Source: Chitinophagaceae bacterium | GTDB taxonomy: Bacteria > Bacteroidota > Bacteroidia > Chitinophagales > Chitinophagaceae | Length of the DNA stretch: 64,000 nt | Direction of reading: 5' to 3' | Assembly (NCBI GenBank): GCA_044220945.1 | Contig: JBGAQC010000008.1 | Location: 117,312-181,311, forward strand | Part shown: piece by piece, positions 1 to 64,000 of the stretch | Position numbering within the stretch: position 1 is the stretch's first letter | Layout of the letters: every line of letters starts with the position of its first letter | The notes under the pieces: model-generated | Told to the model about the DNA's origin: nothing | The model's database searches: none | What the model saw: the letters and a program-made list of their open reading frames with translations, nothing else | Translations under genes and position numbers: made by a program

Positions 1-643
1 TCCAGATATTGCCGTACTGGATATCCAGGATCGGGATCATGCCCGTGATTTGGCCGTCATTTAAAACCGCTGGCTGGTGTTCGAGCATAACCACCGAATC
101 GGCCAGCCTCGGTCCTACTTCCTCAAACCGGATGGTTCCGGAAGCCAGCCGGGCGGCTGTATAGGCATATACGTCCCGTCCATGGAAGGTATATGAGTTC
201 CCGGAAGCCTGACGACGGTTTATTGCTTCATCGATCTGCCGGACTTCCTGGATGCCGAACTGTTCCGCCACCAAAGTGAAACTGCCGTTATCCGGGCCCA
301 CAAAATACTGGCCGTTGCGGGTCTTCAGCACCACCGAATGCCGGTCGGTGCCCACACCCGGGTCCACCACTGAAACAAACACGGTTCCTGCCGGCCAGTA
401 TGGTGCTGTCTGGTCCAGCCGGTACGCCGCCTCCCATATATTATAGGCCGGAATTTCATGTGTCAGGTCGAATAAGCGCAATTCCGGATCAACACCACTG
501 GCCACACCTTTCATGGCGCTTACAGCACCGTCTTTTAATCCGAAATCGGTCTGGAATACAATGGCGGGCTTGTGAACAGGCTGGCGGCAGGATATGCCTA
601 TGCATATAATAAGGAAGAAAACTACAGCAGAACGGAAACGCAT
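1..643 (-). CDS. SAM-dependent chlorinase/fluorinase / SAM hydroxide adenosyltransferase family protein (DUF62), 3' end outside window
   Basis: Not in the ORF track because it runs off the edge. Manual translation from ATG 643: MRFRSAVVFFLIICIGISCRQ...IVFQTDFGLKDGAVSAMKGV...VSVVDPGVGT...YFVGPDNG...YTFHGRDVYA. TDFG, VDPGVG, GPDNG and TFHGRD are DUF62 family motifs. Confidence 0.9.
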   Translation of the reverse strand, partial: MRFRSAVVFFLIICIGISCRQPVHKPAIVFQTDFGLKDGAVSAMKGVASGVDPELRLFDLTHEIPAYNIWEAAYRLDQTAPYWPAGTVFVSVVDPGVGTDRHSVVLKTRNGQYFVGPDNGSFTLVAEQFGIQEVRQIDEAINRRQASGNSYTFHGRDVYAYTAARLASGTIRFEEVGPRLADSVVMLEHQPAVLNDGQITGMIPILDIQYGNIW

Positions 644-696
644 GGTCGTTTATTTACTCCATAAACTTACCGAACTTCAGTCAAAATTCCGGTTGT

Positions 697-1218
697 ATGG
701 ATCTCGAAGCTGCCTTGCTGGCTGAACACAGCAAAAAGCAATGCCTGAAAATTGTACGGTATATAAACGGAGACAAAATCAGGTTCAAAAAGCTGGTCAC
801 CTTATTCCTGACCGGTGAATACCGTGTGGTGCAACGCGCGGCCTGGCCGGTGAGTTATTGTATTGAAGACCATCCGGAACTGCTGAAACCCTATTGGGCG
901 CCTTTTATGAAAGCTTTGGAAGACCCCAAAAGCCATCCGGCGGTACACCGGAATATCCTGCGGCTCCTGCAATATGTTCCGGAAGTACCCCGGAAACACC
1001 AGGGATTACTCATGAACGCCTGCTTCAAGCGGATCGAAGACCCGAAGGCCAAAGCGGCGGAAAAAGCCTTTGCCTTAACCGTGCTGGAACAACTTTCGGA
1101 AACCTATCCGGATATCCGGGCCGAATTACTCCTCATTATTGATGAACGCTGGGACCAGGAAACTCCGGCCTTCCGGTCAAGAGGCGCTAAGATCCGCAAG
1201 CGGTTCCGGAATTTTTGA
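697..1218 (+). CDS. Conserved hypothetical protein, alpha-helical (HEAT/ARM-like), 173 aa
   Basis: Clean ORF with plausible composition, filling the gap between divergent and convergent neighbours; function not recognised. Confidence 0.7.
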   Translation: MDLEAALLAEHSKKQCLKIVRYINGDKIRFKKLVTLFLTGEYRVVQRAAWPVSYCIEDHPELLKPYWAPFMKALEDPKSHPAVHRNILRLLQYVPEVPRKHQGLLMNACFKRIEDPKAKAAEKAFALTVLEQLSETYPDIRAELLLIIDERWDQETPAFRSRGAKIRKRFRNF

Positions 1219-1233
1219 GTTTCGCATGATGTA

Positions 1234-2493
1234 TTACGTTGTCTTGACGGGAGGTCTTGCTGTATCCCGGAAGATCAGCCGCAACGACTGATCATAGGTT
1301 ATATAATTATAAAGCCAGTTGAGAAAAACAAAGAGCCGGTTCTTCACGCCGAGGATCAGCATCAGGTGCAGGCTCATCCACACCAGCCAGGCCAGAAAGC
1401 CGCCGAATTTGAGTTTGGGTTTCGGTACTTCCACCACAGCCAGATGGCGTCCCACAGTAGCCATGGAACCTTTGTCTTTATATTGAAAAGCCTGCAGCTT
1501 TCCTTTTGTCAACAGGTTTTTGGCCAGCAGATCTGCCTGCTGTATGGCTACAGGTGCCACTTGCGGGTGTCCGTTCGGATACGCTTCGGTTTCCATATAA
1601 CTGAGATCGCCCAGTACATAGATATTGGATGTGCCTTCCACACGGTTATATGCATCCACCCGGATCCGGTTTCCTCTGGCAATGCAATCAGCCTGGATCC
1701 CATCCGGAACATTTCCTTTGATACCGGCTGCCCAGATCACCAGTCCCGCTTCCAGTTTGCTGCCATCTTTTAATAACAAGGAATGGCCATCATATGTTTC
1801 CACCAATGTTCGGGTCAGTACGGTTACGCCCAATGCTTCCAGATAGGTCCGGGAACGGGCTGACGATTCAGGGCTCATTCCCGATAAGGTACGGTCGCTG
1901 CCTTCCAGCAGACAGATCTTCATTTCGCTGAAGTCGAGCTCGGGATAATCACGGGGCAGCACATACTTTTTCATTTCAGCGATGGCACCACTCAGTTCCA
2001 CACCTGTGGGACCGCCCCCAACTATGGCGATGGTCAGGAGCCGTTTCCGCTCTTCCGGGGTGGCAATCAGCGCCTGTTCAAATTGCTGTAACAAGCGGTA
2101 CCGCAACTGCAGGGCCTCCTGGGTTGATTTCATGGGTAACGCATGTTGCTGCAAAGAGGCATTATTGAAAAAATGGGTGTCGGCGCCCATAGCTAATACC
2201 AGCACATCATAGTCCATTTTTCCGATGCTGGTCTGCACCTGACGGGTTTCCGGATGCACCGACTCCAGTTCAGCGATCCGGAACCGGATATTCCGGGATC
2301 CATGGAACACTTTACGTAAGGGAAAGGAAATATTACTGGCATCCAGGCCTGCTGTGGCCACCTGGTAAAATAAGGGCTGGAACTGATGGTAATTGAAACG
2401 GTCGATGAGGGTGATCTCCAGTCCGGGCCGGTTGGAAAGTTTCCGGGCGAGTCGCAAGCCGGCAAACCCTCCGCCGGCGATAAGGATCTTCAT
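1234..2493 (-). CDS. ndh: Type II NADH dehydrogenase (NAD(P)/FAD-dependent oxidoreductase)
   Basis: MKILIAGGGFAGL FAD motif, FQPLFYQVATA, IVGGGPTGVELSGA and YKDKGSMATVGR. Start moved to ATG 2493. Confidence 0.9.
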   Translation of the reverse strand: MKILIAGGGFAGLRLARKLSNRPGLEITLIDRFNYHQFQPLFYQVATAGLDASNISFPLRKVFHGSRNIRFRIAELESVHPETRQVQTSIGKMDYDVLVLAMGADTHFFNNASLQQHALPMKSTQEALQLRYRLLQQFEQALIATPEERKRLLTIAIVGGGPTGVELSGAIAEMKKYVLPRDYPELDFSEMKICLLEGSDRTLSGMSPESSARSRTYLEALGVTVLTRTLVETYDGHSLLLKDGSKLEAGLVIWAAGIKGNVPDGIQADCIARGNRIRVDAYNRVEGTSNIYVLGDLSYMETEAYPNGHPQVAPVAIQQADLLAKNLLTKGKLQAFQYKDKGSMATVGRHLAVVEVPKPKLKFGGFLAWLVWMSLHLMLILGVKNRLFVFLNWLYNYITYDQSLRLIFRDTARPPVKTT

Positions 2494-2580
2494 AATCACG
2501 GTTTGGATTACAAAGATACAGTTTATTTTCAAAAATTACTGAAAATATTAAAAAAATTGGAGTAGGCTGGTTTTCAGCAA

Positions 2581-3819
2581 TTAATACAGCATCCGAACCT
2601 TTACCGTATCCTTCACTTCCTTTAAAAGCTGGAAAGCCCGGGACGACAGTTTCTTGTCCACGTCGAGCACCACATAACCGATCTCATCATTGGTTTTCAG
2701 GTACTGTCCGAGGATATTGATCTTATTTTCCGATAAACGGGTATTGATCTCGGAAAGGACACCTGGCACATTGCGGTGGATATGCAGGATACGGTGGGTA
2801 CCTTCCTGTGGTGTAGTATGGATCGGGGGAACCGTATGCGAACCCAGGGTAACACCCATTTCAAGGTACTGGAACAGTTTATTGCTCACATCTTCCCCGA
2901 TATTCTGCTGGGCTTCTTCGGTGGAGCCGCCGATATGCGGCGTCAGGATCACGTTGGGCAGATCCTGCATGGGCGATTGAAAACGGTCGCCGTTCTTTTC
3001 GGGTTCCCAGGGAAACACATCTATGGCAGCGCCACCGATCTGTCCATCAAGAATGCATTTTCTCAAGGCATCCAGATCCACTACTTCTCCCCTGGCATAA
3101 TTGATCAGTATGGCGCCTTTCCGGAAATACTTCAGGGTGGTTTTATTGATCAGGTTCTTAGTGGCATTGGTTTCCGGAACATGCAGGGAAATGATATCAG
3201 AACCGCTGATGAGCTCTTTCAGTGATTTTTTGGCAACTGCATTGCCCAGTGGCAGTTTGGTGACCACATCATAGAAATGCACTTTCATACCCATGGCTTC
3301 AGCCAGAATGGATACCTGCGAACCGATATTACCATAGCCGATAATGCCCAGTGTTTTACCCCGCAGTTCGTAACTGCCCTTGGCTTCCTTCATCCAGATC
3401 CCTTCATGGGCAGCTTTGTTCTTATCCGGGATCCGGCGGATCAGCATGATGGCCAGACCGATCACCAGCTCGGCAACAGAACGCGTATTGGAATAGGGGG
3501 CATTGAATACGGCCACCCCTTTTTTTGTTGCGGTTTTAAGGTCTACCTGATTGACTCCTATACAGAAACAGCCAATTGCTTGCAATTTTTCTGCAGCTTC
3601 CAGCACTTTGGCAGTGAGCTGTGTTTTGGAGCGGATACCCAACAGGTGCACGTTACGGATCTCACGGATCAGTTCTTCTTCCGGAAGGGCACCACTCAGC
3701 TTTTTTACATTCACATAGCCCGCGTCTTTAAACTGCCGCACAGCTGCATCACTGATATTTTCCAGGAACAGAATGTTGATTTTTTCCTTGGGGTAACTGG
3801 TTGTTTTTTTATCGTTCAT
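2581..3819 (-). CDS. serA: D-3-phosphoglycerate dehydrogenase with C-terminal ACT domain
   Basis: GCFCIGVNQVDL, NAPYSNTRSVAELV, GIIGYGNIG, LTPHIGGSTEEAQ and HRNVPGVL (ACT). Confidence 0.95.
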   Translation of the reverse strand: MNDKKTTSYPKEKINILFLENISDAAVRQFKDAGYVNVKKLSGALPEEELIREIRNVHLLGIRSKTQLTAKVLEAAEKLQAIGCFCIGVNQVDLKTATKKGVAVFNAPYSNTRSVAELVIGLAIMLIRRIPDKNKAAHEGIWMKEAKGSYELRGKTLGIIGYGNIGSQVSILAEAMGMKVHFYDVVTKLPLGNAVAKKSLKELISGSDIISLHVPETNATKNLINKTTLKYFRKGAILINYARGEVVDLDALRKCILDGQIGGAAIDVFPWEPEKNGDRFQSPMQDLPNVILTPHIGGSTEEAQQNIGEDVSNKLFQYLEMGVTLGSHTVPPIHTTPQEGTHRILHIHRNVPGVLSEINTRLSENKINILGQYLKTNDEIGYVVLDVDKKLSSRAFQLLKEVKDTVKVRMLY

Positions 3820-3963
3820 ATTGCCGGGTTCCGGATGGCATTAATTCCGGACAGGTGCAAAGATGATTGTTAATTCTGATATGGAAAAAAGCTTCTCTGC
3901 AGTTCCTAACTAATGCTAGTATTGGCTATATTTGCCCATCTGAAAACTGTTAATTAGATCCTT

Positions 3964-5229
3964 TTGAAAGCCATTCTCCTCTCCTGCTGTCTGATTGCCT
4001 TTTTGTGCGGTTGTACTGATGCAGTTTCTGAAAAAAAAGAAGCTGCAGTTACCGCAGATCCTGCACCCCCTAAACTGAGCCCGGAAAAAAAAGCCCGGAT
4101 CGCCGAAGGGGTCAGCCGCTTCATGGATTCTGCCTTCCGGAAATCTTCCTTTAATGGCGCCCTGCTGGTAGCCCAGCATGGAGAGATCATCTATGAGAAT
4201 TATAACGGCTTTGGACATTACCGTCATGGTAACGACACCATCACCGCTTCCTCCCCTTTTCACCTCGCTTCCGTATCAAAGACCATCACGGGGATGACCA
4301 CACTCCATCTCGTGCAACAGGGCCGGATCCGGCTGAATGACGAGGTGTCGGCTTACCTGACTGGTTTCCCCCTGACGGGTGTTACAGTGAAGACGCTGCT
4401 GAACCACCGCAGCGGCCTCCCGAATTATGTGCATTATATGGAACGACTGGGTTGGGACAGGAAGATCCGGATCACCAATAAAGACGTCCTCGATTTCATC
4501 ATTGCCCGCTATACTGAAATTGATATTGCACGCCCGGATTCACGTTTCAATTATTCCAATACCAATTTTGCCCTCCTGGCACTGATCATTGAAAAAGTGA
4601 CAGGCCGGACTTATCCGGAATACCTGCGTGATAGCGTTTTTGCCCCGATCGGGATGCAGCATTCCTTTGTTTATACCACAGCCGACAGTGCGGCAGCCAT
4701 GCCGTCCTATTTTTTCAACGGACGCCAGTACGCTTTCGATTACCTCGATCTGGTATATGGCGACAAGAATATTTACAGCACACCACAGGATCTGCTGAAA
4801 TTTGACCGGAAACTGGCAGAAGGCAACTGGATCAGCAAGGCCCTGCTTGATTCAGCCTATACACCCTTCTCTTTCGAGAAGCCCGGTATCCATAACTACG
4901 GCCTGGGATGGCGGATGCTGCTGCTCAAAAACGGCAAGAAACTGATCTATCACAATGGCTGGTGGCATGGCAACCGTACGGCCTTTTACCGGCTGATCGA
5001 TGAAGATGCCGTGATCATTGCCCTTTGCAATAATGATTCCCGCATGATCTATTCCACCAAGAAACTGGCTGACCTGTTCGGGAACTACCTGCAAACAGGC
5101 GACAGTGCAGGTGACGAAGAAAATAACACTGTACAAGCCCCAGCGCCGGTTCCACAACGCAAAGCTCTGGCCCGGAATAAGAAACCGGTCACCCGTAAAC
5201 CACACCGCACCATCGCTGCCAGAAAGTAG
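3964..5229 (+). CDS. Serine hydrolase, beta-lactamase class C / PBP family, probable lipoprotein
   Basis: SxxK (LASVSK), LLNHRSGL and YxN (FNYSNTNF) motifs; N-terminal lipobox (FLCGC); TTG start; TATATTTG -7 box at 3927-3934. Confidence 0.85.
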   Translation: MKAILLSCCLIAFLCGCTDAVSEKKEAAVTADPAPPKLSPEKKARIAEGVSRFMDSAFRKSSFNGALLVAQHGEIIYENYNGFGHYRHGNDTITASSPFHLASVSKTITGMTTLHLVQQGRIRLNDEVSAYLTGFPLTGVTVKTLLNHRSGLPNYVHYMERLGWDRKIRITNKDVLDFIIARYTEIDIARPDSRFNYSNTNFALLALIIEKVTGRTYPEYLRDSVFAPIGMQHSFVYTTADSAAAMPSYFFNGRQYAFDYLDLVYGDKNIYSTPQDLLKFDRKLAEGNWISKALLDSAYTPFSFEKPGIHNYGLGWRMLLLKNGKKLIYHNGWWHGNRTAFYRLIDEDAVIIALCNNDSRMIYSTKKLADLFGNYLQTGDSAGDEENNTVQAPAPVPQRKALARNKKPVTRKPHRTIAARK

Positions 5230-5241
5230 TACCTTTAGGGT

Positions 5242-6738
5242 ATGGGGATCTGGTCTGCTTCCCGCATACGAGAATGGGATGAATATACCATCCAGCATGA
5301 GCCCGTTACTCCGATCGCACTCATGGAAAGGGCGGCGCTTGCCTGTGTGAACTGGATACTGAATTCACCTTATGCTGATGAGCCCTTCCAGATTTTTTGT
5401 GGTAAAGGCAACAATGGCGGTGATGGACTCGCCATTGCCCGGTTATTATCCCGTGAAGGGAAAACAGTCCACGTTTATATAGTTGAACACGGCCGGCCTG
5501 GTACCGCCTGCTTCCAGGAGAACCTGGCAGCGCTGCATCAGGAAACGGTTCGGTTATCCTATATCAGCAATGCCTCATTGATCCCGCCAGCACCCCAGCA
5601 GGGAGTGATCATCGACGCACTGTTCGGAACCGGTTTGAACAATGCCCCTGCAGCACTGGAAGCCCAGCTGATCGAAAACATCAATGCTTGGGGATTGCCC
5701 GTGATCAGTATCGATTTGCCCAGTGGGCTGTTTGCAGACAATTCATCCCTTGGCAATGCGGTAGTCCGTGCAACACATACGCTTAGTTTTCAATGCTGGA
5801 AACTGGCTTTTCTCTTACCCGAATCCGGTGAAGCTGCCGGAAATGTACATATACTGGATATCGGATTACACCCTGATTTTCCAAAATTCATGGAGCCGGA
5901 ATTTACTGCCAGTACCCCTGAACGGGTGCAGTCGCTCACAAAGCCCAGAAGCCGTTTTACCCATAAGGGCAGTTTCGGTCATGCGGCACTGGTATGCGGA
6001 CAAAAAGGAATGATGGGTGCTGCATTGCTCAGTTGTAAAGCCTGTTTGCGTACCGGAGCCGGAAAAGTGACAGGGATCATACCTGCTGCGGGACTGGACA
6101 TCATACAATCTGCGGTACCGGAAGCCCTGACCTTTACTTCCGGCACTGATACGGTCGCTTTTTTTCCGGATGATCTGAATCGGTTTCATGCAATGGCTAT
6201 TGGTCCTGGTATCGGAACCGGCGAATTGCAGAGTAACGCCCTGAAACAACTCCTCGAAACCTATCGGGGCAAACTGGTCCTGGATGCAGATGCATTGAAC
6301 CTGCTGGCGGCAACTCCCACCCTTCAGGAAAAAATACCGCCGGGTACTATACTCACCCCCCACCCTGCAGAATGGGAACGGTTGGCTGGAAAACCGGCCA
6401 ATGATTTTGAACAGATCCGGTCGGTCATGCAATGGGCTGCCACAAAACGCTGTATCGTTGTTTTAAAAGGGCATCATACGTTCATTACAGATGGCCATTC
6501 CGCCCGTTATTTCAATTTTACCGGAAATAACGGACTGGCAAAAGCAGGCACAGGTGATGTACTTACCGGCATGATCACCGCATTCCTGGCGCAGGGGTAC
6601 CACCCCCTGGATGCGGCCTTGCTGGGCGTTTATTATCATGGCGCCGCGGCAGATCATGCGGTAGCTTCCCAGGCACCTGCTTCCCTGCTTGCTTCCGACC
6701 TGATCGGTGCCATCGGACAGGTATTACCCTTTGCCTGA
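5242..6738 (+). CDS. nnr: Bifunctional NAD(P)H-hydrate epimerase/dehydratase
   Basis: LMERAA, CGKGNNGGDG, DALFGTG, SIDLPSG, HKGSFG, GPGIG, LDADALN, LTPHPAE and GTGDVLTG. Confidence 0.93.
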   Translation: MGIWSASRIREWDEYTIQHEPVTPIALMERAALACVNWILNSPYADEPFQIFCGKGNNGGDGLAIARLLSREGKTVHVYIVEHGRPGTACFQENLAALHQETVRLSYISNASLIPPAPQQGVIIDALFGTGLNNAPAALEAQLIENINAWGLPVISIDLPSGLFADNSSLGNAVVRATHTLSFQCWKLAFLLPESGEAAGNVHILDIGLHPDFPKFMEPEFTASTPERVQSLTKPRSRFTHKGSFGHAALVCGQKGMMGAALLSCKACLRTGAGKVTGIIPAAGLDIIQSAVPEALTFTSGTDTVAFFPDDLNRFHAMAIGPGIGTGELQSNALKQLLETYRGKLVLDADALNLLAATPTLQEKIPPGTILTPHPAEWERLAGKPANDFEQIRSVMQWAATKRCIVVLKGHHTFITDGHSARYFNFTGNNGLAKAGTGDVLTGMITAFLAQGYHPLDAALLGVYYHGAAADHAVASQAPASLLASDLIGAIGQVLPFA

Positions 6739-6754
6739 ATTTTAAATTTGTTTG

Positions 6755-6784
6755 TTGATTATCACCAAGAATTCTTTACATTTG
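6755..6784 (+). promoter_or_regulatory. Bacteroidota housekeeping-sigma promoter of tRNA-Pro
   Basis: TTG at 6755-6757, 19-nt spacer, TACATTTG at 6777-6784 (TAnnTTTG consensus), 14 nt upstream of the tRNA. Confidence 0.7.
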
Positions 6785-6798
6785 CAGCCCCAAAACCT

Positions 6799-6875
6799 CG
6801 GGTGGTGGCGCAGCCCGGTAGCGCACTTGTATGGGGTGCAAGGGGTCGCTGGTTCGAATCCAGTCCACCCGACCA
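6799..6875 (+). tRNA. tRNA-Pro(GGG)
   Basis: Acceptor CGGGTGG/CCACCCG, D-stem GCGC/GCGC, anticodon arm CTTGT-ATGGGGT-GCAAG, T-arm GCTGG-TTCGAAT-CCAGT, encoded ACCA. Confidence 0.95.
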
Positions 6876-6883
6876 AGGTTAGA

Positions 6884-6910
6884 GTCCTGCAGTAATGCAG
6901 GGCTTTTTTT
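6884..6910 (+). terminator. Intrinsic terminator after tRNA-Pro, repeated at 6997-7023 and 7110-7136
   Basis: GTCCTGCA-loop-TGCAGGGC followed by T7; loops are GTAA, TTTA and GCAA in the three copies. Confidence 0.85.
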
Positions 6911-6911
6911 A

Positions 6912-7137
6912 TGCCGGTACTGTAGCCCGGTAGCGCATCCCGCCTGCGGGCGGGAGGGTCGCTGGTACGAATCCAGTCCACCCGACCAAGGTTAGAGTCC
7001 TGCATTTATGCAGGGCTTTTTTTATGCCAGTACAGTAACCCGGTAGCGCATCCCGCCTGCGGGCGGGAGGGTCGCTGGTTCGAATCCAGTCCACCCGACC
7101 AAGGTTAGAGTCCTGCAGCAATGCAGGGCTTTTTTTA
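6912..7137 (+). repeat. Two tandem 113-bp tRNA-Pro-derived units (D-loop to ACCA plus terminator) with a substituted anticodon arm
   Basis: The same GTCGCTGG anchor lies at 6845, 6958 and 7071 (exact 113-nt period). tRNA-like parts are 6924-6988 and 7037-7101; the 5' acceptor strand is absent. Confidence 0.92.
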
Positions 7138-7207
7138 TGCCCTAAACCCACTTTCATTTATGAAAAGGGAAGCCTATATTTGTTTCCCTTAACCTAACCA
7201 ATCAGCA

Positions 7208-8197
7208 ATGCAAGCGCCTGTGTATCATACTACTCCTTTGAACGATTCAAGTTTTCTGGTAACTGGTGGCGCTGGATTCATTGGGTCTCATATTGTTGAA
7301 TACCTCTTGACCAATGGTGCTAAAAAAGTCCGTGTACTGGATAACCTCAGTACCGGCAGCCTGGATAACCTGGCTCATCTTCGGCAGTTTACCCAGCTGG
7401 AGTGGATGGAAGGCGATATCCGCAATAGCGATACCTGCCGCAAGGCCGTAGCAGATATCGATTTTGTAAGTCATCAGGCGGCACTGGGTTCTGTTCCCCG
7501 TTCCATTTCAGATCCGCTCACGACCAATGAAGTCAATATTTCCGGTTTTCTGAATATGCTGGATGCTTCCCGGCTGGCAGGTGTAAAGCGCTTTGTATAT
7601 GCTGCCAGTTCCAGCACGTATGGCGACCATCCTGATCTGCCCAAGCAGGAAGGCAAGATCGGCAATCCCCTCTCCCCCTATGCCGTGACCAAATTTGTAA
7701 ATGAATTGTATGCCGGTGTCTATTCCCGCAGCTACGGATACCATACCATCGGCATGCGCTATTTCAATATTTTTGGACCCCGGCAAAACCCGAAAGGCCC
7801 CTATGCCGCTGTCATTCCCCTTTTCATTGAAGCAGCACTGCGTAAAGAAGCACCGTTCATCAATGGTGATGGACTCACCAGCCGCGATTTCACCTATGTC
7901 CAGAATGCGGTGCAGGCGAATATCCGCTCCCTATTGAAGCCGGAACTGCATTCCCACGAAGTAGTGAATATTGCCGTGGGTGATAATTTCAGCCTCAATA
8001 CTCTCTGGGAAATGATCTGCCAGCATCTCAACCTGAGTTTAGCGCCTCACTACCGGGAAACCAGGGCCGGTGATGTGCGGCATTCCATGGCCGATATCAC
8101 CAAAGCCCGGCAGCTGATCGGATATGATCCGCTCTTTACCATGGAAAACGGGCTCGGACTTACGATCGACTGGTATAAGCAGGCCCTGAGCCTTTGA
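7208..8197 (+). CDS. NAD-dependent epimerase/dehydratase (WbpP/TviC-like UDP-GlcNAc 4-epimerase)
   Basis: LVTGGAGFIGSH, HQAALGSVPRSI, YAASSSTYGD, SPYAVTK and RYFNIFGPRQNP. Confidence 0.88.
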   Translation: MQAPVYHTTPLNDSSFLVTGGAGFIGSHIVEYLLTNGAKKVRVLDNLSTGSLDNLAHLRQFTQLEWMEGDIRNSDTCRKAVADIDFVSHQAALGSVPRSISDPLTTNEVNISGFLNMLDASRLAGVKRFVYAASSSTYGDHPDLPKQEGKIGNPLSPYAVTKFVNELYAGVYSRSYGYHTIGMRYFNIFGPRQNPKGPYAAVIPLFIEAALRKEAPFINGDGLTSRDFTYVQNAVQANIRSLLKPELHSHEVVNIAVGDNFSLNTLWEMICQHLNLSLAPHYRETRAGDVRHSMADITKARQLIGYDPLFTMENGLGLTIDWYKQALSL

Positions 8198-8273
8198 TTT
8201 ACAGGGAGGAATGCGGCCGGATAAACTGTTCTTATTCAAAAGGAATCAGTTATCTTCGCTCAACTTTTCTTCC

Positions 8274-9539
8274 ATGAATGTTCTCATCCAACAGGCATTG
8301 ATAAATGACCCCGGTTCATCCCATCATGGTCAAAAAAGGGATGTCTACATTGAATCGGGTTTCATCAGGGATATCCAGCCACAGCTTTCCGTAAAAGCCG
8401 ACAAAGTCATTTCCGGCACCCAACTCACCCTTTCTCCCGGATGGTGTGATGTATTTGCTTCTTTTGCCGACCCCGGTTATGAACATAAAGAGACCCTGGC
8501 TACAGGTGCTGCAGCAGCGGCAGCCGGCGGTTATACCGATGTGATGGTGATCCCCAATACCCGTCCGGTTGTGGATTCCAAGGCCCAGGTGGAATATATC
8601 CTCCATCGCTCCCAACAACTTCCGGTTACCATTCACCCGATCGGAGCCATTTCGCGCGGAGCAGAGGGCAAGGAACTGGCGGAAATGTATGATATGCAAT
8701 CCAGCGGCGCCCTGGCTTTCAGCGATGGTACACATCCGGTGCAATCCTCCGGTCTGCTGGTAAAAGCCTTCCAGTATGTCAAGGCTTTTGATGGGGTGGT
8801 GATCCAGATCCCGGACGATACCAGCATCGCTCCTCATGGACTGATGCATGAAGGCGTGGCTTCCACCCGTTTTGGTATGCCTGGTAAACCCATTATGGCC
8901 GAAGAGATCCTTGTGGCACGTGATATCAAGCTGGCCCGCTATGCCGGCTCCAAACTGCATATAACCGGAGTCACTTCGCCCAAATCCCTGGAATATATCC
9001 GCAGGGCCAAGGAAAGCGGTATAGCGGTTACTTGTTCGGTTTCCCCGGCCCATTTGATCTTCTCCGACGAAGACCTGCACGATTACGATACCAACCTGAA
9101 AGTATATCCGCCCCTTCGTACCCCCGATCAGGTGAATGCCCTTAAAAAGGCTGTCCTGGATGGTACGGTGGATTGCATCGCCAGCCACCATTTTCCGCAT
9201 GAAACCGACAGCAAGGTCTGTGAGTTTGAATATGCGGCATTTGGCATGATCGCCCTGGAAACCGCCTATGCTGTGGTGAAAACGGCTATACCGGAGATTT
9301 CCGAAAAACGGATTGCGGAACTCTTCAGCATTCAGCCCCGGACTATTTTCGGGCTGCCCGTACCGGTCATTGAAAAAGACCAGCCTGCCGTTGTAACAGT
9401 TTATGATCCTGCGCTACAAACAAAACTGGAAAACACAGGCATCCGCTCCCGCTCCCGTAACAGCCCCTTTATTAATAAATCTTTACAAGGTGCCGTTATA
9501 GGGATCATTAACCGGAATCTGGCTTCTTTTAACCTTTAA
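8274..9539 (+). CDS. Dihydroorotase-like protein lacking the catalytic and metal-binding residues (PyrC'-like)
   Basis: Type I DHOase-like throughout (PNTRPVVD, ARDIKLA, KVYPPLR), but HxH, the other His ligands and the catalytic Asp appear substituted. Start moved to ATG 8274. Confidence 0.85.
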   Translation: MNVLIQQALINDPGSSHHGQKRDVYIESGFIRDIQPQLSVKADKVISGTQLTLSPGWCDVFASFADPGYEHKETLATGAAAAAAGGYTDVMVIPNTRPVVDSKAQVEYILHRSQQLPVTIHPIGAISRGAEGKELAEMYDMQSSGALAFSDGTHPVQSSGLLVKAFQYVKAFDGVVIQIPDDTSIAPHGLMHEGVASTRFGMPGKPIMAEEILVARDIKLARYAGSKLHITGVTSPKSLEYIRRAKESGIAVTCSVSPAHLIFSDEDLHDYDTNLKVYPPLRTPDQVNALKKAVLDGTVDCIASHHFPHETDSKVCEFEYAAFGMIALETAYAVVKTAIPEISEKRIAELFSIQPRTIFGLPVPVIEKDQPAVVTVYDPALQTKLENTGIRSRSRNSPFINKSLQGAVIGIINRNLASFNL

Positions 9540-9549
9540 AAACAGTTTT

Positions 9550-10074
9550 ATGAATGCTTCAAAAAATCAGGGCATCACTTATGGATTTGTAAACGGACTG
9601 GTAGGGATCCTGTTTACCGTTGTACTCTATCTCATCGGTGTTAAAGCTTTCGTAAGTCCGGTAGCTTATGTGGCATTGGTATTGCCCATTGTATTTGCGG
9701 TACTGGCTGCTGTTGCGCGCAAAAAAGCGCAGGGTGGATTTATCAGTTTCAGTGAAGCACTTCAGACTACATTTAGTGTATTTGTAATTGGGACACTGCT
9801 GGGAATCATTTTCAATTATGTACTCTTTAACCTGATTGATGTGGGATTCCGCGAAGCACTGGCACAGGAAACCGCTGAAAGCGTAGCTAAAATGATGCAG
9901 AAATTCGGTGCTAAACAGGAAGAAATTGATAAAGCCATGACTGATGCACAAAGCGGAAATAACTACACTGCAGGAAAAATGGCACTTGGATTTGCCTTTT
10001 CTTCCATTGTATCATTCATTGTGAGTCTGATCATTTCTGCCATTGTGAAAAAACAGAAGCCGGCTTTTGAATAA
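9550..10074 (+). CDS. DUF4199-family membrane protein
   Basis: Four TM segments with GGFISFSEALQTTFSVF and a helical periplasmic insert, recognised by resemblance. Confidence 0.75.
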   Translation: MNASKNQGITYGFVNGLVGILFTVVLYLIGVKAFVSPVAYVALVLPIVFAVLAAVARKKAQGGFISFSEALQTTFSVFVIGTLLGIIFNYVLFNLIDVGFREALAQETAESVAKMMQKFGAKQEEIDKAMTDAQSGNNYTAGKMALGFAFSSIVSFIVSLIISAIVKKQKPAFE

Positions 10075-10086
10075 CTGAATATTACA

Positions 10087-11031
10087 TTGATGGACATATC
10101 CGTAATTGTACCTTTTTATAACGAGGAAGAATCCCTTCCTGAACTGGCTGCCTGGATCGACCGGGTGGCCCGTGCAAATGCGCTCAGTTATGAAATCATC
10201 ATGATCGATGATGGCAGCACTGACCGTTCCTGGGAGATCGTGGAAGGCCTGATCCGGCAGAACCCCGCTATCAAAGCGATCAAATTCCAGCGCAATTACG
10301 GCAAGTCAGCTGCCCTCAACGAGGGATTCCGGGCCTGTGAAGGCGAAGTGGTGATCACCATGGATGCAGATCTTCAGGATAGTCCGGATGAAATACCTGC
10401 GTTGCGAAACAAGATCCTGGAAGGCTGGGATATTGTAAGCGGCTGGAAAAAGAAACGGCATGACCCGCTGGAGAAACGCATCCCCTCCAAATTCTTCAAC
10501 TGGGTGACAGCGAAAATATCCGGCATTCCCCTGCATGATTTCAACTGCGGTCTCAAAGCCTACCGCAAAAAAGTGATCAAGAGTATTGAGGTATATGGTG
10601 AAATGCACCGCTACATTCCCCTGATCGCCAAATGGGCCGGTTTCCGCAAAACCACAGAGCAGGTGGTGGAACACCATGCCCGTAAATATGGCACTTCCAA
10701 ATTCGGCTGGGAACGATACATCAATGGATTTCTCGACCTGGCAACGATCATGTTCCTGGGTAAATTCGGAAAACGGCCCATGCAGTTCTTCGGATTCTGG
10801 GGTACCCTGTTTTTCCTGATCGGCTTCGGGATTTTTTCTTTCCTGACGATCTCGAAATTCTTTTTTGATCAGACCGGACTCACGCAGCGGCCTTTATTCT
10901 TCTTTGCCATTATGATCATGATCATTGGCTCCCAGTTATTCCTGACCGGTTTCATTGCAGAGCTCGTTACCCGTAATGCACCCGGCCGGAATCATTACCT
11001 GATTGAGCAAAAGGTCGGTCTCGATAACTGA
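10087..11031 (+). CDS. Glycosyltransferase family 2 (DPM1/GtrB/ArnC-like polyprenol-phosphate glycosyltransferase)
   Basis: VIVPFYNEE, IDDGSTD, RNYGKSAAL, TMDADLQD, HDFNCGLKAYR and two C-terminal TM helices. Confidence 0.9.
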   Translation: MMDISVIVPFYNEEESLPELAAWIDRVARANALSYEIIMIDDGSTDRSWEIVEGLIRQNPAIKAIKFQRNYGKSAALNEGFRACEGEVVITMDADLQDSPDEIPALRNKILEGWDIVSGWKKKRHDPLEKRIPSKFFNWVTAKISGIPLHDFNCGLKAYRKKVIKSIEVYGEMHRYIPLIAKWAGFRKTTEQVVEHHARKYGTSKFGWERYINGFLDLATIMFLGKFGKRPMQFFGFWGTLFFLIGFGIFSFLTISKFFFDQTGLTQRPLFFFAIMIMIIGSQLFLTGFIAELVTRNAPGRNHYLIEQKVGLDN

Positions 11032-11051
11032 ACCGGCCCCTTTTCCAGCCT

Positions 11052-12197
11052 ATGAACCCAGTACAAAAAAAAGTGGTGATCATCGGACCGGCGCATCCTC
11101 TGCGCGGAGGACTTGCTACATTCGATCAGCGCTTATGCCGTGCTTTTCTGGAAGCCGGATACGATGCCTCTATTTTCTCTTTTTCCTTGCAATACCCCGG
11201 TTTTCTCTTTCCAGGTACTACACAATATGCTGATGGCCCTGCTCCGGAGGGGATCAAAATATTTTCCGTGATCAATTCCATTCATCCGCTGAACTGGCTG
11301 CATGTAGGCCGATTGTTGCGGGTCATGAAACCGGATCTGATCGTAGTGCGCTTCTGGCTGCCATTGATGGGGCCGGCACTCGGAACTATCCTGAGAAGGG
11401 CGAAAAAGAACAAACACACACGGGTGGTGGCGATTACGGATAATGTAATTCCACATGAGAAACGTCCGGGCGACAAACCCTTTACCCGCTATTTTCTGGG
11501 TGCCTGCGATGCATTTGTGACCATGAGTGAAAAAGTGATGCATGACCTGCGCAGTTTTGAAAAAGTGAAACCGGCCCGTCAGGTGCTGCATCCGCTCTAT
11601 GATAATTTCGGGGATCCGGTTTCCAAAGAATCAGCCAGAACACATCTGGGACTTGCAGCCAACCAGCAACTGCTGCTGTTTTTCGGATTTATTCGGCCCT
11701 ACAAGGGACTGGATATCCTGCTGAAGGCCATGGCCCTGCTGATAGAGAAAATGCCCAACCTGAAACTGCTGGTGGCCGGAGAGTTTTATGAAGACGCAGC
11801 TCCCTATCATCAGTTGATCCAGTCGCTCGGGATCAGCGAACAGCTTATCCTTCGTACCGATTTCATCCCCGACGACCAGGTGAAATACTATCTCTGCGCA
11901 GCCGATGGTGTAGTGCAGCCTTACCGGAATGCCACACAGAGTGGTGTTACTCCACTCGCCTATCATTTCGAGATCCCGATGATCGTCACCAATGTGGGAA
12001 GCCTGCCCGATCTGGTACCGCATGAGAAAGCGGGACTGGTCACAAGCCCTGATCCGGAGGCGCTGGCAGCAGCCATCTGCCGCTACTTCGAATTAGGACA
12101 GAACTATTTTTTGCCTCATCTTCGTAACGAAAAACAACGCTATTCCTGGCAGGAACTGGTGGGCGCACTCACCAGCTTGTCCGGAACCGGCAAATAA
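11052..12197 (+). CDS. Glycosyltransferase family 4
   Basis: GPAHPLRGG, LFFGFIRPYKGLDILL and QSGVTPLAYHFEIPMIVTNVGSL. Confidence 0.88.
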   Translation: MNPVQKKVVIIGPAHPLRGGLATFDQRLCRAFLEAGYDASIFSFSLQYPGFLFPGTTQYADGPAPEGIKIFSVINSIHPLNWLHVGRLLRVMKPDLIVVRFWLPLMGPALGTILRRAKKNKHTRVVAITDNVIPHEKRPGDKPFTRYFLGACDAFVTMSEKVMHDLRSFEKVKPARQVLHPLYDNFGDPVSKESARTHLGLAANQQLLLFFGFIRPYKGLDILLKAMALLIEKMPNLKLLVAGEFYEDAAPYHQLIQSLGISEQLILRTDFIPDDQVKYYLCAADGVVQPYRNATQSGVTPLAYHFEIPMIVTNVGSLPDLVPHEKAGLVTSPDPEALAAAICRYFELGQNYFLPHLRNEKQRYSWQELVGALTSLSGTGK

Positions 12198-12203
12198 ATA
12201 TCC

Positions 12204-13226
12204 ATGATCTACAGAAGCAAAGCTCCCTTGCGGATCGGCCTGGCCGGAGGCGGTACTGATGTCAGCCCTTACAGCGACCTATATGGTGGTGCAATTCTCA
12301 ATGCCACCGTTTCCCTTTACGCATACGCCAATATTGAATTACTGGATCAGCCTGTCATTGAACTCACTGCGCTCGACCGTAAGGAATTCCTCTCCTATCC
12401 TGCAGCGGCCAGTCTGCCCATTGATGGAAAACTCGACCTGCTCAAAGGAGTCTATAACCGCATCATGCAGCAATACCGTTTTCCGGTCGCTGGTTTCCGC
12501 TTATCGACTTTTGTGGATGCACCTGCAGGATCGGGACTGGGTACTTCCTCTACCCTTGTTGTGGCCATACTGGGTGCTTTTGCAGAACGGTACAAACTCC
12601 CGCTCGGGGAATATGATATCGCCCACCTGGCTTTTGAAATTGAGCGCAAAGACCTCAATATGGCCGGCGGGAAACAGGACCAGTATGCCGCTACCTTCGG
12701 TGGTGTCAATTTCATGGAGTTCCTGACAGGTGATAAAGTGATCGTGAATCCGTTGCGGATCAAACAGGAGTACCTGTTCGAACTGGAAAACAACCTCCTC
12801 CTCTATTATACTTCAACCAGCCGAGAATCGGCAAAGATCATCGAAAAGCAGAGTGCCAATGTGGTGGAGAAGAAAGAAAAATCCATCGAAGCCATGCACC
12901 AGCTCAAACAGCAGGCCCAGATGATGAAGGAAGCCCTGCTCACCGGGAAGATCCACCAGATCGGCGAGATCCTGGATTTCGGTTTCCAGCAGAAAAAGCA
13001 GATGGCCGAAGGGATCACCAACCCGCTCATCGATGAGATCTATGCGGCTACAAAAAAAGCCGGTGCTACCGGAGGAAAGATCTCCGGTGCAGGTGGTGGC
13101 GGTTTCATGACTTTCTATTGTCCGGGCAATAGCAAATTCAAAGTAATTGAAGCGCTGGAAGCTTTCGGCGGGTATGTGAAGCCTTACCAGTTTGTGGATC
13201 ATGGGCTCACGGGATGGACAATGTAA
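12204..13226 (+). CDS. hddA: D-glycero-alpha-D-manno-heptose 7-phosphate kinase (GHMP family)
   Basis: APLRIGLAGGGTDV, PAGSGLGTSS, GGKQDQYAA and KISGAGGGGF; next to gmhA. Confidence 0.88.
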   Translation: MIYRSKAPLRIGLAGGGTDVSPYSDLYGGAILNATVSLYAYANIELLDQPVIELTALDRKEFLSYPAAASLPIDGKLDLLKGVYNRIMQQYRFPVAGFRLSTFVDAPAGSGLGTSSTLVVAILGAFAERYKLPLGEYDIAHLAFEIERKDLNMAGGKQDQYAATFGGVNFMEFLTGDKVIVNPLRIKQEYLFELENNLLLYYTSTSRESAKIIEKQSANVVEKKEKSIEAMHQLKQQAQMMKEALLTGKIHQIGEILDFGFQQKKQMAEGITNPLIDEIYAATKKAGATGGKISGAGGGGFMTFYCPGNSKFKVIEALEAFGGYVKPYQFVDHGLTGWTM

Positions 13227-13260
13227 TGTGACAATGTGACGATATGCCGATGTGACAATA
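13223..13260 (+). repeat. Degenerate 8-mer tandem repeat (ACAATGTG-like, about 5 units)
   Basis: GTAATGTG ACAATGTG ACGATATG CCGATGTG ACAATA, starting at the hddA stop. Confidence 0.7.
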
Positions 13261-13285
13261 AAAGACAGCATAATAGATAAAGAAT

Positions 13286-13858
13286 ATGAATAAAATCAAG
13301 GATATTATCAGCGCTTCGATTGCGGTGAAGGAGCAATTGTTGAAAGAGGAAGCGATTTTGAAGGCCGTGGATCAGGTATCGGATACCATGGTTGCTGCAT
13401 TGAAAAACGGTAACCGTATTTACTTCTGTGGAAACGGTGGCAGTGCGGCGGATGCCCAGCACCTGGCAGCAGAATTTTCTGGTCGTTTTTATACCGACCG
13501 TGATGCCCTGCCTGCAGAAGCGCTGCATTGCAATACCTCCTACCTCACCGCGGTAGCCAACGACTACAGTTATGATGTGGTGTATTCCCGCCTGATCAAA
13601 GGTATCGGTAATAAAGGCGATGTGTTAGTGGGATTATCCACTTCCGGCAATTCGGCCAATATCCTGAAGGCTTTTGAAACAGCAAAAGAAAAAGGCATAG
13701 TTACAGTCGGGTTTACCGGGGCCAGTGGTGGCAAAATGAAAGGGCTCAGCGATTTTCTTTTCAATGTACCATCTTCCGATACACCCCGGATCCAGGAAAG
13801 CCATATCCTGCTGGGGCATATTGTGTGTCAGTTGGTGGAGGAACGGTATTTTCAGTAG
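13286..13858 (+). CDS. gmhA: Phosphoheptose isomerase (SIS domain)
   Basis: FCGNGGSAADAQHLAAEF, ANDYSYD, STSGNS and PRIQESHI. Confidence 0.95.
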   Translation: MNKIKDIISASIAVKEQLLKEEAILKAVDQVSDTMVAALKNGNRIYFCGNGGSAADAQHLAAEFSGRFYTDRDALPAEALHCNTSYLTAVANDYSYDVVYSRLIKGIGNKGDVLVGLSTSGNSANILKAFETAKEKGIVTVGFTGASGGKMKGLSDFLFNVPSSDTPRIQESHILLGHIVCQLVEERYFQ

Positions 13859-13985
13859 ACAGTAGACAGTAGTCAGTAGACAGAAGAGAGAAGAAAGAAG
13901 AGAAAAGAGAGAAGTGTAGTTAGAAGGCTTACGAATCAGCAAACTTAGCCAACTTAGTAAACTTAGGAAACTCAGTAAACCCAGC
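13853..13985 (+). repeat. Composite simple-repeat spacer: CAGTAGW x4, a 33-nt purine tract and AAACTTAGN-like x5
   Basis: Heptamers at 13853-13880, purine-only tract at 13882-13914, nonamers at 13941-13985. Confidence 0.85.
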
Positions 13986-13990
13986 ATCTG

Positions 13991-14692
13991 ATGATTCAGG
14001 AAGCGATCGTTTTGGCAGGCGGATTAGGAACAAGGTTACGGGCTGCCGTACCCGACCTGCCGAAATGTATGGCACCGGTGGCGGGAAGGCCATTTATAGA
14101 TCATGTGATTCAGTACTACAAAGAGCAAGGCATCCGGCGTTTCATTTTTTCTCTGGGATACCTGCACGAAATAATTGAAGCGCACCTGCTTACGGTACTG
14201 GGCAAGCAAGAACTGGAATTTGTAATAGAAGATGAGCCACTTGGAACAGGTGGCGCTATCCGTAAAGCCGCAGGAGCCGCCGGAACCGGTACGGTTCTCG
14301 TTCTGAATGGAGATACCCTTTTTAAGATCAGTCTCCCGGAATTATCCGAACACCACCAAAAACACCAGTCCGATTGCTCCCTTTGCCTGAAACCGATGAG
14401 GGCATTTGACCGGTATGGCGTGGTGGAACTGGGACCGGAAAACAGGATCAGCAGTTTTCAGGAGAAAAAATACTATGAGCAAGGCCTGATCAATGGAGGC
14501 GTATATGCATTACAGGTACAGGCCTTCCTGAATGAGTCCCTGCCGGAAAAATTTTCATTTGAGAAAGACTACCTGGAACAGTATTTCCGGCAACGTAAGA
14601 TGACCGGCCTGATCCAGAATGGTTATTTTATAGATATCGGGATCCCGGAAGATTTTAACAGGGCCCAAAATGAACTTGCCAGTCATGAATAA
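13991..14692 (+). CDS. hddC: D-glycero-alpha-D-manno-heptose 1-phosphate guanylyltransferase
   Basis: VLAGGLGTRL, PKCMAPVAGRPF, EPLGTGGAI, LNGDT, FSFEKD and FIDIGIPED; located in the heptose cluster. Confidence 0.85.
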   Translation: MIQEAIVLAGGLGTRLRAAVPDLPKCMAPVAGRPFIDHVIQYYKEQGIRRFIFSLGYLHEIIEAHLLTVLGKQELEFVIEDEPLGTGGAIRKAAGAAGTGTVLVLNGDTLFKISLPELSEHHQKHQSDCSLCLKPMRAFDRYGVVELGPENRISSFQEKKYYEQGLINGGVYALQVQAFLNESLPEKFSFEKDYLEQYFRQRKMTGLIQNGYFIDIGIPEDFNRAQNELASHE

Positions 14693-15242
14693 ACCCCTGC
14701 CCCTTGTAGACCCGCAATGGACCCTTTTCCTTGACCGTGACGGGGTAATCAATGAAGACAATATTCACGGTTATATCCTAAACTGGGAAGCATTCCACTT
14801 TTACCCGGGAGTTACGGCTGCCTTTGCCGCTTTTACCCACTTGTTTTCCCGGATTCTTGTTGTGACGAACCAGCGTGGAGTTGGCCGCGGACTCATGCCG
14901 CAGGAAGAGCTTGAGCGCATCCACAGTGAAATGAATAAAGCGATCCGGGCAGCAGGTGGCCGCGTGGATAAAGTATATTACTGTACTGCAACAGAAAACA
15001 GCGCCCCATGTCGCAAGCCCAATCCCGGTATGGCCCTGCAGGCCAGGGAAGAATATCCTGAAATCGACTTTTCCCGCAGCATCATGGTCGGCAATACCAA
15101 AAGCGATATGGAATTCGGAAGGAATATCGGCGCTTTTACGGTGTATATCCACACCCGGGAAGACAAGATCCCCCATCCCGACACGGTAGATGCCCGCTTC
15201 GACAACCTCCTGGAATTGGCAAAAGCTTTACAATCCCGTTAA
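14685..15242 (+). CDS. gmhB: D,D-heptose 1,7-bisphosphate phosphatase (HAD IIIA)
   Basis: LFLDRDGVIN, VVTNQRGVG, CRKPNPGM and SIMVGN. ATG 14685 overlaps the hddC stop; alternative start 14670. Confidence 0.88.
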   Translation: MNKPLPLVDPQWTLFLDRDGVINEDNIHGYILNWEAFHFYPGVTAAFAAFTHLFSRILVVTNQRGVGRGLMPQEELERIHSEMNKAIRAAGGRVDKVYYCTATENSAPCRKPNPGMALQAREEYPEIDFSRSIMVGNTKSDMEFGRNIGAFTVYIHTREDKIPHPDTVDARFDNLLELAKALQSR

Positions 15243-15307
15243 AATTTAATCCGATCCGGTGCGTTTAATCCCGGAAACGGTAGTTTTGTCCTGATTAAAT
15301 ACCCTTT

Positions 15308-16330
15308 ATGGCTGCCCCACTGTTACGTAAACTGATTTCTGGTACCGGAATAATGCTGTGCTGCCTTTCCCTGCAGGCGCAAAACGGTAAACTGAGTGCC
15401 GGGACACTGAAAGCCCTCGAAATCCGGGAAGATTCCCTGAAAGACGTTTCCCGCAAAATGGTGTTCAGTGAGAATCCTGCGGAACGGTTCCGGAGCGACA
15501 GCATTTTTGTCAAGACGCTGGTACGGGCTCTCAAATATCCTTTTGCTTTCTACTATCCCTTTGATTCCGTAAACATTTCAAAACTATATGCACCCGACAG
15601 CAGTTTCCGCATCTTTACCTGGCAGCTGAAACGGGATGAATATGTTTTGTTGCAGAAAGGAGCCATACAAATGAATACTCCGGATGGTTCCCTGAAACTC
15701 TTTCCGCTGATCGATAATTCGATGTTTACTGCAAAACCGTATGATTCCGTCCGTTCCAACAAGAACTGGATCGGAGCCATCTATTATAAGATCATCATGA
15801 AGGAAGCCAACGGGAAAAAATACTACACTCTGATCGGCTTTGATGATTTCAGTGTCAGCAGTAATAAAAAATGGATGGATGTTCTCTCCTTTAATAAACA
15901 GGGAGAACCTGAATTCGGGGCTGTACCGATCAGCTTTAAGGAAGATTCTGTACCCCGGCCCGACCAGCGCCGGTTCAGCATTGAATACAAGAAAGAAGCC
16001 AAGACTTATTTCAATTATGACCCGGAGCTTGACCTGATCATTGTAGACCACCTGGTTTCCGAGACGGATGAACCCGAGAAAAAATTCACTCTGGTACCCG
16101 ATGGTGATTATGAGGCATTCAGCTGGAAAAACGGGCAATGGGTGCATATGGATAAATTATTCCATGAAAAGCTGAAAGACGGGGACTTTCCCCGCGAAGC
16201 CCTGCTCTATGATGATGCCGGTAATGTGAACGAGCAGCAACTCGAAGATGCATCTAAGAAAAACGCAGAAAAGAAGAAGAAAGAAGAACCCAAAAAGCCC
16301 GTAACACCGGTTAAAAAAACAAAAGGTTGA
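15308..16330 (+). CDS. Conserved hypothetical secreted protein with a Lys-rich C-terminus
   Basis: Signal peptide, long clean ORF; function not recognised. Confidence 0.75.
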   Translation: MAAPLLRKLISGTGIMLCCLSLQAQNGKLSAGTLKALEIREDSLKDVSRKMVFSENPAERFRSDSIFVKTLVRALKYPFAFYYPFDSVNISKLYAPDSSFRIFTWQLKRDEYVLLQKGAIQMNTPDGSLKLFPLIDNSMFTAKPYDSVRSNKNWIGAIYYKIIMKEANGKKYYTLIGFDDFSVSSNKKWMDVLSFNKQGEPEFGAVPISFKEDSVPRPDQRRFSIEYKKEAKTYFNYDPELDLIIVDHLVSETDEPEKKFTLVPDGDYEAFSWKNGQWVHMDKLFHEKLKDGDFPREALLYDDAGNVNEQQLEDASKKNAEKKKKEEPKKPVTPVKKTKG

Positions 16331-16373
16331 CTCTTATAAAAGCTTGAATATCTGCACAATACTAATGCAATAC

Positions 16374-16402
16374 AAAACGCCGGGATAGATATCCCGGCGT
16401 TT
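16374..16402. terminator. Probable bidirectional terminator between the convergent hypothetical gene and lepA
   Basis: AAACGCCGGGAT-AGAT-ATCCCGGCGTTT. Confidence 0.7.
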
Positions 16403-16553
16403 CAATTTGAAGCAATTAGTAAGGGTTATACCCTGGTTTCGGTAACAGGGTTGAAGCGATGATAAAACAATCAGTTCATACGGACGAGAAATAGACAAGT
16501 TGCCTCGACAGAAAGATGCTTTTATTCAAAAAAAAACGGAAAAATGATACGGA

Positions 16554-18347
16554 TCAATCATCCAGCTTCAACACGGCCAGGAAGGCTTCCTGGGGTACAT
16601 CCACTGATCCGATCTGCCGCATCCGTTTCTTACCTTCTTTCTGCTTTTCCAAAAGTTTCCGTTTACGTGAGATATCACCTCCATAACACTTGGCAGTCAC
16701 GTCTTTACGCATGGCGCTGATATTCTCACGGGCAATCACTTTGGCGCCAATAGCCGCCTGGATCGCGATCTGGAATTGCTGGCGGGGCAGCAGTTCCTTC
16801 AGTTTTTCGCAGAGTTTACGGCCAAAATCCTGGGCCCGGCTGCGGTGGATCAGGGCACTCAGGGCATCCACTTTCTCACTATTGAGCAGGATATCCATCT
16901 TCACGATATCGGCATCCCGGTATCCAATGGGATGGTAATCGAAAGACGCATAGCCGCGGGTCTGGCTTTTCAGCTTATCGTAGAAATCAAATACGATCTC
17001 GGTGAGCGGCATTTCAAAAATAAGCTCCACCCGGGTTGCAGTGAGGTAGCTCTGGTTAATGAGAATCCCCCTTTTGCCCAGGCAAAGCGTCATGATATTG
17101 CCGATATAGTCGGGTTTCGTGATGATCTGTGCCTTAATAAAAGGCTCTTCGATCCGGTCCATCTGTGTGGGTTCCGGCATATCGGTCGGATTGTTGACGA
17201 TCATCTTCTCCCCTTTGGTGCTGTACGCCAGGAAGCTTACGTTAGGAACCGTGGTGATCACGGTCTGGTTGAATTCACGCTCCAGACGTTCCTGGATGAT
17301 CTCCATGTGCAGAAGGCCCAGGAAGCCGCAACGGAAACCGAAACCAAGGGCCTTGGAGGTTTCCAGTTCAAAAGTTAAAGAGGCGTCGTTCAGCTGGAGC
17401 TTGTCCATGCATTCCCGCAATTCCTCGAAATCTTCTGTAACCACCGGGAAAATACCCGCAAATACCATGGGTTTCACTTCTTCAAAACCCTTGATGGATT
17501 CGGGGTGCTCATTACTGGCCAGAGTGATGGTATCACCCACTTTCACCTCTTTGGCATTTTTAATACCCGTGATGATGTACCCTACATCTCCTGCTTTCAC
17601 CTCATTTTTGGGGGTCATTTTCAGTTTCAGAATGCCGATTTCATCGGCATCATACTCCTGTTCGGTGGAAACGAATTTTACTTTATCCCCTTTCTTGATA
17701 CTGCCATTTAATATGCGGTAATAAACAATAATTCCTCTGAATGAATTGAATACGCTATCGAAGATCAGGGCCTGCAAAGGAGCGTCCGGATTCCCTTCCG
17801 GGGCAGGTATGCGGTCTACAATTGCAGAAAGGATCGCTTCCACACCCAGACCGGTACGGCCCGATGCATGGAGGATCTCTTCCCTTTTACAGCCGATCAG
17901 GTCCACGATCTGGTCTTCCACCTCTTCGATCATGGCGCCATCCATATCGATCTTATTGATCACCGGAATGATCTCCAGGTCGTTATCAATCGCCAGGTAT
18001 AAATTGGAAATGGTCTGTGCCTGAATGCCCTGTGTGGCATCTACGAGCAATAGCGCACCTTCACAGGCGGCCAGCGCCCGGCTTACTTCATAACTGAAGT
18101 CTACGTGCCCGGGCGTATCGATCAGGTTCAGGATGTATTCCTGTCCGTCGGTATGCTTATAGTTGATCTGGATGGCATGGCTCTTAATGGTGATGCCTTT
18201 TTCCCGTTCCAGGTCCATATCATCGAGTACCTGGTCCATCATATCCCGTTCACTGATGGTATTGGTTACCTGCAGCAAACGGTCGGCCAGGGTCGATTTA
18301 CCATGGTCGATATGCGCAATAATGCAAAAATTACGGATTTTCTTCAT
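16554..18347 (-). CDS. lepA: Elongation factor 4 (LepA)
   Basis: [32 protein letters not shown] and [18 protein letters not shown]. Start ATG 18347 gives 597 aa. Confidence 0.97.
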
Positions 18348-18450
18348 GTAGTAAACCCCACTTGGAGGCCTGCAAAGGTAAGGAATTGGGGCGAGCCTTC
18401 CCAGTTTGTGGAAAGGGGTGGAAAACAGGGCTTTCCGGCCATTTCGGAAT

Positions 18451-18487
18451 AAAAAAAACCTTCGGATCCTCAACGTCCGAAGGTTTT
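18451..18487 (-). terminator. Intrinsic terminator downstream of the 37-aa sORF
   Basis: AAAACCTTCGGA/TCCGAAGGTTTT stem followed by a U-tract on the minus strand. Confidence 0.8.
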
Positions 18488-18511
18488 GCCTTTAAAGGAT
18501 ACCGGTATGCC

Positions 18512-18625
18512 TTATGCGAATACCATGTAGATGATGGAAACGAATGCAGCAAAACCGAGAACCCAAACCGATAACACCGACCGGGATGCCTTGATATACC
18601 GGGGGTGGTTGGGAGGTAATGTCAT
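18512..18625 (-). CDS. Candidate small membrane protein, 37 aa (MTLPPNHPRYIKASRSVLSVWVLGFAAFVSIIYMVFA)
   Basis: Manual translation; one C-terminal hydrophobic helix, A-rich upstream region, followed directly by a terminator. Confidence 0.55.
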   Translation of the reverse strand: MTLPPNHPRYIKASRSVLSVWVLGFAAFVSIIYMVFA

Positions 18626-18856
18626 AAGAAAACTTGGTTTTGATTGAACTAATCAGTGGCCCTTGTAACGAACAACTTTCGCTGTTGCAGTAAAGAAACA
18701 GAAAAAGAAGCTTATTAAAAACTGACAAATGTCAGATTCAGTAAAAAATGGAACGCTGGATAAGGGTTAATATCTAAGTAGCCAGGGAATCGGTTTCGGG
18801 GGTCTTCAGGGTCTGAAATAAGCACGGAATTCTTCTCAGTATCTCAGGATTATCAA

Positions 18857-18871
18857 GCAAGTAGTATGCCA
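18857..18871 (-). promoter_or_regulatory. Sigma54 (-24/-12) promoter
   Basis: Minus strand TGGCATACTACTTGC = GG-N10-GC, close to the TGGCACGNNNNTTGC consensus. Confidence 0.65.
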
Positions 18872-19004
18872 CAAGATATAGGATATTTTGAATATTTCGA
18901 CCCGATTGTTTAAAAAACCGCAAGCTTTTGGCCAAAAACCTTTAAAAATGATCTGTTAGCCTGGATTTTTTGGACATTCAGTATCTTTCCGCTTAAATAG
19001 ATTT

Positions 19005-19514
19005 ATGTATATAAAGGCTTCTGCTGCAGATCTTGAAGAACTGGTAACCCTAGTAAACAGTGCTTACCGGGGCGAATATTCAAAGAAAGGCTGGACAACT
19101 GAAGCAGACTTACTTGATGGGGTACGGGTAACGCCTGAAACGCTGAACGATCTCCTGCAAAAGCCTGGATCCGTGATCCTATTGGTACGCAACTCCGATG
19201 GGCGTCTGACCGGATGTGTGAACCTGCAACAGAAGGAAGACCGGTTTTATCTCGGAATGCTGACAGTAGAACCAGAAATTCAAGGTGGAGGGATTGGCAA
19301 GTATTTGCTCCAAATGGCTGAGGCTTATACGCTGGAACAGGGCATCCATATTATTGAAATGACCGTAATTTCCCGCCGCTCAGAACTGATTGCCTGGTAC
19401 CAGCGCCACGGGTATCGGGATACAGGTAAAAAAGCCCCCTTCCCCACTGGTGATCCGGCTTTTGGGATTCCGAAAATGCCCCTGGAATTCATTGTCATGG
19501 AAAAACAGGTATAA
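19005..19514 (+). CDS. GNAT family N-acetyltransferase
   Basis: LVNSAYRG, GWTTEADLL, LGMLTVEPEIQGGGIGK and WYQRHGY. Confidence 0.88.
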   Translation: MYIKASAADLEELVTLVNSAYRGEYSKKGWTTEADLLDGVRVTPETLNDLLQKPGSVILLVRNSDGRLTGCVNLQQKEDRFYLGMLTVEPEIQGGGIGKYLLQMAEAYTLEQGIHIIEMTVISRRSELIAWYQRHGYRDTGKKAPFPTGDPAFGIPKMPLEFIVMEKQV

Positions 19515-19591
19515 GTGTAAACGCTTATCATATTTCAAAAATACCGGATATCCGCAGTCTACGATTGCTTACATTTGCGCAAAACCGGAAC

Positions 19592-19849
19592 ATGGACCTG
19601 AAAGCCCTTTTTGAACAAGCCGTAGCCGCCAGCAAAGAATTAGCCGAACGCCCCAGCAACGATACCTTATTGCAATTATATTCCCTGTATAAGCAATCCA
19701 CCGAAGGTGATGTGAATGTAGATCCTCCGGCCAATCCCTTTGATTTTGTATCCCGCGCCAAATTTGATGCCTGGAGTGCCCTCTCCGGAAAATCCAAAGA
19801 GGCGGCCATGCAGGAATACGTGGATCTGATCAATAAACTGAAGAACTGA
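19592..19849 (+). CDS. Acyl-CoA-binding protein (ACBP domain)
   Basis: LLQLYSLYKQSTEGD, AKFDAW and AMQEYV; TACATTTG -7 box upstream; start moved to 19592. Confidence 0.9.
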   Translation: MDLKALFEQAVAASKELAERPSNDTLLQLYSLYKQSTEGDVNVDPPANPFDFVSRAKFDAWSALSGKSKEAAMQEYVDLINKLKN

Positions 19850-19879
19850 TCCTTTCCTGAATTTCCTTACTTTCAGTAC

Positions 19880-20982
19880 ATGCAAATAGCGAGGGAGTTC
19901 CGAAAAAACCTGTTGTTCCTTTTTTCATCCATTGGTATCGCATTTTTAATAGGCGAACTGATCCTGCGTCCTTTTTTTCCAGCAGTACGGCAGGATTCCC
20001 TCTTCCCCCCAGGTCAGCAGTTCCAATTAACACCGGATCCGGACATCTTTCCGGGCATTACCGGTATTTCAAGGTATCAGGTAAATCAATTGGGTTTTCG
20101 GGGCACAGACCCCGCTCCTGCAGCACGGCACATCCTGGTGATCGGTGGCAGCACTGCCGAATGTCTTTACCTGGATCAGGAGGAAACCTGGCCGGCTTTA
20201 CTCGAATCACGGCTCAACAGGGAACAACCGGTATGGATCGGTAATTTCAGCAAATCCGGCCTGCACAGCGGACATCATCTGCAGCAATTGCACTGGTTGC
20301 AACAGGTTCCTGCTTTACAAGATGTGAAACTTGTTTATTGCCTCACCGGCTTCAACGACCTGATCCATTTTCTGGGAAACGATTCCTTATACCTTTCGGC
20401 TTCTGATAACGACTTGTATCGTTTTGCTTTTTCGTTCAAAGGAGATGGTCAGTTACCCTGGTATCGCTGAATAAAGTAAAGGATACCCTGCACCAGCAAG
20501 ACAGTAAAGGTGCCCGCTATGCCTTGTGGCGGCAGTATCGGCTGCAGGATAGCATGAAAAGAGAACAATTGCCTGATCTGTCCGCAGCTTTAGCGCATTA
20601 TGCCCGCAATATTGAAGCAATGATCCGTTATGCGTCAGAACACGGCATAACTATCATATTCATTACCCAGCCCGTTTGCTGGAATGCTCCTGCAGTACTG
20701 GCTGATGAACCCTGGTTCTGGCTGGGAAAGAAAGGGGATTTTGCAGACCCCTCGAAAGGGTATTACTACAACACGGCCGCATTGGCCAATGGGATGTTAC
20801 AGTTTAATGAAGTGTTGCGCACTACGGTTTTACAGCAGAAAGGGTATCTGGCTGACCTTGCAGCCCAATTGCCTAAAAACAGGACCATATTCTATGACGA
20901 CTGCCATTTTACGGAAGCAGGCGCAAAGGCTGTAGCTGCATTCCTCGGCCATTATACAGACTCCCTTCAATTACTCCGTTGA
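19880..20982 (+). pseudogene. SGNH/GDSL hydrolase, split by a frameshift near 20410-20468
   Basis: N-half (19880-20470) has GGSTAECLYLD and GFND; C-half has YDDCHFTEAG. The downstream frame is open from 20410, and one extra base rejoins them into 367 aa. Confidence 0.7.
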
Positions 20983-20986
20983 ACGC

Positions 20987-22504
20987 TCAGCGGTACCTGA
21001 GGTTGTAAGAATGGTCAGGAAGCAAGGGTAATCCGGTGTGAAAATACTGGTTGAATAAAATACGGAATCCATTAACACTGCTGACCGAATCATACCACCC
21101 GGTATAGTCTCTCCGCGAATTATAAACTCCATATAAAATCCGGCAACTTTCAGTATTGAAGTCTGGTTCATTTTCTTCATACTTGTAACCGTGATCACCC
21201 TGCACCAGGATCACCTGTTCACGGTTCTGCTGTTGCTGTAGCTGGATGTACTGGATCAGTCTACGGGCTACAAAAGCTGTATAGGCGACCTGAGGAATAA
21301 AATTACTACGTTCCGACCCATTAGTATTCTTGAAATGTAACCTTCCTTCTGCATCATAGATATAGGGTTCATGCGGAAGGAAAAAATGGATGAGGAAAAA
21401 AGCCGGCTTTGCATCCTTTTTACGGGAGGAAATGGAATCCAGCAGCTTTCCCGACATCGCCTTATACAGGCTGTCTGTTTTCAGGGTACTGATCCGCAGA
21501 TCAGCCGCATCTGCTGCAGCACGATCGCTTTTTAAGAGATTCGGGAACTGCCAGCCGATATCGGCCCAGGTACGGGTGAGAAGGGTCTGGTGATCGACCA
21601 AGGCTGCAGGCAAATGGCTGAATGACAGCATACCCTGTGTAGGATGGTGCTCCAGATCGTAGATGGCAAAATTCTGAATATCATATCCGGTGTTCTCCAG
21701 ATAACGGGTCACATTATTCACATAAAGCGACTTGTTGCCCCTCACGAGGTCGCGCATGGTCACCGTACTCCCCTCATTCAATTCGGGGATATATTGCATG
21801 TCGAGTGTGGAACTGAGTGAATAATGGGTGTAATTGTAATTGCTGCGTGCATTATAGGCAACAAAAAAGCCAGCAGCTTTCAGCATACTGTCGAGCGGAT
21901 CCTTATACCCGAAACTTTTTTGTAAAGCTGCTGCTGCGGGATATTCATCAAATACGATCCAGTAGATATCCGGCTTTTGTTTCACGGAATCAGCAGCTGG
22001 TAATTGCTTCAGCAAAGTATTATTGCGGTCACCGAAATCGGTTTGTGCGGTGTATAGCGGACTGGTCCGGTAAAGCACTCCGGCAGTTTCATAAAAGAGC
22101 AGCACATAGATGAGTAGCCTCGAGAAGCGGGTCAGTTGTACCGGGCTGAACGACCGGCGTTTCAGCAACAGGAAAATGGTGAGCAACAGGATAACGATAA
22201 AGGGAATTGTGAAACTGTATGAAGTGATCCAGTGTTTACCTGCCATGGCTTCAATACCATCTTTTACAGCTCCGAAAAAAAAGTATACTGCTAAAAAACA
22301 GCAGCTGAGAAGAAAAGACCGGGGTCCGTCCCTGAAAAGCAATAAAGAAAGGAGGAATATAAGGGTAGATAGAAGCAGATATTTCCCACCGAGCCATAGC
22401 AGGGCCGAAACCGGGATCAGGCCGGCATTTTCATTCCAGCCATGAAACAGGAAAAAGAGGATAAAACCCGTCAGTGTGAAATACAATACCAGCCTTTCTT
22501 TCAT
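20987..22504 (-). CDS. Membrane-anchored sulfatase/alkaline-phosphatase superfamily protein (LTA-synthase-like)
   Basis: Five N-terminal TM helices, PDIYWIVFDEY, SNYNYTHYSLSS, HFFLPHEPY and LVQGDHG. Confidence 0.75.
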   Translation of the reverse strand: MKERLVLYFTLTGFILFFLFHGWNENAGLIPVSALLWLGGKYLLLSTLIFLLSLLLFRDGPRSFLLSCCFLAVYFFFGAVKDGIEAMAGKHWITSYSFTIPFIVILLLTIFLLLKRRSFSPVQLTRFSRLLIYVLLFYETAGVLYRTSPLYTAQTDFGDRNNTLLKQLPAADSVKQKPDIYWIVFDEYPAAAALQKSFGYKDPLDSMLKAAGFFVAYNARSNYNYTHYSLSSTLDMQYIPELNEGSTVTMRDLVRGNKSLYVNNVTRYLENTGYDIQNFAIYDLEHHPTQGMLSFSHLPAALVDHQTLLTRTWADIGWQFPNLLKSDRAAADAADLRISTLKTDSLYKAMSGKLLDSISSRKKDAKPAFFLIHFFLPHEPYIYDAEGRLHFKNTNGSERSNFIPQVAYTAFVARRLIQYIQLQQQQNREQVILVQGDHGYKYEENEPDFNTESCRILYGVYNSRRDYTGWYDSVSSVNGFRILFNQYFHTGLPLLPDHSYNLRYR

Positions 22505-22538
22505 GCAGTCGTAAAGATAATCTGCCTGCCGGCAATGG

Positions 22539-23723
22539 TCAAATCGGATTGGAGCTGTTGCCAAACCGCTGGTAGTATTCCAGCAACTGCCGGCCTACAG
22601 CCGGAAAGGAATACCTGAGGGTTTGTGCCTGGATCTGCACCGGATCAAAAGCGCCCTGCTTCTCCTGGAAGCCGATTATGGCGCGGGCCAGGGATTCCGC
22701 ATCTGCAAGGGGGGCTACAAAAGTGCCGGTGACCCCTTCTGTTACGATCTCGTGCATCAATGCTGTTTCAGCCACCAGTACCGGAATTCCGCAGGCCATT
22801 GCTTCTATCAGCACACAGCCGAAGGTTTCATAACGCGAATACAGGATCAGCAGATTGCTGCGCTGTATGAACCGTACCAGGATGGAATGGGGTACTTCTC
22901 CATGAAAAAAGACATGGTCATCCAGTTCATATCGTTGTGCCAACGCCACCACTTCCGGAACTTCCGGTCCGAGAATATCCAGCCGGAAGCGGAGGCCCTG
23001 CAGTTTTAACAGCTGCATGGCTTTGAGGAGCGACTGGGGATCTTTCTGGTAATTCAGGTTGGAGATATGGATCAGCCGGAGCCCCGGTTCTTTTGCTTCC
23101 TGTTGCGGTTGGAAAACAGCATGATCCACTACATTCGGAACAATATGGTATTCTTGTCCGGGCCAATACTGTTTCATGGCATTGGCCAGGTAAGCCGATA
23201 CCGGCAGTATGGCTTTGGCATTCCGGATGATCCTGTTGAAATAACGCTTTTCAAAAAACGAGCGCTGTGCATAATTATCCTGTGCCTCGGGGAGGTATCC
23301 GGTCCACTGCTCCGTGACCAGGTAAGGGATCTGATGCTTTGCATATAATTCAGCAGCCATCAACCCGGCTTTATAGGCAATATGCACATGGCTGAGCATC
23401 GGTTTTCCCCTTTTCTCAAAGACCTGGCGGCACACCTGCCGGTACAGCTCCCGGTACCGCAGGAAGGAGATCCATTTTTCATATCCGGGAACAGGGCTGT
23501 GTGGAACAAAGTAGTATACAATTGTTTCTGTCAGATTTCCTTCTTTCCGTTCTTCAATATGCAAGGTCCGGGTAACCGCACCGGAAGCATCCCGGATCAC
23601 ATGGATGACATGAACCGGAATAAAGAGGGCGGCAGCCCGGGCATGACGCTGGATAAAGTCACCGTCGAACGGTGTCAGCTGGTTGGGATACCAGGATGGC
23701 AGCCAGAGTACATAATCGTGCAT
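22539..23723 (-). CDS. Glycosyltransferase family 4
   Basis: LPSWYP, GDFIQRHA, HISNLNYQKD and SRYETFGCVLIEAMACG. Confidence 0.88.
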   Translation of the reverse strand: MHDYVLWLPSWYPNQLTPFDGDFIQRHARAAALFIPVHVIHVIRDASGAVTRTLHIEERKEGNLTETIVYYFVPHSPVPGYEKWISFLRYRELYRQVCRQVFEKRGKPMLSHVHIAYKAGLMAAELYAKHQIPYLVTEQWTGYLPEAQDNYAQRSFFEKRYFNRIIRNAKAILPVSAYLANAMKQYWPGQEYHIVPNVVDHAVFQPQQEAKEPGLRLIHISNLNYQKDPQSLLKAMQLLKLQGLRFRLDILGPEVPEVVALAQRYELDDHVFFHGEVPHSILVRFIQRSNLLILYSRYETFGCVLIEAMACGIPVLVAETALMHEIVTEGVTGTFVAPLADAESLARAIIGFQEKQGAFDPVQIQAQTLRYSFPAVGRQLLEYYQRFGNSSNPI

Positions 23724-23877
23724 GCAGGAAAGCAGGTTTAATGCCGCATGCAATGTTAGACTATAATCGCAGAATAACCATATGCGCTATACCTAAAAGT
23801 GCAGGCCCGGTGGCAGTACGGACAGGAATAATTATCTTGTGTTGTGCCTGGAGGCAGGCACAGTTAAATCGATTACT

Positions 23878-24870
23878 ATGGCAATTCTGAAGCGGATCAA
23901 TTCCCGGGCAAGGACCGACGAGAATACCGGATTTGGTGTAAACAGCGCCATGTATGGCGACAGGCTGGTACGGAAAGACGGCCGTCAGAATATCCGGAGA
24001 CGGGGATTGGCCTTTTTTGAGCGGCTGAGCTGGTATCATACCATGCTCGATCTTCCCCGTACCCATTTCCTGGGTTTCATTTTTGGTTTCTTCCTGCTGA
24101 TCAACCTGGTCTTCGCCTGTATTTACTATTTCGTGGGTGTGGAACACCTTGGTGGCATGGAGGCGCACAGTAAAACGGAGCAATTCATTGAAGCTTATTT
24201 TTTCAGTGCGCAAACATTTACTACAGTGGGATATGGCCGCATCAACCCAACCGGCTACCTGACCAGTTTTATCGCTGCATTTGAAGCTTTTACCGGCCTC
24301 TTGTTTTTTGCACTGGCAACCGGCCTCTTCTATGCCCGGTTTTCCCAGCCCAAAGCCTATATCCGGTTTTCCGAGAAAGCGATCATAGCGCCCTTCAGGG
24401 AAGCAACTGCTTTCATGTTCCGGCTGGTGCCTTTCAAGAATACATTCCTGACAGATGCTGAAATCAAACTGACGCTTGGGATTACCGTTGAAGAAAACGG
24501 AAAACAAGTCAAGAAATTTTTCCCATTACCCCTGCAGATCGACAAGATCAACACGCTCAACCTGAGCTGGACCATAGTTCATCCGATCGATGAAAAAAGC
24601 CCGATCTATAATTTCAGCAAGGAAGACCTGTTGAATGCACATGCGGAGATCATGATCTTCATGAAATCATTCGACGAAACCTACTCCAATACAGTTGTAA
24701 CAAGAACCTCCTATGTTGCGGCAGAAGTGGAATACGGCAAGAAATTCCTGCCCATGTACCATCGGGAAACGGATGGTTCGGTTACGGTTCTGGATCTGGA
24801 AAAACTGAATCTTACAGAAGATGCACCACTTCCGGCTATTCAGGCTCAATCCCAGAACTTGACCGGATAG
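23878..24870 (+). CDS. Inward-rectifier potassium channel (KirBac-like)
   Basis: Two TM helices, FFSAQTFTTVGYG selectivity filter, ARFS and SWTIVHPIDEKSP in the Kir cytoplasmic domain. Confidence 0.88.
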   Translation: MAILKRINSRARTDENTGFGVNSAMYGDRLVRKDGRQNIRRRGLAFFERLSWYHTMLDLPRTHFLGFIFGFFLLINLVFACIYYFVGVEHLGGMEAHSKTEQFIEAYFFSAQTFTTVGYGRINPTGYLTSFIAAFEAFTGLLFFALATGLFYARFSQPKAYIRFSEKAIIAPFREATAFMFRLVPFKNTFLTDAEIKLTLGITVEENGKQVKKFFPLPLQIDKINTLNLSWTIVHPIDEKSPIYNFSKEDLLNAHAEIMIFMKSFDETYSNTVVTRTSYVAAEVEYGKKFLPMYHRETDGSVTVLDLEKLNLTEDAPLPAIQAQSQNLTG

Positions 24871-25313
24871 TCCATACAGTTCCTGGGACTTTCCGTGAGT
24901 TGATTGCCGATCTGTTGTAATTCAGCGGCAGATAAAACTTTCTCCGCTTCGGGGAAATAGACCCGTTCTTCAAAGCGGATATGCTGTTCCAGCAGTTCCG
25001 AAAAATAGTTGATCTCAATTTCGTTCAAAGCCCCCTCCCCGGCCTTGGAGACCAGTTCGCGTATAGTGGCATGATCCTGCAGGATCCGGGCAGTGAGTTG
25101 CGCGTTAAAAGGCTTTCCCGCCAGCATCGGCAGTAGTACTTCTTCTTCCTGCTGGAAATGGCTGGCCAGATCTGCCTGCCATTCATCCCGGATGAACTGT
25201 TGCATGATGGCCGGATCAGCGTTTTTTTTCAGGCCTTTCTGAAGCAGCAGCACCATCATGAGTCCCTGATGGTGCTGCCGCGATAAAGGCTGCAGGTTGG
25301 TATCCCGTTTCAT
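24846..25313 (-). CDS. Hemerythrin-domain protein
   Basis: LSRQHHQGL, HFQQEEE, DHATI and HIRFEER. Confidence 0.8.
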   Translation of the reverse strand: MKRDTNLQPLSRQHHQGLMMVLLLQKGLKKNADPAIMQQFIRDEWQADLASHFQQEEEVLLPMLAGKPFNAQLTARILQDHATIRELVSKAGEGALNEIEINYFSELLEQHIRFEERVYFPEAEKVLSAAELQQIGNQLTESPRNCMDYPVKFWD

Positions 25314-26074
25314 TATTTGAGGCTCTTCATGATGGTGCAGAATTCAGCAGCTACCAGAGAGGCGCCACCTACCAGTCCACCGTCCACATCAGGCTGGGCA
25401 AACAATTCCGCTGCATTGGATCCTTTTACGCTTCCGCCATAGAGGATCGAAACTTCATCAGCAGTTGCTTGACCATATTTGCCGGCCAGTACGCTGCGGA
25501 TATGGGCATGCATTTCCTGCGCCTGTGCCGAACTGGCTGTTTTGCCGGTTCCGATTGCCCAGATCGGCTCATAGGCAATTACAGTCTGCTTCAGGGCATC
25601 GGCACTGAGGTGGAACAGGGAATCTTCCAGTTGTTTCTGAACGTAGGCATTCTGCAGGCCTTCTTCGCGGATGGGAAGTGGTTCGCCACAGCAGAATACG
25701 GGAGTGATACCGGTTTCGAGGCAAAGGCTGACTTTCTCGGCCAGCTGGGCATTGGTTTCAGCAAAGTATTCGCGGCGCTCACTGTGTCCGATCACACACC
25801 AGCTGATACCGATGGAACGCAGCATGTCTACCGAAACTTCACCGGTATAAGCTCCGGCTTTTTTCTGATAGCAATTCTGTGCGGCTACGGCATAGCCTTC
25901 TTTCTGGCCAATGGCTCCGGCACTGGGAATAAGAAAAGGATAAGGCACGGCAAAAACAGTCTGCCGGTTCCCTCCCATGGTGATGTTTTCAGCCAGAATG
26001 GCTTTCAGTAATTCCTGTCCGGATTCCAGTGTACCGTTCATTTTCCAGTTTGCGGCTGCAATTTGTTTTCTCAT
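25313..26074 (-). CDS. tpiA: Triosephosphate isomerase
   Basis: AANWKMN, GHSERR, AYEPIWAIGTG, LYGGSVK and DGGLVGGASL. Confidence 0.97.
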   Translation of the reverse strand: MRKQIAAANWKMNGTLESGQELLKAILAENITMGGNRQTVFAVPYPFLIPSAGAIGQKEGYAVAAQNCYQKKAGAYTGEVSVDMLRSIGISWCVIGHSERREYFAETNAQLAEKVSLCLETGITPVFCCGEPLPIREEGLQNAYVQKQLEDSLFHLSADALKQTVIAYEPIWAIGTGKTASSAQAQEMHAHIRSVLAGKYGQATADEVSILYGGSVKGSNAAELFAQPDVDGGLVGGASLVAAEFCTIMKSLK

Positions 26075-26095
26075 GATTGTTTTGCTTGTTATGAT

Positions 26096-27157
26096 TTAGC
26101 CCCAGCGCTTTTTATAAAGGGCTGAGAGTTTGTTGATTTCCGGTTCGAGAAGTGCCTGTTTTTTCAGGGCCTTCCAGTTGGCGATATCCCGAAGGGCATT
26201 ATCCCAGCGGTATTGTTGCGGATGTTCACCCATCCAGGTAAAATCAGGAATAAATTTCGGCGTAAGCGGGGCACAGAAAATGTTGGAACTAACCCCAACT
26301 ACAGTACCAGTATTGAATGAAGTGTTGATGGCAGTCCTTGAATAATCTCCCATCAGCAGTCCGCATTTCATGCCGGCTTCCTGATAATCATGGGTTGCAG
26401 CCGACCATACTTTTACTGGACTGGCTGTATTACGCACATTGGAAACCGAGGTGCCTGCTCCCAGGTTACACCATTCACCGATCACCGAATCACCCAGATA
26501 GCCTTCATGGCCTTTGTTGGAATGGCCGAAAAGGATGGAATTCTTGATCTCCCCTCCCACCACACAACCGGGGCCGATGGTCGTGGCTCCATAAATACAG
26601 GCCCCCATCTTCACAACACTGCCTTCACAGAGGGCAAATGGGCCGCGGATATGGGCACCTTCCATGATCTCTGTATTCTTGCCGATATAAATGGGGCCGG
26701 TGGTGGCATTAAGCGTGCAATGACTGAGTACCGCCCCTTTTTCAACAAAGATCTGGGCTGCCCCGGTTACCTGAACCGATTCCGGAAGCGGTTGGCTCAC
26801 CCGTTTACGGGTCAGTATTTCAAAATCCTGACGCAGGGCCCAGTCATTGAGCCGGAAAATGTCCCAGGGATGTTCCAGGGTCTGCGCAGGTTGTAGTGGT
26901 TCACCGGCATTCAGGCTTTTGATCGTTTCCGGAGCCGGTATCCAGTTACCGGGTATTGAAATGATTCTGGAGGAAGGTCGTACCGCAAGCACAGCAGCTC
27001 CGCCCGCGTCATCCGGATTGAGCATAACCCCGAGCAGGTATTCCCATTTTTCGCGGATGGTAAGGATACCGATGCGGATATCCCAACACGGCCTGGTGGC
27101 GGTAAAGGGGTATAATGCATTCTGAAGCGTTTCGCTATCGGGTATCAGGTAGATCAC
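26096..27157 (-). CDS. GlmU-related putative sugar nucleotidyltransferase / hexapeptide acyltransferase
   Basis: LYPFTATRP..IRIGILTIREKW N-terminus, hexapeptide repeats, HEGYLGDSVIGEWCNLGAGT. Confidence 0.8.
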   Translation of the reverse strand: MIYLIPDSETLQNALYPFTATRPCWDIRIGILTIREKWEYLLGVMLNPDDAGGAAVLAVRPSSRIISIPGNWIPAPETIKSLNAGEPLQPAQTLEHPWDIFRLNDWALRQDFEILTRKRVSQPLPESVQVTGAAQIFVEKGAVLSHCTLNATTGPIYIGKNTEIMEGAHIRGPFALCEGSVVKMGACIYGATTIGPGCVVGGEIKNSILFGHSNKGHEGYLGDSVIGEWCNLGAGTSVSNVRNTASPVKVWSAATHDYQEAGMKCGLLMGDYSRTAINTSFNTGTVVGVSSNIFCAPLTPKFIPDFTWMGEHPQQYRWDNALRDIANWKALKKQALLEPEINKLSALYKKRWG

Positions 27158-27211
27158 GAAATAAAACTACATTTTCCTGTTCAAAGCGGAGTTGTCCGCA
27201 GGAGAAAAAAT

Positions 27212-27239
27212 AAAAAACCCTTTCCGGTACCGGAAAGGG
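27212..27239 (-). terminator. rpmE2 terminator (perfect 22-bp palindrome)
   Basis: CCCTTTCCGGTACCGGAAAGGG at 27218-27239 plus a U-tract on the minus strand. Confidence 0.8.
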
Positions 27240-27280
27240 CGACTATCATGAAGCGGGAAAAAAGGTGCGCATAAACACAC

Positions 27281-27532
27281 TTATTTCTTCTTTTCGTAGC
27301 GCTTTTTGAATTTGTCGATACGACCAGCTGTATCCACGAGTACTTTCTGACCGGTAAAGAAGGGGTGAGAAGTACTGGAGATCTCCAGCTTGATCAGGGG
27401 ATATTCATTGCCGTCTTCGAACTTGATGGTTTCTTTGGAAGGGGCAGTGGAGCGGCTCAGGAAGGTAACGCCGTTACTCATATCCTTAAATACCACGAAA
27501 CGGTAACCGTCGGGATGGATTCCTTTTTTCAT
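27281..27532 (-). CDS. rpmE2: 50S ribosomal protein L31 type B (no Zn-binding Cys)
   Basis: [19 protein letters not shown] and DTAGRIDKF; 83 aa. Confidence 0.95.
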
Positions 27533-27631
27533 AACTCATTGATTTAAAAGGTCACACGGATTTTGCCGTATGAGTGATAAAATAGTTTGGAGGCGCAAAA
27601 TTAGGCAAAAATCACTGAAAACCAAAAACAT

Positions 27632-27730
27632 TTACCAATTACCAATGCCCAATTTCCGATGACCAACTACCCTTTTCCCGGTTTTTATCTTCTGGCTACA
27701 GACTACTGGCTACTGGCTACTGACTACTGC
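27632..27730 (-). repeat. Two heptamer arrays downstream of yajQ: TTGGTMA-like x5 (27632-27666) and CAGTAGY-like x5-6 (27692-27730)
   Basis: Plus strand TTACCAA TTACCAA TGCCCAA TTTCCGA TGACCAA and CTGGCTA CAGACTA CTGGCTA CTGGCTA CTGACTA CTGC. Confidence 0.85.
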
Positions 27731-27731
27731 A

Positions 27732-28223
27732 TCACTGGCGCATATTTTCGTATTGGAGCGGAATCCCCAGTCCCCAACCTTTGGAAGCCTGGATCACCGC
27801 CTGTAGGTCGTCGATCTTCTTGCCGGTAACCCGTACGATATCGTCGTTTATGGAAGCCTGGACTTTCAGTCCGCTGTCCTTGATCAGTTTTACGATCTTC
27901 TTGGCATCCTCCATGCGCAGGCCGTTACGGACACTCACCTCCTGTTTCACCAGTTTTCCACTGGGAAAGGAATCTTTGCTGAGGTCGAAGGCTTCGGGAG
28001 AAATACCTTGTTTATGAGCCCGGTTGATCAGCACATCGATCAACTGGCGCATTTTCATATCATCTTCCGTTTCAATATTGAGCTTGAATTCCTTTTTATT
28101 CAGGTCGATCACCACATGGGTGCCCTTGAAATCGAAACGGTTGGTGATTTCCTTGGTGGTTACATTCACGGCATTATCAAGTGCCTGGGCATCCACTTTG
28201 CTGACGATGTCGAAAGAAGGCAT
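27732..28223 (-). CDS. yajQ: YajQ family nucleotide (c-di-GMP)-binding protein
   Basis: MPSFDIVSKVD, NRFDFKG, VRVTGKKIDDLQ and QYENMR. Confidence 0.92.
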   Translation of the reverse strand: MPSFDIVSKVDAQALDNAVNVTTKEITNRFDFKGTHVVIDLNKKEFKLNIETEDDMKMRQLIDVLINRAHKQGISPEAFDLSKDSFPSGKLVKQEVSVRNGLRMEDAKKIVKLIKDSGLKVQASINDDIVRVTGKKIDDLQAVIQASKGWGLGIPLQYENMRQ

Positions 28224-28273
28224 AAGCAATGGGTTTTCCGGTTAAACAGGTGATAAAGATACCGATAAACCGG

Positions 28274-28303
28274 AAAAGAAAAAGGCCCTGTAGAAACAGG
28301 GCC
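28274..28303 (-). terminator. Intrinsic terminator of the candidate small transcript
   Basis: GGCCCTGT-TTCT-ACAGGGCC followed by TTTTTCTTTT on the minus strand. Confidence 0.8.
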
Positions 28304-28369
28304 CGTTAACCAAAACTAACTGCTTATGAGAAAAACTGTATGACTGTATAGATGAGAAAAAAACGTTTT

Positions 28370-28438
28370 TTACATATACGATACCCCGCAGCTGACCAGG
28401 TATACCAGGATTACACATATCAGGATCACTTTTTTCAT
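28370..28438 (-). CDS. Candidate 22-aa peptide MKKVILICVILVYLVSCGVSYM (lipoprotein-signal-like or Ibs-like hydrophobic peptide)
   Basis: Translated base by base from ATG 28438 to TAA 28370: MKK n-region, 13-residue hydrophobic core, LVSC|G lipobox. Confidence 0.6.
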   Translation of the reverse strand: MKKVILICVILVYLVSCGVSYM

Positions 28439-28455
28439 TTTCGCTGCTTTATATA

Positions 28456-28482
28456 TAAGACTCCGGAACGGCAAAAAAGTTA
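28456..28482 (-). promoter_or_regulatory. ECF-sigma-like promoter
   Basis: Minus strand TAAC (28482-28479), 16-nt spacer, AGTCTTA (28462-28456); about 18 nt upstream of the 22-aa ORF. Confidence 0.45.
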
Positions 28483-28567
28483 ACTGGCCTGCTGTTAAAA
28501 TTTTCTAAATACCACAGCCTGCTGGTAACAGGCTGTGGCGGAAGGTTTAATGGTGTCAGGTATAATC

Positions 28568-31024
28568 TTATTGATCTCCTCCCGATTTCACCCGGCTCTG
28601 CTCATCACTGGCTCCACTGGTTCTCCGGTTAGAGGCTGCAGTTTTCCCTTTGCTGAAGCGCCAGGAGAAATTGAGGCTGAACTGGCGACTGTCGCGGCGC
28701 TGGTTGAAAGATGCATCAATATTGCTGTACCGGATCTCCCCATGTATCTTCTGGGAGTACAGGATATCCCGGGCACTGAAGCGAAGGGTACCCTTGCCTT
28801 TCATGATCTGTTTGCTGAGCCCGAGGTTTATCGCCATCACATCATCGATCCGGAACACCCCTTCAATACCCGGTGTGCGGTAGAATCCACCCAGTTCAGC
28901 ACCCCAGGTTTTAGCAAAGCGGAACTGGTTGGTGACATTGAAGAGGGCCGTATTACTTTCCAGCTCTGTGTATTCATTATTGAGTACCCCTTTGTACAGG
29001 TTGTTGAACACATTCATGTACAGGTTGGTATTCCACCATTTGGTGACAGCAAATCCGGCGCTGACCGAGAGCCCGTACTGGCGCTGATTGGCAATATTGA
29101 ATTTGCGGACAACCGTTTCATTTTTATCGATACGCTGTTCCAGAATATCGGAAATGATATCTGTGGTACGGGTATAATTGAGCGTAGTGGTCAGGAAACC
29201 TTTGTAGGTATGACTCAGTTCGATATTGTGGCTGAACTGCGGACTCAGGTTCGGGTTACCCTGTTCAAAAGTGTATTTGTCCAGGAACATGATGAAAGGA
29301 TTCAGGTCTTCATAATCGGGGCGGTTGATCCGGCGGCCATAATTCAGTACAAAACTGTTCTTTTCACTTGCATTATACTGGAGATAGGCAGTCGGGAACA
29401 GCTGGGTATAATTCCGCTTGAACTTATCACCGGTGGTGATCTGGTTACCGGATGCGTTCGTGTTTTCCAGGCGCAGGCCGAACTGGCTGTTCCATTTTTT
29501 GCCCAGCGGGCGGCTGTAGTTTACGTATACTGCATTTACATTTTCCTTATAGAGGAAATGGTTGCTCCGGCCGATATCGCGTACCCGCTGGTTATTCAGC
29601 AGGCTGTCGTAAATGGCGTTATTATCGGTTTCCACATAACTGCTTTTCCAGCCGGCTTCAATACGGGCACCTTTTTCCAGCGGTTTTACAAAGTCCACTT
29701 TGGCTGTATAAATATTGATCGCCTGAGGCAGGTTGCCCAGCAGGGAATCCGAAGGCAGGATGGGTGAACCATCCGGAGAGAAATAATGGTTATAGAGATA
29801 CTGGTCGTTGGCGGAATTATAGTGCAGGTAATCCAGGTCTGCAGTCAACTCCGCTCCGGTGGTATCCAGCATGCGGCGGAAATTCAGGTTGGTGCTGATG
29901 TTCTTCCAGGTGCGGTCGTTGCTGGTTACTGCCTTTGTGGTGCTCTTGGCTATACCTGCAGCATCTGCAATACGCACTGTACTTGCATTGGAGAATGTCA
30001 TTGGTGATGTGAATCCGTTCACAACAAATCCGAAAGTGGTCTTTTTATTCATCGCGTAGTCGAGGCCGATCTTGCCGCTATACGTCTGGCCCAGGTCTTT
30101 CATCCGGGATTCCTGGTCATAGAGGGAAACCACATTCTTGGAAACCCCTTCCAGGAATTTCCGCTGGATATCCAGGTTGTTGAAATTCTGGCGGTAGTTA
30201 TAACTGAAATTGGAGAACAGGTTTACTTTGTTTTTACGATAGTTAAGGTTAACAGACTCACCGGTACGGGCGTAAACACCTTGTGTATATCCCAGTGACA
30301 CACTGCCGCTATACCCCATCTGTTTGTTCTTTTTGGTGCGGATATTAATAACACCGCTGTTACCGGCAGCATCATATTTGGCGGGAGGATTGGTCATGAT
30401 CTCGATACTCTCCAGCTGGTTGGCATTCATGTTTTTCAGCAGTTCAGCCAGATCACTACCCGAAAGATAGGTCGGACGTCCATCGAGATAGACCATCACC
30501 CCTTCTTTCCCTTTCAGGCTGATATTGCCATCTTTGTCTACGGAAATGCCGGGCGATTTTTCCAGGACTTCCAGGGCTGTGGCACCAGCATTCGTGGATG
30601 AGGCTTCTACATTCACGATGGTCCGGTCCATTTTCTGCTCGATCAGTGGCTTCCGGGCTGTAACAGTAACGGCTTTCAGGTCTTTGGCTACTGCCGTAAG
30701 TTTGGTTGTGCCCAGTTCGGCTACCCCACCTGCAGCAAGGGCAAATTCGGGGGTGTAAACGGTACTGAAGCCTACGGATTCGAAGCGGATCCGGTAGGTT
30801 CCGGAAGCGATCTGTTCAAATGACCAGCTGCCGTCACCAGCACTTAAAGTCATTTTAACCAGACTGGAATCCTTGGATTTCAGCAGTGAAACGGAGGCTG
30901 AACCCAAAACGGTCTGGTTCTGGTCGGTCAGTTTTCCGTTGATGCGGGACAGGTTCTGTGCGTGGCTGACGATAGATAAGGTTATGATTATCAGGACTGT
31001 CAGCAGAGTCTTGGCGGTTCTCAT
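28568..31024 (-). CDS. TonB-dependent receptor-like outer-membrane beta-barrel protein
   Basis: Signal peptide, CarboxypepD-like N-domain, plug motif IEIMTNPPAKYDAAGNSGVINI, terminal FSLNFSWRF strand; start ATG 31024. Confidence 0.88.
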   Translation of the reverse strand: MRTAKTLLTVLIIITLSIVSHAQNLSRINGKLTDQNQTVLGSASVSLLKSKDSSLVKMTLSAGDGSWSFEQIASGTYRIRFESVGFSTVYTPEFALAAGGVAELGTTKLTAVAKDLKAVTVTARKPLIEQKMDRTIVNVEASSTNAGATALEVLEKSPGISVDKDGNISLKGKEGVMVYLDGRPTYLSGSDLAELLKNMNANQLESIEIMTNPPAKYDAAGNSGVINIRTKKNKQMGYSGSVSLGYTQGVYARTGESVNLNYRKNKVNLFSNFSYNYRQNFNNLDIQRKFLEGVSKNVVSLYDQESRMKDLGQTYSGKIGLDYAMNKKTTFGFVVNGFTSPMTFSNASTVRIADAAGIAKSTTKAVTSNDRTWKNISTNLNFRRMLDTTGAELTADLDYLHYNSANDQYLYNHYFSPDGSPILPSDSLLGNLPQAINIYTAKVDFVKPLEKGARIEAGWKSSYVETDNNAIYDSLLNNQRVRDIGRSNHFLYKENVNAVYVNYSRPLGKKWNSQFGLRLENTNASGNQITTGDKFKRNYTQLFPTAYLQYNASEKNSFVLNYGRRINRPDYEDLNPFIMFLDKYTFEQGNPNLSPQFSHNIELSHTYKGFLTTTLNYTRTTDIISDILEQRIDKNETVVRKFNIANQRQYGLSVSAGFAVTKWWNTNLYMNVFNNLYKGVLNNEYTELESNTALFNVTNQFRFAKTWGAELGGFYRTPGIEGVFRIDDVMAINLGLSKQIMKGKGTLRFSARDILYSQKIHGEIRYSNIDASFNQRRDSRQFSLNFSWRFSKGKTAASNRRTSGASDEQSRVKSGGDQ

Positions 31025-31298
31025 TTTATTGTTCTTTATTTTAATATATACTTTGTTTTGACGAATACAACTCAAAAGTAAGTACTATTTAATGCATAGT
31101 ACATTGTTTTGTGCCAGACGGCAGGAATCGTTTATAGTTGGATGGAAAGCGGAAAGGAATGGAAACCGGATATGGGACGCAGCCGGAAGAAAAGAGTTAC
31201 AGGCCAATGGCTAGTTAGTGACCAATGGTTGAATAGGCTGTTTAAAGGAAAAAGCCGGGACTGGCCCGGCTTTAAACATAATGAAGCTATAAATATGT

Positions 31299-32588
31299 TC
31301 AGGCAGCGTTATTGCCTTTCTTACGGAAATAGAAGAAGCAGACCAGTCCAATGATGACCAAAGCGCTGGAAATCAATTCAGCTTGTGTAGGCCGGAAGGG
31401 TAATTGATCATAGGTGGTATTCACCCTGATTTTTTCTATGAGGAAGCGCTCAATGCCGTTTACAATCAAATATATGCTGAACAATACGCCGGCCTGGTTG
31501 ATCTTTTTACGGATCAGCCAGAGGAAGAAAAAGAGCACCAGTGCCATCAGGGTTTCATAGAACGGTGTAGGAAATACAGGTACGGGAAGCTGCCGGCAAT
31601 ACTGGCCATCAGTACAGTCCCGTATATCCACTCCATGATTCAGCACATTATGCGGATAAGTATAGGCTACCATCCAGACAGGAAGCCCAAATGGGGCTTT
31701 TACGGCTTTATGCGGGATCTGATCCAGAGGTGTTTCATTGAATTCATTGGTATAAAAGCGGCTGTTCATGGTCAGCTGCAGTTTATAGGTATCCGGATCT
31801 GCTTCAACAATTTTATTATCGGTAGTGATCACATAGGCGCTGTTCAGGATGCCCCAGTCGCCATCTCCGGCCACCTGGCAACCGATACGGCCGATGGCAT
31901 AGGCGATCATAAGCGCAGGTGCTGCCGCATCGCAGAGGTGTTTAAAATTGATCTTATGTTTCCGGGCATACCACCATATTGCGAGGGTGGCACAGATCAG
32001 TCCTCCGTAAAAAGTTAATCCGCTGAATGAAAGCAGCGCTTCCACCGGACTGGCGATAAATTCATTCCAGTTTTCGAGGTTATGAAAGATCTTGGCACCC
32101 AGGAAGCCGAAGAGGGCGGCATATATCACGATATCTCCTACCCTGTCGTGCGGCCAGAGGCGTACCGTACGGGTTTCGGGTTTGGCCAGTTTCCGTTTGT
32201 TCTTTTCCCACCATTTCAATCCGGTGAACAGGATAGCCATGGCGATACCCATAGGGAGGTTCCCTTTGGAAGAGAAGATGAATTCCTGAGGATCCACGGC
32301 TTCACCCTTTCCGGTCAGGAAGAGCCCGATAAACTTATAACCGAGGAGAAATCCAAGTAGGAAGTTGATGGCGAGGTCGGTTATAGAAGCCGGCTTACCG
32401 ACTTCAACCTTTACTTCAGAGAACTGAAGCAGTCCCCCTCTTTCTTTTCGTTGCAGTTCTTTTACCAATATATAGGCAGCCACCAGAAAAGCCAGTGCCA
32501 CAAAGAATCCGAACGAGTTGATGAACCGAAGGCCGGACCATTCCACTCCAAAAAGGTCCCGGAAAGCGTAGTAAAGATTGGGATACAT
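31299..32588 (-). CDS. lgt: Prolipoprotein diacylglyceryl transferase, long form with inserts
   Basis: SGLTFYGGL, GRIGCQVAGDG, PTPFYE and GIERFLIEKIR. Confidence 0.9.
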   Translation of the reverse strand: MYPNLYYAFRDLFGVEWSGLRFINSFGFFVALAFLVAAYILVKELQRKERGGLLQFSEVKVEVGKPASITDLAINFLLGFLLGYKFIGLFLTGKGEAVDPQEFIFSSKGNLPMGIAMAILFTGLKWWEKNKRKLAKPETRTVRLWPHDRVGDIVIYAALFGFLGAKIFHNLENWNEFIASPVEALLSFSGLTFYGGLICATLAIWWYARKHKINFKHLCDAAAPALMIAYAIGRIGCQVAGDGDWGILNSAYVITTDNKIVEADPDTYKLQLTMNSRFYTNEFNETPLDQIPHKAVKAPFGLPVWMVAYTYPHNVLNHGVDIRDCTDGQYCRQLPVPVFPTPFYETLMALVLFFFLWLIRKKINQAGVLFSIYLIVNGIERFLIEKIRVNTTYDQLPFRPTQAELISSALVIIGLVCFFYFRKKGNNAA

Positions 32589-32658
32589 GCTTCGAACGTA
32601 TTTATATCAGGTTCAGAACAGGATGCAATGATAGGTAAAAATCAGCCGGAACGGCAAT

Positions 32659-32685
32659 AAAAAAACCCCGGAAACCGGGGTTTTT
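32659..32685. terminator. Intrinsic terminator downstream of the bacilliredoxin gene
   Basis: A7-CCCCGG-AAA-CCGGGG-T5. Confidence 0.75.
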
Positions 32686-32700
32686 CAGTTCAGCGATAGA

Positions 32701-33114
32701 TCAGCAATGCTGGTCAAAAGCTGCAATCAGGTTATGTGCGATCATCTGTGCGGGGCGTCCTTCAATCATATGCCGTTCAATGAAATGTACCAGTTGTCCA
32801 TCCTTGAACAGGGCAATGGCAGGTGAAGAAGGCGGATAGGGCAGCAGATGCTCCCGGAGTTTCTTAACGGCATCAATATCAAAACCGGCAAAAGTGGTGG
32901 TGAGGTGATCCGGCTTTTTGGTGGTATTGTGCACAGCCATCAGAACGCCGGGGCGTGCAGTACCGGCTGAACAACCACAAACGGAGTTGATCATGACCAG
33001 TGTGGTTCCGGGTTGACTGAGCTGGGCATCCACTTCGGATGCGGACAATAATTCGCTGAATCCGTTATCGGTCAGCTCTTCCTTCATCGGGATAACTATT
33101 TCTTCGGGATACAT
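32701..33114 (-). CDS. BrxA/BrxB family bacilliredoxin (YphP/YqiW)
   Basis: INSVCGCSAGTARPG (CGC motif), TTFAGFD and PPSSPAIALFKDG. Confidence 0.9.
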   Translation of the reverse strand: MYPEEIVIPMKEELTDNGFSELLSASEVDAQLSQPGTTLVMINSVCGCSAGTARPGVLMAVHNTTKKPDHLTTTFAGFDIDAVKKLREHLLPYPPSSPAIALFKDGQLVHFIERHMIEGRPAQMIAHNLIAAFDQHC

Positions 33115-33285
33115 AGTTTGTAAGAATTGAATTTGAACAACAAAATTAATAAAAAGCCCGGAAAGCGGTTTTCGAATTCAGAAATAAGCAGTTCTGTCAG
33201 CCGGGAATGCGCAAAACTGAAATTCTGTCGCCCTGCAATGGTCAATTCCGAACATAACGGCAGGGAAATAAGGAGAAAAAACCGG

Positions 33286-33300
33286 TGGTATAACGTTTGC
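33286..33300 (+). promoter_or_regulatory. Sigma54 (-24/-12) promoter of hsp20
   Basis: TGGTATAACGTTTGC = GG-N10-GC, 40 nt upstream of ATG 33341. Confidence 0.6.
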
Positions 33301-33340
33301 GTGACTGTTTTCAAATTTAAAAACCTAAAAACAGTTTTAT

Positions 33341-33768
33341 ATGACACTTGTAAAAATGAATACCCGTCCTGTGCTGCATGCCGGCAACCTGTTCAACGAA
33401 ATCTGGAATGATCCTATTTTCAGTGGCAAACGCCCGGTGCCGGATTTCCCGCTGTAAATATTCATGAAACCAAAGAAGCCTGGCATCTGGAACTGATGGC
33501 ACCCGGGCGTGAAAAGAATGATTTCCAGATCGGCCTTACCGATGGCTTACTGACGATCGGTTATGAAGCTAAAGTCCAGGAAAATGAAGCTGAATACAAG
33601 ACTACCCGCAGGGAATTCAGTCTGCAGTCGTTCAAGCGCAGTTTCCATGTTGACGAGCAGATCGATGCTGATGCCATCCAGGCCCGCTATGAGAATGGCA
33701 TACTCCGACTGCTTTTACCGAAAAAACCCGAAGTAAAAGCAGCCAGTAAAAATATCACGATTCAGTAA
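33341..33768 (+). pseudogene. Hsp20/alpha-crystallin small heat-shock protein, frameshifted near 33417-33420
   Basis: MTLVKMN...NDPIF in one frame and QWQTPGAGFPAVNIHET...FKRSFHV...YENGILRLLLPK in the next; one extra T in the T4 run restores 142 aa. Confidence 0.8.
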
Positions 33769-33883
33769 AGTTTGTTAAAAGAGCGCAGATCAGCAGTTGG
33801 TTTTTGGTGAAGTACCCGTTCCGTGTCATGCGGAGCGGGTTTTCTTATTGTAAAGCCTTAAATTTGCTACGGAATCAACCGAC

Positions 33884-35170
33884 ATGAAACTGAACCCTGT
33901 TCGTATCGCTTTCCTGCTCTTCATTTTCACCTTGTCTCTTGCTGTCAACCAGGCAGTGGCACAGGTAGTAACCGACACCACACACCGGCAGCAGGATTCC
34001 CTTATAAATCCCGTTGACACAGTACTCCGGATCAAAAACCTGAATCCCTTCTTCAACCTCCATGTGGATTCGTCCCTCAGCTATAATCTGGAGATCAACC
34101 GCGATGAATCGAAGTATTATTATTTCATGCGGAATTCACCGGTGGGACTGAAGATCAACAAAGACAATGGATTGCTCACGTTCAAGGCAGACAAATCCTA
34201 TTTTCTGTCAGGCAAGCTGAAATACGACAATGAATACAGGGTGCAGATCGGGGTACAGAACCTGGACAATCCCAAAGACCGTATCGATACGTTCTTCTCC
34301 ATCCTGTTCTATAATACAGAGATCATTCCTTCGCTGGTGAAACCCACCATCAGCTCCCAACTGATCATAGACGAAGGGGATACGGTAAGTTTCAAGGTAT
34401 TATGCGAGAACGGCTCCTTCCCTATTGAGAATATCACTTTTTTTGCCAATACCCCCTTGAAAAATGTGACCATGGTACGTCATTGCGATGATGATTTCGT
34501 GTGGACGCCTGGTTTCGATTTCGTGAAAGAGAGCGATTCTGCACGTGTAAGGATCGTACTGCTCAATTTTGTGGGTGCCAACCGTTTCCTGGAGAAAGAT
34601 ACGGCTACGGTGAAACTGATCGTACGCGATGCGCTGAATTATCCCCTGGCGGTCCAGGACTTTAATCAGGTAACCCGGAACATCCAGACTTATATTGTAC
34701 AGCTGAAGTATACTTTCCTCCAGCTGGATAAGAGCGTAAAAAAGACCAAGAATACCCGTACCACATTTGATATTACCGGCTCTACCACTGCGCTGACCGG
34801 AAGTGTATTACAGGCTTCCTCCAGTGCCGATACGAAGAAGGTGGGACAGGTCATGCCCAGTGTGGGTATATCCCTGGTGCCCATCAAGGAGGCCATAGCG
34901 CCACAGAAAGTGTTTGACCAGAACCAGGCCTCGCTGATCCGAACATCGATCAAGCGGCTGGATTATATGCTCAAAGACAATAACCTGATCGGGGAAAAAG
35001 ACCCTGATATTGTCCGGAAGACCAATAAACTCAAGGACGAGCTCAAGCAGATCCAGATCCAGCTGATTGATATACCGCTGGTGATCATGGAGCAGGATAT
35101 GACAGAAGAAGAGCTGAACCAGTATTTCAACAGCCCCAAAGTCAACAAGAAATACCTGATCAAGAAATAA
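33884..35170 (+). CDS. Conserved hypothetical secreted protein (Ig-like N-half, helical C-half)
   Basis: Signal peptide, TAAATTTG -7 box upstream; function unknown. Confidence 0.75.
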   Translation: MKLNPVRIAFLLFIFTLSLAVNQAVAQVVTDTTHRQQDSLINPVDTVLRIKNLNPFFNLHVDSSLSYNLEINRDESKYYYFMRNSPVGLKINKDNGLLTFKADKSYFLSGKLKYDNEYRVQIGVQNLDNPKDRIDTFFSILFYNTEIIPSLVKPTISSQLIIDEGDTVSFKVLCENGSFPIENITFFANTPLKNVTMVRHCDDDFVWTPGFDFVKESDSARVRIVLLNFVGANRFLEKDTATVKLIVRDALNYPLAVQDFNQVTRNIQTYIVQLKYTFLQLDKSVKKTKNTRTTFDITGSTTALTGSVLQASSSADTKKVGQVMPSVGISLVPIKEAIAPQKVFDQNQASLIRTSIKRLDYMLKDNNLIGEKDPDIVRKTNKLKDELKQIQIQLIDIPLVIMEQDMTEEELNQYFNSPKVNKKYLIKK

Positions 35171-35629
35171 TCACTCACATCCCTGTTTTCTGCGGGTATC
35201 GATCAGGTACTGGATCTTCCATCCCTTCTCCCCTCTGACCAGTTGGAAAGAATTCGCCCCGCAATGGCTGAATTGCCCGTTAAAATAGAATTTATACGGC
35301 GTCCATACACTGGCCAGCGGCCCGTCAATTTTCACTACTGCAAACTCAATGCGTTCATCTGCTGCTCCTTTGGGCAGTTTTGCCACGGAACCGGCAAATT
35401 CACTAACGGATTCATCCCGGATAATGATCTTTCCTTCCTTGTTTCGGGCGATGGTCTGCAATACGGCACTGTCTGCAAATGCAGTACGCACCAGTTCAGC
35501 ATCTGAAGTATTCATTCCGGTAAAAAGCTGGTTCACGGCCGCCTTTACAGAATCTTCCGCGGTCTGGGCATTGGTATTCAATGTCAGCAGCAGTATAGCA
35601 ATTGTTAAAATCAGCCTGCAGTTCTTCAT
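35171..35629 (-). CDS. NTF2-like (lumazine-binding-like) secreted protein
   Basis: Signal peptide, DGPLASVWTPYKFY and HCGANSFQL. Confidence 0.8.
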   Translation of the reverse strand: MKNCRLILTIAILLLTLNTNAQTAEDSVKAAVNQLFTGMNTSDAELVRTAFADSAVLQTIARNKEGKIIIRDESVSEFAGSVAKLPKGAADERIEFAVVKIDGPLASVWTPYKFYFNGQFSHCGANSFQLVRGEKGWKIQYLIDTRRKQGCE

Positions 35630-35693
35630 GTTAAAATAATTAACGGTTTCTGGCCTTTGCCTTGAATAGTTCAGGAAAGATAAAACCAAAAAC

Positions 35694-36197
35694 ATGAAGA
35701 TCCAGAATTTTACACCAGCGGTTCTAGTTGTAATAGGCGCTATCAGCCTGAGCAGTTGTTATACAGCCGAGCCTGTACATTATCCCCGGGAGCCTCGCCG
35801 GGTGGTGGTAGTGGAAGACCGGTACCCGGCATCGTTGCCACCCGGGCAGGCCAAAAAAATATATGGGGGTCGTTCAGCCAGGGGTTATGCTCCGGGCCAG
35901 CAACGCCGGCCGGATTACCGTAACCAGACCGTGTACTACCCTTTGATCATCATACGCACTCCGGATATCGTCATCCGCAGGGCTGCAGATGGAAGAGACT
36001 ATTGTTTGAACAGGGACGGTTATTATTACTGGCGCGGGGCCGACAACCGGTTCTATCTCGATGAACGTTATATCGGGCAGATCCGGTATGATGAGCGGGA
36101 ATACCGCGACTGGGACAGCCGCAGGGGCGGCAAACACCACGATGATGATGATGACGACGATCATCATGGTCACCGGGGGCGCGGCCACCGTCATTAA
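35694..36197 (+). CDS. Hypothetical lipoprotein with a PPGQAKK motif and His/Asp-rich tail
   Basis: Lipobox LSSC, LPPGQAKKIYG and C-terminal KHHDDDDDDDHHGHRGRGHRH. Confidence 0.75.
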   Translation: MKIQNFTPAVLVVIGAISLSSCYTAEPVHYPREPRRVVVVEDRYPASLPPGQAKKIYGGRSARGYAPGQQRRPDYRNQTVYYPLIIIRTPDIVIRRAADGRDYCLNRDGYYYWRGADNRFYLDERYIGQIRYDEREYRDWDSRRGGKHHDDDDDDDHHGHRGRGHRH

Positions 36198-36199
36198 AG

Positions 36200-36232
36200 A
36201 AAAATGCCTGGAATCGATCCAGGCATTTTTTT
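36200..36232. terminator. Bidirectional terminator
   Basis: AAAAATGCCTGGA-ATCGA-TCCAGGCATTTTTTT. Confidence 0.8.
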
Positions 36233-37631
36233 ATCGGGTATAACCAAGTATTTTAAGCATGCTCTGTGCGGTCTGCTCTTTGGCATAGACCCAGTCGGTC
36301 AGCTTACCGTTCTTGTCGTGCCCCACAATGATATGTTTGGGAGAAGGGATCAGGCAATGTTTGATACCGCCATAGCCGCTGATCTGGTCCTGGTAGGCGC
36401 CGGTATGGAAAAAGCCCACATAGAGGGGTTCTCCGTTATTGATTTTCGGAAGGAATACTTCATTCACGTGTTCCTCGGAATCGTAATAATCGTGGCTGTC
36501 GCAGGTGATCCCTCCCAGTACCACCCGGTGGTATTCCTGGTCCCATTTGTTAATGGGTAGCATCAGGAACTTTTCCCCGATACCCCAGGTGTCGGGCAAT
36601 GTGGTGATGAATGAGGAATCGATCATGTACCAGATCTCCCGGTCATTCTGGGTTTTCTGGCCGATCACGCTGTAGATGTGTGCCATGCTTTCCCCTACGG
36701 TATAGCTGCCGAATTCAGTGAAGATATGCGGCATGGGTACATTATTGCGCTTGCAGGCTTTCTTGATATTGCCCACAATTTCATTGATCATGAACTGGTA
36801 ATCGTACTCAAAACCGAGGGAGTGCTTGATCGGAAAACCGCCGCCGATATTGATGGAATCGAGTTCGGGGCAGATCTTCTTCAGCTGGCAATAGAGGTTG
36901 ATCACTTTATTCAGCTCACTCCAGTAGTAGATATCGTCCTTGATCCCTTTGTTGAGAAAGATATGCAGCATTTTCAGCTGGAACAGGTGTTCATTGCCTT
37001 CGATCTTGTCTACATAAAATTCCAGCACATCGCGGGCGCGGAAACCCAGTCGCGAGGTATAGAAGGGGAAAGTAGGCTCTTCTTCGGCTGCCACGCGGAT
37101 ACCGAGCTTGAAAGGTACTTTAACGGATTTCTTGTAGTGCTGGAGCTCTTCCTTGTTATCAAGGATGGGCACCACATTCTTGAAACCGCTGTTCAGCAGC
37201 CCAGCAATCCGGGAAGTGTAGGATTTCTGCTTGAATCCGTTACAGATGATAAAGGTTTCTTTATTGATCTTCTTCTTTTCGTAGAGTTTCTTGATGATCT
37301 CTATATCGTAGGCATAAGAAGTTTCGAGATGGATATCATGCTTCAGGGCTTCTTCCACCACAAAGGAGAAATGGGAACTCTTGGTGCAATAGCAGTAATT
37401 ATACTCGCCCTCATAGCGGTGTTTTTTGATCGCATTGGCGAACATCTTCTTGGCCTTTTTGATCTGCATGCCGATCTTGGGCAGGTAGGTCAGTTTCATG
37501 GGGGTACCATACTTGTCGATCAGGGCTTTGATGTCGAGACCGTTGAAATAGAGGTAACCGTCTTTGGTTTCCAGATCTTCCTGAGGGTAGTTGAAAGTCT
37601 GCTTCACCAGGTCGGTATACGTATTGTTCAT
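36231..37631 (-). CDS. speA: Arginine decarboxylase (Bacteroidota short fold-type III PLP enzyme)
   Basis: YCTKSSH (PLP lysine), NIGGGFP, TEFGSYTVG and ITCDSHDYY; start ATG 37631. Confidence 0.85.
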   Translation of the reverse strand: MNNTYTDLVKQTFNYPQEDLETKDGYLYFNGLDIKALIDKYGTPMKLTYLPKIGMQIKKAKKMFANAIKKHRYEGEYNYCYCTKSSHFSFVVEEALKHDIHLETSYAYDIEIIKKLYEKKKINKETFIICNGFKQKSYTSRIAGLLNSGFKNVVPILDNKEELQHYKKSVKVPFKLGIRVAAEEEPTFPFYTSRLGFRARDVLEFYVDKIEGNEHLFQLKMLHIFLNKGIKDDIYYWSELNKVINLYCQLKKICPELDSINIGGGFPIKHSLGFEYDYQFMINEIVGNIKKACKRNNVPMPHIFTEFGSYTVGESMAHIYSVIGQKTQNDREIWYMIDSSFITTLPDTWGIGEKFLMLPINKWDQEYHRVVLGGITCDSHDYYDSEEHVNEVFLPKINNGEPLYVGFFHTGAYQDQISGYGGIKHCLIPSPKHIIVGHDKNGKLTDWVYAKEQTAQSMLKILGYTR

Positions 37632-37709
37632 TTCCACGTGCAAAGAAATTTGAGATGAGCCAAAGGGATTAAGTGCACAAATGTACTTTTTCTGGGATTT
37701 CTCAGGGAC

Positions 37710-37740
37710 AAAAAAAATCCCGGCCATTGAAGGCCGGGAT
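37710..37740 (-). terminator. rpmI-rplT terminator
   Basis: ATCCCGGCC-6 nt-GGCCGGGAT plus a U-tract. Confidence 0.8.
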
Positions 37741-37760
37741 CGTATCGGTTACCGGTAGGC

Positions 37761-38105
37761 TTATTTAACAGAAGCCACCAGGTTTTTGAATGTAGCGGGC
37801 TCATTCATGGCCAGGTCGGCCAGGATCTTGCGGTCGAGGGTGATCCCTTTCTGGTTCAGCTTGTGGATGAACTCAGAGTAGGTCAGTCCTTCTTCGCGAA
37901 CTGCGGCATTGATACGGGCAATCCACAGGGAGCGGTATTCTCTTTTCTTGAGTTTGCGGCCAACGTAGGCATAGGTTTGACCTTTTTCCACTACGTTTTT
38001 CGCAACGGTGTATACATTTTTACGTTTGCCATAGAATCCTTTGGCTTTTTTCAGGATCCTTTTCCGGCGTGCGCGGGAAGCAACGGCATTTACTGAACGA
38101 GGCAT
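37761..38105 (-). CDS. rplT: 50S ribosomal protein L20
   Basis: [26 protein letters not shown] and [11 protein letters not shown]. Confidence 0.97.
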
Positions 38106-38157
38106 ATTTGAATAATTTGAAAATTAAGAATTGGGTGACTGAACCGGAGCGTACTGC

Positions 38158-38355
38158 TTATTTGAGGCGGAGCAGGCGCTTTACAAAGTTCATGTTCGAT
38201 TTGTGTACCACACCATCCTGTCCGAGTGCACGCTTGCGCTTGTTGGATTTTTTGGTGAGGATGTGTCTTTTGAAAGGCTTCTGGTGCGTGATCTTGCCGG
38301 TAGCAGTCACTTTAAAGCGCTTCTTGGCGCTGGAGTTTGTTTTTACCTTAGGCAT
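38158..38355 (-). CDS. rpmI: 50S ribosomal protein L35
   Basis: [17 protein letters not shown] and [12 protein letters not shown]; start ATG 38355. Confidence 0.97.
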
Positions 38356-38740
38356 TTTACCTGGTTTATGTAGTTCACCTTTGAGGCGTTTCCGCACAGG
38401 CGGAACCCTTATCGGGCCTCTTCAGGAATATCCGTTCTTGAAAACGGGAGCGCAAAGATAGTGATTTTCAAAGAAGTATCGTAGCGGGGCTATAAAAAAA
38501 TCATTCCGCCAGTTGCCTGAATAAAATATTGATTATTAATATTTTATAAACCCACTGAAAACTCTTTTTGGGTTTACCTGATTTTTGAGGCCGGGTACCC
38601 GACTGTGAAGCGCCGTAAAATTGGACTGCAACACTTTACAATTATCTATCATTCAAGCTGTAAGCAAATTCTAAAACCTGTAATACAGGAGGTAAAACTT
38701 TCTTTCGAATACTTATCTTTAGCACATATCCTTTTCAAAC

Positions 38741-41700
38741 ATGAAACAAATGCCCCGACTGCTGCTTTTAGCGATTGCACTTTTCACTCTTTTCAGTTGT
38801 TCCACACGTTCCGGCAAACCCCGGATCCTGGTATTCAGTAAAACAGCCGGTTTCCGGCACAGCTCCATTCCGGATGGCAAGGCTGCCATTATGAAACTTG
38901 GAGCCGAGAATGGTTTTCTGGTGGATACAACAGAAGATCCCTCTTATTTCAATGAAGATTCCCTCAAAAATTATTCAGCAGTGGTATTCCTGCATTCAAC
39001 AGGCGACCTGCTCAACAATTACGAGGAAGCCGATTTTGAACGCTATATACAGGCAGGCGGTGGATATGTAGGTATACATGCTGCGTCTGATGCCGAATAC
39101 GACTGGGGCTGGTATGGCCGTCTGGTCGGCGGTTATTTCGAGAGCCATCCGGCTCAGCAGGATGCTGTCCTGAATGTGGTCGACAATACCCATGGTTCCA
39201 CCAGGCACCTGCCTGCCCAGTGGAAGCGCAAGGATGAATGGTATAATTTCAAAAAGCTGAACCCGGATGTCAAAGTACTGATCAAGATCGATGAAAAGTC
39301 GTATCAGGGTGGCAAGAATGGCGATAACCATCCTATGGCCTGGTATCATGAATTTGACGGAGGCCGTGCCTGGTATACCGAGCTCGGTCATACTGAAGAG
39401 TCGTTCAAGGAAGATAATTACCTGAAACATATCCTGGGTGGTATCCAGTATGCCATTGGAGAGAACAGGAACCTGGATTATGACAAAGCCACTACCCTCC
39501 GGGTGCCGGAGAATGACCGCTTTACCAAAGTGATGCTCTCACAGGGTGAATTCTATGAGCCTACTGAAATGGCGGTACTGCCCAACCTGGATGTATTGAT
39601 CGCCCAGCGCCGCGGCGAAGTGATGCTCTATAAGAACAGTACCCATACTGTAAAACAGGTTGGGTTCCTGGATGTGTATTTCAAGACTCTCAAGGCCAAT
39701 GCCAATGCGGAAGAAGGGCTGCTGGGCCTGCAAGCCGATCCTGATTTTGAAAAGAACCATTACGTATACTTGTTTTACAGTCCTTCCGATACATCTGTAA
39801 ACAGGTTGTCGCGCTTTACTTTTGTGAATGATACCCTCGACCGCAAAACGGAAAAGATCATCCTCCAGTTCTATTCCCAGCGCGAGATCTGTTGTCATAC
39901 CGGCGGCTCCATTACTTTTGGTAATGATCATGAGTTGTTCCTGTCTACCGGTGACAACAGTACGCCTTTCGACTCCCCCACTCCTTTTGCGAATCATGGT
40001 TTCGGTCCGATGGACGACCGCGAAGGGTTTGAACAATACGATGCCCGCCGTTCCAGTGGTAACACGAACGACCTGCGGGGCAAGATCCTCCGGATCAAGA
40101 TCAACCCCGATGGTTCCTACAGTGTTCCGGATGGGAACCTCTTCCCGAAAGGCACCGAAAAGACCCGTCCCGAGATCTATGTAATGGGTAACCGGAATCC
40201 GTACCGTATTGCGTTTGACAAGAAAAGGAATTACCTCTATTGGGGTGAAGTAGGTCCGGATGCCGGTGCTGATAGTCTGGATACCCGTGGCCCGCGTGGT
40301 TACGATGAACTGAACCAGGCCAAGAAAGCCGGTTTCTTTGGCTGGCCTTTCTTTGTGGGGAACAATTACCCCTATGCCCAGTACAATTATACTACGGGTG
40401 CCATTGGAGCGAAATATGATCCCGCACATCCGGTCAATACATCGAAGAACAATACCGGTCTGACTGACCTGCCTCCAGTATCGCCTGCCTTCATCTGGTA
40501 TCCTTATGCGGCCTCCCCCGATTTCCCGCAAATGGGCACTGGTGGACGCAATGCCATGGCCGGTCCAACTTATTATGTGGATCAGTATCCGAAAGAGACA
40601 CGTTATCCGGATTATTATAATGGCAAAGTATTCATCTATGAATGGATGCGCAACTTCATCAAAGTGGTGACGCTGGATGAGAAAGGCGACTTCTATAAAA
40701 TGGAACCCTTCCTTTCCGGCACGAAGCTGAATGCCGTTATTGACATGGAGATGGCACCCAATGGCCGTATCTATATGCTGGAATACGGCAGTGGCTGGTT
40801 CAGCAAGAATCCTGATGCAGGCCTGAGTTATATTGAATACAATGGCGGTAACCGTCTGCCTGTAGTTGGCGAACTGAAAGTAGACAAGCTTTCCGGCGCG
40901 TTACCTTATAAAATTACTGCTACGGTTGAAGCCCGCGATCCGGAGAAAAAAGCGCTCAGTTATACCTGGGATCTGGGCAATGGAGAGAAAAAGACAACAA
41001 CCGAACCCAAACTGGAGTACACTTACAACAAGCCGGGCGATTTTTCTATCAGTGTGGAAGTTACCGATGATGCACAAGGCAAAGTGAAGAGTAATGCAGT
41101 TGCAGTATATTCCGGCAATGAAACACCGGATGTGAAGGTTACGGTTGAAGGAAATCAGACCTTCTATTTCCCCGGAGTGCCGGTAAAGTATAAAGTTGCT
41201 GTAACCGATAAGGATGATGCCACTGCGGGACAGGATCTGAGCACCCTGGTGGTGAATGCCGATTACCAGGAAGGAACCGATATGGCCGCTTCCGGACAGG
41301 GACATAAGATCCTGAGTACGGTTATGCTGGGCAAGAATACCATGATGGCGCTGGATTGTAAGAACTGTCATCAGGTGGATACCAAATCAATCGGGCCCGC
41401 CTTTACTGATGTAGCGAAGAAATATGAGAAACAGGCTGGCGCCATGGATTACCTGTCTGCCAAGATCATCCGTGGTGGTGGTGGCGTATGGGGAGAGACC
41501 CCGATGGCGGCCCACCCCAACCTGAAGCAGGACGACGCCAAACTGATCGTGACCTGGATCATGAGTCTGGCATCTGCAGAGGCACGTAAGCCCTACCCGG
41601 CCAGCGGCAGCCTGGATCCCACATTGGGCAAGCCAGCTAAGCATAATGGTGTACTGACGATAACCGCCACTTACACCGATAAAGGCGGCAATGGCATTAA

Positions 41701-42145
41701 ACCGATGACCGGTACTGGATTTGAAGCCTTGCGAAGTGCTACCGTTTCACTTAATGGTGCCACAGATATCAATGGTTTCAATGGTGTGGATTATGGTGGC
41801 AGACACCTGCTCGTACTGCCCAAAACGCAGGGCTGGTTCAGCATAGCCAATATTGATCTCACCAGCGTGAAATCTGTACTCCTCCAAAGCGGCTGGCAGC
41901 AAGCTCCTGTGTATGGGTTTGACTTTGAGATCCGGCTGGATGCACCTGATGGACAGTTGCTGGGTAAAGGTTCCCTTGCCGGCGGATTGCCGACAAAAGG
42001 TGGTATGGGTGGAGCCCCTGTACTGATTGCCACAACACCGGTTACCGATGGTAAACTGCATAAAGTGTATGTGGTCACCAAGCCGAAAGATCCGAAGGAG
42101 CCCAATATGTGTGCTTTGACCGGACTGCAGTTCCAGGCAAAATAA
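38741..42145 (+). CDS. Multidomain lipoprotein: ThuA-like + PQQ/sorbosone-dehydrogenase-like propeller + PKD + cytochrome c + C-terminal beta domain
   Basis: Lipobox LFSC, VFSKTAGFRHSSI (ThuA), CCHTGG and GNRNPYR (GSDH-like), YTWDLGNG (PKD), CKNCH heme motif. Confidence 0.85.
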   Translation: MKQMPRLLLLAIALFTLFSCSTRSGKPRILVFSKTAGFRHSSIPDGKAAIMKLGAENGFLVDTTEDPSYFNEDSLKNYSAVVFLHSTGDLLNNYEEADFERYIQAGGGYVGIHAASDAEYDWGWYGRLVGGYFESHPAQQDAVLNVVDNTHGSTRHLPAQWKRKDEWYNFKKLNPDVKVLIKIDEKSYQGGKNGDNHPMAWYHEFDGGRAWYTELGHTEESFKEDNYLKHILGGIQYAIGENRNLDYDKATTLRVPENDRFTKVMLSQGEFYEPTEMAVLPNLDVLIAQRRGEVMLYKNSTHTVKQVGFLDVYFKTLKANANAEEGLLGLQADPDFEKNHYVYLFYSPSDTSVNRLSRFTFVNDTLDRKTEKIILQFYSQREICCHTGGSITFGNDHELFLSTGDNSTPFDSPTPFANHGFGPMDDREGFEQYDARRSSGNTNDLRGKILRIKINPDGSYSVPDGNLFPKGTEKTRPEIYVMGNRNPYRIAFDKKRNYLYWGEVGPDAGADSLDTRGPRGYDELNQAKKAGFFGWPFFVGNNYPYAQYNYTTGAIGAKYDPAHPVNTSKNNTGLTDLPPVSPAFIWYPYAASPDFPQMGTGGRNAMAGPTYYVDQYPKETRYPDYYNGKVFIYEWMRNFIKVVTLDEKGDFYKMEPFLSGTKLNAVIDMEMAPNGRIYMLEYGSGWFSKNPDAGLSYIEYNGGNRLPVVGELKVDKLSGALPYKITATVEARDPEKKALSYTWDLGNGEKKTTTEPKLEYTYNKPGDFSISVEVTDDAQGKVKSNAVAVYSGNETPDVKVTVEGNQTFYFPGVPVKYKVAVTDKDDATAGQDLSTLVVNADYQEGTDMAASGQGHKILSTVMLGKNTMMALDCKNCHQVDTKSIGPAFTDVAKKYEKQAGAMDYLSAKIIRGGGGVWGETPMAAHPNLKQDDAKLIVTWIMSLASAEARKPYPASGSLDPTLGKPAKHNGVLTITATYTDKGGNGIKPMTGTGFEALRSATVSLNGATDINGFNGVDYGGRHLLVLPKTQGWFSIANIDLTSVKSVLLQSGWQQAPVYGFDFEIRLDAPDGQLLGKGSLAGGLPTKGGMGGAPVLIATTPVTDGKLHKVYVVTKPKDPKEPNMCALTGLQFQAK

Positions 42146-42178
42146 ACAAGCTGATATCAAATACGAAAAAGCGCTTTC

Positions 42179-42556
42179 TCAGGAAAGCGCTTTTTTTCTT
42201 GCTGAAAAATAATCAGTAAATAAAACGATGATGAGGATGAGCAATCCGCCGAATTCACGGGTATCCTCGATCCAGGGTTTTTCGGCTTTCATGGTCTGTA
42301 CCAGGTTCTCCGCATGGTGTTCATTGTACCAGTCGATCACCCCGTCTTTGGTAAAGACCAGCCAGATGGCATAGAGCAGATATGCCGCTATACCGGCCAG
42401 ATAGGCTTTGGGATAGTAGCGTCCGCGTGCATACAGCCAGCAAAGCACAGCAGCATAGAGATAGATCGGCATCCAGAGCCAGGGATCGGGATCATTGTAT
42501 TGCAAGGCTGCAAAAAGGACAAAAATGACGGTAAAGCAATAATTGAAGACTTTCAT
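42179..42556 (-). CDS. TMEM220-family membrane protein
   Basis: FAALQYNDPDPWLW and EDTREFGGL. Confidence 0.8.
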   Translation of the reverse strand: MKVFNYCFTVIFVLFAALQYNDPDPWLWMPIYLYAAVLCWLYARGRYYPKAYLAGIAAYLLYAIWLVFTKDGVIDWYNEHHAENLVQTMKAEKPWIEDTREFGGLLILIIVLFTDYFSARKKALS

Positions 42557-42699
42557 GCCGGCTGGTTTTGACTAAAAATAGTCATTTCTGCAGGAACCGG
42601 AATTTGGCAGTACCTCAAATTAAATAGTAAATTGAACAGTCAACTTATACTGGTCTATTTTTGTTTTTGCGAAACTCATCAACTCAACTGGGAAAACAT

Positions 42700-43482
42700 A
42701 TGCTGAATGTCATTTTAAGTAACCGGCCAGCCAAACTGCTGACCATTATCACTGCATTTTTTGTGGCTAATGCCCTTATTGCCGAATGTATTGGCGGCAA
42801 GATCTTTTCACTGGAAGGTGTATTGGGCATCGCACCTGCCAACCTTACACTATTTGGTGAGTCGGGTCTGTCTTTTTCCCTTACCTGCGGGGTCTTGCTA
42901 TGGCCCCTGGAGTTTATCATTACCGACGTTGTCAACGAATATTATGGGCCCAAGGTCGTCCGCCGGATTTCGTATACTGCAGTAGCCCTGATCTCCTACG
43001 CCTTCCTGATGTTCTACCTGGCCATGTGGCTGGCACCTCCGCAATGGTGGGTGGAATCCAAGACTGCTGAAGGCATTCCCAATATGCAGACTGCGTTTTC
43101 CGGGATCTTTGGCCAGGGTATGTGGATCATATTTGGAAGCCTGATGGCATTCCTGGTGAGCCAGATCGTGGATGTAACCGTTTTCCATAAGATCAAGAAA
43201 GTGACCGGGGAAAAGAAAGTTTGGTTGCGGGCAACCGGCTCCACGCTGGTATCTCAGTTCGTAGACAGTTTCATTGTACTCTTCATTGCATTCAAGCTGG
43301 GAGCAGGATGGAGCTGGCAAAAAGTACTGGCGATCTGTATTGTCAATTACACTTATAAATTTACTGTAGCCATTCTGCTGACGCCTGTGATCTATCTTCT
43401 GGAGAACAGGATGGAACATTATCTGGGCAGGGATACGGCGAAGCAGATGAAGCTGGCGGCGATGGGGAAGGAAAGTGAGTGA
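42700..43482 (+). CDS. Queuosine precursor transporter (VUT/YhhQ family)
   Basis: ITDVVNEYYG, SLMAFLVSQIVDV and RATGSTLVSQFVDS. Confidence 0.88.
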   Translation: MLNVILSNRPAKLLTIITAFFVANALIAECIGGKIFSLEGVLGIAPANLTLFGESGLSFSLTCGVLLWPLEFIITDVVNEYYGPKVVRRISYTAVALISYAFLMFYLAMWLAPPQWWVESKTAEGIPNMQTAFSGIFGQGMWIIFGSLMAFLVSQIVDVTVFHKIKKVTGEKKVWLRATGSTLVSQFVDSFIVLFIAFKLGAGWSWQKVLAICIVNYTYKFTVAILLTPVIYLLENRMEHYLGRDTAKQMKLAAMGKESE

Positions 43483-43527
43483 GTGAGGAATGGTGAGTAG
43501 TGAATAGTCAATAGTGAATGGTCAATA
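43475..43527 (+). repeat. (GTGA)3 plus GTSAATR-like heptamer x5 after the VUT stop
   Basis: GTGAGTA GTGAATA GTCAATA GTGAATG GTCAATA at 43493-43527. Confidence 0.75.
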
Positions 43528-43557
43528 AAAAAGCCCCGCGGTGCGGGGCTTTTTTTT
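43527..43557. terminator. Bidirectional terminator between the VUT gene and infC
   Basis: AAAAAAGCCCCGC-GGT-GCGGGGCTTTTTTTT. Confidence 0.85.
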
Positions 43558-43558
43558 A

Positions 43559-44173
43559 TCAGGATTCTTTTTCCTTTTTCTTCTTGGCGCTTTTTGGAGC
43601 GAGCATGATAAACATCCGTTTTCCTTCAAGTTTGGGAAGGGCTTCAGGCTGGCCGATCTCCTGGAGGCGTTCGGCGAATTTCAGGAGCAGGAGTTCTCCG
43701 CGTTCCTTGAACTGGATAGCGCGGCCCTTGAACTGAACGTAAGCTTTCACCTTATTACCGTCTTTCAGAAACCCTTCGGCATGACGCGATTTGAAATCGA
43801 AATCATGGTCGTCGGTATTGGGTGTAAAACGGATCTCTTTCACTTCGGAAACCTTGGCCTTGGCCTTCATTTCCTTTTCCTTCTTCTTCTTATCGTAAAG
43901 GAATTTATTATAATCGATGACCTTACAAACGGGGGGATCGGCGTTGGGGGAGATCTCCACCAGGTCGAGTTGCTGTTCCTGAGCAATTTTCAGGGCTTCC
44001 TGAGTGGAATAAACGCCCACTTCCACATTGTCGCCTACCAGACGAACCTGGGGTACACGGATGAAGTGATTGATACGGTGTTCGGCCTCTTTACGGGGTA
44101 CAAATCGGCCTCTGTTGAATCCACCACCGCCTCCGGGAGGACGGTTGAATGCAGGTCTTTGCGGTAATGCCAT
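43559..44173 (-). CDS. infC: Translation initiation factor IF-3
   Basis: [37 protein letters not shown] and FKGRAI. Confidence 0.96.
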
Positions 44174-44257
44174 TTAACGTTGTTGTGTGATGCCTTCCTG
44201 GAGGCTGCTTTTGGGTTTACGCTGTGCCAGGACTACAGCGTTTTATGGTTTACAAAA

Positions 44258-46195
44258 TTAATCAGATTTCCGGTCCCGGATCTCCTCAGTGGCTGCCGCG
44301 ATAAAAGCGGCAAGTTCCTGAGTTCCCAGGTCACCTTTACCCTGCCGGCGGATGGATACTTTTTCTTCTGCCATTTCCTTCTCTCCCACTACCAGCATGT
44401 ACGGCACTTTCATCAGTTCTGTATCCCGGATCTTCTTGCCGATCTTCTCGTTGCGTTCATCAACCTCTGCACGAATATCTGCTTTTTTCAGCTTCTGCGA
44501 AATAGTTTGTGCATAAGGCAAATACTTATCGCTGATGGGCAGCACTTTTACCTGAACCGGGGCCAGCCAAAGGGGGAATTTACCGGCATAGTGCTCCAGC
44601 AGGAAGCCGATAAAGCGCTCATGGGTTCCCAGGGGTGCCCGGTGGATGATCAGAGGGGTTTCAGCTTTATTCTCCTGTGTGGCAAATTCCAGTTTAAAGC
44701 GTCTTCCCTGGGCAAAATCAACCTGATTGGTGGCCAGGGTAAATTCGCGGCCGATGGCACTCCAGATCTGAACATCGATCTTGGGGCCGTAGAAGGCGGC
44801 TTCATCGTGTACTTCCACAAAAGGCGTATTGGTGCGGATCAGTACATCCCTAACCAGGGCTTCTGTTTCCTTCCAGAGCTCCGGTTCGTTCACATATTTC
44901 TGGCCCAGTTTTGTGGGTTCATGCAGGCTCAGGCGCATGACATACTTATCGATTCCGAAGATCTTGAAATACTTCAGGTACATGTCATTCACCGCCTTGA
45001 ATTCCTCATAGAATTGCTCCTTGGTGCAATAGATATGGGCATCATTCATGTGGAGGCAACGGACCCGCATCAGTCCGAACAGCTCACCACTCTGCTCATA
45101 GCGGTAACAGGTGCCGTACTCGGCCAATCGCAACGGAAGGTCTTTATAGCTGCGGGGTTCGGCAGCAAAGATCTTATGGTGGTGCGGACAGTTCATGGCT
45201 TTCAGGTAGTATTTCTGTCCTTCCAGTTCCATGGGAGGATACATACTGTCCTGGTAATACGGCAGGTGTCCGCTGGTGAGGTACATACTTTCTTTGGCGA
45301 TATGCGGTGTTACCACACGCTTATAACCTGCATCCTGCTCAGTTTCCTTGGCCAGGCGTTCCAGTTCCTCAATGATGATCGTACCATTGGGCATCCACAG
45401 CGGCAGACCGGGGCCCACATCATCATCCATGGTGAAAATGCCCAGCTCCTTGCCCAGTTTCCGGTGATCCCGCTTTTTGGCTTCTTCGAGCATCTGCAGG
45501 TATTCATCCAGTTCTTTCTGGTTGGGGAATGTGACCCCGTAAACACGGGTCAGCATCTTGTTTTTCTCATCACCCTTCCAGTAGGCTCCTGCCACACTGG
45601 TCAGTTTGATGGCCTTGATCAGCCCGGTATGCGGAATATGGGGGCCGCGGCAGAGGTCGGTAAATGCACCTTGTGTATAAAACGTGATGGATCCATCCGT
45701 CAGGTTCTGGAGCAGATCCAGTTTATATTCATCGCCTTTCTCCGTAAAGTACTGAACGGCTTCGGCCTTGGGCATTTCCTTGCGCAGGTAGGCATTGGCC
45801 TGTTTCGAAAGTTCATTCATTTTCTTCTCCAGCTGCTGCAGGTCATCTTCTGTAAGCCTGCGGTCGCCCAGGTCCATATCGTAATAAAAACCCTTGTCGA
45901 TGGCAGGTCCAACCCAGAATTTCACTCCCGGGAACATCGATTCCACGGCCTCAGCCATGAGGTGGGCAGAAGAATGCCAGAAAGTGGATTTTCCTTCCCC
46001 GTCTTCCCAGGTCAGGAGTTTGAGGCGGGCATCTTCACCGATCGGACGGCTGGCATCCCATACTTCACCGTTCACACTGGCGGCGAGAACTTTCCGCGCC
46101 AGTCCTTCGCTGATGGATTTGGCTACATCCATAGCCGAGCTGCCCTGGGGATATTCGCGGACAGCGCCATCGGGAAACTGTATCTTGATATTCAT
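44258..46195 (-). CDS. thrS: Threonine--tRNA ligase
   Basis: HSSAHLMAEA, DLCRGPH, RDHRKLG, MNCPHH, YRYEQSG and AFYGPKID. Confidence 0.97.
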   Translation of the reverse strand: MNIKIQFPDGAVREYPQGSSAMDVAKSISEGLARKVLAASVNGEVWDASRPIGEDARLKLLTWEDGEGKSTFWHSSAHLMAEAVESMFPGVKFWVGPAIDKGFYYDMDLGDRRLTEDDLQQLEKKMNELSKQANAYLRKEMPKAEAVQYFTEKGDEYKLDLLQNLTDGSITFYTQGAFTDLCRGPHIPHTGLIKAIKLTSVAGAYWKGDEKNKMLTRVYGVTFPNQKELDEYLQMLEEAKKRDHRKLGKELGIFTMDDDVGPGLPLWMPNGTIIIEELERLAKETEQDAGYKRVVTPHIAKESMYLTSGHLPYYQDSMYPPMELEGQKYYLKAMNCPHHHKIFAAEPRSYKDLPLRLAEYGTCYRYEQSGELFGLMRVRCLHMNDAHIYCTKEQFYEEFKAVNDMYLKYFKIFGIDKYVMRLSLHEPTKLGQKYVNEPELWKETEALVRDVLIRTNTPFVEVHDEAAFYGPKIDVQIWSAIGREFTLATNQVDFAQGRRFKLEFATQENKAETPLIIHRAPLGTHERFIGFLLEHYAGKFPLWLAPVQVKVLPISDKYLPYAQTISQKLKKADIRAEVDERNEKIGKKIRDTELMKVPYMLVVGEKEMAEEKVSIRRQGKGDLGTQELAAFIAAATEEIRDRKSD

Positions 46196-46316
46196 ATAAC
46201 GAACTTAGTCTGAAATGATTCTGGACCGCAAATTTAACGAAGTTTTGCCAGAAGCAGCCTACGATTCTTGCCGTATACCACCAGAAATTTATAATATTGC
46301 TGTTGTGGTAAAGTCT

Positions 46317-47459
46317 ATGAAAATAAAGCTACTCGCCTTTTTTTTACTGTTGACCTTTTCCGGTGCTGCTCAGGAACTTACCGGCATCTGGAGGGGCTAT
46401 TTCAACCAGGTCAATTACCAGCGGGATGCTGAGGGCAGCCGCTATAAATTCGAGGTGCAGCTCGATCATAACCTCAAGAGCAACTATTTTTCAGGAGTTA
46501 CTTATTCCTACCTGACCACGGTATTTTATGGAAAAGCCACCTGCTCCGGCACCCTGAATGTGAAGAACGGGAAGGTTTTCCTAGAAGAGCTTAAGTTGGT
46601 GGAAGTGAAGATGGCCGGCCCCAGTGATGCCTGTATCATGACCCTGTTTCTTCAATACAGCAAGTCGGGTGATGAAGAATTCCTGGAAGGCACTTATACG
46701 AGCATGAATATGCGGGATTCGACCAATTGCGGCCGGGGTACGGTATTTCTCCGGCGGGTGGTGACCTCCGACTTCTACAAGGAACCCTTTCTGGTGAAGC
46801 GGGAGAAAGAGAAGGAGAAAGAGAAAGAGCTGGCAAAAAACAGCCCCAAAAAAGAAGAGCCCCCGGTAACGAAAACGCCACCGGCTGGCCCGAAACCTCC
46901 GGTTAAAGCCCCCCCTGTCGTAAAAAAACCGGCACCCGGGCCTTCCAAACAAGCTGCGGTGAAAAAACCGGCGCCCAAACCCGAGCCTCCCCTGGTGACC
47001 AAAGACCCGAAACCCAGTAATCTGATTACAAAAGATAACCGCACTTTAAAAGCAGATACGGTCAGCAAACCGGCTAAAAGACCGCTTCCTCCTGTTACTC
47101 CCAGAGTGCTGGCCAACCGGCAGAATGAAATAGTGAAAACGATAACCACCAGCGCCAACGAAGTGGAACTGCGCATATACGATAATGGCACCATAGATAA
47201 CGATACTGTTTCAGTTTACCTGGACAAAGTACTCGTTGTATCCAAGGCAAGGCTGACCAGCAAGCCCATTATAGTCAAATTCAAACTGGACGACACCAAC
47301 GATTTTCACGAGCTGGTGATGGTGGCCGAAAACCTGGGCGAGATTCCCCCGAATACCTCTTTGATGATTGTCAATGCGGCCAGTAAGCAGTACGAAGTCC
47401 GGATCACTTCTACGGAGCAGAAAAATGCCATGGTGATCTTCAAATACGAGAAGGACTGA
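46317..47459 (+). CDS. Hypothetical secreted protein with a Pro/Lys-rich linker and conserved C-terminal domain
   Basis: Signal peptide from ATG 46317; C-terminal YDNGTIDNDTVSV...ENLGEIPPNTSLM is shared with the next gene. Confidence 0.8.
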   Translation: MKIKLLAFFLLLTFSGAAQELTGIWRGYFNQVNYQRDAEGSRYKFEVQLDHNLKSNYFSGVTYSYLTTVFYGKATCSGTLNVKNGKVFLEELKLVEVKMAGPSDACIMTLFLQYSKSGDEEFLEGTYTSMNMRDSTNCGRGTVFLRRVVTSDFYKEPFLVKREKEKEKEKELAKNSPKKEEPPVTKTPPAGPKPPVKAPPVVKKPAPGPSKQAAVKKPAPKPEPPLVTKDPKPSNLITKDNRTLKADTVSKPAKRPLPPVTPRVLANRQNEIVKTITTSANEVELRIYDNGTIDNDTVSVYLDKVLVVSKARLTSKPIIVKFKLDDTNDFHELVMVAENLGEIPPNTSLMIVNAASKQYEVRITSTEQKNAMVIFKYEKD

Positions 47460-47489
47460 TGGATTACCGCTCAAATAAAATGATGCTCC

Positions 47490-48371
47490 ATGAAGCTGCT
47501 TTCGGTTAATTTCTGCGATATTCGGGGCATGCGATCAGGGCTTCTTTTCCTTTTATTGCTGGCAAGTGCTGCATCATTTTCCCAACCCCTTACTGGTGTA
47601 TGGCGGGGCAAGCGCACACAGGTTTCCGGGGGCTGTTTTCCGGAATATTCCCTGGAACTGCATGTGTATTACAGCAAGGACAATTCCATAATGGGGAATG
47701 CCTTCAATTATTACAGCAAAGACCAGTTTACCAAGATCAATTTTACGGGCCGGTACAACCCCACCACCAAACGGCTGGTGATCATTGAGAGTGCTGTTAC
47801 CCAGTATAACGTACCCAATAACTGCATTCCCTGTATCAAGACCTACGACCTGGTGTGGTCGGATAATGGCAAAGCCAATCTGGACGGGGAATGGAAAGGA
47901 CATGAAATGGGCAATACCAATATCTGTCCACCGGGAAAGATCCACCTCGAAAAAGAACAGATCCCGGTATTTCCCGTTGATGTATTCCAGAATGATACAC
48001 TGGCCCGGATCCAGAAAGACCTGAAACTGGCTAACCGTGAGAAGGAGCTGGTGCAAACGGTACCAATAGACACATCCGAACTGAAGATCGAATTATACGA
48101 TAATGCGGAAATTGATGGCGATACGGTAACTGTATTCCTCAACAATACGCTGCTGTTGTATAAAAAGCAGCTGACCGATAAGCCACTAACATTATCGGTT
48201 ACCGTTTTTCCCAATACTGATTATGAATTCCTCATGTATGCCGATAATCTCGGCCGTATCCCTCCCAATACTTCATTAATGGTGATCACAGCCGGCAAGA
48301 AACGTTATGAACTGCGGATCAGTTCGAGTGAGCAGAAGAGTGCGGTGGTTCGGTTCAGGTACCAGTTGTAA
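47490..48371 (+). CDS. Hypothetical secreted protein, paralogue of the upstream gene
   Basis: C-terminal YDNAEIDGDTVTV...DNLGRIPPNTSLM; Cys pairs in the N-domain. Confidence 0.8.
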   Translation: MKLLSVNFCDIRGMRSGLLFLLLLASAASFSQPLTGVWRGKRTQVSGGCFPEYSLELHVYYSKDNSIMGNAFNYYSKDQFTKINFTGRYNPTTKRLVIIESAVTQYNVPNNCIPCIKTYDLVWSDNGKANLDGEWKGHEMGNTNICPPGKIHLEKEQIPVFPVDVFQNDTLARIQKDLKLANREKELVQTVPIDTSELKIELYDNAEIDGDTVTVFLNNTLLLYKKQLTDKPLTLSVTVFPNTDYEFLMYADNLGRIPPNTSLMVITAGKKRYELRISSSEQKSAVVRFRYQL

Positions 48372-48385
48372 GTTTTAAACAGAAT

Positions 48386-48420
48386 AAAAAGCGGCATGAC
48401 CAATGGATCATGCCGCTTTT
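48386..48420. terminator. Bidirectional terminator
   Basis: AAAAAGCGGCATGA-8 nt-TCATGCCGCTTTT. Confidence 0.8.
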
Positions 48421-48454
48421 CGCTTTTTAAAACTATCGGATTTAGCTACAAATC

Positions 48455-50014
48455 TTAAAATGCTCTCTGCTGCTGCGCGCCAGCCTGCGGTGCCGGTTTG
48501 CGGGGCAGTTTTTCATCACGCTGTGCCGTATTGTAAACAAAAGCAGCAATGATGGTGGCAGCCTGTTGCAGGTCTGCTGCGATCAGGTGATCATAGCTGT
48601 CCATATTGGTATGGTGCGTACGGGTATCGTATTCAATCTCGTCCTGGATGAACTGGAAGCCGGGAATACCGATGCCGTCGAACGACAGGTGATCCGTACC
48701 ACCGGTATTCTGTAAAGTGATGGTTCCCGCACCCAGGTCTTTGAAGGGTTCGAACCATTGGGCAAAAATACCTTTTACACTTTCGTTACCCTGCGTATAG
48801 ATACCCCGTACTTTACCGGTACCATTATCAAGGTTGAAATAGGCGGAGATCTTGTCGCCTTCCGCATTGAAACGGCGTGTTGCTGTATCCGTGAGGTGAT
48901 TGCGGACATAGTTACGGGAACCGTGGAGCCCCTGTTCTTCCCCACCCCACAAGCAGATCCGGATGGTGCGCTTGGGTTTGAGTCCGGTTGTTTTCAGGAT
49001 CCGCAGTACTTCCATCATTACGGAACAGCCTGCTGCATTATCGGTAGCACCCATGGCTGGATGCCAGGAATCGAGGTGGCCGCCGATCATCACGACTTCA
49101 TCCCGCAGTTTTTTATCAGAACCTTTTAATTCAGCCACTACATTATACCCTTTGATATCCTGGGTATAGAACGCCACTTTCACATCTGCTTCCAGTTTTA
49201 CGGGGATATTATGGGCTGCGAGGCGGTACAGGGTCATGTAGTCTTCCAGTGCCACCACAATATCGAGGAAGTTCTCGGGTGCATTGGCCAGATAGCTGCC
49301 GCCACCACCCAGGAAGATGGTGCCGTCTTTTCCCCGGGGATTGGCACTCAGGATGGCAATGGCGCCTTCATTTTTCGCAAATTCCTTGATCTTATTGATA
49401 TTGAATCCTTGTGGGCCACGAAATCCCTGTCGCGGTGCTCCCTGACCACCCGCACGGTTCTGCGGTGCCCAGTCTGCCATTTTCTGCAGTTCTTCATCTG
49501 TAAAGCGGCCGGCATCCGGAGCAAAGCTTTGCTTCAATGTATCTGTACGGGGAGTAAGAATAATTTTGCCTTTCAGTTTTCCGGCATAAGATGCCAGCTC
49601 TACAGAATCTTTGGCCGTGATCACCACGATCTCCGCTTCCTGTAGTCCGTTTGTACCGGCGCACCAGGCTTTGGGAAATGCGATCAATGGTTTGTAATAA
49701 GGCGTAGTCATGGCCAGGTAACTGCGTTTCAGTTCCCAGCCCTTACCCCAGTCGCCCCAGGGTTCGAGTTTGGCATCCAGTCCCCATTCCTGAAGCTTGT
49801 TCTTAGCCCAATTGGCGGCTTTCAGGTAACCGGGGGAATTATTCAGGCGGGGTCCGTTGGCATCGGTCAGGTAAAAGGCATGATCCATGACCTGGGAATG
49901 ATTCAGGCCTTCTTCGCGGATCTTCGCGATAGCCTCATTGTCTGTTTTCTCGGTCTGTGCAAAAGGTGCATAGGCAAGTCCAAGCAGCAAGCCGGACAGC
50001 AGGAGCTTTCTCAT
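48455..50014 (-). CDS. M28 family metallopeptidase (secreted)
   Basis: GGHLDSWH, GATDNAAG, WGGEEQGL, NLDNG, GTDH and HHTNMD. Confidence 0.9.
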   Translation of the reverse strand: MRKLLLSGLLLGLAYAPFAQTEKTDNEAIAKIREEGLNHSQVMDHAFYLTDANGPRLNNSPGYLKAANWAKNKLQEWGLDAKLEPWGDWGKGWELKRSYLAMTTPYYKPLIAFPKAWCAGTNGLQEAEIVVITAKDSVELASYAGKLKGKIILTPRTDTLKQSFAPDAGRFTDEELQKMADWAPQNRAGGQGAPRQGFRGPQGFNINKIKEFAKNEGAIAILSANPRGKDGTIFLGGGGSYLANAPENFLDIVVALEDYMTLYRLAAHNIPVKLEADVKVAFYTQDIKGYNVVAELKGSDKKLRDEVVMIGGHLDSWHPAMGATDNAAGCSVMMEVLRILKTTGLKPKRTIRICLWGGEEQGLHGSRNYVRNHLTDTATRRFNAEGDKISAYFNLDNGTGKVRGIYTQGNESVKGIFAQWFEPFKDLGAGTITLQNTGGTDHLSFDGIGIPGFQFIQDEIEYDTRTHHTNMDSYDHLIAADLQQAATIIAAFVYNTAQRDEKLPRKPAPQAGAQQQRAF

Positions 50015-50040
50015 GTTCAGTGTTTTTTGGAAAGAGAAAG

Positions 50041-51351
50041 CTACTGAATTCCATTGAATGCAGGGAGATTATTGGATGAAAGGTTGCCTGCCGGTTCTTT
50101 CAGCAGGTGAATACCAACTGCGCATTCCAGGCATTTGCGGGTATCACAATAACAGGATTTCAGGTGCAGGAGCGCCTGGGTATCAGCGGCTGAAACAGGC
50201 CTTTGCCCGATGCGCTCGAATCCGTTGATCACCTGATTCGATTCTGCAGGCAGGGCACTCAGCCATTGCAGGGCTTTATCTGACAGGGCAGGCTGCCGGG
50301 ATTCTTCGCCATAACTATACAGGGCGGGACAGGCCACGTTGATCAGCAGCGTATCAATAAATTGCTGGCCGGTATGTTTAGGCAGGTAACTGGACAGTTC
50401 TGCAAAGCGGTAATGGTGATGCCAGTAATCATTGGCTGTTATGGCCAGCAGCTCCCGGTATTCCGTTTGTTCCCGGCAATGGATCAGCTGGTTGAACAGG
50501 CTGGTTTCTTTGTGCAGCAGCGCAGCCAGTTGTGCCAGCCGTATTGACGGAAAATTCCCGGGCCTCATCCGTAGAAAATGGACAGGAATCATAGCGGGCT
50601 TCAGGTGATGTTTCTTTTGGAGAACGAGGTATTCTTTCCGGAGCATCTCCGGATAGGGATCTTCAAATGGGTTTTTCAACAGGCCGCATTGCCCGAAAAG
50701 CAGGGCTTCCAACTGATGGATGCTGTACTGGTGGCGTTCGATTACTTTCAGCGGGGTGCGTTGTGCCATATCTTCAAAAGCCTCGGCATTGACTTTGCCT
50801 CCAAAATAACGGGCCATCAGCCGCCAATAGATCTCCTCCCATTGTCCATCAGGTACATGGCGTTGCTGTAGCAGACCGGATCCCTTGCGGGAGAGCCGTT
50901 CCATCAGCATCCGGTCTTTCCAGGAAATAAAAGTAAGTTCAGGTACCTGCTGCAATTGTTTGCCGCAGGGAATGAACCCGGATTCCTGCATCCAATGCTG
51001 ATAGGTCTGTAATAAAGCACCGGGCACCCTCCCACTCAGTTCCAATACCGGCCATACAGGTATTTGTCCGGGCAGGTCATCTTCCCAGACCACATGCAAA
51101 ATGACATTCCCGTAGTTCTTATCGGTATGATGGTGGTGCCGGTACCAGTCCGAATGGCGGAGATGCAACTCAATGGTTCCTGCCATCTGGATTTGTCCCA
51201 TACGGATCCTGGCCTGTGAAAAATCAGGGCCTTGATGCTGGTTCCAGGTGCCGGGATGGAGGATCTCCAGTACTTCTCCTGTGGTGGTGGTGAGGGAGCT
51301 GGTATTAAAATGCTGTTGTTGCCAGATATATTGGAGCAGGCGTTCATTCAT
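50041..51351 (-). CDS. DUF2851 family protein
   Basis: MNERLLQYIW, GPDFSQA, HHTDKNYGNVILHVV, RPGNFPSIRLAQ and C-terminal CLEC. Confidence 0.85.
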   Translation of the reverse strand: MNERLLQYIWQQQHFNTSSLTTTTGEVLEILHPGTWNQHQGPDFSQARIRMGQIQMAGTIELHLRHSDWYRHHHHTDKNYGNVILHVVWEDDLPGQIPVWPVLELSGRVPGALLQTYQHWMQESGFIPCGKQLQQVPELTFISWKDRMLMERLSRKGSGLLQQRHVPDGQWEEIYWRLMARYFGGKVNAEAFEDMAQRTPLKVIERHQYSIHQLEALLFGQCGLLKNPFEDPYPEMLRKEYLVLQKKHHLKPAMIPVHFLRMRPGNFPSIRLAQLAALLHKETSLFNQLIHCREQTEYRELLAITANDYWHHHYRFAELSSYLPKHTGQQFIDTLLINVACPALYSYGEESRQPALSDKALQWLSALPAESNQVINGFERIGQRPVSAADTQALLHLKSCYCDTRKCLECAVGIHLLKEPAGNLSSNNLPAFNGIQ

Positions 51352-51422
51352 GGCTGTTTACAGTTTAGTGGACTGTAAACTTAGCAGCATGCTTATTTCA
51401 AAACTGAAATTACAACCCGGCT

Positions 51423-52007
51423 TTACAACCCGAATTGTTTCAATTCCTGGATCACACGGCTCACGGGAAGCCCCATGACATTATAAAAATCGCCTTCAAT
51501 TTTTTCAATACCCACCACACCGATCCATTCCTGGATGGCATAGGCGCCGGCCTTGTCGTAGGGTTGGTATTTATCTACATAAAAAGCGATCTGTTCCTGA
51601 CTGAGTTCATGGAACCAGACGCGGGTGATTTCAGAGAAAGCCACTTCTTTTGTACTGCTCTTGATCACCACTCCGGTGATCACCCGGTGTTCTTTTCCGG
51701 AAAGGGCTGTAAGTGTCCGGATGGCTTCGTCCCTGTCGGCCGGTTTACCGATGATTTGCCCGTCCAGCACTACTACTGTATCGGCTGCAAGAACCGGAGC
51801 ATCGTGCTCATAGCGTTGGAAGGATCCATCCTCAATCAGGGCCTGGGCTTTGGTATGGGCGATATGTACCGGCACATCTTCCGCAGCCATTCCTTCCGGA
51901 ACAATTTCATGGGTATGCTTTACCATGATATCAAAGCGGAGTTCCGCCCATTCAAGCATCATGCGGCGGCGGGGTGACTGGGAAGCGAGGACGAATTTCT
52001 TATGCAT
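51423..52007 (-). CDS. maf: Maf family nucleoside triphosphate pyrophosphatase
   Basis: LASQSPRR, AADTVV, GKP, PYDKAGAYAIQ and NVMGLP. Confidence 0.93.
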   Translation of the reverse strand: MHKKFVLASQSPRRRMMLEWAELRFDIMVKHTHEIVPEGMAAEDVPVHIAHTKAQALIEDGSFQRYEHDAPVLAADTVVVLDGQIIGKPADRDEAIRTLTALSGKEHRVITGVVIKSSTKEVAFSEITRVWFHELSQEQIAFYVDKYQPYDKAGAYAIQEWIGVVGIEKIEGDFYNVMGLPVSRVIQELKQFGL

Positions 52008-52950
52008 AATAGAGAAAGAATACCAGTGACAGAATTCCGGTCATCATCACCAGCTTGATCCAGTTGCTGATGCGGTGATAATCGGCGGTTGTTTGGGCTT
52101 TCAGTACATTCCTGAGAATGTAGAAGGCCGGAGCCAGGATAAATAACACGGTATACATTATGGAATACCACCATCCAAAGGGGATCACATAAAACTGCAG
52201 GATAAGAATTGCAGCCATAAGTACGACCAGCCAATTGGCAATAAAGATCTTGGTGGCACGGATTCCCCATACCACGGGCATGGTGCGGCAGCCATACTTC
52301 TGATCACCGGGCATATCCTCAATGTCTTTGATGCATTCCCGTGCAAGGGAAATAATGAATGCGAAACCCCCATATAATATGGCCAGCTTGAATATACGGG
52401 TTACGGCCTGCAGTACTTCGGGTTGTATCAGTGTATAAAAAGACCGTTCCATTTCAACCACATAGAGTATCAATACCACCCAGGCCGTGAGCAGGGAAAT
52501 GATGAGGTTGCCGGTCAGCAGTTTCTTCTTGAACGTGGTGGAATAAAACCAGAGTAATATAACTGTTAATGTATTGCTGATCCCCAGTATCAGGTCGTGA
52601 TGGGTTTTCCAGCCCACATAAAAACTAAGCAGTATTCCTGTAGTGGAGAGCAGCAGGTGCCATACAATGGCCCATCTGCGTTTGATGATGCGTTCCACTA
52701 CCAGTTTCCCGGGTTTGTTGATCCTGTCGATATTGATATCGAAATAATCGTTGATGATATATCCTGCCGCTGCTATAGTTACTGAAGCCAGCACCAGGAG
52801 CCAGAAATTACGGGGATCAAGCAAAGGAACAGCACTGGTGTTGCTGTAAGAAGGGATCACCACACAGTAATAAAACAGGAACTGGGTCAGCGCAATGAAC
52901 AGCAGGTTCAGTGAGCGGATCAGTCTGAAAAAAGCGGTGATCAGTTTCAT
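52000..52950 (-). CDS. UbiA-family prenyltransferase (DGGGP-synthase-like)
   Basis: AAAGYIINDYFDINIDRINKP and RECIKDIEDMPGD aspartate-rich motifs; multiple TM helices. Confidence 0.85.
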   Translation of the reverse strand: MKLITAFFRLIRSLNLLFIALTQFLFYYCVVIPSYSNTSAVPLLDPRNFWLLVLASVTIAAAGYIINDYFDINIDRINKPGKLVVERIIKRRWAIVWHLLLSTTGILLSFYVGWKTHHDLILGISNTLTVILLWFYSTTFKKKLLTGNLIISLLTAWVVLILYVVEMERSFYTLIQPEVLQAVTRIFKLAILYGGFAFIISLARECIKDIEDMPGDQKYGCRTMPVVWGIRATKIFIANWLVVLMAAILILQFYVIPFGWWYSIMYTVLFILAPAFYILRNVLKAQTTADYHRISNWIKLVMMTGILSLVFFLYYA

Positions 52951-52989
52951 GCTGTCCGAAGTTAAGGTGCGCTCCGTTGCCTGCCGGAA

Positions 52990-53226
52990 TTATTTCTGGT
53001 TATCCCTCCATTCGTAGACCCAGCTGCTCTGGATCATTTCAAGATGGCCCTCGTTGCTTTCTTCACGGGTGCCTTCGAAATTGGGGATCTGCAGTACCCA
53101 TTCCAGCAGGTCGGTGAAACGGATCCTGTAAATTTTGGATTCAGAAAAATCATCGCCGAAACGTTCATAGAGTTTCAGGGCGATGTCTTCATAGTCATTC
53201 CACTTTATAGGGGGTTCAAATTGCAT
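52990..53226 (-). CDS. iscX: Fe-S cluster assembly protein IscX
   Basis: W.DYEDIALKLYE, IRFTDLLEWV and LEMIQSSW; follows fdx. Confidence 0.9.
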   Translation of the reverse strand: MQFEPPIKWNDYEDIALKLYERFGDDFSESKIYRIRFTDLLEWVLQIPNFEGTREESNEGHLEMIQSSWVYEWRDNQK

Positions 53227-53235
53227 ATGGTTCTA

Positions 53236-53571
53236 TTATTCTCCTAAGAATTGGGTTTGGTCGGGCAGGGTCACCACCACATGACCTTCACCGGGTAATA
53301 AAACACACTGGCAGCCCAATCGTGAATTGAGGCGGGGACTGACAGCCCGGTCGATAAAATCTTCTTCCCGGTCGCTCAGTTCTTCGAGGTGGTCGCTTCC
53401 CTGTTCCACATAGAGATGGCAGGTACTGCAGGCGCAAACACCGCCGCAGTTGTGGTGCAGGTCAATATTATTGGTAAGTGCCACTTCCAGCAGGCTCTGG
53501 TCGGCCTCGATATTGGAGAGGGTTACCGGCTCCAGCCCTTTCTGTTCAAATTTGTAAGTAATGGTGTACAT
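53236..53571 (-). CDS. fdx: 2Fe-2S ferredoxin (ISC type)
   Basis: HNCGGVCACSTCH and SRLGCQ. Confidence 0.9.
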   Translation of the reverse strand: MYTITYKFEQKGLEPVTLSNIEADQSLLEVALTNNIDLHHNCGGVCACSTCHLYVEQGSDHLEELSDREEDFIDRAVSPRLNSRLGCQCVLLPGEGHVVVTLPDQTQFLGE

Positions 53572-53690
53572 AGTCAAAATCGGTTGCAAAAATAGGGTAA
53601 AACAGGGTTTTCGGGAGCTTATAACATCCGGGAAGGCTGAAAAGATCAGGCCAGAACCCGTATTTTTTCCGATTTCGGTAATGCAGGGGC

Positions 53691-53717
53691 AAAAAAATCC
53701 CGGCCAGAGGCCGGGAT
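53691..53717 (-). terminator. prc terminator
   Basis: ATCCCGGCC-3 nt-GGCCGGGAT plus a U-tract. Confidence 0.8.
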
Positions 53718-53736
53718 CGCACGATTTGAAATAGTA

Positions 53737-55896
53737 TCAGTTCTTGGAGTTATAGACCAGGTTCTTCTGGATCACCATATCATTGACCACATTTACGGCT
53801 TCTTCCAGGTAGATATCGGAACGGAGGTTTTTTACCCACTGCTTATAGCGTTCCAGTTTACCCGCATCATATTCCATACGTTTCAGATCGTCGGGCAGGG
53901 CATTTACATCCACTTCCTGGCTGATCTTTGACGCAGTTTCGATCTGTTTTACTGCATTGCGGATGGCCTTGTTTTCCTCCTGAAATTTCTTCAGGTTCAG
54001 GGTATATACTTTATCGTTCTGGTCGGCGATCCATTTGGCATTCTGGCGGATGAGATTGAAAGCATTACCATTTTTCATGCGTTCTTCACTGGCTCTTTTG
54101 ATAGGGCCCAGGTCGAGACTGTATTTCCAGTTGCTGTAATCGGCCCTGGCTACTTCATCCCAGGGAAGGGCATCGGGATTATCTTTTTCGCGCAGTTTGG
54201 AATACTCATAGAAATCGGGCAGGTTGATATCGGAGCTAACGCCACGGAGCTGGGTGGAACCGCCATTGATGCGGTAGAATTTCTGCAACGTCAACTTGAT
54301 GGTACCCAGATCGCTGTTGGGATCCGAGAAACCCAGCACCTTATCGAGGCCGATATTACGTTGTACGGTTCCCTTACCATAAGTCGAGGTACTGCCGATG
54401 ATCACGCCGCGGTTATAATCCTGGATAGCTGCAGCAAAGATCTCAGAAGCTGATGCACTGAATTCATTTACCATAACGGCCAAAGGACCATCATACAACA
54501 CAGATTTGTCGCGGTCATAATACACCTGGGGTTTGCCATCGCGGTCTTTTACCTGTACAATAGGGCCGCCTTCAATGAAGAGGCCAACCATCTGTACAAC
54601 ATCATAAAGGGAGCCACCACCGTTATTGCGGAGGTCCATCACAATACCATCCACTTTCTGCTCTTTCAGCTTGATGATTTCCTTGCGGACGTCATCCGAA
54701 CAACGGGCGCCTTTGGGGTTTTCAAAATCTGCATAGAATTCGGGCAGGTAGATATAACCGATCTTGCCTTTGGGAGTATTCACTACAGAACTGCGCGCAA
54801 AAGTTTCATCCTGTACAATTTCATCGCGGATCAGGGAAACTGTTTTCACGGATCCGTCCGATTTTTTGAGGGTGAGCCGTACTTCAGTGCCTTTTTTGCC
54901 GCGGATGATCTTCACGGCATCTTCGGTCACAAAACCGGTCAGATCAACCGGCTCATCAGCACCCTGGCCAACTTTGAGTACAATATCCCCTACCTGAACC
55001 TGTTGGGATTTCCAGGCCGGACTTCCAGCGAGCAGGGTGGCGATCTTGATATTGCCATCTTCCTCACGCAGTGAAGCGCCGATACCGAAAAAGCGGCCAC
55101 TCATCTGTTCGTCGAAATAGCGTTTATCCACGGGAGGGAAGAAGGACGTATGCGGGTCCATTGATTCTGTAATGGTATTTACAAAATCATTAAACCGGTC
55201 ATCATCGCTCACTTTTACGGTCATGCGCTCATAGTAGCGGTCCATGATCTTGAGTACCCGCTCTCGGGCATCCTGCTCCAGTTCTGCATCGGTACGCACT
55301 TTGAACCCTTCAGTGCCTTTGTTCTTTTCCCGGTTTTCGAGCAGGTCGGCATAGCGGTCGAGCACCATATACTTCAGGCGCTTTCTCCAATACTCCTTCC
55401 GTTCCGCTTCGTTTTTGGGAAAATCGTATTGCTCGGGATTGATGTTTACGGTCTCGTCTTTTGTGAAATCAAAAGGCTTGCTCAGGAGTTCCTTATAGAT
55501 ACTTCCAACTTCGGGGAGTCTTTTCTTCAGCACTTCGGAAACGGCAGGTACAAAGAGTACGGCACCACCCATGATCTCATCATCGAGCTTGGTCTCGAAT
55601 TTCCGGAGGTTCTGGATATCCGATTGCAGGAGTATATTCTTATTCTCGTCCACATAACGGTCGGTCAGGAACTTTTTGAAGAGTTCTTTAGAGAAGTTGT
55701 CGTCAAACTTTTTCGGGCTGTAGTGTATTTCTTTCAGCATATCCCCCACATTGTGGAGGATCTTTTCATAACGGGTGGGTGGATTGCCACCTCCCCATCC
55801 AAAAGTCTGAAACACAGCGATAAGTCCGGCTCCCAGCAACAGGAGCAACATGGGTAGTGTACGTTTATTGAACATATGTTTAAATACGTTTGACAT
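53737..55896 (-). CDS. prc: Carboxy-terminal processing protease (tail-specific protease)
   Basis: DPHTSFF, PDZ domain, DLRNNGGGSL, SASASEIFA, TYGKGTVQ and KFYRINGGSTQ. Alternative start 55875. Confidence 0.92.
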   Translation of the reverse strand: MSNVFKHMFNKRTLPMLLLLLGAGLIAVFQTFGWGGGNPPTRYEKILHNVGDMLKEIHYSPKKFDDNFSKELFKKFLTDRYVDENKNILLQSDIQNLRKFETKLDDEIMGGAVLFVPAVSEVLKKRLPEVGSIYKELLSKPFDFTKDETVNINPEQYDFPKNEAERKEYWRKRLKYMVLDRYADLLENREKNKGTEGFKVRTDAELEQDARERVLKIMDRYYERMTVKVSDDDRFNDFVNTITESMDPHTSFFPPVDKRYFDEQMSGRFFGIGASLREEDGNIKIATLLAGSPAWKSQQVQVGDIVLKVGQGADEPVDLTGFVTEDAVKIIRGKKGTEVRLTLKKSDGSVKTVSLIRDEIVQDETFARSSVVNTPKGKIGYIYLPEFYADFENPKGARCSDDVRKEIIKLKEQKVDGIVMDLRNNGGGSLYDVVQMVGLFIEGGPIVQVKDRDGKPQVYYDRDKSVLYDGPLAVMVNEFSASASEIFAAAIQDYNRGVIIGSTSTYGKGTVQRNIGLDKVLGFSDPNSDLGTIKLTLQKFYRINGGSTQLRGVSSDINLPDFYEYSKLREKDNPDALPWDEVARADYSNWKYSLDLGPIKRASEERMKNGNAFNLIRQNAKWIADQNDKVYTLNLKKFQEENKAIRNAVKQIETASKISQEVDVNALPDDLKRMEYDAGKLERYKQWVKNLRSDIYLEEAVNVVNDMVIQKNLVYNSKN

Positions 55897-56001
55897 TTGA
55901 CCAAAAATAACGATAAAAAAGCGGGTATGTTGCAGGGTAAAGGCAATATTAACAAGTGATTATGCGGTATTTTACACCAGCGGCAGGAAGGGGGGATAAA
56001 G

Positions 56002-56030
56002 AAAAGCCCTGCCGGGTTGGCAGGGACTTT
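56002..56030 (-). terminator. tRNA-His terminator
   Basis: CCCTGCC-5 nt-GGCAGGG flanked by A/T runs. Confidence 0.75.
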
Positions 56031-56038
56031 TATCGGCG

Positions 56039-56113
56039 GGTGGATGATGGGATTCGAACCCACGACCCTCAGAACCACAATCTGATGCTCTAACCAGCTG
56101 AGCTACAACCACC
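56039..56113 (-). tRNA. tRNA-His(GTG)
   Basis: G-1 plus GTGGTTG.../CATCCAC-C73, anticodon arm TCAGA-TTGTGGT-TCTGA, TTCGAAT T-loop; CCA not encoded. Confidence 0.95.
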
Positions 56114-56224
56114 GTGTGGGCGGCAAAAATAAGACAAAATTGCTTCGCCCCAAAAATCCGGAGAACGATTTTTTCTGCAATTGCGTGAATTTAAACGTTC
56201 TTTGCAAGCCCAAACTGAACGAAA

Positions 56225-56830
56225 ATGAATTACTGGCTGATACTGATTCCCCTGATCAGTGCATTTATTGGCTGGTTTACCAACTGGGTAGCCATCAAAA
56301 TGCTCTTCCATCCCCGGGAACCCCGGAAAATACTGGGCATCACGTTCCAGGGCATTTTCCCGAAACGGCAGCAGCAATTTGCCGAAAAACTGGGACGGCT
56401 CGTGAGCGCGGAGCTCCTCTCCTTTCAGGATATTGAATCAAAAATAACCGACAAGAAAAATATCAGTAAAGTCATGCCCGTAATTGAAGGGCATATTGAT
56501 GATTTTCTCCGTAAAACGCTCAGTGAAGAATTCCCGATGCTGAGCATGTTCATCGGCGATAAAACGATCAACAATCTCAAATCCATCTTCATGCGGCGGC
56601 TGGAAGAGATATTTCCTTCCACCTTGCAAGCCTATATGGGTAACCTGAAACAGGAATTGGATCTGGAAAAGATCGTGGTGGAAAAAGTTGCCGGATTTTC
56701 CAGTGATAAACTGGAAGCCATCCTCTACCAGATCATGGCTCGTGAATTCCGTTTTGTGGAACTGATCGGGGCGGTATTGGGCTTTGTCATTGGACTGATC
56801 CAGATCCTGATCACGGTGGCGACCAGTTGA
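56225..56830 (+). CDS. DUF445 family protein
   Basis: IGWFTNWVAIKMLFHP, QGIFPKRQ and ELIGAVLGFVIG. Confidence 0.88.
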   Translation: MNYWLILIPLISAFIGWFTNWVAIKMLFHPREPRKILGITFQGIFPKRQQQFAEKLGRLVSAELLSFQDIESKITDKKNISKVMPVIEGHIDDFLRKTLSEEFPMLSMFIGDKTINNLKSIFMRRLEEIFPSTLQAYMGNLKQELDLEKIVVEKVAGFSSDKLEAILYQIMAREFRFVELIGAVLGFVIGLIQILITVATS

Positions 56831-56980
56831 TTTTTTGTTTTCCTTAACATTCGGATTTTACAAAATGGATTGATTTTCAGCGAACAATCCACTCCCCGGC
56901 TTGTCTTAACCATTCATCACAATGTCACAAGTTTGTAAGCCGTTTAACGTCCAAATTTGCGGACCTTTTAAAAGTTGTAT

Positions 56981-59674
56981 ATGAGATTTTCTTACTTGCT
57001 GTTAATTTCCTTATTCTATGGTATTCAAAGCTTTGCGCAATTCCCCGGAGCGGGTGGTGCAGGTGCACGTGGTGGCGGAGCCGGTATGGCTGGCCAGAAT
57101 ATGAATATCGGCCGTTTTTATGGCAAAATTGTGGACGCCAAAACCGGTAAAGGTGTGGAAGCTGTTTCAGTACAGCTGATCCAGAATAAATTTGATACGG
57201 TCATCAAAAAAAGAAAGGATACGATCCTCACCGGCATGCTGACCACCAAATCAGGCAATTTCAGCCTGGAAAACCTGCCGATCATGGGCAATTTCCGCCT
57301 GAAGATCACCGCCATCGGTTTCAAGACCATTGAACAGAAAGTGGCTTTCGAAATGAAGATGGGAGGTGGCGATATGACCCAGGCCCTTGCCGGTATCGAT
57401 AAAGACCTCGGCAATATCAAACTGGAAACCGATGCCAAGGAGCTGGAAACCGTAACTGTTACCGGCAGCAAACCACTGGTAAGTACGGGCATTGACCGCA
57501 AGATCTTCAATGTGGAAAAGAACATCACTTCTGCGGGTGGTACTGCTGTTGATGTGATGCGCAATGTGCCTTCCCTGAATGTGGACATTGACGGCAATGT
57601 GACCCTGCGGAATAATGCTCCCCAGATTTTTGTGGATGGCCGTCCGACAACCCTTACGCTCGACCAGATTCCCGCAGATGCCATTGCCAGTGTGGAAGTG
57701 ATCACGAATCCTTCTGCAAAATTTGATGCATCCGGTGGTACTGCGGGCATCCTCAATATCGTATTAAAGAAGAACCGTAAAGCCGGTTATAATGGAAACC
57801 TCCGTGCCGGAATCGACCAGCGGGGCAAATACAATATCGGTGGGGATATCAATGTGCGCCAGAACAAGATCAATTTCTTTGCGAGTGCCATGTACAACCA
57901 GCGGAAATCCATTTCCACAGGTAATACCGATCGCCTGACTCTTGTTAACAATCCCAATACTTTCCTTACCCAGAACGATAAAAATATCAGTGAGGGGTAT
58001 TTCGCATTCATGCGTGGTGGATTCGATTATTTCATCGACAACCGAAACACCCTTACCATTTCCGGCATGTATGTTAATGGACGGTTCAAGCCGGAATCCA
58101 ACAGTGATATTTTTGTAGATACCCTGGTTTCATCAGGCACCAAGACATCTTATGCCAACCGGTTATCCCTGAGTTCAGGGGAATTCAAGAACCGCGGTCT
58201 TGCATTGGGTTACAAACATAATTTCGCCAAGGCCGGCAAGGAACTGACTGCCGACCTGAACCTCAACAAGAGCAATAACGAGAACTTCAATGACCTCACC
58301 ACTTCCAACTACAGCAGTTATGGTGGCAGCCTGCTGCGGAGTTTCCGCCAGGATATCAATGGAGGCGGTTCCAACAAATTCCTTACAGCGCAAACCGATT
58401 TTGTGAATCCGCTGAAAGGCAGTGCCAAACTGGAAATGGGTGCCCGTATGCAGTTGCGTTCACTCGACAGCCGCAATGATATCGGCTTTGTCGACAATAG
58501 CGGCAATACGGTGAAGATCCCGCAATTGTCATCCAAATACAAGAACACCGATAATGTTTATGCGGGATATGTTACCTATACCAACAAAGTGAAAGACTTC
58601 GGCTATCAGCTGGGTCTCCGGGCCGAAAGCTCCGAGTACAGTGGAGAAGTCAATACTGTAGCCCCTACCGGAAAAGACACCCTGATCCGCTACAGCAACA
58701 GTTTCCCGATCAGCTTCTTCCCCAGTATCTTCCTGACCCAGAAGTTGAAGAACAACCAGGAGCTGCAATTCAACTTCAGCCGCCGGATCAACCGGCCGAA
58801 CTTCTTCCAGCTGTTCCCTTTCACCGATTATTCGGATACACTGAATCTGTCGCGCGGTAATCCCAACCTGGTTCCGGAATTCACCTATTCCACTGAATTG
58901 TCGTACAACAAGACCTACGGTAATAATAATACCTTCCTGGCTTCCGCTTATTTCAAGTATACCGATAAACTGATCACCCGTTACCAGGTGGCAGAAGCCA
59001 ATCCGCTGAATACTGCGGATACCCTGCTTGTTAATACTTTTATCAATGCCAATTCCAGCTATGTGGGCGGACTGGAATTCATTTCCCGTATTGCAGTGAA
59101 ATCCTGGTGGGATCTCACTTCCAACCTGAACCTGTTTACTTCAAAAATCAATATCACCGATCCTAATCTGCCGGGCCAGGATAATATCTACAGCTGGTTT
59201 GTTAAAGTGAACAACAGCTTCAAGCTGCCGAAGAATTTCACGATCCAGCTGAGTGGCGATTACCAGTCGAAAACCATCCTGCCTCCGGGTGGAAGTGGCG
59301 GTGGACAGGGTGGATTTGGTGGTCGTGGCGGCATGGGCGGCGGCGGTGGCATGTTTGGCATGTCGCAGAGTGCATCCCAGGGGTATATCCGTCCCAACTA
59401 TGGTGTGGATATGGCCGTACGCTTCGATTTCATGAAAGAGAAAAGGGCGTCACTTACCCTGAACTTCAGCGACGTGTTCCGTACCCGCCGCAGCGATGTT
59501 TATTCGGAGTCGGCCTTCTTTATCCAGAATGCTTTCCGCAGAAGGGATCCCCAGTTCTTCCGCCTGAACTTCAACTGGCGCTTCGGCAAATTCGATATGT
59601 CGCTCTTCAAGCGCAAGAATATGCGTGGTGAAATGGAAGGCATGCAGAACGGCATGCAGGGCGCGCAACAGTAA
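56981..59674 (+). CDS. TonB-dependent receptor-like outer-membrane beta-barrel protein with Gly/Met-rich inserts
   Basis: Signal peptide, VEVITNPSAKFDASGGTAGILNI plug motif, terminal FRLNFNWRFGK strand. Confidence 0.88.
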   Translation: MRFSYLLLISLFYGIQSFAQFPGAGGAGARGGGAGMAGQNMNIGRFYGKIVDAKTGKGVEAVSVQLIQNKFDTVIKKRKDTILTGMLTTKSGNFSLENLPIMGNFRLKITAIGFKTIEQKVAFEMKMGGGDMTQALAGIDKDLGNIKLETDAKELETVTVTGSKPLVSTGIDRKIFNVEKNITSAGGTAVDVMRNVPSLNVDIDGNVTLRNNAPQIFVDGRPTTLTLDQIPADAIASVEVITNPSAKFDASGGTAGILNIVLKKNRKAGYNGNLRAGIDQRGKYNIGGDINVRQNKINFFASAMYNQRKSISTGNTDRLTLVNNPNTFLTQNDKNISEGYFAFMRGGFDYFIDNRNTLTISGMYVNGRFKPESNSDIFVDTLVSSGTKTSYANRLSLSSGEFKNRGLALGYKHNFAKAGKELTADLNLNKSNNENFNDLTTSNYSSYGGSLLRSFRQDINGGGSNKFLTAQTDFVNPLKGSAKLEMGARMQLRSLDSRNDIGFVDNSGNTVKIPQLSSKYKNTDNVYAGYVTYTNKVKDFGYQLGLRAESSEYSGEVNTVAPTGKDTLIRYSNSFPISFFPSIFLTQKLKNNQELQFNFSRRINRPNFFQLFPFTDYSDTLNLSRGNPNLVPEFTYSTELSYNKTYGNNNTFLASAYFKYTDKLITRYQVAEANPLNTADTLLVNTFINANSSYVGGLEFISRIAVKSWWDLTSNLNLFTSKINITDPNLPGQDNIYSWFVKVNNSFKLPKNFTIQLSGDYQSKTILPPGGSGGGQGGFGGRGGMGGGGGMFGMSQSASQGYIRPNYGVDMAVRFDFMKEKRASLTLNFSDVFRTRRSDVYSESAFFIQNAFRRRDPQFFRLNFNWRFGKFDMSLFKRKNMRGEMEGMQNGMQGAQQ

Positions 59675-59703
59675 GTTTTAAGTAATACATAATAAGTTTT
59701 AAG

Positions 59704-59734
59704 AACGGCGGAGTATTTGCTCCGCCGTTTTTTT
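59704..59734 (+). terminator. Intrinsic terminator
   Basis: AACGGCGGAG-TATTTG-CTCCGCCGTT plus T-run. Confidence 0.8.
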
Positions 59735-59746
59735 ATAATTTCGGGC

Positions 59747-60367
59747 ATGCTTACGAAAGCCTATTCTTTCCTGTTTTTGGGTGATTCTTATACAGTGGGT
59801 GAAGGATTACCCCTGCAGGATTCCTACCCTTACCAACTGGTACAGCTGCTCCGTGAAGATGGCATGGATGTATTTGCACCTGAAATCACGGCTAAAACCG
59901 GCTGGACGACCGACGAGCTGCTTTCTGCCATGGGGAAATATTCCTATCGGCAACAGTACGATTTTACCATGCTGCTGATCGGGGTAAACAACCAGTACAG
60001 GGGCCGAAGTGCTATTGAATATGCGTCACAGTTTGAACTCCTGCTGAACGCTGCAAAAGGCCTTGCAGGCGATAAGAGCGGACGTACCATCGTTTTGTCG
60101 ATACCCGACTGGGGGGTAACGCCCTTTGCAGGTGGAAAAGACCGGGCAGCCATCGGCCGGGAAATTGACCATTACAACCATATTAACCGGCAACTGGCCC
60201 TGGAAGCCGGAGTTCACTATATTGACATAACGCCTGGGAGCCGTGAAGCAGCAACAGATCCCGCTTTACTGGCTGCAGATCAGCTGCACCCGTCAGCTAA
60301 CGCTTACAGGGAATGGGCCCTTGCCGTGAAAGATATTATCTATCAACAACTGAATCAACATGCCTGA
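59747..60367 (+). CDS. SGNH/GDSL hydrolase
   Basis: LGDSYTVGE, AKTGWTT, IGVNNQYRG and DQLHPS. Confidence 0.88.
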   Translation: MLTKAYSFLFLGDSYTVGEGLPLQDSYPYQLVQLLREDGMDVFAPEITAKTGWTTDELLSAMGKYSYRQQYDFTMLLIGVNNQYRGRSAIEYASQFELLLNAAKGLAGDKSGRTIVLSIPDWGVTPFAGGKDRAAIGREIDHYNHINRQLALEAGVHYIDITPGSREAATDPALLAADQLHPSANAYREWALAVKDIIYQQLNQHA

Positions 60368-60857
60368 ACCTGAAAAGCTGGGATGGAAAGAGAAATATGC
60401 AGCGCTGATCATCCTGATGATCGGTCTTTTCTACCTTTTCCTGCAAATAACCAACCTGCTTTCTTCCAAGGCGCCCAAGCTTGATGTTACCACAGAGAAG
60501 CTGGTGATCAGCCGTGCCGAACTGATCAGTGACCTGAAGACCTGGGTCTATGTTTTACTGGGACTGGGAGGTGGCATCCTGTTACTGTTCCGGAAACAAC
60601 TGGGCTGGATCTTTTCGGTAACCCTGCTGGTACAATTACTGATCATTTTCACCGGCGTGGTGATTGATAATGCGGCCATCGGGCTGAATGCTTTGCTTCT
60701 TTTCTTTATCGGATTTTCCGCCCTGATCCTTTTTTCGGCGCTTGTTATCCTCCTGCTGCCAGCTGCCCGGGCAAAATATAAGGTCAGCAGGAAAACGATC
60801 CTGCCGACCCTGGTTTTTCTGACCCTTACGGTCCTGATGTTTTTCTTTTTAAAGTAA
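60360..60857 (+). CDS. Hypothetical membrane protein (about 5 TM)
   Basis: Hydrophobic ORF overlapping the SGNH stop codon. Confidence 0.7.
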   Translation: MPEPEKLGWKEKYAALIILMIGLFYLFLQITNLLSSKAPKLDVTTEKLVISRAELISDLKTWVYVLLGLGGGILLLFRKQLGWIFSVTLLVQLLIIFTGVVIDNAAIGLNALLLFFIGFSALILFSALVILLLPAARAKYKVSRKTILPTLVFLTLTVLMFFFLK

Positions 60858-62108
60858 GTCTTCCTCCCGCAGCCTGTAGCGTTCTTTCAGCTTGCGGAGT
60901 ACTTCATCCATGGAACTGCGGTGGTCTTTAGGATTCCACTCACCCCGCTCCCATTTATCCAGTTCCTGGTCAATATGCTTTTTTTGCAACTGGGCCATTT
61001 GTTCCACCAGTTGATCGCTCACTTCCTTCTGTTTCTGGTAAAATGCTTTTTTCTTCTCCGAATAGAGTTCCTTGTCTTTCCGCATTTCATTTTCGGATGC
61101 AGCCATGCTGGTCAGTTCTTCCTTGGCCAGGGCTATATCATAAGGGCCCACCGGCATGATCAGCTTGGATAATACAGGCCCGATCTCGATGAGTATGATC
61201 AGCAGGGAGATCAGCAGGCTGCTCCAGAATACTGAGCTTTCCTCATCAGAAAGATCGCTGAGTGCCTTATTACGATCAAGAAATCCGACATTGGTTCCAA
61301 GAGAGGCTTCGTATTGTTTCCTTCTGGCTTGCAGGTCACGCTGGCTGTTGGCCAGGATGCTGTCCTGGTTAGCAATCGCCAGTTCCAGGTTCTGCAATTC
61401 GGGCCGGTATTGCTGTACTGCAGCCGTATAGGCATTCATCTTCAGCCGGGTCAGGGCTTCTATACCACGTTGTCCGGAACCTCCGGTACCGTCGGCTTCC
61501 TGTACGTAGGCCTGCTGGAGACGTGAGAGTGTATCTTCAATGGCCAGTTTGCGGTCGGTTAAACGGTTCCGCTCCAACCGGGCTTTTGATTCCAGCGCCG
61601 CTGTCTCCAATGCAAGTAAACTGTCGTTTTTCTGCACTTGCAGGTGTTGGTTCTCTACTACTTTTGTATTGATCTCCTTTTCAAAGATCTTCAGTTCCAG
61701 CGGGCGGGCAATTGTAACGCCAATCAGCACAGCCAATGCCAGCCTGGGCAGAGCCATGATATTCTGTTTGCGTTTACTGATACCGTATTTCCGCATGGTT
61801 GATACCAGGAAGCGGTCAAAATTGAAAATGATGAGACCCCAGATCAGGGCAAAGCCGATGGTCCAGGTCCAATTACCGAATACGCTAAACACCGCATATC
61901 CGGCAGACAGGGAAGCGAGGGCAAATGTGGCGAGCAGCACCCCACCCAGCCCGGCATACTTGGTGTGTTCTGAGGGAAATTGTTTCAGGAGTTGCTGGTG
62001 GGCTCCTGAGCACCACCATAAAAAATTTGATTCGGGTTTGCGGGTTTTTCCTCCGAAGGAATCATAAGTATACAATCCATGATCCTCCTGTTGCTGTGGA
62101 GCAGCCAT
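60849..62108 (-). CDS. DUF4407 domain protein
   Basis: FLWWCSGA, KYAGLG, IFNFDRFLV, RLALAVLIG..IARPLEL and coiled coil. Confidence 0.82.
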   Translation of the reverse strand: MAAPQQQEDHGLYTYDSFGGKTRKPESNFLWWCSGAHQQLLKQFPSEHTKYAGLGGVLLATFALASLSAGYAVFSVFGNWTWTIGFALIWGLIIFNFDRFLVSTMRKYGISKRKQNIMALPRLALAVLIGVTIARPLELKIFEKEINTKVVENQHLQVQKNDSLLALETAALESKARLERNRLTDRKLAIEDTLSRLQQAYVQEADGTGGSGQRGIEALTRLKMNAYTAAVQQYRPELQNLELAIANQDSILANSQRDLQARRKQYEASLGTNVGFLDRNKALSDLSDEESSVFWSSLLISLLIILIEIGPVLSKLIMPVGPYDIALAKEELTSMAASENEMRKDKELYSEKKKAFYQKQKEVSDQLVEQMAQLQKKHIDQELDKWERGEWNPKDHRSSMDEVLRKLKERYRLREEDLL

Positions 62109-62267
62109 AATGGTGATTTTAATGATGAATAAAGTAAAGCTTGGCTATAAGTTGGAGGAGGAACAGTACAAAGAACGGGAATCAGGGTGAAATATGTGTA
62201 AAGAAAAAGTGAAATCGCCCCCATAAACAAGGGTAACCTGAAGCCCATCATAAAATATACTTAAACA

Positions 62268-63464
62268 CTAGCTGAAAAGCCTGGGTAATTCTGTCCGGAG
62301 CACTTCAATACTGAGCCAGGTCATGATGCCAACCACGAGCCATCCGGCAATACTCATCCAGCGGGGATGCTGGTAACCGGGGATCTGGTTTTTCTTCCAA
62401 ACGGCCAATAACATCAGTCCCAGTGAAACCGGCAGTATCAGTCCATTCAACGCACCTGCCAGAATCAGCAGTTTCACCGGCTTGCCTATACTGATAAAAA
62501 TGCCTGTGGATGCCAATATGAATGCTGTTATGATCCAGCGCTGGTATTTTTCAATGGCCGGATGATAATTACGGATGAAGGAAACGGAAGTATAAGCTGA
62601 ACCCACAACAGAAGTGATCGCGGCAGCCCAGAGTACAATCCCGAATATTTTATAACCAACAACCCCTGCTGCAGCCTGGAATACGGATGCTGCCGGATTG
62701 AGCGGATCCAGTTTGTATTGCTGCATCACAATACCCAGAGCTGCCAGAAAAAGCAATACCCGCATCAGCGACGCCAGTAATATGGCCTGTATACTCCCAC
62801 TGGTCACCGCTTTCAACTGGTTTTGCCCTTTTACTCCGGCATCAAGCAGGCGGTGCGCGCCTGCAAAAGTTATATAGCCACCCACTGTGCCCCCTACCAA
62901 TGTGATGATGGCTTTAAGATCGGTCTTTTCCGGGAGAATGCTGTGATAAAGTGCTTGCGTTACAGGTGGATGAGACTGGTAGGCCACAAAAAGCGTTAAT
63001 CCGATCATTATGATTCCCAGTATCCGGGTAAACCAATCCATGGCTTTACCGGCTTCCCTGAACCAGAATATAATAAGTGCCAGTACTGCACTGATCAGCG
63101 CGCCATATACCGGTGCATCCATAGACGTATCAACCGGAAAGAGGATATTGATCCCCAGGCCACAGCCTGCGATATTGCCAATATTAAATGCCAGGCCGCC
63201 CAATAAGATCAACACGGAGAGTAATTGTCCCATTCCCGGAAATACGCTTGAAGCAATTTGCTGGGCTGGTTTCTCTGCAACGGCTATAATACGCCAGATA
63301 TTCAGCTGTGCTATAATATCGAGCAGAACAGATACTGCAATCACAAATCCAAAACTGGTGAGCAGTTGCTGGGTGAATACCGTGGTTTGTGTAATGAATC
63401 CCGGGCCTATAGCTGAGGTAGCCATCAGGAATGCAGCGCCAAGGATTACAGAAGAACGTTTCAA
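62268..63464 (-). CDS. NRAMP-like / YcsG-type transporter
   Basis: MATSAIGPGFITQT, FNIGNIAG and GGTVGGYITF; downstream of pxpA, like ycsF-ycsG in Bacillus. Confidence 0.85.
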   Translation of the reverse strand: MKRSSVILGAAFLMATSAIGPGFITQTTVFTQQLLTSFGFVIAVSVLLDIIAQLNIWRIIAVAEKPAQQIASSVFPGMGQLLSVLILLGGLAFNIGNIAGCGLGINILFPVDTSMDAPVYGALISAVLALIIFWFREAGKAMDWFTRILGIIMIGLTLFVAYQSHPPVTQALYHSILPEKTDLKAIITLVGGTVGGYITFAGAHRLLDAGVKGQNQLKAVTSGSIQAILLASLMRVLLFLAALGIVMQQYKLDPLNPAASVFQAAAGVVGYKIFGIVLWAAAITSVVGSAYTSVSFIRNYHPAIEKYQRWIITAFILASTGIFISIGKPVKLLILAGALNGLILPVSLGLMLLAVWKKNQIPGYQHPRWMSIAGWLVVGIMTWLSIEVLRTELPRLFS

Positions 63465-64000
63465 CGGAATGCATTTACAGGTGGCTGAATCAGAATACCG
63501 GCCGATTGCAGGGCTAAATGCAGCGAACTGGCGAAAGCTACTGCATGCGGGCCATCACCGTGAATACAGATCGAACTTGCTTCAATGGCAACTGGTTTTC
63601 CGGTCCGGCTGATCACTTTCTTATCGCGGATGATATGTAATACCTGTGAAACGGCCGCTTGTTCTGTGTTCAGTAATGCATCGGGTAACTGACGGGGCGT
63701 GAGTGAAGCATCATCCTGGTAACTGCGGTCGGCAAATGCTTCGGGAACAACTTGCAGTCCTTGCACCTTGGCAATGGTGAGGAATCCGGATCCGGCCAGT
63801 CCTACCAATAATAACCCCTTATCGTAATCGGCCACAGCCTTAGCAATAGCCTGAGCCAGTTCCGGGTCTGCAGCGGCTTGATTATAGAGTGCTCCGTGTG
63901 GTTTTACATGATCCAGTTTTGCTCCATGAACCCGCAGAAAGGCATCCAGGGTACCGATCTGTGCAAGTACCATATCATATACCTGTTCAGGTGGAAATTT
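63461..64000 (-). CDS. pxpA: 5-oxoprolinase subunit A (LamB/YcsF), 5' end outside window
   Basis: HVKPHGALYN, EAFADRSY and ICIHGD; frame open to the window edge. Confidence 0.9.
   Translation of the reverse strand, partial: KFPPEQVYDMVLAQIGTLDAFLRVHGAKLDHVKPHGALYNQAAADPELAQAIAKAVADYDKGLLLVGLAGSGFLTIAKVQGLQVVPEAFADRSYQDDASLTPRQLPDALLNTEQAAVSQVLHIIRDKKVISRTGKPVAIEASSICIHGDGPHAVAFASSLHLALQSAGILIQPPVNAFR

Follow-up and report, generated by a model that had tools for sequence, protein, structure and literature searches.

Structure of the array at tRNA-Pro

The window, by which we mean the whole 64,000-nt stretch of the Chitinophagaceae bacterium assembly GCA_044220945.1 that was analyzed (JBGAQC010000008.1:117312-181311, coordinates counted from its first letter), contains a functional tRNA-Pro(GGG) gene with an encoded CCA at 6799..6875 on the + strand (ARAGORN; Rfam RF00005, 56.5 bits). 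About 15 nt upstream lies TACATTTG (6777..6784, + strand), a putative Bacteroidota-type -7 promoter motif found by direct reading, in which we take TAnnTTTG to be the Bacteroidetes -7 consensus. It is the sole such motif in the array, with none before either of the units described below, and a sigma-70 scan gave no match. The tRNA gene is followed by an intrinsic terminator (6881..6910, + strand; terminator scan and folding) with an 11-pair stem, a GTAA loop and a run of seven T (T7), and then by two 113-bp units on the same strand, unit 2 (6911..7023) and unit 3 (7024..7136), which were delimited by TRF (period 113 bp, 2.6 copies, 94% matches, 6843-7141) and by a three-way alignment with the tRNA gene.

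Unit 2 opens with ATGCC, an 8-nt spacer and the D segment AGCCCGGTAGCGCA (6911-6937, the D segment being 6924-6937) and continues with the hairpin TCCCGCC-TGCG-GGCGGGA at the anticodon-arm position (6938..6955; alignment and folding), GGGTC, a T arm with a TACGAAT loop (6961-6977), CCACCCG-A-CCA (6978-6988) and terminator 2 (6994-7023). Unit 3 has the same layout, with the D segment AACCCGGTAGCGCA (7037-7050), the identical hairpin (7051..7068), a T arm with an intact TTCGAAT loop (7074-7090), an ACCA end at 7101 and terminator 3 (7107-7136); a terminal ATGCC (7137..7141) marks the right edge of the repeat in the alignment. All of these elements lie on the + strand. ARAGORN, TRF and the alignment thus agree with the preliminary description, in which two 113-bp units came after a tRNA-Pro, their anticodon arm exchanged for a hairpin. 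The units had also been credited with the D segment and T arm of the live gene, which is correct for the D segment of unit 2 and the T arm of unit 3, whereas the D segment of unit 3 has one mismatch and the T loop of unit 2 is altered.

According to the alignment, the 17-nt anticodon arm CTTGTATGGGGTGCAAG is exchanged in both units for the 18-nt hairpin TCCCGCCTGCGGGCGGGA, which occurs exactly twice in the 64-kb window (0.1 copies expected by chance). Both units keep the variable loop, T arm, CCACCCG-A-CCA and terminator, but nothing remains of the 5′ acceptor strand or of the 5′ strand of the D stem; neither an acceptor stem nor a D stem can form (alignment and folding). The three terminators have identical stems and different loops (GTAA, TTTA and GCAA), and the earlier argument from this pattern for selection on structure is sound, though it concerns only three copies.

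Measured against a canonical tRNA, units 2 and 3 have no 5′ acceptor strand and carry a closed 18-nt hairpin as their arm. ARAGORN called neither of them a tRNA, and Rfam RF00005 matched a part of unit 3 with 19 bits (gathering score 29) and gave no match for unit 2. Frameshift-suppressor-like tRNAs with 8-nt anticodon loops were also considered and rejected, as the 5′ acceptor strand and a U33-anticodon register are missing. Two antisense ORFs (6742-7005 and 6909-7157) were rejected as genes, since they span the repeats and have no Pfam match.

The array is not an assembly artefact, a possibility raised earlier as a refutation, because its junctions were recovered in independent metagenome assemblies: a 142-nt unitig spanning 6844-6985 (tRNA, terminator, and the hairpin and T arm of unit 2) was present in at least five independent metagenome runs, and a separate metagenome contig bridges units 2 and 3 (6975-7117). 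The flanking genes have housekeeping character (a beta-lactamase-fold protein, NnrD/YjeF, an NAD-dependent epimerase and a DUF4199 protein), and a scan of the five flanking proteins detected no integrase or HUH/RAYT-type protein. Looking up the exact NnrD/YjeF protein for syntenic relatives returned no record. The other tRNA gene of the window, tRNA-His (56038-56112), has no hairpin units, and no GIY-YIG ORF was found anywhere in the 64 kb by HMM search or tblastn.

Hairpin units at other tRNA genes

A scan with the exact 18-mer, using one genome per species, returned mostly unrelated GC hairpins together with five loci, in as many genomes, where the context was tRNA-like; in each of these the hairpin occupied the anticodon-arm position in an incomplete copy of the real tRNA alongside. 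The live genes concerned were Pro(GGG) in a Flavobacteriales MAG (L012, units on both sides), Val(TAC) and Val(CAC) in a Flavobacteriales MAG (L047, each with its own unit downstream), Ala(GGC) in Flaviaesturariibacter aridisoli (L069, at least two downstream units of 119 bp), Arg(TCT) in a Sediminibacterium MAG (L086, two units upstream) and Asp(GTC) in an Acidobacteriota MAG (L104, two units upstream). Metagenomes were scanned with a pattern made of the stem, any 4-5-nt loop, NGGTC and the start of a T loop, which gave 62 loci, ~61 of them tRNA-like. The hairpin loci belonged mostly to Bacteroidota, and in total 70 distinct units adjoining 11 tRNA species were collected, 56 downstream of their tRNA, as in the window, and 14 upstream. 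To be found, a locus had to show the stem in one unit or more, and the counts therefore carry an ascertainment bias, which is partly offset by the protein-side and context-defined counts presented below. The search for the hairpin at other tRNA loci, proposed in the preliminary description, was thus rewarded with more than 60 loci.

Compared with the neighbouring tRNA, downstream units had a median identity of 97% over the 3′ part and of 86% over the 14 nt of the D segment. In the 14 upstream units the tRNA copy extends from the 5′ acceptor strand through the D arm, hairpin and variable loop into the T stem and includes nothing further 3′, with junctions located in the T stem or T loop. A core of D segment, hairpin and the beginning of the variable loop/T stem is common to all units. 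Many live tRNAs have units on both sides (L012, L136, L171 and L173), as do those of L138, L175 and L187 when upstream units with imperfect stems are included. Many array members are truncated, and some units (in L138, L148 and L161) have suffered deletions or the insertion of a 30-nt hairpin into the T loop.

ARAGORN calls several of the units as tRNAs with odd anticodons, so that tRNA gene counts in metagenome-assembled genomes are polluted by them; near-full-length copies are found in L146, L147 and L167. In IMG/VR, nine sequences matched the GC-type pattern, none in a tRNA-like context, and ten matched an AT-type pattern, including two genuine units with ORFs (L199 and L200), which look like host tRNA flanks of predicted prophages.

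A small GIY-YIG gene joined to the hairpin

Looking for GIY-YIG genes, as had been suggested earlier, proved fruitful, since in many loci the hairpin is physically joined to one. In L012, the gap between the live-tRNA terminator and the hairpin is occupied by a GIY-YIG ORF (Pfam PF01541, 56 bits), the stop of which is the TAG inside the D-loop sequence GGTAG. An HMM made from six such ORFs was run on 67 loci and detected 32 GIY-YIG ORFs in 25 of them, all on the tRNA strand, with an end within -12 to +30 nt of the hairpin start in 27 of the 32 cases. The ORFs have no stop codon of their own and use one supplied by the D loop or the hairpin loop. They encode 78-92 aa (~85 aa) with a single GIY-YIG domain, the catalytic residues of which are retained in 24 distinct intact full-length ORFs. 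Their junction ranges from ~4 to 15 in tRNA coordinates across families, every ORF-linked tRNA copy examined has the hairpin, and no ORF was seen beside a copy with an anticodon arm. In full, the cassette consists of the real tRNA, a terminator, the ~85-aa GIY-YIG ORF, a partial copy of the same tRNA that has the 7-bp hairpin at the anticodon-arm position and goes on through the variable loop, T arm and 3′ acceptor strand, and a terminator.

Tandem ORF cassettes with a period of ~340 bp are present in L137, L162 and L164, and a mixed repeat of ~405 bp in L176. Comparison of copy number among relatives, another of the earlier suggestions, revealed one cassette in L146 and two in L162, which come from related strains. 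Arrays of ORF-less units make up L069, L153, L155, L161 and parts of L176 and L193; in the latter two, both kinds of unit are mixed within one array, L193 having two ORF-less units followed by one with an ORF.

A protein-side test independent of the hairpin search was performed with the homologues of one ORF, at least 237 in number, with named sources in Flavobacterium, Chryseobacterium, Gelidibacter, and Chitinophagales and Cyclobacteriaceae MAGs. Four isolate genes from cultured Flavobacteriia were looked up: a pseudo-tRNA hairpin unit follows the ORF in all four, three belong to clusters of tRNA genes (Ser, Pro(TGG) and Arg(TCT)), and the fourth, from Gelidibacter, is at the end of a contig, with no tRNA gene call there. 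Searches with the nuclease gave no specific NCBIfam model (TIGR01453, an intron or homing endonuclease model, reached 25 bits, cut-off 56, over the first ~30 residues only), no match in a PDB sequence search, and weak generic matches only, with no defence system, in PADLOC. The cassette family is widespread, mainly in Bacteroidota, and apparently undescribed. Complete genomes in which it is present include those of Flavobacterium anhuiense (CP158861) and Flavobacteriaceae bacterium 3519-10 (CP001673).

We define the family by a partial copy of the neighbouring live tRNA that has, at the anticodon-arm position, an 18-19-nt hairpin with the stem TCCCGCC/GGCGGGA or a compensated variant, and by a GIY-YIG ORF ending at the D segment or hairpin; the window has such copies, and the ORF is absent from it. 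All three terminators of the window are followed by T7-ATGCC, a string also found in the Flaviaesturariibacter array L069, and in L141 the same string is the terminator-to-start-codon junction of a GIY-YIG ORF (MPFFV...). We therefore regard units 2 and 3 as ORF-less members of the family, based on a cassette architecture minus the ORF, the shared T7-ATGCC and the mixed arrays elsewhere.

Constraint on the stem and variation of the loop

The 85 distinct perfect units contain 46 different 4-5-nt loops. For a count that did not presuppose the stem, units were defined by context as an arm of 18-19 nt flanked by the D-stem end and NGGT, in which 6/7 positions or more were paired; among those not forced by the pattern (n = 24), 16 had the perfect stem, six had 1-2 mismatches and two were compensated (GAT/ATC). 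The AT-richer genomes of the four isolates have the compensated stems TCCCGAT/ATCGGGA, TTCCGAT/ATCGGAA and TCCCGAC/GTCGGGA, two stem variants stand in neighbouring units of the L193 array, and the stem is perfect even in the diverged ORF-less arrays L153 and L155.

The hairpin loop bears more resemblance to the parental anticodon loop than to the anticodon loops of other tRNAs (permutation p ~2e-4, with related units not fully independent of each other), and this trace of the parent, together with the 97% identity of the flanks, suggests an ongoing, patchy gene conversion from the live gene. The stem is maintained against this conversion. The constraint acts on the paired stem or palindrome and not on the loop, for which reason recognition of a helix (DNA or RNA) fits better than recognition of a loop. 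In 34 downstream units, 7.1% of T-loop positions differ from the parent vs. 3.7% of the positions elsewhere (p = 0.03), the commonest changes being those of T55 and A58; TTCGAAT -> TCCGGAT is recurrent, and unit 2 of the window has T55A.

Comparison with known systems

The closest parallel is SegB, a free-standing phage GIY-YIG endonuclease located among tRNA genes, which cuts inside tRNA genes, prefers the T-loop-like motif RAWTSGAAC and causes breaks that drive tandem amplification of a segment with tRNA and nuclease genes via homologous recombination, as shown experimentally (PMC13096335). The cassette family resembles it in its tandem arrays, in copy-number differences between strains and in the position of upstream-unit junctions in the T stem or T loop. 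It differs in being chromosomal in bacteria instead of phage-borne, in a protein of ~85 aa that comprises the catalytic domain alone, whereas SegB has an additional C-terminal part, and in the dead hairpin-bearing tRNA copy that accompanies every cassette, nothing of the kind having been reported for SegB. The separate DNA-binding domain of homing endonucleases is absent from the cassette ORFs, and the signs of homing are indirect, namely tRNA association, tandem amplification and copy-number polymorphism.

In size and in their single PF01541 domain, the cassette proteins are similar to GIY-YIG (URI) proteins of the YhbQ/YazA/Slx1 type. Slx1 is a structure-selective nuclease (PMC7017083), which makes the recognition of a hairpin or cruciform by the cassette nuclease plausible. 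Our literature search found no link of YhbQ-type genes to tRNA genes or hairpins.

The hairpin had also been likened to a REP-type module spread by a mobile system. The recurrence of the stem in dead copies of 11 tRNA species bears out the part of this idea that concerns a spreading module, and the cassettes have in common with REP/RAYT and IS200/IS605 systems a short GC-rich hairpin whose stem is conserved and whose loop is free, its apparent propagation alongside a small nuclease gene, and its persistence in nuclease-less copies. REPs, however, occur at hundreds of intergenic sites and are served by HUH Y1 enzymes, while the cassette hairpin is confined to the anticodon-arm position and has a GIY-YIG partner; in the window there are two hairpin copies in 64 kb, both within the array. 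Not being dispersed and having no HUH/RAYT partner, the hairpin is not REP-like.

The E. coli tyrT 178-bp repeats (rtT), invoked in the preliminary description, are similar in being arranged in tandem directly downstream of a tRNA, each with a tRNA 3′ end. They contain only ~19 nt of that end, are not known to have a D segment or hairpin swap and are found in one lineage, and we consider the analogy only superficial. Duplications of tRNA 3′ ends by integrative elements likewise preserve the live tRNA and leave a displaced partial copy downstream, but the present units are not associated with an integrase, their copy reaches 5′ into the D arm, and mirror-image units exist upstream of tRNAs. In type III toxin-antitoxin systems such as ToxIN, a tandem RNA repeat is processed by its cognate endoRNase and inhibits it. 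The present arrangement differs from ToxIN in that the units come after the gene and the terminators are inside the repeat.

Origin of the units and alternative explanations

We consider it slightly better than an even chance (roughly 0.55) that the units of the window stem from small, stand-alone GIY-YIG nuclease cassettes residing beside tRNA genes and are copies of their tRNA-proximal module from which the ORF is missing. By analogy with SegB, the nuclease would break DNA in or next to a tRNA gene, and repair would duplicate a part of the gene with variable junctions. Unequal recombination, with the repeated tRNA 3′ parts and terminators as substrates, could afterwards lengthen and shorten the arrays, and gene conversion from the live tRNA may hold the flanks near-identical. 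The hairpin would be a cis-element, either recognized by the nuclease or conferring immunity on the dead copy, so that only copies with an intact stem would keep propagating or be spared; a site of recognition or immunity is our leading guess for its role. At the locus in the window, the ORF would have been lost, leaving T7-ATGCC and ~8 nt between the terminator and the D segment, and the remaining 113-bp module would then have been duplicated in tandem. Recombination involving the repeated 3′ parts of the tRNA probably amplified the units of the window, which probably do nothing for the cell beyond providing two extra terminators.

Several points complicate this scenario. The ~85-aa proteins are bare catalytic domains without the DNA-binding domain of characterised homing endonucleases, an observation that counts against it. 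With no GIY-YIG gene in the window, a nuclease acting in trans has to be assumed for this locus. The tRNA-specific D segment stands between the ORF and the hairpin, so the mobile core is not contiguous and simple cut-and-paste does not fit, and a role of the hairpin in immunity is not straightforward, since the live tRNA retains its anticodon arm. Both the cleavage and the transfer of the cassette are inferred, no cleavage site, empty target or transfer event having been observed. More tentatively, the hairpin pseudo-tRNA and the ~85-aa GIY-YIG protein may together form a previously unrecognised mobile element that targets tRNA genes, in which the hairpin, as a site of recognition, nicking or immunity, would give specificity to a nuclease reduced to its catalytic domain, the tRNA flanks would serve as homology arms, and ORF-less units would be non-autonomous and mobilised in trans; we think this possible, though less likely than not.

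The hairpin-bearing dead tRNA copies might instead be primary, whether selfish or useful to the host, and the GIY-YIG gene a secondary parasite homing just upstream of the D/hairpin core. This would agree with ORF-less arrays being at least as common as ORF-bearing units, with perfect hairpins in the diverged ORF-less arrays L153 and L155, and with an ORF that never changes sides relative to the core, abuts it and takes its stop codon from it, in the manner of homing endonuclease genes. What makes us think it unlikely is that the ORF-less units have no independent mechanism or function and that the ORF junction varies between families (~4 to 15 in tRNA coordinates); that all examined ORF-linked copies were already hairpin-bearing is a pattern compatible with both models.

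Functional tRNA-like RNAs, acting as decoys, as regulators or, in the manner of type III toxin-antitoxin systems, as an RNA antitoxin of the nuclease, are in our opinion a rather improbable explanation. It draws on the purifying selection and compensatory pairs of the stem, on the retention of T arm, 3′ acceptor strand and ACCA in the window units, on the placement of tandem repeats beside a small nuclease gene, and on the near-full-length copies that ARAGORN calls odd tRNAs (L146, L147, L167). The window units, on the other hand, have lost the 5′ acceptor and 5′ D strands, possess no promoter motif and each stand behind an 11-pair terminator; positions 55 and 58 of the T loop are the most often mutated, upstream-type units have neither T loop nor 3′ end, many members of the arrays are cut short, and neither an Rfam match nor a PADLOC system was obtained. 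For the same reasons the CCA-bearing tRNA-mimic RNAs envisaged in the preliminary description are not borne out: a 5′ acceptor strand and a -7 motif are lacking, strong terminators precede the units, the T loop of unit 2 is mutated, and related units upstream of their tRNA dispense with the T arm and CCA altogether. We conclude that the units of the window are not tRNAs and that a role as tRNA mimics, aminoacylatable ones included, is unlikely.

Scars or decoy att sites of integrase-type elements that insert at tRNA 3′ ends had been proposed as well, and of this proposal the notion of by-products left by an element dwelling at tRNA genes is retained. Duplicated tRNA 3′ parts next to a live gene are the classic footprint of such integration, and two 'viral' IMG/VR contigs (L199, L200) contain hairpin units. 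Yet both of these look like host flanks of predicted prophages, the neighbours in the window are housekeeping genes with no integrase nearby, the repeat starts in the D loop, not at the anticodon loop, T loop or 3′ end as att repeats do, and the anticodon arm is swapped instead of serving as the crossover point, so that the anatomy is not that of an att site; the units are contiguous at 113-bp spacing with nothing between them, and the gene associated with them in relatives encodes a GIY-YIG nuclease and not an integrase. We regard integrase scars as very improbable and already largely refuted. Equally improbable is an ordinary tandem duplication with a one-off chimera with the anticodon arm of another tRNA, or a chance REP-like hairpin, an idea for which one may cite that the two units are duplicates of one another, so that one arm swap suffices in the window, and that the inner CCGCC/GGCGG presumably resembles tRNA-Glu-type anticodon stems, but which is refuted by the recurrence of the same stem in dead copies of 11 tRNA species at more than 60 loci, by an arm of 18-19 nt instead of 17, by a hairpin that at these loci keeps to tRNA-like contexts, occurs twice in the 64-kb window and is not dispersed intergenically, and by a window with no GIY-YIG gene and, among the five flanking proteins, no integrase or HUH/RAYT; the chimeric origin named earlier as a refutation thus falls away.

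Implications

We found no Rfam family, specific NCBIfam model or defence-system model for the arrangement, and no paper describing it in the incomplete portion of the literature that was searched. We rate the feature in the window as the non-autonomous offshoot of a selfish nuclease cassette residing at a tRNA gene; taken as a whole, the family has a real chance of being a new class of element. If the cassette explanation holds, the tRNA genes of Bacteroidota, and perhaps of other phyla, would be routinely colonised by a minimal nuclease cassette that duplicates part of the tRNA gene and labels the resulting dead copy by means of a fixed hairpin, which would account for the ubiquitous and poorly understood annotations as "GIY-YIG nuclease family protein". 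Such cassettes would be a chromosomal counterpart of the amplification of tRNA loci by phage SegB and, with ~85 aa and a 14-nt stem, would offer a compact system for the question of how a bare GIY-YIG domain finds its substrate.

Secondary changes within the hairpin-bearing units

The partial tRNA copies in which an 18-19-nt hairpin stands in place of the anticodon arm (pseudo-units) have also changed elsewhere. In three loci (L138, L142, and L189; about 826-1150, reverse-strand coordinates), the T loop of every pseudo-tRNA-Pro unit holds an inserted second hairpin of 30 nt, TCCCGCA-ATACAATAGAGAAGGAC-TGCGGGA, the stem of which is similar to that of the anticodon-arm hairpin. The string GCGGGA is also found in CGAAATGCGGGACAAGGTT, the spacer of the upstream tRNA-Pro units; this spacer was met again in sludge metagenomes, as the letters between joints.

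Smaller T-loop changes were recurrent in these dead copies. TTCGAAT was replaced by TCCGGAT (T55C together with A58G), which preserves a 6-nt palindrome, in pseudo-units descending from different tRNAs (L047, L133, L136, L148, L169, L173, and L177); unit 2 of the window carries T55A (T arm at 6961-6977). The enrichment of such changes was modest (p = 0.03). In locus L012, hairpin units flank the live tRNA-Pro on both sides (about 1150-1700, reverse-strand coordinates). Just beyond the downstream unit, the terminator and the opening 24 codons of the GIY-YIG nuclease ORF are repeated, which places the duplication boundary inside the ORF.

Other features of the window

Bacteroidota-type TAnnTTTG motifs were located upstream of the epimerase gene (TATATTTG, 7175-7182) and, on the minus strand, upstream of tRNA-His (TATTTTTG, about 56132-56139), in keeping with the derivation of the window from Bacteroidota; a sigma-70 scan of 6600-7300 gave no match. 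Downstream of the epimerase gene, a plus-strand ORF of 442 aa (8211-9539) had no Pfam match at E ≤ 0.001.

The 18-mer in another repeat, units on contigs classed as viral, and possible effect on annotation

An 18-mer identical to the hairpin of the window was found within another conserved repeat in Oscillospiraceae and Clostridia genomes (L002, L006, L008, L021, L035, L046, L058, L059, L095, L101, and L117), laid out roughly as ...ATTTCAATTTATTT-[hairpin]-AAAACTCTGCCGAGGGCTT..., present in several copies per genome and bearing no relation to tRNAs. The GIY-YIG gene and hairpin units, of tRNA-Arg-like and tRNA-Pro(TGG) types, were also present in two IMG/VR contigs classed as viral (L199 and L200). 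These units are probably host tRNA flanks taken into prophage predictions; carriage of the gene and its units by phages is a possible alternative.

Some hairpin pseudo-units (in L129, L146, L147, L162, L167, L188, and L191) were called by ARAGORN as tRNAs with odd anticodons, labeled Lys(ctt), Asn(att), Val(aac), Gln(ttg), Gly(tcc), Gly(gcc), or '???', and such calls may inflate or distort the tRNA gene counts of annotated Bacteroidota genomes.

Follow-up and report, generated by a model that had tools for sequence, protein, structure and literature searches.

A conserved 22-codon lipobox reading frame joined to the 3′ module of a widespread RNA family: a candidate dual-function small RNA in Chitinophagaceae

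In a 64,000-nucleotide stretch of Chitinophagaceae DNA, the window of this study (GCA_044220945.1, contig JBGAQC010000008.1, positions 117,312 to 181,311), a small-RNA unit that is more than a product of chance lies on the minus strand, flanked by yajQ and the gene of a TonB receptor. It is most probably a regulatory RNA of dual function rather than a toxin, because a selected 22-codon open reading frame (ORF) is followed by a 3′ end that belongs to a widely distributed family of small RNAs. With moderate confidence, we propose from sequence comparison that the unit is an ECF-driven RNA of about 175 nt, which would be induced by envelope or uptake stress and would serve both as the mRNA of a micro-lipoprotein and as the carrier of a base-pairing module.

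On one side the unit adjoins a TonB-dependent receptor gene of the OMP_b-brl_3 type (31024..28568, minus strand), upstream of which lies lgt; on the other side are a DUF520/YajQ gene (28223..27732) and then rpmE. The features of the locus are the following.

31176..31200, minus strand: promoter of the adjacent TonB receptor gene (coding region 31024..28568), ECF-type, GTAAC-N16-CGTC
28512..28538, minus strand: receptor terminator hairpin, CCACAGCCTG-TTACCAG-CAGGCTGTGG, a perfect 10-bp inverted repeat
28493..28500, minus strand: upstream element TTTTAACA, invariant in the alignment of ORF-bearing units
28479..28484, minus strand: −35-like box GTTAAC, ECF-type, kept across ORF-bearing units
28451..28462, minus strand: −10-like box AGTC (28462..28459) followed by TTATATAT, with a 16-nt spacer from GTTAAC
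28275..28453, minus strand: whole predicted RNA, about 175–180 nt, its ends placed from the promoter and terminator positions
28370..28438, minus strand: 22-codon ORF, MKKVILICVILVYLVSCGVSYM and a stop (ATG 28438; TAA 28372..28370)
28341..28363, minus strand: family motif, first copy, degenerate (TTTTTTTCTCATCTATACAGTCA), similar to the repeat CTCAnATAAAGCAGTCA found ahead of the core in sigma-54-type members
28307..28335, minus strand: family core and putative seed, TTTTT CTCATAAGCAGTTAGTTTTGG TTA; the exact 21-mer is widespread in metagenomes
28274..28304, minus strand: intrinsic terminator, stem GGGCCCTGT/ACAGGGCC, loop TTCT and T run (hairpin 28304..28284)

The upstream hairpin, the promoter-like boxes, the ATG at 28438, the U-rich region and the terminator had been pointed out in a preliminary description of this DNA, and all of them were found in place when the sequence was read. 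The hairpin at 28512..28538 separates the receptor mRNA from the small-RNA unit, and an equivalent receptor terminator is also present in loci L201 and L202. From the ORF to the terminator there are 65 nt of U-rich sequence, and the hairpin at 28304..28284 was the sole terminator-like site called by a scan of 27600..29000. When the window and the collected loci (1.36 Mb) were searched in six frames with a mini-lipobox ORF pattern, only this ORF and its homologues were matched.

Homologues were collected from 80 YajQ loci of reference genomes, from metagenome loci, and from receptor orthologues with their surroundings. The ORF was present in two of the 80 reference loci (L005, taken from the complete genome OZ257130.1, and L024), and the metagenome loci gave three further copies, of which L082 has one and L137 a tandem pair. 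The closest orthologues of the receptor (83, 71, 64 and 63% identity) each carry the unit just downstream (L201, L202, L203/L204 and L205). It was not found downstream of the orthologues with 60–62% identity (L206–L210), nor was the ORF found in the closest YajQ relatives (L001–L004), and its distribution among relatives is patchy. The distinct ORF copies are those of the window, L005, L024, L082, L137 (two), L201, L202, L203 and L205. Conserved occurrence among relatives, a check proposed in the preliminary description, is confirmed, with ten distinct homologues in Chitinophagaceae DNA and a single copy in the window.

All ten copies are 22 codons long and keep the frame and the position of the stop, at which TAA, TAG and TGA are all used. 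The variable columns number 14, 4 and 19 at the first, second and third codon positions, respectively. Residues M1, K2, K3, L6, I7, Y13, L14, C17, G18, S20 and Y21 are invariant; Ser20 is written as AGT, TCA, TCC, TCG or TCT, a switch between TCN and AGY, and four codons are in use for Leu6. In the first five copies, pS averaged 0.67 and pN 0.23, with synonymous sites near saturation, and the other two frames contain stops in all five copies checked. In L137 a stop stands two codons upstream of the ATG, which fixes the start of the ORF. Since frame, length and stop are kept and substitutions are codon-periodic, the ORF is neither a chance frame nor what is left of a longer lipoprotein gene, and as judged from these patterns it is under protein-level selection. 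This agrees with the signal-peptide-only product put forward earlier: lipobox and stop are conserved in all ten copies, and in none is the ORF the start of a longer gene.

The same data bear on the possibility that the unit is a purely non-coding small RNA, its ORF untranslated and its conservation due to RNA structure, which we consider very doubtful. In the consensus fold, codons 13–18 at the 3′ end of the ORF pair with the family core and not with a terminator arm, and the start-codon region pairs with UUUUUCUCAU when the window RNA is folded to minimum energy; both pairings would suit such an RNA. However, the fold z-score is only −1.5, and a synonymous-recoding test of the core pairing gave p values of 0.17, 0.23, 0.99, 0.008 and 0.80, so that synonymous choice is not biased to pairing. 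The codon periodicity, the change of codon family at Ser20, the low pN relative to pS and the constant frame, length and stop, with stops in the other frames, also speak against it. We also considered the 3′ end of the ORF as a cis-acting ‘anti-seed’ masking the core, and rejected it because synonymous choice showed no consistent bias to pairing.

The encoded peptide has the layout of a prolipoprotein, namely the n-region MKK, a hydrophobic stretch, the lipobox LVSC and then five residues. In all ten copies MKK is accompanied by 12–13 hydrophobic residues, and the lipobox reads L-[VI]-[SG]-C. Every copy fits the lipobox definition [LVI][ASTVI][GAS]C (PMC7296081). The C-terminal tail CG[VIL]SY[ML] is kept throughout, with CG.SY invariant and the hydrophobic stretch variable. 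The Pfam model LPAM_1 was the top match for two of the six copies scanned (12.8 and 13.4 bits, below the cut-off of 20) and there were no matches for the other four, but this model is very short, so such sub-threshold scores are weak evidence either way.

A lipoprotein in which the Cys is followed by no more than five residues is not known to us. Lgt accepts short synthetic prolipoprotein N-termini in vitro, and a five-residue tail is therefore compatible with processing. A chain of 22 residues is released before it emerges from the ribosome tunnel, and its insertion into the membrane would therefore be post-translational. Judging from its sequence, we infer that processing by Lgt and LspA to a lipid-anchored hexapeptide is the most likely fate of the peptide. 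The entericidins EcnA and EcnB, Atu8019 and Lpp have the same succession of n-region, hydrophobic stretch and lipobox, but their mature parts are tens of residues long, compared with six here, and there is no sequence similarity. The peptide thus comes within the definition of a lipoprotein by its sequence, but it would be far smaller than the entericidins or Lpp.

Searches of NCBIfam and Pfam with the peptide gave only sub-threshold signal-peptide-like matches and no toxin family. The NCBIfam model Phr_nterm scored 14 bits against a cut-off of 25, which does not make the peptide a Phr member. This weak likeness to Phr N-termini, together with the invariant tail behind a variable hydrophobic stretch, would be in keeping with an exported signalling peptide, in which the N-terminus serves for export and the C-terminal hexapeptide is a cue between cells or in the envelope, as in Phr peptides or pheromones. 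Such a role seems rather improbable to us: the unit has no linked genes for a receptor, for processing or for export. It also overlaps with the dual-function RNA that we favour, differing only in what the peptide does.

The preliminary description had offered three readings, a micro-lipopeptide signal, an Ibs-like type I toxin and an envelope-stress dual-function RNA; the last fits best, its 3′ half belonging to a large and mostly ORF-less family, and the toxin did not hold up. A toxin–antitoxin pair of the Ibs/Sib kind would consist of a membrane-damaging peptide held in check by an antisense RNA, and we see only a very small chance of this here. The peptide is short and hydrophobic, close in length to IbsA–E (18–19 aa), and the ORF occurs as two tandem copies in L137. 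Nevertheless, no TAnnTTTG promoter was seen by eye on the opposite strand, the scan found neither a sigma-70-type promoter nor a terminator there, and no antisense partner is evident. The window has a single copy, at a fixed syntenic place beside the receptor, and the conserved lipobox and invariant C-terminal tail are not features of toxins, in line with the lack of any toxin family match.

The promoter region of the ORF-bearing units consists of TTTTAACA, 7–8 nt, GT[TAG]AAC, 16–17 nt, [CA]GTC and (T)TATAT, the blocks being kept and the spacers variable. The −35-like box fits GT[TAG]AAC in the window, L005, L024, L082 and L137 and reads GTTAAC in L201 and L202 and TTTAAC in L203 and L205. [CA]GTC and ATAT are invariant in the alignment, at a spacing of 16 or 17 nt from AAC. 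The arrangement AAC-N16/17-[CA]GTC was kept in all units examined, with AGTC, not CGTC, in the window, L082, L137a, L201 and L202, and the earlier description of a discrete unit with its own ECF-like promoter is upheld by this conservation. No sigma-70-type promoter was called by the scan at the unit, and no Bacteroidetes sigma-A box TAnnTTTG was seen there by eye. A CGT −10 box is characteristic of ECF promoters in flavobacteria, and in Flavobacterium psychrophilum it has been read as ECF-type (PMC9723704). ECF promoters combine a −35 box containing AAC with a −10 box containing CGT, and by its sequence the unit promoter is ECF-like; the inferred transcription start lies at about 28454..28452.

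A similar motif, TGTAAC-N16/17-CGTC, was found 159–180 nt upstream of the receptor ATG in all 12 receptor orthologues, the window included. As the receptor and the small RNA both show an ECF-type motif, the locus contains two neighbouring ECF-type units. The similar promoter on the adjacent TonB receptor gene suggests joint induction with the small RNA, and the motifs indicate that the two are probably in one regulon.

The 3′ module of the unit consists of UUUUCUCAUAAGCAGUUAGUUUUGG and a covarying terminator, and no other part of the unit is as strongly conserved or as widespread as this U-rich 3′ region. That it belongs to an RNA family had been missed in the preliminary description. The exact 21-mer CTCATAAGCAGTTAGTTTTGG was found in at least 120 metagenome contigs; it is invariant across 118 aligned members, the preceding TTTT is near-invariant (92–98% of members), and a hairpin and T run follow the core in family members. 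TTTTCTCATAAGCAGTTAGTTTTGG and the hairpin are near-identical in the window, L005, L020 and L024. The first motif copy at 28341..28363 is weakly conserved among the ORF-bearing units. In the terminator hairpin, 95.9% of cells are paired across the family and nine of nine pairs covary, with 152 cells changed on both sides, a level that was reached in none of 500 shuffles. A covariance model of the family, R1, scored the window copy at 83.2 bits (E 2.4e-18) as the one copy in the window; the best other weak match there (16364..16437) turned out, on reading, to be only a terminator. R1 also matched weaker and shorter relatives, TTTTCTCATGTG with a terminator, right after the receptor stop in many other Chitinophagaceae (L001, L006, L013 and others).

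More than 110 ORF-less members with their own promoters share the module, and in most members listed it is the whole RNA, with a sigma-54-type or an ECF-type promoter. Roughly half the members are ORF-less RNAs of approximately 90–115 nt that stand alone, each with a sigma-54-type promoter of its own. The sigma-54-type promoter TGGCA-N6-TTGC was present in 52 of 127 members, 33–67 nt upstream of the core, and in 36 of these 52 it was preceded by TTAAC exactly 22 nt upstream of TGGCA. TTTTAACA is common to the ORF-bearing units and the sigma-54-type members, and the layout of the window promoter is that of the sigma-54 type with TTAAC retained and the GG and GC boxes lost. Two loci, L020 and L122, have an ECF-like promoter and no ORF, in the order lgt, RNA, yajQ and with no receptor. 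The commonest context of the module is downstream of prfA (synteny kept in 38 loci), where it faces a VanZ-like gene, gcvH or a gene pair encoding an ECF sigma and an anti-sigma factor; in other loci it stands directly behind the stop codons of ordinary genes (L081, L103, L116, L187, L085 and L100) or in tandem copies (L151, L160 and L174). The family is abundant in metagenomes from soil, rhizosphere, freshwater and sludge.

No Rfam 15 family matched the RNA when the whole window was searched at gathering thresholds, the locus at E values up to 10, and 16 family loci; the best score at the locus was that of PrrF, 21.9 bits against a threshold of 90. A literature search by sequence and by topic gave no description of the RNA family or of a lipobox-coding small RNA. 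The family, widespread in Bacteroidota and absent from Rfam 15, appears to be new to description. In F. psychrophilum, sigma-54 drives groESL, dnaK, lon and htpG (PMC9723704), so that the family promoters suggest a link to protein-quality or envelope stress.

Contigs from metatranscriptomes and presumed RNA libraries cover the core, one of them at depth 48, which suggests that members of the family are expressed. Apart from those that run on into yajQ, these contigs are confined to the core that relatives have in common, and for the runs that include part of the ORF the library type is not stated and the depth is low. One metatranscriptome contig crosses the terminator into yajQ. This could be taken as a sign of a leader peptide or attenuator, in which ribosomes translating the 22 codons would determine whether transcription continues past the terminator and into the downstream gene, and in every copy the ORF and terminator do lie upstream of a gene on the same strand. 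TnaC-type leaders are also similar in length to the ORF. We nevertheless regard attenuation as distinctly improbable. The downstream gene differs between copies, being yajQ-rpmE in the window and a second receptor in other loci, and the module also serves as terminator where the RNA faces a convergent gene. No antiterminator structure appeared in the consensus fold, codon choice is not tuned to pairing between ORF and core, and the peptide has no run of regulatory codons.

We also looked for sequences with which the module might pair. The complement of the core was absent from the window and from the 1.36 Mb of loci, except in the genes themselves, and a duplex scan of the window for targets gave no convincing match. 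The start regions of the receptor and yajQ in the window pair with the RNA at −18 and −18.8 kcal/mol; they were rejected as targets, the pairing not being kept in other loci. UUUUCUCAUAAGCAGUUAG is the stretch of the module regarded as a candidate base-pairing query. Within the module, conservation is deepest in UUUUCUCAU, which is complementary to AUGAGAAAA, where Arg-Lys codons follow a start codon, and occlusion of start codons is therefore the simplest model. The core, at 21–25 nt, is much longer than a usual seed, and for this reason protein binding may be its role instead.

The length of the core and the absence of a target site in the window and loci would also fit a tiny mRNA and nothing else, with the peptide as the sole product and the 3′ module as a cis element for termination, stability or protein binding that has no role in trans. 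The copies behind stop codons of ordinary genes and the short form behind the receptor point in the same direction. On the other hand, a purely cis element leaves unexplained why about half of the family are ORF-less RNAs standing alone behind their own sigma-54-type promoters, and tandem copies are as in trans-acting small-RNA families. We regard the tiny mRNA as unlikely.

For the dual-function RNA, the following course of events is proposed. The ECF-type promoter, TTTTAACA followed by GTTAAC-N16-AGTC, would start transcription near 28453, as the conserved boxes suggest. The 5′ half of the RNA would be translated to the 22-residue peptide, which would insert post-translationally in the inner membrane, where Lgt would add diacylglyceryl to Cys17 and LspA would cleave, so that the hexapeptide CG(V/I/L)SY(M/L) would remain in the envelope, anchored by its lipid. 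In the 3′ half, the unpaired UUUUCUCAUAAGCAGUUAGUUUUGG directly before the terminator would act in trans by base pairing, and UUUUCUCAU would occlude the start regions of target mRNAs.

Among known systems, the dual-function RNAs SgrS/SgrT, RNAIII/delta-haemolysin, SR1/SR1P, Spot 42/SpfP and AzuCR are likewise short transcripts with a small ORF for a hydrophobic peptide and a separate module that also occurs in non-coding relatives. The unit differs from them in having no sequence relationship, a full lipobox, five residues after the Cys, and an RNA module of a new family placed 3′ of the ORF. With the sigmaE small RNAs MicA, RybB and MicL it shares an ECF-type promoter, an intrinsic terminator and a possible limit on the synthesis of exported proteins. 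It differs in having no homology to them and no Rfam match, and most relatives in its family use sigma-54-type promoters; MicL, furthermore, is cut from a longer transcript, whereas the window RNA carries an ORF of its own. The link to these RNAs drawn in the preliminary description is thus reduced to an analogy. The family as a whole resembles Qrr of Vibrio in its sigma-54-type promoters, its several copies, tandem ones included, and the run of more than 20 invariant nucleotides that precedes its terminator. Phylum and sequence are different, however, no LuxO-like link is known, and the window copy has an ORF and lacks the GG and GC boxes. By analogy, then, the unit is most like dual-function small RNAs in its working and like sigmaE small RNAs in its promoter type, and by sequence it is a member of neither.

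A bolder form of the proposal, to which we give a low probability, is that the RNA encodes the smallest ribosomally made lipoprotein, the acylated CG(V/I/L)SY(M/L) being an envelope signal, and that its 3′ domain silences target mRNAs through their start codons in a phylum without Hfq. The invariant Ser-Tyr-hydrophobic C-terminus would then resemble a PDZ ligand, and the lipopeptide would, for example, feed back on the protease and anti-sigma cascade of the ECF promoter or act on the co-regulated TonB receptor.

To our knowledge, neither Hfq nor ProQ occurs in the host phylum, only a very small number of Bacteroidota small RNAs have been characterised, and none with a dual function is known there. 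Routine gene annotation misses ORFs as short as 22 codons. If the peptide is processed, such an ORF, with five residues after the Cys, would lower the known size limit of lipoproteins. If the proposal is true, the unit would be a lipopeptide-coding dual-function small RNA in an Hfq-less phylum and part of an undescribed family of sigma-54 and ECF stress small RNAs, whose sigma-54-type and ECF-type promoters tie it to the stress regulons of the phylum.

We surveyed loci L086–L200 (e.g. L156 3370-3510, L120 and L109) for sigma-54 promoters of the RNA family, the Bacteroidota small RNAs that share the 3' core and hairpin terminator of the ORF unit. The textbook sigma-54 promoter TGGCA-N6-TTGC was found in about 40% of the family members among the matches listed. 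In 36 of the 52 members carrying it, TTAAC lay exactly 22 nt 5' of this promoter, and the same upstream element was also retained in the ECF-like promoters. Among the matches listed, the commonest setting was that with prfA (release factor 1) directly upstream, observed in 38 metagenome loci (e.g. L104, L158 and L182); on their other side these copies face either a VanZ-like gene, or gcvH, or a pair of genes for an anti-sigma and an ECF sigma factor.

At L174 2583-2885 (plus strand), a group II intron matching RF02001 and RF01998 of Rfam starts about 80 nt past a tandem pair of family RNAs, the terminator of which may have been its insertion site, on the 3' side. A Flavo-1 RNA (RF01705, 49.3 bits; L088 183-257, plus strand) shares its contig with a family member, to which it is unrelated. 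Within the window, two tRNA genes, 6799-6872 (plus strand) and 56039-56112 (minus strand), were the sole Rfam matches at gathering thresholds.

In many Chitinophagaceae, a short version of the RNA is located immediately 3' of the receptor stop codon:

L001 3852-3930, short (A)GTTTTCTCATGTG form with terminator
L006 3903-3979, the same form
L013 2650-2724, the same form
L016 1875-1950, the same form
L137 1005-960 (minus strand), the same form

This short form is possibly a 3'-UTR-derived small RNA and the ancestral state of the ORF unit. The metagenome locus L137 also contains, at 549-400 (minus strand), a second, tandem ORF unit, MKKIVLIAILLCYLVGCGISYL, whose 3' part is compact (TTTTTTCATAAGCAGTTAGTTTTTGG) and whose upstream region differs.

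The yajQ start region was considered as a pairing partner of the core, whose CAUAAGCA(G) is complementary to (C)TGCTTATG both in the window and in L001, the closest relative:

window 28223-28235 (minus strand), yajQ start region matching the core
L001 about 3990-4003, the corresponding region

The match was absent from L005, L020, L024 and L203, so the pairing is probably a coincidence.

In L207–L210, whose receptor orthologues have no ORF unit, lgt is replaced upstream of the receptor (about 1-970) by a two-component system of the LytTR type, made up of a histidine kinase and a response regulator. The Lgt of the window (31299-32588, minus strand; 429 aa) has its LGT domain only at residues 145-420 and is thus extended at the N-terminus by about 140 aa; the orthologues called in L203 and L205 are 431 aa long.

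The receptor gene itself is preceded by a conserved motif:

window 31176-31200 (minus strand), ECF-type motif TGTAAC-N16/17-CGTC

It was strictly kept in 12 of 12 receptor orthologues (window, L201–L210, L024 and L137), 159-180 nt 5' of the ATG. These findings imply that the TonB receptor gene is under ECF control and that its mRNA would carry a long 5' leader.

Follow-up and report, generated by a model that had tools for sequence, protein, structure and literature searches.

A probable small-RNA family of the Chitinophagaceae as a candidate blocker of translation starts in outer-membrane-protein mRNAs

Two short U-rich boxes on the minus strand of a 64,000-nt stretch of DNA from a Chitinophagaceae bacterium (the window), within positions 28304-28365, are antisense to translation starts of the type AUG-AGA-AAA, which raises the question of what kind of RNA carries them and what it could pair with. 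The plus strand reads ...AACCAAAACTAACTGCTT-ATGAGAAAAA-CTGTATGACTGTATAG-ATGAGAAAAA..., with the 10-mers at 28326-28335 and 28352-28361. This direct repeat of 10 nt with a period of 26 nt, described in the initial annotation, is confirmed, and its frequency is above that of shuffled DNA: ATGAGAAAAA occurs three times in the window (the third copy at 45561-70, minus strand) compared to 0.34 ± 0.55 expected from 100 dinucleotide shuffles, none of which reached three. It follows from the two plus-strand copies that a minus-strand RNA contains UUUUUCUCAU twice. The copies at 28326-28335 and 28352-28361 (both minus strand) are referred to as box 1 and box 2.

The boxes are located between two minus-strand genes. 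Upstream lies a gene coding for a TonB-dependent-receptor (TBDR)-like outer-membrane protein (28568-31024; Pfam CarboxypepD_reg, Plug and OMP_b-brl_3), which ends with its own hairpin, and downstream lies yajQ (DUF520; 27732-28223), also assigned by Pfam. Receptor-neighbour loci were gathered from the Chitinophagaceae, including Sediminibacterium, Flavisolibacter, Parafilimonas, Terrimonas, Segetibacter, Puia and others, and the gene order TBDR, small unit, yajQ is conserved.

The small unit is compact (about 180 nt, minus strand) and leads from an ECF-sigma-type promoter over a 22-codon ORF and a 3′ region, in which both boxes lie, to an intrinsic terminator; its transcription, its transcript ends and its sigma-factor dependence are what we infer from this arrangement of motifs. 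The layout agrees with the earlier placement of the boxes in the 3′ half of a small putative minus-strand transcript. The promoter reads GTTAAC-N17-GTCTTATATATA, with a 17-nt spacer between the AAC element and GTC. In its -35 element (G)TTAAC (28479-28484) the AAC is invariant in 12 same-genus orthologues (set A2) and also present in four other genera (L057, L061, L062, L063), and in the extended -10 element GAGTCTTATATATA (28450-28463), which is conserved in five genera, (C)GTCT.A is invariant or nearly so in A2. A promoter of the form (T/G)TAAC-N17-GTCT(T/C)ATATA, showing the -35 AAC, the CGTC-type -10 and the spacer of 16-17 nt of ECF-type promoters, is kept in L020, L057, L061, L062 and L063. 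The transcription start would be located at about 28447-28450. Approximately 10 nt upstream of the -35 element, a conserved TTTTAACA box (28493-28500) was found in nearly all ECF-type orthologues. In many of the paralogues described below, a CATTAACA-like box also precedes the sigma-54 -24 element, by about 20 nt; this kind of box is common to both promoter classes. The ORF (ATG to TAA, 28370-28438) shows a coding signature over its orthologues. It is followed by the 3′ region with a linker AGUCAUACAG (28336-28345), the proposed seed (28308-28334) and the intrinsic terminator, for which a terminator scan gave a 9-bp GC-rich hairpin (28283-28304) and a U-tract (28273-28282).

A BLAST comparison of the spacer with relatives showed two levels of conservation. 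The whole unit is kept within the same genus, and a stretch of about 60 nt (28274-28334) is about 90% identical in many genera, with several copies per genome. This conserved module of seed and terminator (28274-28335, minus strand; 94 bits and E = 5.8e-23 with the covariance model R1) contains the core UUUUCUCAUAAGCAGUUAGUUUUGGUU, all 27 nt of which are identical in 17 aligned and 49 unique copies. In the terminator hairpin, eight pairs are 100% paired in 17 copies and four of these eight are changed on both sides. R1 identified the module in 118 of 151 Chitinophagaceae genus representatives with 1-17 copies each and, in about 195 sampled genomes belonging to other families of the class, gave only weak matches of at most 37 bits. 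The search of Rfam 15 (cmscan of 27000-29500, E <= 10) returned chance matches only (PrrF, SorY and suhB, far below the gathering score), and in the literature searched nothing was found on Chitinophagaceae sRNAs. With high probability the module is a true conserved RNA element; judged from the sequence comparisons, it is probably an undescribed small-RNA family found across the Chitinophagaceae and a probable blocker of the translation starts of outer-membrane-protein mRNAs.

The copies of this family differ in what precedes them. A sigma-54-type motif TGGCA-N6-TTGC lies 40-68 nt upstream of 28 of the 49 unique copies and an ECF-type motif AAC-N16-18-GTC upstream of 15, compared to one sigma-54-like and one ECF-like motif in shuffled upstream regions. 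The linker is conserved in the ECF-type paralogues (consensus from 13 ECF-type and 36 other upstream regions), and the sigma-54-type paralogues carry AGCAGUCAA at its position. A second module copy in the same genome (C7:300602-300662) is located behind a sigma-54-type TGGCAT-N5-TTGC. Within the surrounding region C7:300380-300662 (+), which contains no ORF, a textbook sigma-54 promoter, TGGCATCTAATTTGC, precedes the core by about 65 nt. A third R1 match at C7:17296 was rejected as module copy, as it is only a gene terminator.

Box 1 forms the 5′ end of the invariant core and is unchanged in every homologous copy checked (49 unique copies, many genera). The conservation of the boxes at homologous loci, on which the initial annotation had made its reading depend, was thus found for box 1 but not for box 2, which is perfect only in the present genome. 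Already in the nearest relative (L009) the position of box 2 reads UUUUCUCUCUAU, and the other relatives show degenerate U/C-rich sequence there, e.g., CUUUCUUCAU or GUUCUUAU, or no recognisable counterpart. Over the family as a whole, the likeness of the upstream regions to the first 16 nt of the core is weak (8.92 versus 8.38 matches), although it exceeds all 300 of 300 shuffles, and for the 9-mer alone 5.88 versus 5.65 matches were obtained. The twin arrangement as such is therefore not a conserved feature. On balance we lean slightly toward the view that it is functionless, with only box 1 being of importance and box 2 having arisen in low-complexity sequence by chance or by a local duplication of very recent date; the restriction of the perfect box 2 to one genome and the weak second-copy signal across the family speak for this. 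Against it stand the many paralogues of both promoter classes which carry a U/C-rich GUUCUU..AU at an equal distance and the 16-mer likeness above all shuffles, so that a degenerate second site is possible. With its perfect repeat of the seed's first 10 bases, box 2 would be of recent origin, and it may serve as an extra pairing site in this species.

The product of the ORF, MKKVILICVILVYLVSCGVSYM, has a signal-peptide-like N-terminus, a lipobox LVSC and five residues after the cysteine, and follows the lipoprotein-precursor pattern of a positively charged MKK, a hydrophobic VILI... stretch and the lipobox L-V-[S/G]-C. Among 14 distinct 22-codon orthologues, in which Cys17, Gly18, Ser20 and Tyr21 are invariant, the pairwise differences at codon positions 1/2/3 amount to 444/123/947, 60% of the differing codons are synonymous, and the invariant Ser20 is encoded by both TCN and AGC. 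Judged by this pattern of substitutions, the ORF is truly coding, and its product looks like a lipoprotein-type precursor which would be lipidated at the cysteine. A search with the degenerate pattern Y-L-[VA]-[SG]-C-G-[IV]-S-Y-M gave matches in 7 of 151 family genomes (6 genera), and the reversed-pattern control gave none. In five of the six genera the ORF is located between the same ECF-type promoter and the module. In the remaining one (L060) it lies between the receptor gene and yajQ without the ECF-type promoter and without the module, and since the ORF stands alone there, peptide and module are separable units that were fused. Thus, in five genera one promoter precedes both a conserved small ORF and a separate conserved candidate pairing region, and the module is also conserved without the ORF; the peptide would be a separate conserved product of the transcript. 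The peptide showed no match to a Pfam family, and its exact sequences are absent from a collection of 15 billion proteins.

Two further observations concern this ORF. Codons 13-14 (TAC CTG, 28397-28402, minus strand) are near-invariant at their synonymous positions (14/14 and 12/14), while the other codons vary freely, and this constancy may reflect an extra constraint at the nucleotide level (UACCUGGU). The gene lgt, coding for prolipoprotein diacylglyceryl transferase (PF01790, 133 bits), is located at 31299-32588 (minus strand) of the window, two genes upstream of the micro-ORF. It encodes the enzyme that would lipidate such a peptide, and its vicinity may be a coincidence.

The order of promoter, short ORF, terminator and gene resembles classical attenuators, and the synteny of peptide and yajQ is conserved, so a leader peptide whose translation controls terminator read-through into yajQ has to be considered. 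Such an attenuator is very improbable here. The peptide is conserved at the amino-acid level beyond regulatory codons, no alternative antiterminator pairing was seen in the consensus fold, and the module occurs at dozens of unrelated loci. Furthermore, yajQ apparently has a TATCTTTA -7-type box of its own 3′ of the terminator; perfect TATCTTTG boxes were found at the position of this box in several Sediminibacterium-type loci.

The initial annotation had also proposed that the boxes fold back on the start of the peptide in the manner of type I toxin mRNAs, silencing a toxic membrane peptide, with a plus-strand antitoxin or decoy (mini-ORF MRKTV) as a partner. The single-sequence minimum free energy (MFE) structure does contain a pairing between AUGAAAAAA and box 1, the product is a short hydrophobic peptide, and in one genus (L061) the ORF begins with AUGAGAAAG, a perfect complement of the box. 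However, this MFE of -41.2 kcal/mol has a z-score of only -1.6 (14/200 shuffles), i.e., it does not surpass the shuffles. The fold-back is missing from the consensus fold calculated for 10 orthologues, in which both boxes are unpaired and a weak invariant 6-bp hairpin is predicted within the 3′ portion of the core. About 50 copies of the module have no ORF, and the ORF occurs without the module in L060. The conserved lipobox and C-terminus do not give a toxin-like profile. The decoy depends on box 2, which is lacking in other genomes; no conserved plus-strand element was found among the homologous copies, in which the region of box 2 and MRKTV is species-specific, and a plus-strand promoter scan, which is not tuned to Bacteroidota, found nothing. 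A cis lock or type I toxin-antitoxin system is hence improbable, though less so than the attenuator, and neither the fold-back nor the toxin nor the decoy was borne out. In the modelled structure of this single transcript, base pairs with the RNA's own start region may make the seed inaccessible.

For the prediction of targets in trans, 3241 genes were called by a simple ORF method and the region from -35 to +18 around each start was used. Duplex energies were calculated between the 31-nt single-stranded part of the RNA and each start region, with 47 dinucleotide-shuffled cores as control; these seeded duplex energies replaced an ungapped complementarity with G-U pairs, which was mostly noise. 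At or below -22 kcal/mol, 30 genes were found with the real core and 2.8 ± 2.0 (maximum 8) with shuffled cores, and at or below -20 kcal/mol the numbers were 57 and 10.9 ± 5.6. The enrichment for mRNAs of secreted proteins, which had been suggested as a check, was tested: 77% of the top 30 genes are signal-peptide-like, compared to 33% genome-wide and 31% with the shuffles. The mean energies follow the gene class, with -14.5 for TBDR-like, -12.0 for other secreted and -11.2 for the remaining proteins (TBDR-like below other secreted, p = 3e-4; other secreted below the rest, p = 1e-6), while the shuffled cores show no such gradient and are flat at about -10.5. The annotated top matches include a TonB-dependent receptor, a SusC/RagA protein, a TBDR-OmpA fusion and small outer-membrane barrels.

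A typical target reads AACCAAA..UGCCAUU-AUGAGAAAA, and the conserved TBDR leader reads ...AACCAAA..UGCCAUUAUGAGAAAAAG. Predicted pairing extends over the start codon, with CAU opposite AUG and UUUUCU opposite AGAAAA, and would continue into a short A/C-rich leader, where GUUUUGGUU would pair with AACCAAAAC.

The fit was followed into orthologous leaders, which share ancestry and are not independent samples. For the OmpA-like top match, the orthologues in 30 genera have a mean energy of -16.6 compared to -10.0 for shuffled cores, and 12 of the 30 beat all 47 shuffles. For the TBDR match, likewise in 30 genera, the mean is -17.7 compared to -10.7, and 15 of 30 beat all shuffles. As negative control the cis-encoded yajQ was used, which had been considered as a target because it ranks 53rd in this genome (-20.2), yet its 57 orthologous leaders give no signal (-9.1 versus -8.6 shuffled; 4/57 beat all 47 shuffles). 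The adjacent TBDR gene (28568-31024) was rejected as target (-10.7 kcal/mol, rank 1807). The same applies to tpiA, named as a target in the initial annotation, which ranks 566th of 3241 and is no better than with shuffled cores. The best predicted target, C27:85326-85916 (+), comprises 197 residues in this genome, and its OmpA-like orthologues in about 25 genera comprise about 445; the gene may be truncated or split here.

The complementarity of the boxes to AUG-AGA-AAA starts, which had been noted with the reservation that such short matches could be chance, is thus above shuffled cores in this genome and kept in the orthologues of two outer-membrane targets. A start-codon-targeting sRNA gains computational support from the enrichment, the gene-class bias and the orthologue conservation. 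The complement of the core is in part the generic composition of initiation regions in this genome (A-rich from -14 to -10, U at -1, A-rich after AUG), and the core is also composed of hexamers that are common in leaders, an enrichment which, when measured against the genome background, is confounded by the depletion of stop codons in coding DNA. Because of this resemblance to start-region composition and leader hexamers, part of the enrichment may possibly reflect low specificity. In addition, MRK starts are frequent in secreted proteins for reasons independent of an sRNA.

This leads to a further reading, in which the 27 nt are a platform or sponge for an RNA-binding protein, either of the RRM type, e.g., RbpB, or with a KH domain, and the fit to start regions is a by-product of U-rich composition. 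The full invariance over 27 nt in more than 100 genera exceeds the need of most base-pairing seeds, and FopS and GibS are bound sequence-specifically by RbpB (PMC11697453), which also antagonises them. We consider this reading unlikely: dinucleotide-shuffled cores of equal composition do not fit start regions, and the fit of the real core tracks gene class and is kept in orthologues but not in the control gene yajQ. Protein binding and base pairing are mutually compatible.

The protein-binding reading is also countered by a sister sRNA which retains only the 9-10 nt directed against starts. Between the TBDR orthologue and yajQ of Sediminibacterium-type loci (L112-L145 and L171), a sister sRNA-like unit was observed which consists of UUUUUUCUCAUGUGCAUUAUAUAGA and a covarying terminator, lacks an ORF, and has a conserved TTCCGYTCATCC-N-TTTTGACA box in front of it. 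Apart from the terminator, it has only the UUUUUCUCAU box in common with the module. Its pattern was found in 5 of 151 genus representatives, and each of the five has the main module too. In the genome studied here, outside the window, C14:59196 (+) shows UUUUCUCAUGUCUGUUAGUAC and a terminator right after the stop codon of a protein gene, and this element may be a 3′-UTR sRNA with the same 9-nt seed. Two other genera (L057 and L062) carry an extra tandem sRNA-like unit of similar kind (UUUUCUCAUGU... and a terminator) right before the ECF promoter; a second peptide gene (MKKIVLIAIALCYLVGCGVSYL) is present in L057. What the module and these units have deeply in common is therefore exactly the stretch complementary to AUGAGAAAA, which supports its role as the functional seed.

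The promoter motif was also used to look for the cognate sigma factor. ECF sigma genes on C16 and C18 carry similar AAC-N17-GTCC boxes upstream. Apart from the promoter of the unit itself, the strict pattern AAC-N16-18-GTCT[CT]A[TC]AT is matched in this genome only before lolA1 (C5:~121830, minus strand; NF053572, 203 bits) and in a sigma/anti-sigma operon, between an RpoE-like ECF sigma gene and a putative anti-sigma gene (C16:126813-128275, plus strand). The strict motif is not commoner in the own genome than its reversed-pattern control (3 versus 5), and the promoter motif names no cognate sigma.

Among known systems, the unit comes closest to an anti-start-site sRNA of the FopS kind that would have a dual function; it would work like FopS but is not FopS. 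FopS of Bacteroides consists of a single-stranded seed and a terminator, has many paralogues, and occludes the start regions of susC genes, as shown by compensatory mutations and in-vitro translation; one FopS member is derived from a 3′ UTR (PMC11697453; PMC7366714). Like the FopS and GibS sRNAs of Bacteroides thetaiotaomicron and the Bacteroidaceae, the module is a multi-copy paralogous element of Bacteroidota; its two boxes are unpaired in the consensus fold, its terminator covaries, and it has 1-17 copies per genome. It differs from them in several respects: there is no match in sequence or structure (Rfam 15, E <= 10), it is found in the Chitinophagaceae, i.e., in a different order and family, and its promoters are of the sigma-54 and ECF types, whereas those of FopS/GibS are sigma-ABfr/PM2. 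Moreover, its predicted targets are TBDRs and OmpA-like barrels in general, whereas FopS/GibS act mainly on susC genes of PULs, and the present member also encodes a conserved peptide.

Parallels also exist in other phyla. MicA, RybB and MicL of the Enterobacteriaceae are sigma-E-dependent envelope-stress sRNAs which act with Hfq, and OmpA is a target of MicA. To our knowledge, Bacteroidota lack Hfq. The present unit resembles these as a putatively ECF-sigma-driven sRNA against abundant outer-membrane proteins or lipoproteins, with the ECF dependence read from the promoter motif alone, but the sequences are unrelated and most paralogues of the module are of the sigma-54 type. Qrr1-5 of the Vibrionaceae (RF00378) are paralogous, Hfq-dependent sRNAs with an invariant pairing region and sigma-54 promoters. 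The module likewise has several paralogues with one invariant region and sigma-54-type promoters; phylum, sequence and targets are different, and the present copy is not of the sigma-54 type. Finally, SgrS/SgrT, RNAIII/hld, SR1/SR1P and AzuCR are dual-function sRNAs, and CpxQ, which originates from the 3′ UTR of cpxP, links an envelope-stress mRNA to a 3′ seed. As in this group, a small conserved ORF and a separate pairing region, here a predicted one at the 3′ end, would be joined in one transcript. The peptide is different, being a 22-residue lipobox precursor with only about six mature residues, and a 3′ processing would have to be assumed. We know of no dual-function or 3′-UTR-borne sRNA of this type in the Bacteroidota.

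Taken as a whole, the interval is best explained, with a probability of roughly 0.6, as the core of a 3′-borne anti-start-site sRNA and dual-function member of its family. It would be the 3′ UTR of a minus-strand RNA about 180 nt in length, running from the ECF-type promoter through the 22-codon lipoprotein-type micro-ORF to the terminator, in which box 1 would open the 27-nt single-stranded core directly before the terminator hairpin. Core and hairpin together would be the shared module of a multi-copy sRNA family restricted to the Chitinophagaceae, most paralogues of which seem to have sigma-54-type promoters and no ORF, with the present copy as a dual-function or 3′-UTR-borne member. The preferred targets would be mRNAs of secreted proteins, above all those of the outer membrane such as TonB-dependent receptors and the OmpA-like protein. 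Pairing would mask the initiation region, so that less protein would be made while the cognate ECF sigma is active, presumably in response to an envelope signal; pairing and repression of targets in vivo are what we infer from the predicted duplexes.

A wider reading is possible but speculative. The family as a whole could be an anti-start-site riboregulator in which one invariant seed is wired to sigma-54 and to an ECF sigma, globally throttling the synthesis of outer-membrane proteins at the level of translation, in an Hfq-independent counterpart to the sigma-E sRNA response. Its ECF-driven member would then be truly dual-function, and the lipobox peptide with its approximately six mature residues could report on the maturation and trafficking of lipoproteins, as a sentinel or as a feedback signal; the position of lgt two genes upstream and the similar promoter box before lolA1 agree with this idea.

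Nearly all that is known of post-transcriptional control in Bacteroidota comes from gut Bacteroides (GibS, FopS, RbpB), and this locus points to an independent and far more widely conserved seed family in an abundant family of soil and freshwater. The 27-nt invariant core, the two promoter classes and a short list of conserved candidates (one TBDR family and the OmpA-like protein) offer handles for experiments. If the reading is true, the masking of start regions without a Shine-Dalgarno sequence by sRNAs would be a general strategy of Bacteroidota, and the phylum would have its first dual-function sRNA together with a conserved 22-residue lipobox peptide that gene callers have missed.
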